DNA of 64,000 nt. Source: Salpingoeca rosetta (taxonomy: Eukaryota > Protista > Choanoflagellata). Positions 1 through 64,000 of the stretch are shown one piece after another. Below the pieces are notes generated by a model. That model did not search any database. It was not told the DNA's origin and worked only from the letters and a program-made list of their open reading frames with translations. The stretch is taken from contig JAWQFM010000014.1 of NCBI GenBank assembly GCA_033442325.1, positions 1,329,184 through 1,393,183 on the forward strand. The letters run 5' to 3'. A program made the position numbers and the translations under genes. Numbering within the stretch: position 1 is the first letter of the stretch; each line of letters begins with the position of its first letter.

Positions 1-94
<94 letters not shown>
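1..94. repeat. (TC)n microsatellite in an intron of the M13 peptidase gene
   Basis: Pure TC dinucleotide run ahead of the acceptor at 144-145. Confidence 0.95.
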
Positions 95-96
<2 letters not shown>

Positions 97-145
97 ACAC
101 TGACACGCACCCACCTCCAATTCCTCACCCTCTCCCCCAATGCAG

Positions 146-849
146 GCATATCAGTCGTGGCGGGATAGCAGGGACCACGCTGATGAGGACGTTGCGCTGC
201 CGGGTCTGGAGCTCAACTCCGATCAGCTCTTCTTCATCGGCTTTGCACAGGTTCGCCACATGCACACACACATACCTGTACACCTACACGAAGATATCTC
301 ATGTGCATGTGCTTGGCGCTGGCACTAGCAGTTTGTTTGGTCGGCGTTGGTGGTGTTGATGATGTTGGTGACTCTTCTGTTTGCTGCACGCCTCATGCAT
401 GTACATATCATGCTGCGTATTTTCGTCGCTTTGAACAGGTCTGGTGCTCCAAATTCAGGCCGGAAGAAGCACACAACCGCATACTCACCGATGTGCACAG
501 GTATGCATTGGTGTCGTGGTTGGGCGCGGTGCGCGACGGTGTGATGTGACAGCAGTAACTGTGACGCTTGCACACATCAGCACACAAACACACACACACA
601 CACTGTCTCACACGAATACACACACACACACTGTCTCACACAAACAAACACACACTGTCTCACACAAACACACACACACACTGTCTCACACAAAACAAAC
701 ACACGCACACATGCATGCACACAAACACACACGCACACATGTGCAGTCCGGCAAAGTACCGGGTGATTGGAGCGGTGAGCAACTCGCAGGAGTTCTTCGA
801 CGCCTTCAGCTGTCCAGATCCAAAGCGCGACATGTGCCGCCTGTGGTGA
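146..849 (+). CDS. M13 family zinc metallopeptidase (neprilysin/ECE-like), last three exons
   Basis: Exons 146-250, 439-500, 747-849 with GT-AG borders splice to AYQSW..[61 protein letters not shown]..MCRLW*, the typical M13 C-terminus. Confidence 0.93.
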
Positions 850-1393
850 TCAATGACTTGTGCAATTGCAATCGCACGCGATGCCACTTTTTCCTTAATG
901 TTGTTGTCCACTGCTGTTGGACGCACGCCTACTCTGTCATCTTGCCCATGTCGTGGCAACCTGCACCCGCCATTCTCAAATGTGTTGCTCTGTTGTCTAC
1001 CTCATCACGCCTGTTGTGTCCACGTTCCTTTGTTTGCACGCACTGCCACGAGCACAACCTCCTTAAAACCCCTTGCGGTTTCCACGACTCTACAGCTTGT
1101 GCGCATGTGTGGAGGTGTGGTGGGCGTGCGCCATGACATGACGTGTGATGTTGTGATGTGATGTGACATGATGTGATGTGACTCATCATCATCACGTCAC
1201 ACGTCGTCGAACAGTCAAAACGCTGCGAAAGAAAATTTGCAGCCCAAAACGCGCCACAAGAAGGACAACTGTCTCAATGTGCACTGCAAAACACCTCCAC
1301 CGCTCACTTCCATCCAACACGATCGCACAGTCGGACAGTCGGACAGTCGGACAGTTGCCTCAGATAGCCGCGCCCCGCCAACGTGAGCCAGCC

Positions 1394-2650
1394 ATGAAAT
1401 GCACAACGGCATCCCTGCTGCTGCTGCAGGTGTTGGTGGCAGCCTGGCTGTGCCAAGCACTCGTGCACGCACTTCCCGTCGCCGTGAGCGTGCAAAAGCA
1501 CAACGACACGTCAAGATTGGATCGGCAGCGAAGGAGCCCAGCATTCTCTGCAGACATCGAGCTGAAGCGAGCAAAGATGCGGGCCATGTCCGCTCTCAAG
1601 ACCGACTCCCATACCCCGGACGTTGAGCTTGCTATGCGCGCATCGTGGCTCTCTGCAGCCGCGTACTGCCCGCAGACGTACATCCAGCGCTGGACCTGCA
1701 AGCCCTGCTACGAAACCAACATCGTTCTCACGGTACATCAGGCCTTCAACCATGCTTGCGAGACTGCGAGAGGGCATAGCCCACGCAGCACAAAGCCAGA
1801 CAAAACACCAAAACGCCAAAACGTGAACACCCTACCACCTCACACTCCCACTTCCCCTTCCTGCATGTACCCACACCCTCATGCTGCTCCATCATCGGCT
1901 GCCTTCTTTGTCGCTTGCATGCCAATACCACCCAACAAGGGCATTCAACGATTCTCCAAGTACGTGGAAGCAGCATCGGACACGCACGCGTACTTGGGGG
2001 TCGACCACATCAACGAGCAGATTGTCGTTGTATTTCAAGGTAAGCCTGAGCTTTGCAGCCGCGGTGAAAGGGTGAAGGCGTGTGTGCTTGTTCATCCACC
2101 CACATTGGGTCTGATCATTGCTTCAAGCCCTCCTGAAGGTTGAATGCACACCACTGCTCACACTGTTTGTTTCCTTGTAATTGCGTTTCTACGGCGAACA
2201 GGAACCAAGGACACGACGCAAGAATGGGAGGATATGGATGCGGCCAAAGTGACACCTGAATTCAAGAGTCAGCCGCCAGATGTCCTGGTGCATCAAGGTT
2301 GATCCATGGGCGATTGAGCTTGAACCCGACACACATAGACATAGAAACACAGAAGCACACAGACACACTTACACACACAGACACACACACAATTACACAC
2401 ACACACACACACAGACACAGACACACACGTACGTACGCAACAACTCATCTCCTGCTTTCCCCTTCAGGATTCTTGCTCGGCTACGAATCCATCCGCAAGG
2501 AGTTGATGAACGCCATCACCAAGAAGACGAAGAAGTATCCCACGTATGAAGTGCTTGTCACTGGGCATAGGTGCGCACAGTTGCGATCCTGTGTTTGATC
2601 GTCAGTGCTTTTCGTATCTGCCCAATCCCCTCACAACACACACACACACA

Positions 2651-2718
<68 letters not shown>

Positions 2719-3410
2719 CTCTCTCTCTCTCTCCCTCGCGCGCGCACACACACACACACATACATACATACATTCACTCACACGCGAATATACACAGTCT
2801 CTCAGCTCACACCTGTCAATTGTATCCTCTGTCACTTCGTTCTTTGCCCCCTACCTTGCGTCCCATGTCATTTAAGCCTCGGGGGTGCACTGGCGACACT
2901 GTGCACGGTTGACATCGCCACCCTGCTGCAATCTGTCACGGTGCACATGTACACGTTTGGCCAACCACGCGTTGGCAACTTCGACTTTGTGGAGTTCTTC
3001 AAGCGCCTGAACATTGCATCCTCTTGTCGCTTTGTCCACTACACAGACATGGTTCCCCATCTTCCCCCTGAGTACGTGTACGCTTCTATTGTGTGTGTGT
3101 GTGTGTGTGTGTGTCTGTGTGTGTGTGTGTGTGTCTGTGTGTGTGTGTGTGTGTGTGCGTGTGCGTGTGTGTATGTGTGTGCGTGTGTGTATGTGTGTGC
3201 GTGTGAATTTGTGTGCGCATGTACGTTAGTGTGCGTGCATATGCGTGGTGGGCGCTCCATTTCGGTGCTGCGTTTCTTCCTGCCTCAAACTCTGCTCATC
3301 TGTGATTCATTGACGTGTCTCGCTAGGCTTGACTACTACTACCACGTGCCCACAGAAGTTTACTACGAGAATTACTATGGGCCTTCCTCTCTCCATGTCT
3401 GCGATGGCTC

Positions 3411-3505
<95 letters not shown>

Positions 3506-4814
3506 TGTTGTGTCTGTGTTTGTGTTGTGTCTGTGTGTGTGTGTGTTTGTGTTTGTGTCTGTGTGTGCCTTCACTTTTTGCATTTCAACACCAAACACAC
3601 TACGCCACCCTGCGACCCCGCCCCCATCACACGTGTTGTTGTTTTCAGGCGAGGACACTGCGTGCTCTGATCAGTTCTGGTTCTCCCACAGCCTGGCCAA
3701 CCATCTGAACTACCTTGGGCATGACATCGCATCGGCTTCATGCGCCAGCGTGTCATCCAGGTCGACGTCCGTGGCGCCGTTCACATCAACGACGTTCACA
3801 ACACCAGGAACAACAACAACCACCACCAACAACTTCCCGACAGGCAGCTGGACCACGACTACAATGCCAAGAACAACGAGCACAGCACCGTGGACAACGA
3901 CAACAACAACAGGTGTCACCACAACTTGGACGACGTCAAACAGCGGCGGTGGTAGTGGTATGGCAACCGTTTCTCGCTGCTCTCGCTATGGCGCCCCCTT
4001 CACCGTCAGCGATGGCATGCCAGACTACCCTCAAGGTATTGTGTGTATGTGTGTGTGTGTGTGTGTACTTGTGTGTGTGTGTGTGTGTGTTGATGTGTGT
4101 GTTTGTGTGTGTGTGTGTGTGTGTGCACGTGCGTACTTGCGTTTGAGACTTGGTGGTTCTCACACCCTCACCTAGACTTGCCTGCATGTTGTGCACGCGA
4201 CTCACACCACTTCTGTTTGCGATCGATCGCTTGGTCCTTCTCTAGCCCACTCTGTGCTGTTTGACAACAAGTACGGCGACATGCGGTCGTTCATGTACAT
4301 GACGTGGAACAACAGCAACTGCGCCGGCGATCCCATCTACGAGGTGTGCAACGACGTTGGATTGGACAGGCCGATCAAATAAAGGGGAAGGGAGGAGGCG
4401 TGTTGCGCATGCTTCAAGGTGGCATCACCATGTACACTCACGTGTACTTGCACACACACACACACACATCACACACACACACACACACACACACAATCTT
4501 CCAGTCACAACTGGACCTGACGAGCAACAAGGGCGTGGAGGCGACATCGGAGGTGCTGCACTACGACAACGCCGTGTTCCGCTTCAAGAAGGGCGGCGAC
4601 AAGGTTGTACAGCGCCTGAACAAGTTCTGTGGCTGCAACTTGGACAGCAACACGCCCACCTGGAAGACGGGTCAATGGATCACAGGTAACGCTGTTTGCT
4701 GGGGGGGGGGGAGGAGGAGGGGAGAGGGGGACGTCTGTGTCGTGCAGGTGATGGTTGCTTCTTGCATGATGCTTGTTGCGTGAGTATCAACATCCCAGAG
4801 CCAACCACACAAAG

Positions 4815-4895
<81 letters not shown>

Positions 4896-5202
4896 CTCTG
4901 TCTCTCTCTCTGTCTCTCTGTCTCTCTCTCTCTCTCTCTCTGTCTCTGTCTCTCTCTCTCTCTGTCTCTCTCTCTCTCTCTCCCTCTCTCTCGCACTGCA
5001 GTGACACCGGGCATGTGCAAGCAGCAGCAGCCGCCAAAGCGTGCGCCGTGGCTGTGCTTCCTGCTCGGCGGTGCTGTGATTGACCTGCACTATCAGTACT
5101 TCCCCAACGCGTACCAGCGCAGTCTGCTCAACAACACCGTCGTCGCCACCACCCCGCCAGAGCTCGACTCCCCAATCATGCACACCATCCCATTCGGTAT
5201 GT

Positions 5203-5242
<40 letters not shown>

Positions 5243-5658
5243 CTGTGTGTGGCTGTGTGTGCCTGTGTGTGTGGCTGTGTGTGTGGCTGTGTGTGTGTGT
5301 GTATGTGTGTGTGTGTGTGTGCATGCCTTGATGATGTGGAGGGGCAACCTCTACCTTTCCCAATTCACCCGTTCCACTCACAATCTTCCTCGTTCCCTTC
5401 CTCATTCCCTTCCTCCCTACAGGCCGATATCCTGATGCAGACGAGTGCGGCTATCAGCGCTGGGCCGGGTGCAGCTCCCAGATCACTACCACCATTGACC
5501 AGTGCGCCAAGCGCTACGGTGAGCATGGCGTGCTGTGATCAGGGGGAGGGGAGGCCGAAGTGATAGCAGAAGAGGGTGGCTGGCATGCACTTACTTGAAC
5601 ACACAAATGAGTATGACAGTGTACACCGTCACACACACACACACACACACGCACACCG

Positions 5659-5740
<82 letters not shown>

Positions 5741-5988
5741 ACACACCCACCCACACACACTCACTCACTCACTCACTCACACACACACACATATATACAC
5801 ACACACGCACACGCTCAATCTCCTTGTCTCACACAGGTGAAGAGAACGAGGCATTCCGGGTGATGTGTCTGCTCAACGGGCTGTACAACGCTCCCAGCCC
5901 CTTCACCATGCGTGCCTGCTGCCCATGCCTTGGCAAGTATGGCCAGGAATATGCACCTTGGGCGACTCTGCCGTGTGATCTCTCGTAA
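1394..5988 (+). CDS. Secreted class-3 lipase with Thr-rich linker and Cys-rich C-terminal module
   Basis: Signal peptide [26 protein letters not shown]; AAYC, VVVFQGT, VHQGF, VTGHS|LGGALA (nucleophile elbow split by an intron), [29 protein letters not shown]; further in-phase exons to TAA at 5986-5988. Confidence 0.9.
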
Positions 5989-6504
5989 AGGCCAAATCGT
6001 TGGCTTCAGACGAATGACACCCTCTCTCCCACAACATCAACTCGTGCCCGCTTTCCATCGCGAAGCAATCACCGTTTTGTTTGACCCATCATTTTGTTGC
6101 CTGAGTTCCCTTGGCGTTTCTTTTCTTTGCATCATCAGCCGTTATGCCATTGTGTTCACTCGTTCCGTTCCTTCTTTGGAAGGACACGTCATCTGCTCAG
6201 TGCTTGACTGTTACTGCGTTCGTTCAACTTACTCATCACTGCTTTGCTCATTTTCTCAACTCCTTTGGTCTGACCTTCATCATATTCCATCTTCTTCCCT
6301 TGTTCTACGCCATACACACACCTACACACACCTACACACATACATTGCGTGACATCTTCCGCCACTGACTTCGACGCACCAGTGTGGACACTCGTGTGAC
6401 GAACTGGTCGCATTTGCAGTCTGCAGCTTTAACTTTTGTACTGGTGTGTTGACAAGGTGTCACACACACACAGACACACACACGCACAGACACACACGCA
6501 CACG

Positions 6505-6539
<35 letters not shown>

Positions 6540-6863
6540 ACGCACATACACATTCAACAACGTTGACAGGGGAAGCACAAGCTTCATTCGATTATGGAAA
6601 CAGAACGAATCATCACACAGTTACAACACAGTTACAAAATGCAACAAGCAAGAAGGGCGTGTGGTGATGCCCGCAGTTGTCACGTAACAGGGACACCGCA
6701 GACAAAACAAAACAAAAACGAAATGCACAAGGGGACACATAGTGGCGAGTAGAGAACGGATGCACCAGCATCAATTGATCGTGGGCGTACAACTACACCC
6801 GCCCACGTACATCCCAGACACCAACAGCCACCATCAACCAATCAATCAACCAATCAATCAGCA

Positions 6864-7727
6864 TCACGTGTTTGAGTTAGCAAACAGCTTCAGGCGGCCC
6901 AGGCTCTCCTTCGTTGCGGTGTGCGGGGCGACACTGCGTGTTGGTGCGATGGCCTTTCCGTTGAGCTGCAGGTACTCCATCTCCTCCTCCGTCGTCTCGC
7001 GGCCCAGCACGGCGTTGCGATCGGGGAAACGCCCATAGCGCTCAATCACAGCCAAGTTGCTGGTGGTGGTGATGGTGACGGTGGTGATAGAAGGGTGAGT
7101 GGGGACATTGAGCCCAGAGAGGGGGGGGGGGGGGGTGTTTGTGTGTAAATGCAGACAGAACAAAGAAGCGCAGAGACATTGATGGCAATGGAACGAACTC
7201 GCAGCGTTCACCACGCACACACACACTGTATGTATGCAGTCAGACAGACACAAACATAAACACACACAAACACACACACACACACACACACAAACAAACA
7301 AACAAACAAACAAACAAAACCGTACACACACACACACGCATCAACGCACTGCTCGAATTTCGTCGTGTAGTCGCGAATGGGGTCGTCCTCATCGAAGAAA
7401 TCGCGCGTCTTTTCCCATTCGGACACACACAGGCGCTGCGTCATCAGGTCCTCCTGCCGCCATGGCCACGTGCACCAGAGGGGAGCGAGCCCAAAGGGGG
7501 GAGGAGGGTTTTATGTGTGATTGTACATGTGAGTAAGTGAGTGAATGTGTGGAGATACAAGTGGTGGTGGTCAAAGTGGGTTGAAACGTCGTACATACGT
7601 ACATACATACATACATACATACATACATACATACATACATACATACATACATACATACATACATACATACATACATACATACATACATACATACATACAT
7701 ACATACATACATACACACACACGCACA

Positions 7728-7766
<39 letters not shown>

Positions 7767-7793
7767 ACAGACACACAGACACACACACACAGA

Positions 7794-7828
<35 letters not shown>

Positions 7829-8210
7829 NNNNNNNNNNNNNNNNNNNNNNNNNNNNNNNNNNNNNNNNNNNNNNNNNNNNNNNNNNNNNNNNNNNNNNNN
7901 NNNNNNNNNNNNNNNNNNNNNNNNNNNNGTGGGCGAGATGACCGCTCAGCGCCGCCTGCACCATCGGCTCAAACCTGCCGCGATGGAGGGGAGAGAGGGA
8001 GGGGGGCGTTTGGGTGGTGTGGTGGGGATTTTGGTGGTGGTGGAAGGAGAGGGGTGAGGATGCATGCGTAGGTAGAATTACACATGTGGGGCATGAACAG
8101 GCGCGAATTGACGTCGTCGGACAAACTTGACGGGGGACTCAAACACACAGACACATACACAGACACACAGACACACAGACACACACGCACAAAAAAACAC
8201 ACACAAAACA

Positions 8211-8291
<81 letters not shown>

Positions 8292-10338
8292 CATACACAC
8301 ATATGCAACCCCCCCCCCCAAACACACAAAACACACCTCTCTGCGATGTTGTCTGTGCCGCCGTTTTCCTCGCGTGTCTCCGGGTTGAGCATAAACTGCA
8401 GCACCTCCTCAATGCGGTCATCAAACGCCGTCGTGATGTCTGGCGACGTCTGCCGGAACTCAAACAGCCGCTCGCGGGCCCGGCGAATGAGCGCGCATAT
8501 TGCCTCGTCCATCGCGTCGTTGTCCACGCGCAGGCGGCGGCTGGTAGTGATACCGCGAACAAGGAGATCAATCGCATACATGGCGTCGCCGTTGTCGTTC
8601 ATGCGGTGCACGGTAATGGGCGGGTCCTCCTCACCAGCGTCCTTCCCGCGCCCGTTCAGCGTGCCATATGCGCCCGCCGTCGTGTCGTGCGCGCCATTCT
8701 CCGTGTCGTGCAGGAAGCCGAGTCCCGTGCGGCCAAACGCGGCCACCATCACCTCCTTGCGCTTGGGCGGGTCCACCTTCAACGGCCGGAGCTTCACCTT
8801 CTTCTGCGGTTTCCGCTGAAGCTTCCCGCCGACGAGCGAGAAGGGCGGCAGCTTGAGCGGCATCTTGTCCACCGCAACATACACGCTGTCGTTGACAATG
8901 TTGCTTGCGTCATGCACCTCCAGCCCGTCGAGCGTGAACAGCCGCTGCACGTGTCCAAACAACAGCTTGTCCTTGACCTTGTTTGTAATCTCCTGAAGCA
9001 CCAGCTCCCAGCTCTCCAGGACACGTGGTCGCAGAATCACGCGCACGCCAACGCCGTCCTCGTCGCCGTTCACCAGCGCAAAGATCTGCTTCACCTCTGC
9101 CGCCTTGTGTACGCGGCTCTGCACCTTGGAGTCGAACTTGCTCTTCACGCGCGTGAGGTCTGGGGCCACGTACGTCTGCTCGCGGCTGCGGAACGACTGG
9201 ATGTCTGTGTACGCAAGCTTCTTCAGCGGCGCCTTGCGGCCGACGGTGACGGCGTGCGTGGTGGTGCGCAGCTGCGCAATCTCCTTGATGGGCTCGAAGG
9301 TGTTGGCGTCGTAAATCTTCATGACAGGGCCAAACGGCGGGTCCAATTGTTCGCTCAGGTGGTCCAGCAGCCGCTCAAAGGTTGGCGTCTGCCGCGAGTC
9401 CACCATCACCTGCTTCCCCGCAAACTGCTTGTCCCCGTTCCTGTGCGAGTGAGTGAGTGAGTGAGTGAGTGAGTGAGTGAGTGTGTGTGTGAGTGAAATT
9501 GGAAGGTAAACATAGGAGAAGAACTGAAAACTGCAAACTGAGGACCCCGGCACGTCACCCCACCCACACACCAACACCCACCTCATTTGCATACCCTCCC
9601 CCCCCCCCCTCTCCCCTCCCCCAAACACGCAGGGACGTACAGGTAGAATGTGACCCTGGTCACGACGTTGGACGAGACGGTGGCGGTCATGGAGAGCCGC
9701 TGTGATCTCCGGCGCGTGCCCTTGAGCGGTGACGAGGACGACGCTGTTGGGCTCACCTTGGCCTTTGCGTTCCCATTGCCACTGCCACCCCTCTTCTTCT
9801 TGGATGATTTCGGCGAGGACGCACCATCCCCAGGAGGCGCATCGTCCTTCTTCTTCTTCGTCTTCTTCTTCCCGGCCGCACCCGCTGCTTTGGGTGGCTG
9901 GTCTTGCTCTGCTGCTTGTGCCTTGTCTGCTTGCTGTGAACGCTTCTTGCGCGGCTGTTGCGTCTTCGAGCGGCCTTTCGGGCCAGGCGACGAGCTGGTT
10001 GGCGGCGACGGCGCATGCGCACTTCGTGCGCTCTCTGATTGCTGTGGCTGATCCTTGCCACCACCCCCGGTTGCGGGCTTCTTCTTCTTCTTTGGCTTGG
10101 CTGCTCCTCCTGCTGCTGCCGCCGCGGGCTTGCGGTCGCCACCTGTGCCGTTGCTGGTGCTGTCCTCGCCATCCTGCTGCTGCTGGTTGTCTGCGGCCTT
10201 GTTGGCTGTGTTTGTGTTTTCCCTTTCCTTCTTGGGCTTCCTCATCACCTTCTTCGGCGCACGCTGCTCCCCTTCTGCGGCATCTGCGTTTGCCGTTGCA
10301 GTGCCAGAGCGGCCCTGGTGTTCTTCACCGTCCACCAT
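6864..10338 (-). CDS. DCDC2-like tandem doublecortin protein with C-terminal DUF924-like domain
   Basis: Lys/Ala-rich N-terminus; DCX1 RVTFYLNGDKQFAG..TFERLLDHLS; DCX2 IFALVNGD..ESWELVLQEIT..VQRLFTLDG..YVAV; then EEVLQFM..DNIAE|RFEPMVQAALSGHLAH (gap) EDLMTQ..LAVIERYGRFPDRNAVLGRETTEEEMEYL. Confidence 0.8.
7592..7714. repeat. (TACA)n tetranucleotide microsatellite, intronic
   Basis: About 30 near-perfect TACA units. Confidence 0.95.
7829..7928. other. Assembly gap (N run)
   Basis: 100 N; interrupts a DUF924 exon. Confidence 1.
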
Positions 10339-10914
10339 CGCTCGCCTCCTGCTGCTGTGGGTTGCTGTGGGTTGCTGAGCGCTGTGTGGCTGCGCTGCTG
10401 CTGTTGGTGGTTGGAGACAGAGCAGGAGGTTGTTGTTGTTGTTTGCGGCCCAAACAAGGTGCTTGGTTGGTGTTGCTTGTTGTTGGTTGGTTGGTTGGGT
10501 TGTTTGTTGTTTCCTGCTGTCGTGACGACAAAGATGCTGATTCAGCAAAAATCGGGCGAGTCTGTTCCTTGAAAGTCTTCTTGTCAGTGGAATGACTCGA
10601 ACGTGGCGAAGTCAGTGATTTCCTGCATGCAATTTGCGGTTTCGCCAAACACAGAAACACGCTGCTCACACGCACTTGTCAGGGGCATGGCTTGAAGTTG
10701 ACTGTTTTGAACAAACACACACACAACACACACACACACACACACAACAGCACCATCACCAGCACCGCCATCGCTCAACCGCTTCACGCTGGTGAACTTG
10801 CACGGGTGTGCCTGCTGCCAATCACGAAATCATACCTCGCTTCAAAGAGGAAGAATAGTTAGTGAGCGAGTGCCAACAGGAACAAGAAGAAGAAGAAGAA
10901 GAAGAAGAGGGAAG

Positions 10915-17725
<6,811 letters not shown>

Positions 17726-17928
17726 GTTGGGAATGGAGGACATGTGTGTGGTTTTGTGTGGATGTGTGTGTGTGTGGTTGTGTGTATATGTGTGTTTGTG
17801 TGTTCGCTTGTTTGTTTATGCATGCTTGACCTCCGTCCTTGTTGTTGTCCTTGTGCGCACCAGGCATTCCTGTACTTTCTTCGTTAGATACGCCGCCGAC
17901 AGCAACACACACACACACACACACTTTT

Positions 17929-17970
<42 letters not shown>

Positions 17971-17977
17971 AACGCAC

Positions 17978-18602
17978 CGTGCACGAGTAGCAGAAGCAGC
18001 AGGTGATGAGGCTGATGAGGAAGCTGAGCCACACGATAATCATGGCCACAATCATGAGACCAGCGGCAACACGCAGACCCTCACTGGGAATGTCCTGCAG
18101 AGAAACACCTGCGTGTGTGTGGTAGCGAATGCATGATGGAGGTGAGCGCGTGCCACAGACACGAAGGGATCATGCATGAAAAGACACGTGGGGGGGGGGG
18201 TTGCATGGCTTTGCGTGTCTGTGTGACAGCGTGCATGCTTACCGTAAACTTCGATGTTGCACCGAAGATCCTTCTGGTCTTGGCATTCTGTTTGACGAAG
18301 AGCACACATGCGTGTCGGGTGGAGGAGGGACGGAGGGCGAACAAGGGCATCGGTGAGATTGTTGTGCGTGGTAGCAAGGGCGGAAGGCAATGCGACGCGC
18401 AACCATGAATCCACACAGTCACAGACACAGGCACAGATAGACACACATGCACACACACACATGCACACACACACACCTGAAAATACGCCACAGGCGTAGG
18501 CTGTTGTGTCCCCTGAAGGGATCGGGGCCAGAAGCCAGAAGGGGGCCGCCGCAGCGACAATCAGGAAGATGCCCGACAGCAGCAAGAAGAAGCTGTACAG
18601 GC

Positions 18603-18634
<32 letters not shown>

Positions 18635-18788
18635 GTGGGCAAACAAACAGGAACAGGCATCGGTGAGCATCGTGGCCAACGCCATAGGTCTCACAACTCC
18701 AAAGCAAACACACGCCCCCCCCGCCCCCCCGCCTTCGACACGTTGTCACTCACATGTGGATCAGCAGGTGAGAGCCCTTCTTCGCCAT
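17978..18788 (-). CDS. LHFPL/TMHS-like tetraspan membrane protein (PMP22-claudin clan), 5' half only
   Basis: Four in-phase exons give MAKKGSHLLIHILYSFFLLLSGIFLIVAAAAPFWLL..ACGVFSECQDQKDLRCNIEVYGVSLQDIPSEGLRVAAGLMIVAMIIVWLSFLISLITCCFCYSCT; TM1-P-x-W, G-x-F-x-x-C..C, IPS, TM2 pattern of LHFPL. No TM3/TM4 or stop found. Confidence 0.65.
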
Positions 18789-19366
18789 GATGCTGGTTTA
18801 CAACAAAGGATCGCTCGCTTGGCGAGAGAGAGAGTGTGTGTGTGTGTGGGTGAGAGAGAGGTGGTCGGTGACGACGGCTGCGGGTGTTGTGTGGATATGG
18901 GGAGGAGTGCTTTGTTCGTGTGTGTGTGTGTTTGGCAGGAAAAAAAAAGTGGGTGGGTGGGGTGCACCATCGAATATTCATTGAAGATTTTAACAAAATG
19001 TCGTTGGTTGCAGTTGTCGTGCTGTTTCATTGTGTGTGCACCTGCCAGGGTGCTGTGGTGGAACAAGACGTGGTGGTGTGTGTGGATAAGGGAACAACAA
19101 GCAATGGTGGCTGTACAAAAGGAGAAAGAGATGTAGGAGAGTAATGAAACAGAGGAACGTGTGAAGGGAAAAACACAAAAGAAAAGCGAGATCTTAGGAC
19201 AAAGTGCTTCTCTTCTTTGTGAACAGTGTGTGTGTGTGTGAGGTGTGTGTGGTGTGAGCGAGTGAGCAGGGGAAGAAGAACAAGCAGCAATACACATGCA
19301 AACAGAGCAAACAGAGCGCCGACGCTGCTTGCTTGTTGTGTCTTCCCAGCATCCAACGGGTCCATT

Positions 19367-19774
19367 TCAGACTTGCTCGTGCGCAGGCTCCAGCGCGAGG
19401 GAGTCGCCCTGCTGCTGCTGCTGCTGTTGACTGGCCGTGTCGCTCGTGTTCAAGGGCTCAGTGGTTGTCGTTGTCGCGGGCTCTGGTTGTGATGATGGCT
19501 GTTGTGTCTGCTGCTGTTGTTGTGGCTGCTGTTGTGGCAGGTTGGGGGATTCCTGCTGCTCCTGGCCCTTTGCTGCCTTGTGCTTGCGGGGGCGGGACAA
19601 GACGGCGTCAGGGTCGGGGTGGAAGTGCTGGTAGCACATGTACAGCGACGTGAAAAAGGCCACCCACGTCGAGAAGTAGCCTGCACACACAAAACAAAAT
19701 AGCCCGTGGTAGGTTGGGATGAGTGTGGAGGGAGGGATGAGTTGGTGATGGGTTGCGAGCAAGCAGGCGCATAG

Positions 19775-19829
<55 letters not shown>

Positions 19830-20276
19830 ACCGTTTGCCGTGCCGCGGGCTGCGCCGCAGCTGGAGTTGAACGGCCCCTCTGCGCTGGTGTTGACGCCCG
19901 CACCGGCCGCCCACCAGGCCACGAGGAACACGGAGATGGCCTTGCCAGCAGCCTGTATGGGGTGGTGAGAAGAAAAGGGGAGGGACAGTGAAGTGAGACG
20001 GGGGTTGAAGCACGAGGTGGTGGTGGTGGTGGAGGGGGACATGACACGATGAGGTGTGCAAGAAGGGTTATGGTTGCTAGACAGACAGCCTGATGCAATT
20101 TCACGTGTCTATTCTACAGTGCATAACGTACGTGCGCTGAGTCTGGGGCGAAGCGGAGGATGCACATCTGCGGGCGAGAACGAGCAGTGCGGTGCGAGTT
20201 GGTTGGACGGGAGAGAGGGGACGGACGAAGAATGGAGAAACGGGAGGGGGAGGGGAAGAGTGAGACGATGCATGAT

Positions 20277-20344
<68 letters not shown>

Positions 20345-20593
20345 CTGCCAATAACTGACGTGGCCGATGCAGACGACGGCGGCGATTGCGCCGACAGCGA
20401 CAGCGAAACCGTTGCGCTCCGAGCAGTCGTTGACACTGTCGCACACATCCGCAGCAACAGCCTGGCAGTGGGGAGGAAAGGGAGAGGGTGTGAGGATAGG
20501 TGTGAGGATGTTGTTTGGTGGATGTTGTTTGGTGGGCTTATGTGTGTGTGTGTGGTTGGGGGGGGGGAAGGATATTATCAAGTAACATGCAGT

Positions 20594-20639
<46 letters not shown>

Positions 20640-20866
20640 ACACGAAGACTGTTATAAGAGAGCTATGCTCACCGTAGGCGAGTGTCTCCGAACGAGTAAC
20701 ACCATAGAGTGCGCGCTCAAAGTGGTCCAGTTGCCGCTCAAATCCAATAGACTTAATGCAAGGTTCCCGAAGGGAGTCGTGAATACGGGTCAGACCGAAT
20801 CGCAGGTATGGGTGACTGACACGACACGTCCATGACTACAGACGGCACGTGTTCTGCTAGCGTCGT

Positions 20867-20911
<45 letters not shown>

Positions 20912-21751
20912 CACAGGCACAGACAGCCAGACCAGAACAAGACCACACGCCACGCACCATTTTAACGAAGGAGGTGAAAGAAGACGAGGAAAGATGGCGC
21001 CATTGACGAACGGCGGACGGTTGCTGCGCAGAGACCCAAAGGCCTCGGGGCAGAGCCATGGACGCATACACAATCGCAGCAAGAAAGGCAATCCTGTCAT
21101 GCACACACAAGTGCGCGCGCGTGTGTGTGTGTGTTGCAGGGAACGTGGCACATAATCGCATGTCAGTGGACGAAGGGATGGATGCAGGGGCGTAACTCGG
21201 AAGCGAGGGACAGCCACAGACACACACACACACACACACACACATATACGTGTGCGATGCACCATCGCCTCAATCATACCCTGTGATTCAGCACACGAGC
21301 ACGGAGCAAATACATGTTGCGTGTGAGGTGAAGGTCACATCACGTCATACAGGCGGACACAAGAGCACGTGCATTCGTGCATGCATGTACGCACGCAGGT
21401 GGCATCTCGCCGGCAACAAGAGGGCAGTACGGGAGCAGACGAAGAAAGCAAAGAGACTCACAGGTTGAGAAGAAGCCGTTGCCAGAGATGGGGAAGGGGC
21501 CGTCAGCGCGCGTGGTGAAGGCGGCACCAAATGCCCACAAGATGACCAGCAGCAGCGCCACGCCAACGTCAAGCTGCAGACACAGACCAAGAATGTCATG
21601 TCATCGCAAGTGGCATGAGAGTCAGGAAGTAGCAACACGGAAGGGCCACACACACACACACACACACATACAGAGACACAAACGATCACACATACGGAGA
21701 GACACACGCACACACACACACACAGACCATCACACATACAGACACGCGCAG

Positions 21752-21794
<43 letters not shown>

Positions 21795-22255
21795 GCCACA
21801 CACACACAGGCAACTAGTGACCAAATGTATCTGCATGCATGCATGCACGGACTGGACCTTCTTGTCAATGTGCATTTGGTTAAAGATGAGGCCTAGGCGG
21901 ATGAAGCAGATGAATGAAGAAATGACGCCAACGGCAATGGCCCAGCCGTTCTCGGCGTCGTCGCAGGAATTAGTGGTGTCGCAACTGTGCACCGTCAGCG
22001 TCAGAGCGAGGGCGAGCGAGCAAGGGAAGCAAAGGGAAGAAGAGACAGGGGTGAGAGGGTGGAACAGGGAGAGAGCTCATGCAGAGAACACGGAGAGCAC
22101 GGAGAGAGCACAGCGAACACACAGGTTGTTGCCACTTACAAGTCGGCTGCGGTGGCAAACTCGATGATGGAGGCTGCAAAGCAGACAAACAGGCTTCCGC
22201 CCACACGCCGGCGCACGGCGGGCTTGTCGTCGAGATGATCCTCTTCTGGCTTCAT
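19367..22255 (-). CDS. Multi-pass membrane protein made of two homologous ~4-TM (MARVEL-like) repeats, Gln/Thr-rich tail
   Basis: Repeat 1 ADFCDTTNSCDDAENGWAIAVGVIS..LWAFGAAFTTRADGPFPISGNGFFSTW; repeat 2 ADVCDSVNDCSERNGFAVAVGAIA..WWAAGAGVNTSAEGPFNSSC..ANGYFSTW. The exon near 20965-21095 needs small indel corrections. Confidence 0.75.
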
Positions 22256-22274
22256 GGTGGCTGTTGAGGGAGCA

Positions 22275-22330
22275 CTTGTGCTTGTGCTTGTGCTTGTGCT
22301 TGTGCTTGTGCTTGTGCTTGTGCTTGCGCT
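22275..22330. repeat. (GCTTGT)n hexanucleotide repeat just upstream of the membrane-protein start
   Basis: About 9 units visible directly. Confidence 0.9.
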
Positions 22331-23496
22331 TGGTTGGATGAATGTACGCTTATATCTTGAATGAATGTACGCTTATATCTGGGGGGTGCTGATGATGTTG
22401 GGTGGCAGCTGCAGCAGCAACTTGGCTTTGCTTCGTTCTCGGGCACGGCAGGTGAGGTTGGTCAAGAAAATGAATGCCAGCGCCTGCGTCGACTGCACCA
22501 CTTCCTCTTCTCCCTTTCTTCTTGCGCCACTGTGATGGTGACATTGCTTGATGATCATCCTCCTCAGCCATTGTCAAAGCAATCCACAGCGTGATGTGTG
22601 GTGTGTTGACTCAATGCAAGCCGCCCCAAAAGCAAGGAAAGAAGCGTGGGGTGGCGAACAAACAAAAGAAAGAACAAACGAACGAACGAACGAAAGAATG
22701 GACGGACGGCCTGTCGCAGCAAGAAACACGCCTCAAGCAAGCGAGGCTGAGATGTTGATGATGAGGGGTGGTGGGGTGATGTGCTCATGCTTGCATCGCC
22801 AACCAACCACAGCAACAACAGTTTGTCATGTTGCGTGATGTATGTAGAAAATTGTGCTAAATTATCCGTTGTTTTTCTCAGCAGCGATGTGTCACCCGCC
22901 TTGATTGCACTGCTGGTGGCGGATGAAGCAATCGCAACCACACCACACTGGTGTTCTGCGGCCTGCAGTGTGTGTGTGTGTGCGTGTGTGTGTGTGTGGC
23001 TCTGTGCGTGTGTGTGTGTGTGCAAAACCTCTGATTCCCTTCCCTGCTTCACCTCGACTTGGTTGGTTGGAGGTTTTGTACTATGGTGGAAAGACAAGGA
23101 CACAAGACAAATGGAACAACAACACCGTTGCCACTCCCTATCCATGTGAAAGGGGTGCAAGCGAAGCAGAGCGAGAAGAGCAAGGGAACGAACAAAACAC
23201 CTTATGCGTAGGAAAGACAACCAAGCGGACGTAGGAAACCAAAAAAAAAAAACTTCACACAACATCAACAGGCTGTATGCTTGCTTGCTCGCTCGCTTGC
23301 GGGAGGGCGAAAAAAACCACCGACACACAACACACATCAAAACCACATCAAACATGCAAACACAAGACAATGACATACACAAACAGAACAGAAGAAGGAA
23401 TGGATGGAGGCGGTGCAGGCATGCAAGTGCGACAAGCATACACGCACACACGCGCACACACGCGCACAGCATGCACACACGCACACATGCAAATGA

Positions 23497-26400
23497 TCAG
23501 AGCCGGTCGAGGAGCTCGCTGGCGGCGGGCGGGTGCGGTTTGGTCATGCGCTTGCGGGCGCGCACGGCGGCGACGGCCTGGCCAGCTGGCGTGGCCGGGT
23601 CGAGCGGGTCGCCCTCCACCATGGCCCAGTGGCCAAACGTGGTGGTGGGGAACGCCTTGCCAGACGTGGCGCGCATGAGGTTGCTGTTGAAGCCAAAGGA
23701 GCGGGCAACAGGCAGGTGCGCGCGCACCGTGTGCAGCGGGGTGCCGGCCACAACCGTCTCACCAACAACAGCGCCACCGCGGTCCTTGAGCACGCGGCGA
23801 ACACCGCCCATGCCCTCCTGCGGGACTGTGTTGAGGGCGACAACACGTGGGGGTGGGGAAGAGGAAGCAGACGGTGAGCGTGGTGTGATGACTTGTGTGT
23901 ATTTGGGGCGATGATATGGTCAATGAAACACACAATACAAGGAACAAAAGCTGGTGTGTGTTTCTGCTGCATTGGAAAGTACGCGCGCCCACAAAGATGC
24001 ACACAAACACACTTGCACAAAGATACATCCACTTTCACTTGCGCACACTTTGACACACACACACACATACGCAATGCACAATACACACATACACATACAC
24101 ACACGTACACGCAACACAAAAACACACACATATACACACACCTTGGATGGTGACAGCAAAGATGGGCTGGAGGAGGCGCGGGTGCGCGGTGAGGACGGCA
24201 CCATGGAAGGCGCGCCGGGCCATGGGCAGAATCTGGTCCACCCGGCGGTGCACAGAGTCCTGGTGCAGCCGTGCATCCGTGATGGAGAACACCACGCCAC
24301 GAAGCTCCTCGTGGCACAGCACGCTGCCAGCGCACACGTCCTTGAAGGCGGTGACCACCATGTCCAGGATCGGGTTGAGGTCCATACCAACCGTCTCGTC
24401 AACCAGCACGTTGCTGCCGCACATGGCCACCACCTTCTTGGCAAGTGCGCGGTCCGCGCCTGCGGCAACGAGCGCCGCCGTGCGGGAGGCCGTGTCCATC
24501 TGCATGCTCACGCTGCCGTCGTCCAGCGCAGCTACGAGGTCGTCGCTGGCAGGGCGCGCCTTCACGTACAGCCGGTTGTGCTTGTTGCTGCTCTTGGCCA
24601 AGCACACCTGCGTGCTCTCCTGCGCCACGCCCTCGCAGTACTGCACGGCCGGCTCCGTGGCCACCACGCTGCAGCCAACCGCCTCGGACAGCGCGTCCAG
24701 GCACAGCTGCACGTGCAGCTCGCCCACCCCGGCCAGGATCTTCTCGCCGGTGGCGCTGTCCGTGTAGCACAGCACGCACGGGTCCTCCTGCTGCAGCGAC
24801 TGCATCGCCTGCTGCAGCTTGGTGGCCAGGCTCTCCTTCTTCGGCCGCACAGACACGCGCACCACGGGCGACACGCTGAAGCGCAGCACCTTGAGCGGGT
24901 GGGCCGCCAGCGTGGAGGTGAGCGTGCCAGCCTTCACCACGGCGCCGTCAAGCCCGAGCACGCCAACAACCATGCCGGCCCTCCCCTCCTTGATCGGCTG
25001 CATGCGGCTCGCCATCACCAGGCGCAGGCCCTTGACAGACACGGGCACAGCGCCGCGCACACGCCCGCCGCTCTTGGCTGCACTGCTGCTGCTGCTGCTG
25101 CTGCTGTCGTCGTCGTCGTTGGTGCGTGGCGGCGTGTAGTCTGGGTCCAGGGCGTGCAGGGTGTCACCAACGCGGACTGTGCCGCAGAAGACGCGGCCAA
25201 AGCCAATCATGGCCTTGCTCTGCTTGGACACGCGCACCATCTTGGTGATGAAGACCACGGCCGGGCCGTGGGGATCGCAGTGCTGCATGGCCCTCACCAC
25301 ATTGCGCTCGCCTTTGCTCATCACGTCTTGTTCGTCTTCAGCCGCCTTATCGCCGTCATCGTCAACAACGCCCTGGTAGCTGTGTCATGATTTGTAGTTG
25401 AGGTGATGGTTGACAGCGTGTGAGTTGGGCAATGGTGGGAGAGCAAAAGGACAAAGGAACAGGAAAAAGGAACAAGGGAGCAAAGCAGACACACACACAC
25501 ACACACAAACACACACGACATACACGAGACACACACACACACACACACACTCAAAGTTCACACACGCGACACACATGCATACACACACATGCATACACAC
25601 ACACACGATACACACACTCAAACAAACAAACACGAGCAGGCGTACATGGCGTGGACGCGGGCGGGCTGTGCCTCAAGCGGCGATGGAAGGTGGTCGTCGA
25701 TGAGGGCCAGCAGGGCGTCAGCAACAGGCAGCCAGGCCTTCATCATCAGCTTGCGCAGGGGCTTGAGCTCGCTCTCCCGCTTCTGCGTCTCCGTCATGGC
25801 GGCAGCGACGCCGAGCGTGCCTGCAAGCTTGAGCAGCGCTGCGCGGTCGCCGGACGACTCCGCGGCGTGCACGGCGTAGATGGGCTGCAGCACAACGGCG
25901 CAGAACGTGCGCTGGTGGGCGCTGCCGTCGGCGTTGAAGCCCTGGTCGCGCCGCCACTTGCCCGTGGACGGGTCGACAAAGTAGTCGCCCCACAGCCGCT
26001 TGGTCAGCTTCATCACCTCCTCCGAGGCGCGGTGCGGTGCCGGTGGCGCGGGCGTGCCTGCCTTGGTTGCCTTGGCCGCCTGCTTCTTCTGCACCAGGGC
26101 TGCGCCAATCTGGGGCAGGGTGAACCCCCAGCCGTACAGGCCGCTGCCAAAGCCGACGGTGCCCTTGCACGGGTCCACGGTGAAGTCAACGCCCTCGGGC
26201 TGGTATGTCTCAATGAGCTCGTTCACGCTGTCGATGGTCGCAGCGACCTTCATGTACGCGTCTACAACAACAAAAACAAATGGTTGGGCAAAAAAGGACA
26301 GCAAAGAGGGAAGCGACAAAGGTTATGTACATCCAACAAAACAGCATCAAAGCCACAAACACACATCTGCACACTTGTTCACACATGTCTCCACATTTGC

Positions 26401-27132
26401 ACACTCGTTCACACACACACATGTGTACACTTGTTCACACACACATGTGTACACTTGCTTACACACCCACACCCACACCCACACCCACACCCACACACAC
26501 ACAATGCGCACACCTTCAGGGGTTGCCTGGAGCTCGGTGATGATGCGGTCGAGCTTGTTGAGGAAGAGGACCGGCTGCACGTGCTCGGCAAGGGCTTGGC
26601 GCACAACCGTCTCCGTCTGCACGCCAACGCCCTCCACGCAGTCCACAATGACAAGCGCGCCATCGCACACCCGCAGGGCCGTGGTCACCTCGCCCGAGAA
26701 GTCGGCGTGGCCCGGGCAGTCAATCAGGTTGACGCGCAGGAAGCCTTCCTCGTTGTTGCGGGGCGGCGGGGCAACGACGGCACCGTCACGGCAGCGGCCT
26801 GGGGCCACCCCGACGCGGGCAGCCCAGTCCGGGTAGTGCAGGCTGATGCCTGTGGACTTGATGGTGATGCCGCGCTCTTGCTCGGCGGCCTCCGTGTCCA
26901 GGGCGAGCGCCTTGCCCGCCTTGGCGTCGTTGAGGACACCGGCACGCGACAGCACAGAGTCCGCCAGCGTCGTCTTGCCGTGGTCCACGTGGGCGATGAT
27001 GCACACGTTGCGCGTCACCGCAGTGACGCGGTCCTCCTCACACCGGAAGATCACATCTTGAACTTGTTGTTGTACTCGGTCGTCTCGGCGGTCCTTAGCC
27101 GCGAAAGGAACAGTTGCCCTCCATGTTCTCAC
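23497..27132 (-). CDS. Divergent eukaryotic elongation factor 2 paralogue
   Basis: G1 [28 protein letters not shown]; eEF2-type [75 protein letters not shown]-terminal LDRL*. Four large exons; start codon unresolved. Confidence 0.9.
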
Positions 27133-27498
27133 GGAGGGCCGGTGAAGGCTTGAAGGGGGTGGGAAAAGCGGGGAGTCGGGTACACGACTCAGTCAGTCAG
27201 TCAGTGGCTTTGAGTACATTGATGAAAGGAAAGAAAGATCGCTGTGTCCTTGGGCCTTTGTAGCTTTGTTGATTGCTGAAGGAAGCGGTGAAAATGCGAT
27301 CACACCCACAGTGAACTTTGCTTGTTGTGTGCTTTGTGTGGCGGCTTGCGTGGTGAGTTATGGAGGACTCTGTAATTGTCGTCGTGTAACAAGTGAAGCA
27401 AGCAGTGAGATGAGTCATGTCACATCTCATTCACAGGGAGCCAAAAATAGAAGGGGGCGTGACTGAGAAAAGAACTGATTTAAGACGAAGAACTGAAT

Positions 27499-32743
<5,245 letters not shown>

Positions 32744-33193
32744 CGCCTTGTGCGTGCAGGTGCTGTCCTTCCTTCGTTGTTGTCTTCCTCGCTGTTTGTG
32801 TGTGTTTTTCTTGGAGGATATTGATGATGAGAGTGCACGCTTTCAATTCCCTCACTTGTGCGTGCATGTGTGAGTGAGTTTGTGTGTGTACTGACATGAG
32901 TCCACATCGTTGCTTCTCTTCACCCAGCACCCACACCCACATCACACATCACCCTCATTGCAACGTGTGCCGCGGTGTGTACGCTCTAATGTCAGGTTGC
33001 ATGCGACACACGCAACACAAAGACGACGACGACGACGACACACGCGCAGCAGACGCAGGCACAAAGCGCGGGACAGCAACATAGCAGCAGGGTCAACATC
33101 AGGCACACGGCGACAACAACAACACCAAGCGCGGTGCAAGCATGCGTGTGTGGATGCATGAGCGGACGCGACTTTGAGTGCGCCCGCACTACA

Positions 33194-33229
<36 letters not shown>

Positions 33230-33427
33230 TTACTCTACACCCACAATCACAGACGCACTCACAGCAAAGCAAACAAACAAGCCAAGGCGACAAACAGCAA
33301 GGGCAAATGTGCTTGCTTGTTGCCTGCTTGCCGCATCATGTGCTTGAATCCGCGGGACGTAGATATGCATGAGAGAGAGAGATGGGTGAAAGGGGAAGGA
33401 AGGGTGGATGGAAGGAAGGATGGCAGC

Positions 33428-33620
33428 TCAGACGTGGCTGGCAAGGTCCTCCAGCAGCTCCTTGACGTGCGGGCGCTTCGTCTCCTTTGCAAGGCGAAGA
33501 ATCTCCTCGCGGTCCTTGGTGATCTCGGCCTGCAATCGGCAGCGACGTGGTGGTGTCGGCGGTGGTGGTGAGCGATGGCGGGACGTGTCAGGGGATGACG
33601 AGGCGGATGAAGCAGAAGAT

Positions 33621-33677
<57 letters not shown>

Positions 33678-34419
33678 ATATGGCGGGTCGCAACAACACA
33701 TGGCCACAAAGGAACACAGACACGAAACATACCAGACAGGTACACACACGCCAGAGCACATGCGCACCAACAAACATATGTACAAACAAAGAGACACACA
33801 TACACATACACCAACACACACACACACACACACACACACACGCGCGCGCACACATTCACACGGCACCTTCTCCTTGAGCTTCATCTGGCGGATCTTGGCC
33901 TCGTGCTTGCGAATGTAGATGGTCTCCTCAGCAAGCTCCTTGTCGCTGAACTGTAACGGTCGGAAAATGAAGATAAGGAAAACAGCAGCGGGTAAGAACA
34001 AAGGGAGAGGCATGCAAGGAGTGAGACTAGAGCGAGCCAAAAAAAAAAATAAGGTATGTACATGCATGCGCGCACGAGTCGAACACACGCACACACACAC
34101 AACCACGTGACGACGCAGACGAAGCGAAAGCACAACAACACCAGGTGAAAGCGCAACAATACAACACACACACACACACACACACACAAACCAGCACACA
34201 CAAAACAACAAAGCACACATAAACCAGCACGCACAAACAACAAAGCACACATAAACCAGCACGCACAAACAACAAAGCACACACAGCACACACACACACA
34301 CATACACCCATATGCACACTTACGCCAGTGCCCTGGACGGAGCGGACGGCGGAGGCGGCGTGCATGGCGCGGGCAGGGGCCGCAAGGCGGACAAGGCGGG
34401 CAACACGGCACAGAGACAT
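33428..34419 (-). CDS. ATPIF1: Mitochondrial F1-ATPase inhibitor IF1-like protein
   Basis: Three exons: Arg/Ala-rich presequence MSLCRVARLVRLAAPARAMH, then G|FSDKELAEETIYIRKHE (cf. IF1 F-x-K-R/K-E-x-A-E-E-x-x-Y) and a coiled coil; about 93 aa. Confidence 0.72.
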
Positions 34420-34814
34420 GGCTGGTTGGTGTGAAGAAATGGGAGAATGTGATTGGAATGAAGGAAGGGGCTGGTTGGACTGGTAACCGCTTGCTTGCTT
34501 GGTTGATATCTCGATCGGGAGCTGTCACACAGCAAAGCAAGAAGGTGAAGAGAAACCAAATGGAGCAGAACCAAAGGAAGAGGAAAAGAGAGGAGAAGCG
34601 CAGCAGAAGACAGAAGAAGAAGAACCGTTAACGTTCACATCACCACAACGTAACGTTGATTGGGGGAGAAGGAAAGGCGGGGAACAACGAGACACGACAA
34701 CCATGTGAGCTGTGAACGAAACAAAAGAGCAAAGATGTATGTGAATCACCAAACAAATACCGCGTGTGTCTCTCTATGCGAGCCTTTCACACACACACAC
34801 ACACACACACACAT

Positions 34815-34849
<35 letters not shown>

Positions 34850-35621
34850 CACACACACATGCACACACACACACACACACACATGCACACAGACACACAC
34901 TATCACGGCCAGCAACCCCATTCCCACATCTTGCTTGCTTCGTGTGCTCTCACTGCCCGCCTGACCTGACGCAAAGAAAAATGAGCAAGTTGCCAATTGC
35001 AAGCGGCTGCAATTTGCAAATCCAGGCTTGACGCCAACAGACGAAGAAGAAGAAGAGGAAGAGGACAACAACCAAACAACCCAGCCACCAGCAAACAACA
35101 CGCAAAACAACAACACACAACACACGCACAACACACGCACAAACGCACGCGCCTCCCTTCTCCTCTCCAGACGTAGGGTTGGATGGGGGGCTTCTAAGCA
35201 ACTGGTGCGCATCCCCGCTGGCTGGTTGCCTGTGGCTGTGGCTGTGTTGTTGAGCTGAGCGCAGCGGGCGCGCAACAACACACGGGCGCCAAACAAGAGG
35301 AGGACGAAGGAGAAGAAGGAGGAGGACGAGGACGAGAAGGAGGAGGAGGAGGTAGAAACAGAAGAACACCAACAACAACTAGACAACTACGCACACAGCA
35401 ACAGCAACAGCAGCAGCAGCAGCAGAAACACGACCCACAAGGGGAGGACGAGCAGCGAAGTTGGCTCTTCCACAGGACAAGGCGCCTTTCTACACAACAC
35501 ACAACACACACAACACACATAACACACACACACACTTACACAAAACATCCTCTCTCCCCCCTCCATCTGTGCCTTCCTCAGCCGACTTTCGCCCCCCCTC
35601 CCTCCTTCAATGCCACACGCC

Positions 35622-39434
<3,813 letters not shown>

Positions 39435-39479
39435 TGGTGGGTGTTGGGTGAGTTGGGTGGATGATAGTGTGCGTGCGTG

Positions 39480-39548
<69 letters not shown>

Positions 39549-39550
39549 GT

Positions 39551-39640
<90 letters not shown>

Positions 39641-40106
39641 GTGTGTATTCGCTGTGTGTGTGTGTGTGTCGACAGGTGTTTAGGCAACAGTGTGGCATTC
39701 TTTATTTGAAGTTGAGCGACTCGGTCGGCTGCTTGTTGTGGTTGAGAGGCAGACATTATTGATTAATTGAACCAACAACGCCAAACCAACAACGCCAAAC
39801 CAACAGCAAATGAATAGCAGCTGCTTGCTTGTGCGCGCGCGTGTGGTGTCGACATTCAAGCGTGGTTATGTACAGCTATGCAACCAGCAGCAGAAACAGG
39901 GAGAGAAAGGCAGAATGGAAAGAGAGAAAGAAAAGAAAAAGTGGCTGTCTCACGCACGGGTTGGATGTGCACGGAAGCTACGTGTAACGCAACAAACACG
40001 CAGCAGCATGGCAAAGTCAGAATGGCTCACAATCACCCACCATCCACCAACTACAACCAACTCGCAAAGTCACCACCATCGACCACCATGCACGGTCCCG
40101 TCTTGT

Positions 40107-41740
<1,634 letters not shown>

Positions 41741-41896
41741 ATCAGCAGCATGGAGTGGTGGGCAGGGGAAAGGTGTGTGTTGGTTGGAAAATGCGTTGCC
41801 AGCCAGCGACCCATATCCACTACATTTCATGCTGTCGCTTTTCAAACCCGTCTGCTGCTGGCTGCTGCTCATCTCCTGCTGTGCTCTCCCAACACA

Positions 41897-41926
<30 letters not shown>

Positions 41927-41927
<1 letters not shown>

Positions 41928-42690
41928 TGTTTGCTGCTCGCTTGGCACGCGTCACCACCGTTGCACGGCGCTTTGCGTCCGAGGTGAGCACAGGGAGTGA
42001 TTGGATGAGGGAGGGATGGCGAGAGAGAGAGAGAGACAACGAGATAACATGGAATACGTGATAGGATGGTTGTCTTCATGGCGCTGCTTTGTTGTCGCCA
42101 CTCGCGCTTGGCTGTATCGTTATTGTTCTCATGTGCACACTTCACCACAATATTGTGACACACTTGACAGCAACCGGCACAGGCACTCCGCTTCGCCGTT
42201 GCACCAAAGATTGTAAGCCTACAGTGTGTGTGTGTGTGCGCAGTGGGTGTGCATGCGTGTTTGCATGTTTGTGGGCGTGCACCAGTGGCGCAACTTGTTG
42301 TAGCTGCTTATTGTAGCACTCGCGTGTATGTTCCTCACTCATTGTGTGCTGCGCATGCATGTGCCACCAAACAAAACCACACACTAGGACACACCGCCTG
42401 CAGCAAAGGACTTGATCTTGGAGCAGCCCATCACAGTTGTGGATGGTCGCGTCGTCGCATCCGGCGGTGGCAGCACCGGCCACCCCATCAACTTCCTCAA
42501 CTTGGTCCGTGTGCATGTGTTTGTGCATATCTGTTCGTGCATCGGTGCGCGTGTGTTTGTGCATGACTGTTTGTGCTTGTCTGTATGCGTGTGTTTGTGT
42601 ATGTATGTATGCTTGGTCGATGTGTGGGACCCTATCACCTTCCCTTCGGGCCTGCTTTTGTACAGCCTCGCTGCACGCGCTCTGTTGACG

Positions 42691-42769
<79 letters not shown>

Positions 42770-42916
42770 CAGGACCAGAACAAGGTGGTGATGTGCCCTT
42801 ACTCGGGCGACTTCTTCATCCGCAAGGGCGCCATCAAGCCGCTGCTGTCCCGTGGTGCCATCATTGAGAAGGATGGCCAGTACTTTAAGAACCCAGACGT
42901 CACCGACGAAGAGTAA
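41927..42916 (+). CDS. NDUFS6: Complex I 13-kDa subunit NDUFS6 (zf-CHCC family)
   Basis: Four in-phase exons: presequence [19 protein letters not shown]|[14 protein letters not shown]|[39 protein letters not shown]|[15 protein letters not shown]. Confidence 0.82.
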
Positions 42917-43305
42917 ACGCATGCGCGGCCTCTCGCTGTTGCTCGAGGCCGTGTGAGCGTTGCTTTCGCTGGTGTTGGTTGACTGGTTGGTTGGAAGCTT
43001 GTGGTAAAGATGTCCTTCCTGTCTGTGATACGTGTCATGTATGTCACACGTGTGTGCGTACACATATGCGTGTGTATGTGTGTGTGTGTGTGTGCTTGAA
43101 CTTGACGAACAACGACGGAGAGGTTGAGAGGAACGGCTGTGTTGTGTTTGCGTGCGTCAATCAGCATGCTGCGTGTCAGTGTTGTTTATGCGGTTGATCG
43201 TGAGGATTAAAAACACATGCACATGTCCGCGTTCATCTTACGGCAGTCGGTTCCGCATACGGAGAGAGAGAGAGAGAGAGAGCGCGCGCGCGTGTGTGTG
43301 TGTGT

Positions 43306-43407
<102 letters not shown>

Positions 43408-43441
43408 ACGTGTGAATGAGGCACGCGTGCAGATGAATAGT

Positions 43442-51101
<7,660 letters not shown>

Positions 51102-51341
51102 CGCTGTTGCCGCCAAAACGCAATCACACCAAGCGAAAAACGGTCATTCGAAACCGAGGAATTATTGATCCCTTCCTTCCAGTTGTTTTCCTGAGTGTCC
51201 TGTGCCCAAGGAAAGGAAGGAAGCCATCACAGCATCACACAAGCATTGCTTCTTGCTCGCAAGCGCAACCACACGCACGCACGATCATCAGCAGTGCAAA
51301 GCCTGCAAGCTTCATTTTGTGATCAGACCATCATCATCATC

Positions 51342-58482
<7,141 letters not shown>

Positions 58483-58844
58483 CGCGTTCAGTCGCAACTT
58501 GGGTTGTGGAGAGGAAGGGGTGGGGGAAGGGGCTGGTGTGCTTTTTACTCTGTACATGTGGTGGTGTGCATGTCTGTGCAATGTGCGTAGACCGTTGTGT
58601 ATTTATGTGTGTGCAGACCGTTGTGTATTTATGTGTGCATTGGACACTTGACACGGTACAGTACAATGGCACGCACGCAAGGAAGCGAAACCATCATGTC
58701 ACAGTGTGCACGTGTAGTTGCGTGGCAACCGATCGTTTACTGTCAGGAAGAAGTGCAAGAAACGGTTCGTTTGCTTTGATGCGGTGACTTGGCGAACTGG
58801 AAGCGAGGGGGTTGGGGTTGGGGAGTCAACTCCAACACACGCAA

Positions 58845-59167
58845 TTACAACACGCTTTCATACAAGCGCAATCCTAGAAGCGCATTCATCATTTGTTGCC
58901 TACAGGTGTGTATGTGCGTGTGTGTGTGTGAGTGTGTGTGTGCGAGTGTGTGCGTATGTGCGTGTGTGTGAGTGCGTGAGTGTGTGTGTGTGTGTGTGAG
59001 TGCAGCAGGAAAGGTTGAAGCATGGTCTGGGGTCTCACACCTGTGCGTTGCCAGCTTGAGGAAGGCCTTCTTGGCGCTGACTTTAACCAGACCCTGATAC
59101 GATGTGATTGGAAAAAACATGTGAGCGGAGAAAACATGCGCAGAGAGGCAGGCAGGCAGAACAGGCA

Positions 59168-59245
<78 letters not shown>

Positions 59246-60144
59246 AAGTTGATGTATCGAAGATAGACGTAACAATCACAGACGGACGCAATGCGATCGC
59301 GAACTGTTTCGCACACGTCCAACCAATCCGTCTGCAGCCATCACATGGAACATAAGAGAATGCGTGTGTGTGTGTGATGGTGTGTGTGTGTGTGATGGTG
59401 TGTGTGTGTATGATGGTCATTCTCATCATGAAGGAAACACAGCATGCGTGCGTACCACACCAACACCACACGCAAGCGACAGCACCAAGGGCAGCAAGCG
59501 AACTGCAACAATGCAAACACACACACTCATTCACAACACGCACGCACACACACACACACACGCATACCTTCTGTCCAAGCCGGATGCGGTGTGTTGGTGG
59601 CTTGTGGCCGGTGAGGGAGCACGCGCGCCCGTCGTCAACGCTATTTCCAAGACGCTCAATCACAAGCGAGTTCTCCTGCGGATGCATCACACGAGCAACA
59701 CGCGTGGAGCGGAGGGTGGTCGAAGCATGGGAAAAAGAGTAAATGGGGCTTGTGAGCTGGTGGTTGGCGGAGGAACAGCCTCAACACAACCAACACAGTC
59801 TCGCTTCGTGTGTGTGTGTGTGTGTGTGCGTGCGTGTATATGTGTGCCCATCTTGATACACTCACATGCACACACACAGACACACAGACACACACCTTGA
59901 TTGCGTCAATAATGTCCTGGCGGCGGATTGGGGAGGAGGGGGAGCAGACGTCCAGCGTCCGCTTCATCTCGCCCTCCTCCAGCGACGAAATAAACGATGC
60001 GCTGAACACGACGTAATGCACAATGCAGTGAGCTCTCAGCACGACAACATCGCACGCACGCACCCACACACCCACACACCCACACACCCACACACCAACA
60101 CACCTACCAACCTACCCACCTACCCACCTACCCACCTACCCACC

Positions 60145-60199
<55 letters not shown>

Positions 60200-61269
60200 C
60201 ACACACACACACACACACACCTACCCACACACACACACAAACAAACAAACAATCATAGATCACCGACCTGAGGTCTGGGCTCTGGTACCAGGCCGTGAAC
60301 TCCTCCAGCAGCCGCGGGTCAACAATCTCGCCATCATCATCGTCATCATCACCACCACCGCCACGACCGCCACTGTGGCCAGTCCCACCACTGCTTCTCG
60401 TCGCAGCCGCGTCGTCCTGGCTCGCGGTGCTGTGTGCGCGACTTAATTCAGTGCGACTGGCTGTGCTGCTGGTGCGTGTGCTCACGTGCGTGCCGTCACC
60501 GCCATCGCCGCAATCGTCGCCCTGCTCACTTTGCGTGCTGAGCGACCGCTGCTTGCTCTTCTTCACATCACCACCACCGCTGCTGGTACCACCACCACCT
60601 GCGTCGCCCTGTGTTGGCTGCAGCAGCGGCGGCGGGAGGGTGACGGCAGACTGCGCTGACGGCGTTGGTGACGGTGCATTTGCCTTTGATGCCGTCTTGA
60701 GATGGGATGTACTGTTTTGGCGCCGGAAGAAATGCCGCCGAAACCCGCGTCCACCTTTGGCAGTCGTCAACAGCAAGGAGAGGGTGGGAGGAAGCAATAT
60801 GGTGAGGTGGTGTGCGATGGCGTGAAGAGGGTGTGTACGATGGCGCGTGTGATGGCGTGTGATGCACATGCACACACGCACACATGCGCGCACACACGCA
60901 CACGCACGCATACACACATATGCACATGTGACTCACTCTGCCTTCGGCCCCTCGGTGGTGATGACGACAGCTGCCTGTCCTCCTCCTTTCCTTGTTGTTG
61001 CTGTTGCTGCTGCTGCATTTGTGACGCTGTGCGTGTTCGACTGCCTGGTCTGCTGACTTGCTTCGGCTGTGCTGATTGCAGTTGGTCGCGCTGATGCTCC
61101 ACAATCGTCTTCAACGCAGACACCTCAGCAGTCAACATCTATGTTGGGGTCAAAGGGCGGTCACATTGGTGTTTGTTGGTCGTGAGTGATGGGTGTGAGT
61201 GTGTAATGCTAGCAACGTCGGGGCAACAAAGTCATACACTTGCAGAACTGTGAAATGGGGGTAGTCTTC

Positions 61270-61355
<86 letters not shown>

Positions 61356-63247
61356 TCCCAGCCAAACCTGTTCGCTCACGCACCTCGACCTTTGACGCGG
61401 CCTCAATGTGTCGCTTCTCAGCCCTGACTGCCTCCTCTTTTGCCGTGCGAACCATCTTGTGTGCTTCCTCAAACAGCGATTCTGTCAGGTCGTCCATCTC
61501 CCGCGTCAGCTGAAGTTAAAAGGGGAGGGGGAATTGCCGAGGTTGCGCACATGCAATGTGGAGTGATGTAACGTGAAGTGGGGCGATGCGCAAACAGCAG
61601 CAGGGCACGCGCGATTTCAACATATGCACACACACACACATACACACACATACACACGCGCGCGCGCACACACACATACACGCACACACACACATACACG
61701 CACACACAAATGTGCTATTACCTGCTCCTTGTATTGCGCGAGAGAGTCGCATTCCTCAGCTTTCGCCACCAGCTGCCAGACGTTGGGGGGGGGGAAGCGA
61801 ATGAGAAGTGCCGCATAAGCGCCAGTGAGGTGTACGAACGCACAACACACAGACAGACACACACAGACACACAGACAGACACACACAGAGATATATGTGC
61901 GCACCTTATCTTTGACGAGTCTGTACTCCTTTTCTAACCTCCAATATGCCAATGCCTGTGCGACCACACATCGTCCCAAGCATGAGCTCATGCATGACCC
62001 AGTCCAGAACAACTGCGTAACTTTGTTCAACCACACGTACACACGCACTCAACACACACACACACACACACACACACTCGCTCAAACACACTTTGTTGTG
62101 GTCCTTTGAAGCTTGTCGGCGCGCACGCGCCAGAAGCCATGTGTCAGAATTGGACCTGCAATGACATCACACATGCAGAGCAAGCAAGGCGCGGGCAGCC
62201 AAGCAAAGAAAGCAACGAGTCAGCGTTGGCAGGTGTGATGTGATGAGTAGCTTTTGGTTGTTGTTGTTGTTGTTGTGGAAGGCGTTGGCTTTCAGCACAC
62301 GTTTCTGTACGCCTCATTCATCCATTCCCCGCCGCTTGCATTACCGCTCGCGAGCGGCGATGTGCACATCATCTGGACTGCGATGCACAGCAGGCTGCTG
62401 CAGCTCCGCTATGACAGCTTTTGCATCGTCGTCCTGAGACCGTCCCACCAGCACCCAAAGACAGCAAGCGCAAGCATGCGAATGCACACAGTAGGCACGT
62501 GGTGAGTGTGAGCTGTGCCACATAGCGCAAGCAAGCTGCGAGGGACTGGAATCCAAACCAAGCCAACTCAAGTACAGCGTGTCCTTTGGCTGGCTGCTGG
62601 GCCATGAGCGCCATCGCCTGGAATGCAACCTCGTGGCCACTCACCGTCGTGTGGTCATCAACAACCTCTGGGATTGGGGTTGTGACGCGGATCTGTGGTG
62701 GTGGTGCCGAAGCGTCCTTGAGCGATGAGCCTTGTCCCTTACCCTTGCCCTTGACCTTGCTGTGACCCTTCTTCTCGTTCTTCTTGTTGTTGGGGGAGGT
62801 TGTGTCGGTGCCGCCGCTGCCACTTCGTGCATCCTCGAACATCATGGGTGGCAGGGACGTGTTGGTCCAGGACACGCTGCGGGTGTGACGCGACGCCCTG
62901 CTTGTCTTTGTCAGGCGTGTGATGGCTGCACACAACATCACACAACATCACATTGGGATCGCATTGCATCACCGTGAGACGGCATAACAGGGGACGAGCG
63001 CAGCGTGGATGTGGATGGCTCCAGGTTGAAGGAGGCAGAGAGAGAGGGGGGGGGAGAGAGAGGCACACACACACACACACAAGCACACACAGGCACAGGC
63101 ACACACAGGCACACACAGGCACAGGCACACACGCAGACGCGCATGCAACACACCTGCGACCTCGTCGCTGTTGTCACCCTGTTGATGTTGTTGTGCTTTG
63201 CGATTGGCGGCTGTTTCCGCAGTCGCAGCGCGTGTGTGCTGGCTCAT
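58845..63247 (-). CDS. RAB3IP: Rabin8/Sec2-family Rab GEF
   Basis: Sec2 coiled coil LTREMDDLTESLFEEAHKMVRTAK..MLTAEVSALKTIV; C-terminal VDPRLLEEFTAW, NSLVIE, CSLTG..HRIRLG, RDRIASVCDCYVYLRYINLGLVK. Start codon tentative. Confidence 0.88.
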
Positions 63248-63616
63248 CCTCGCCTCTACACCTATACCTACGCCTCCTCTTCAATGGTGGGATCCAAGCA
63301 GCTGTTTGCCTTGACGAGCGTGTGAGTGGGTCATGCGCCTGTTCCCCCTCACCAAGTCAACCTCGCACAACGCACGCACCTCGCTCCCATCAAGCAGCAA
63401 CACAACACGACTTCCTTCTTCCTCTTCAACCCACCGCACAAAAACGAAAACAAAAACAAACACCGCGGTGGATAGTACGTGCATTGTCTTTAATCGTCTG
63501 TGCGAATCGTACATCAGTGCGCAGTTAGGCGCACACAGCCAGTCCATCCAGTCTCACCTCCTCAGCTCTCCCTCTCCTCCACCTCCACCACCATCATCGC
63601 TGGCGTGTGGTGTTTG

Positions 63617-64000
63617 TTAGACCTCAGCCGGCATCTTGGTGCCGCCAGAAGGCAGCTGCTCCCACGGGCTCTCAAAGTCAAACTTGCGGAACTCCTGCGC
63701 ATCGAGAGCACGAGGCAGGAAGGGCAGAAGGAAAAAGAAAAGGAAGGCAAAGGAAGCAAGGTGGAACACAGTGGACGTGTTTGGTGAGCAGGGGTGTTTG
63801 GTGAGCAGAGGTGCACGCATCGTGTGCGACACGGGGGAGTACAGAGAGAAGACGCCAACCGCAACAGCAGCCGTATTCGAGCCAGGCAGCCAGCCAACAT
63901 GTGACAGTGAACAACCAAAACTAAACCAAAGCAACACAAGCAAAACAAGCGCACCTGCGCCAGCTCGACGGGCTCGCAGACAACGCGCTTGACGTCCTCG
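63617..64000 (-). CDS. NDUFS3: Complex I 30-kDa subunit NDUFS3, last two exons
   Basis: Exons 63955-64000 and 63617-63694 splice to EDVKRVVCEPVELAQ|EFRKFDFESPWEQLP..*, the conserved NDUFS3/Nad9 C-terminus. Confidence 0.9.
   Translation of the reverse strand, partial: RGRQARCLRARRAGAGALVLLVLLWFSFGCSLSHVGWLPGSNTAAVAVGVFSLYSPVSHTMRAPLLTKHPCSPNTSTVFHLASFAFLFFFLLPFLPRALDAQEFRKFDFESPWEQLPSGGTKMPAEV

Follow-up and report, generated by a model that had tools for sequence, protein, structure and literature searches.

An intact eEF2-like gene of Salpingoeca rosetta with an altered diphthamide loop and its probable place in an old paralogue family

Introduction

Few features of eukaryotic translation are more conserved than the elongation factor eEF2 with its diphthamide and its kinase site. 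Two eukaryotic paralogues of eEF2 have been described, namely EFL1/Ria1 and Snu114/EFTUD2 (Atkinson, 2015, PMC4342817). Departures from the canonical diphthamide loop are documented as well: studies in CHO cells showed that the eEF2 substitutions G717R and G719R block diphthamide synthesis, G717R at the first step, and that G717R confers toxin resistance while protein synthesis is apparently unaffected; the authors speculated that its arginine mimics the charge of diphthamide (PMC2816718). Furthermore, the archaeal aEF-2p, in which domain IV no longer has its tip motifs, and a parabasalid eEF2 with G703N occur in lineages lacking dph genes (Narrowe et al., 2018, PMC6143161).

Here, we describe an eEF2-like gene in a window of 64,000 nucleotides from the choanoflagellate Salpingoeca rosetta. 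The original prediction for this locus was an eEF2 paralogue reading HRRVDQ instead of HRGGGQ at the diphthamide site, which might serve as a toxin-immune back-up translocase or as a specialized ribosome factor.

Results and Discussion

The gene comprises four exons on the minus strand (window positions 23497-27093) and encodes a complete eEF2-type GTPase, which matches the last 920 residues at the C-terminus of PTSG_12302, a public model annotated as "hypothetical protein". Searches used single exons or this public protein as query, and the locus is organized as follows (window positions, in the direction of transcription):

27094..27516, minus strand: predicted intron of the public model, 423 nt, GT..AG, linking the eEF2-like part to the PH-RhoGAP-SH3 gene upstream
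26514..27093, minus strand: exon 1 of the eEF2-like part, beginning at the acceptor of the public model, with no in-frame ATG of its own; G domain with G1-G4; Pfam GTP_EFTU 6.7e-46; PTSG_12302 residues 552-744
26262..26513, minus strand: intron 1, 252 nt, GT..AG, rich in TG microsatellite; junction codon GAG G/AC, in agreement with the public protein (ATPEDAYMK)
25646..26261, minus strand: exon 2, G5 and the G'' subdomain of eukaryote/archaea type, up to the start of domain II; PTSG_12302 residues 746-949
25380..25645, minus strand: intron 2, 266 nt, GT..AG; junction HAIYQG, the same in relatives
24142..25379, minus strand: exon 3, domains II and III, most of domain IV and both decoding-site loops; PTSG_12302 residues 951-1362
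24233..24250, minus strand: HRRVDQ, the altered diphthamide loop inside exon 3, with the His codon CAC at 24248-24250
23826..24141, minus strand: intron 3, 316 nt, GT..AG, with TG microsatellite; junction VTIQVPQEG, aligning with canonical VEIQCPEQ
23497..23825, minus strand: last exon, domain V and the C-terminal helix to ELLDRL and stop; Pfam EFG_C 7.1e-12; PTSG_12302 residues 1364-1471

The exon model agrees with the public protein, and its approximately 930 codons are open throughout. Exon 2 aligns with eEF2 in the full-length match to solved structures (PDB), and exon 3 carries Pfam EFG_III and EFG_IV, its best solved relatives being eEF2 (7.7e-76). The loop had been placed at 24221-24268, which lies within the 22-residue stretch around it encoded at 24212-24277 on the minus strand, and both the retained target histidine and the arginine in place of glycine at +2 were found as predicted.

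At the 5' end, the frame of the upstream PH-RhoGAP-SH3 gene meets its own stop at 27499-27501, and no in-frame ATG was found between this stop and the G1 motif; the methionine of close relatives (MSSVTRNVC) reads as valine in the S. rosetta copy. Likewise, a scan of positions 27094-27560 for an ATG mini-exon spliced to any acceptor before G1 gave no candidate, and the sole ATG-initiated model is the fusion of the eEF2-like part to the RhoGAP-SH3 gene. This public model requires the 423-nt intron, a segment that lacks the TG repeats seen in the other introns and may alternatively be an intergenic spacer. Taken at face value, these features would fit a decaying duplicate or an annotation artefact, i.e., a copy that has lost its start codon and is no longer expressed as protein in S. 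rosetta. Yet the reading frame stays open over three correctly spliced introns, the invariant residues are retained, and the S. rosetta branch (length 0.18-0.21) is not longer than those of its nearest, transcribed relatives, showing no acceleration. We therefore regard an annotation artefact or decay, the latter having been named as grounds for abandoning the prediction, as very improbable for this intact and conserved gene.

Compared with solved structures, PTSG_12302 residues 576-1471 align end to end with eEF2 residues 17-858 at 653 bits, versus 320 bits for Snu114 and 310 bits for EFL1, which bears out the predicted affinity to eEF2. Both described paralogues also have loci of their own in this genome, EFL1 at C8, where matches are to EFL1 only (5anb), and Snu114 at C4, where the EFTUD2 N-terminal domain PF16004 occurs exclusively at C4:1346647-1347463, adjoining the EF2 domains of that locus. 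On account of these separate loci and scores of about half that of eEF2, identity with EFL1 or with Snu114/EFTUD2 was ruled out. EFL1 and Snu114 resemble the S. rosetta paralogue in their domain order and in having branched off the EF2 family in eukaryotes, but they are without the target His loop that it has in altered form. A search of the ESM Atlas returned only generic eEF2, EFL1 and Snu114 clusters.

Elsewhere in the genome, S. rosetta has a canonical eEF2 with HRGGGQ, to which the paralogue is 44% identical, along with DPH1, DPH2, DPH3/4 and DPH6, which are among the companion genes that the original prediction proposed to look for. Like aEF-2p and the parabasalid eEF2, the paralogue is an additional or modified EF-2 whose diphthamide loop departs from the canonical form; in contrast to those dph-lacking lineages, however, S. 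rosetta has kept these DPH genes besides a canonical eEF2, and in the paralogue the domain IV tip retains its core. An aEF-2p-type paralogue of a dph-lacking host was ruled out on these grounds.

The five domains plus G'', the G motifs, both decoding-site loop cores and the C-terminal helix are shared with canonical eEF2 (yeast 1N0U, human/rabbit 80S structures). All GTPase motifs are complete (G1 AHVDHGKT, G2 RGITI, G3 DCPGH with the catalytic His, G4 NKLD and G5 SGLYGW), which extends the predicted integrity of G1-G4 to G5. Overall, 109 of the 131 columns invariant in canonical eEF2 are kept (83%), including 37 of 38 in the G domain, with weaker retention in domain II (18/26) and domain IV (21/32). 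The first decoding-site loop matches the consensus S-x-N-K-H-N-R (SNKHNR) and is common to all aligned clade members, with its final R changed to K in S. urceolata. The diphthamide loop deviates from the consensus H-x-D-x-x-H-R-G-G-G-Q by HRRVDQ, i.e., R-x-D for the glycine triplet, and keeps the core H-x-D-x-x-H-R. All 13 aligned clade members have R at +2 and D at +4 relative to the His, fixing H-R-R-x-D-Q/S, so that the altered motif is indeed conserved in relatives; G701R and G703D are the only canonical-invariant columns refixed across the clade. Further differences from canonical eEF2 are a remodelled domain IV tip, with Pro replacing E658 in 11 of 13 members, and the absence of the eEF2-kinase site Thr56 (mammal)/Thr57 (yeast) in RFTDTR, which reads LALDTE in S. 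rosetta and has Leu or Met at the Thr position in the clade members compared. The relatives have a short N-terminus and form a deep separate clade.

Retention of SNKHNR, of the H-x-D-x-x-H-R core and of nearly all invariant G-domain columns would be expected of a protein whose domain IV continues to read the A site. Conversely, the losses in domains II and IV and the evolution of the family, about threefold faster than that of canonical eEF2, mean that translocation is not assured. The protein could be a neofunctionalized ribosome-associated GTPase that no longer translocates and acts in subunit maturation, hibernation, rescue or quality control, an option in keeping with the fast evolution and the deep split from canonical eEF2, the remodelled tip with its lost E658, the missing kinase site and an RNA-binding insert in relatives (see below). 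There is also precedent, since EFL1, Snu114 and archaeal aEF-2p all left elongation (PMC4342817, PMC6143161). In contrast to EFL1, Snu114, Tet and aEF-2p, however, every clade member keeps both loop cores, and the G domain is almost fully conserved, so that we consider a loss of translocation unlikely, albeit the most serious of the competing explanations.

Relatives that are 46-71% identical, all carrying HRRxD(Q/S), came from the transcriptomes of five named choanoflagellates as well as from many metatranscriptome contigs, the carriers including Microstomoeca, S. infusionum, S. urceolata and Choanoeca flexa. This clade groups with insert-bearing eEF2-like proteins from acanthoecids, Cafeteria and Rhizochromulina, and the resulting supergroup received a support of 99 in three trees built without the insert columns (SH-aLRT from quick searches, as for all trees here). 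While the canonical eEF2 of S. rosetta groups with animal eEF2, the paralogue does not. AU tests under LG+G4 rejected trees in which its clade joins the eEF2 of holozoans (p 0.0009) or of opisthokonts (p 5e-5), and with them a recent origin from either, as well as a recent choanoflagellate-specific duplicate under this same single model. A deep position of fast-evolving sequences may also reflect long-branch attraction; in one tree, an archaeal fragment was drawn into the same group.

A word-index search with the insert and the G domain yielded mostly canonical eEF2 and no new taxa, and the gain from another was limited to Snu114 anchors and some further names; this coverage gives no basis for calling the family absent in Monosiga brevicollis, in animals or in any other group. 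In the literature, searches for the locus tag, for eEF2 paralogues and for choanoflagellate eEF2 duplication retrieved no description of this branch. We refer to the eEF2-like paralogue family with the insert as EF2L.

The insert is a homologous module of an RRM and a dsRBD-like domain inside the G domain, located between switch I (RGITI) and G3 (DxPGH) in acanthoecids, Cafeteria and Rhizochromulina; Choanoeca flexa and Stephanoeca are examples of species whose orthologue bears it. In the S. rosetta copy, which is without it, just 51 residues separate RGITI from DxPGH; a flanking motif, YP-W--R-G, is nevertheless common to this copy and its insert-bearing relatives, which suggests secondary loss of the insert. 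An ancestral RRM and dsRBD-like module in turn suggests that the protein is used under RNA direction or in specific conditions and not for bulk elongation. Moreover, other EF2L branches, including a photosynthetic dictyochophyte lineage, replace the Gly triplet in various ways (HRSAAQ, HRRTAQ, HRGPRQ), a variety that points to another function at the decoding site and not to toxin escape as the driver.

These observations bear directly on the proposed back-up translocase, immune to bacterial ADP-ribosylating toxins and taking over bulk elongation in a bacterivore once canonical eEF2 is inactivated. It is true that the Gly-to-Arg change is the classic resistance substitution, identical to the one that prevents diphthamide formation in CHO cells (PMC2816718), that His, GTPase motifs and most invariant residues are retained, and that several named carriers (choanoflagellates, Cafeteria) are bacterivorous. 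A bulk translocase is normally under very strong constraint, though, unlike this fast-evolving protein with its low identity to the host eEF2; the family had RNA-binding domains ancestrally, its Gly triplet varies even in a photosynthetic lineage, and a single amino acid exchange in eEF2 itself would confer equal immunity. Such a back-up role is hence quite improbable, and toxin defence as the purpose of the paralogue is, in our view, unlikely. The original prediction holds for an eEF2-type paralogue with a resistance-type Gly-to-Arg change; a lightly altered spare copy of the host factor does not agree with the 44% identity, the old and fast-evolving family and the AU tests.

The CHO mutants G717R and G719R (yeast G701 and G703) are changed at the same two positions, with an identical Arg at +2. 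They are single substitutions selected in culture in an otherwise canonical eEF2, whereas the replacement in the S. rosetta clade is natural, fixed clade-wide, accompanied by Asp at +4 and part of a protein that has diverged strongly. The consequences of G717R were determined in that canonical context, which differs from the background of the paralogue. By analogy with both mutants, the His of the S. rosetta paralogue would not be convertible to diphthamide by Dph1-Dph2, and the protein probably works without this modification. Lacking diphthamide, it would escape modification by diphtheria-type ADP-ribosylating toxins, so that insensitivity to them is, on the same analogy, a reasonable side prediction. 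The fixed Arg may itself contribute the positive charge normally provided by diphthamide.

Conclusion

On balance, we favor, as moderately probable, a real and intact gene of an old eEF2-like paralogue family, EF2L, which encodes a ribosome-binding, translocase-type GTPase dispensing with diphthamide and lacking the Thr56 kinase site. Such a factor would still bind the ribosomal GTPase center, with domain IV entering the A site in a translocase-like manner. More tentatively, and with less than even probability in our view, EF2L could represent a fourth ancient cytoplasmic branch of eukaryotic EF2 in addition to eEF2, EFL1 and Snu114, patchily distributed in marine flagellates and ancestrally equipped with an RRM and dsRBD in its G domain, acting as an RNA-guided or condition-specific translocase that is free of diphthamide, outside the control of eEF2 kinase and immune to toxins.

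Choanoflagellates are the closest living relatives of animals, and S. rosetta is genetically tractable; the predictions of no diphthamide, no ADP-ribosylation and ribosome binding are therefore directly testable. For phylogenetic work, the finding is a warning that eEF2 is not always a single-copy marker in protists. If true, a third paralogue lineage beside EFL1 and Snu114 would be a natural experiment on the purpose of diphthamide, as the core of the decoding site is kept, the Gly triplet has given way to a fixed substitute and RNA-binding domains once resided inside the GTPase, and EF2L might constitute an additional level at which translation is controlled in these relatives of animals.

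Results

A 429-codon minus-strand open reading frame, in a window of about 55% G+C, contains the altered 22-residue stretch of domain IV. From 28500 down to 22500, the three frames of that strand together resolve into four coding blocks, between which lie GT..AG introns of 252, 266 and 316 nt. The blocks were searched singly for domains, with the public model P0001 (PTSG_12302), rather than exons joined by hand, as the reference for the junctions. They matched GTP_EFTU, then EFG_III plus EFG_IV, and then EFG_C; matches to domain II were sub-threshold and lay in the block carrying EFG_III and EFG_IV.

Features of the eEF2-like gene
24233-24250, minus strand: HRRVDQ loop, His codon at 24248-24250
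P0001 residues 552-744, 746-949, 951-1362 and 1364-1471: exon translations, one split codon per junction
27094-27540, upstream to about 31000, minus strand: predicted fusion region of the public model

The claimed HRRVDQ loop of an eEF2 paralogue, including the position of its His, was thus confirmed from the minus-strand frame, and the GTPase motifs are intact, G1 to G5 all being readable in the exons. The introns (23826-24141, 25380-25645 and 26262-26513) consist mostly of TG/CA microsatellite (GTGTGT... tracts), and mechanical ORF listings consequently show long spurious frames on either strand.

The eEF2-like part of P0001 (residues 576-1471) matches mammalian eEF2 (residues 17-858) in an end-to-end alignment of 653 bits, versus 320 bits for Snu114 and 310 bits for EFL1, in agreement with the closer resemblance to eEF2 stated in the original prediction. 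Exon 3 alone scores 258 bits with eEF2, 120 with Snu114 and 84 with EFL1, and an identity as EFL1 or Snu114 was ruled out by these lower scores.

The check for canonical factors elsewhere in the genome was likewise positive: in the S. rosetta assembly (55.4 Mb, 68 contigs), canonical eEF2 with HRGGGQ occupies a separate locus on contig C35, Snu114 with its own EFTUD2 N-terminal domain lies on C4, and EFL1 on C8, EFTUD1 being the sole solved relative of the latter locus. DPH1, DPH2 and DPH6 were found together with two CSL zinc-ribbon loci assigned to DPH3/DPH4, so that the paralogue coexists with a complete canonical system. The assembly also holds two alpha-kinase-domain genes (G000:C7:1848128-1848769 and G000:C12:1529986-1530642).

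Exon 3, used as query in a full HMMER scan, recovered relatives 45-67% identical to it, versus about 40% for canonical eEF2, and every relative closer than canonical eEF2 carries the loop H-R-R-[A/V/G/I/P]-D-[Q/S]. Named members of this clade, from Microstomoeca roanoka, Salpingoeca infusionum, S. urceolata and Choanoeca flexa, are models derived from EukProt transcriptomes, with ORF or Trinity headers, and further members are many unbroken 3-kb metatranscriptome contigs; relatives of the paralogue are therefore expressed. In an alignment with 80 HRGGGQ-bearing eEF2s, the S. rosetta copy retains 109 of the 131 columns that are at least 97% invariant (G domain 37/38, domain II 18/26, III 12/12, IV 21/32, V 8/8). 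Only two of the invariant positions are refixed to another residue, namely by G701R and G703D in yeast numbering, and this Arg and Asp are shared by all 13 aligned clade members. E658, close to the tip of domain IV, is Pro in 11 of the 13, and the Thr56/57 kinase target is Leu or Met. H694, D696, H699 and R700 are retained, as is SNKHNR, the first loop of the tip, while one member has Ser for Q704. The closest relatives have terminal branches no shorter than that of the S. rosetta copy, and this, together with the open frame, argues against decay.

The exact protein is S. rosetta PTSG_12302 (XP_004993937.1, F2UA81), a "hypothetical protein" of 1471 aa, a public model in which a PH-RhoGAP-SH3 (GRAF/oligophrenin-like) gene is fused onto the eEF2-like gene across a 423-nt intron. 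Unlike the other introns of the gene, this one is without TG repeats, and the upstream frame has its own stop at 27499-27501, 15 nt past the proposed donor at 27516. From the upstream stop to the G1 motif, the eEF2-like frame contains no in-frame ATG; close relatives start with M-S-S-V-T-R-N-V-C, the S. rosetta equivalent being V-T-A-V-T-R-N-V-C. Possible explanations of this 5' end are that the RhoGAP-SH3 fusion is real, that translation begins at a non-AUG codon, or that the copy is silent.

Between switch I and G3, the clade members P0005, P0007, P0160 and P0161 (Choanoeca flexa) carry about 200-240 extra residues. Pfam recognises an RRM in both P0005 and P0007; P0005 additionally gives a weak DND1-type dsRBD match below threshold. 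An insert at the equivalent site is also found in more distant eEF2-like proteins.

Loops of more distant insert-bearing eEF2-like proteins
Stephanoeca diplocostata: HRSAAQ
Acanthoecidae sp. 10tr: HRSGAQ
Cafeteria: HRRDNQ
Rhizochromulina marina: HRRTAQ
P0014 (EukProt entry): HRGPRQ

Searched alone, the inserts match each other (BLASTP 1e-7 to 1e-17), and the insert is a shared derived character, independent of the tree. The copies of S. rosetta, S. infusionum and S. urceolata have just 33-51 residues at this site, which lies outside the coverage of the partial Microstomoeca model. Since S. rosetta retains the flank motif without the insert, the RRM/dsRBD module appears to have been lost, probably more than once. 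In P0101, an environmental eEF2-like protein of 1130 aa, an RRM plus dsRBD-like module is N-terminal and not inside the G domain, as if moved.

Trees computed without the insert columns recovered the HRRxDQ clade (SH-aLRT 94-99) within a supergroup (99) of acanthoecid, stramenopile, diplonemid and Telonema sequences, separate from canonical eEF2, the S. rosetta canonical copy grouping with animals. AU tests (LG+G4) rejected a grouping of the clade with holozoan (p 0.0009) or opisthokont eEF2 (p 5e-5) and did not reject one in which it is monophyletic with the acanthoecid group (p 0.16). The paralogue belongs to an older eEF2-like family, the depth of the split being uncertain because the sequences are fast-evolving and an archaeal fragment was attracted into the same region in one tree.

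The trees also placed several other variants. Diplonemid eEF2-like proteins (P0264 Diplonema papillatum, P0106 Flectonema neradi, P0109 Artemidia motanka) have the loop HRGP[A/S]E, with Glu for the conserved Gln, and, like P0080 of Telonema subtile, group with the paralogue supergroup, not with canonical eEF2. The metatranscriptome sequences P0162-P0170 form a tight group of 839-aa eEF2s with HRGGNQ, i.e., G703N, as in parabasalids without dph genes (Narrowe et al., PMC6143161). Giant-virus eEF2 genes (P0171 and P0178; Fadolivirus, an 'uncultured virus') have canonical HRGGGQ and cluster with environmental variants with altered loops. P0102 of the animal Seison nebaliae (855 aa, HRRAGQ), placed amid divergent eEF2-like sequences, may represent either a further paralogue or an eEF2 that evolves fast.

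Discussion

In the Atkinson survey, the translational GTPases listed for the eukaryotic cytoplasm are eEF2, Ria1/EFL1 and Snu114 only (PMC4342817), and Narrowe et al. describe EF-2 paralogues in archaea only and altered eEF2 only in parabasalids lacking dph genes (PMC6143161). No description of the present family was found in the literature searched by locus tag and eEF2-paralogue terms. The gene is a member of a conserved, apparently undescribed eEF2 paralogue family in which a remodelling of the diphthamide loop became fixed.

In CHO cells, G717R of eEF2 (G701R in yeast) blocks diphthamide formation, as does G719R; G717R confers toxin resistance while protein synthesis is apparently unimpaired, and Arg717 was speculated to mimic the positive charge of diphthamide (PMC2816718). 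The clade differs from these mutants in that both positions are altered, with Arg at 717 and Asp at 719. By analogy, the His would stay unmodified, the protein would be no toxin substrate, and the Arg may stand in partly for diphthamide at the decoding centre. Without Thr56/57, the paralogue would escape control by eEF2 kinase.

The original prediction is supported in part: the eEF2-type paralogue is confirmed, but its reading as a simple toxin-proof spare copy fits poorly with its fast evolution, with the RNA-binding module of its ancestors and with the varied loops of sister branches. The tip motifs disappeared from EFL1, Snu114 and the archaeal aEF-2p on leaving elongation (PMC6143161), whereas the clade retains them, and a translocase-type action on the ribosome is consequently favoured over a wholly new role. 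The gene is of clear interest for researchers working on translation and on choanoflagellates.
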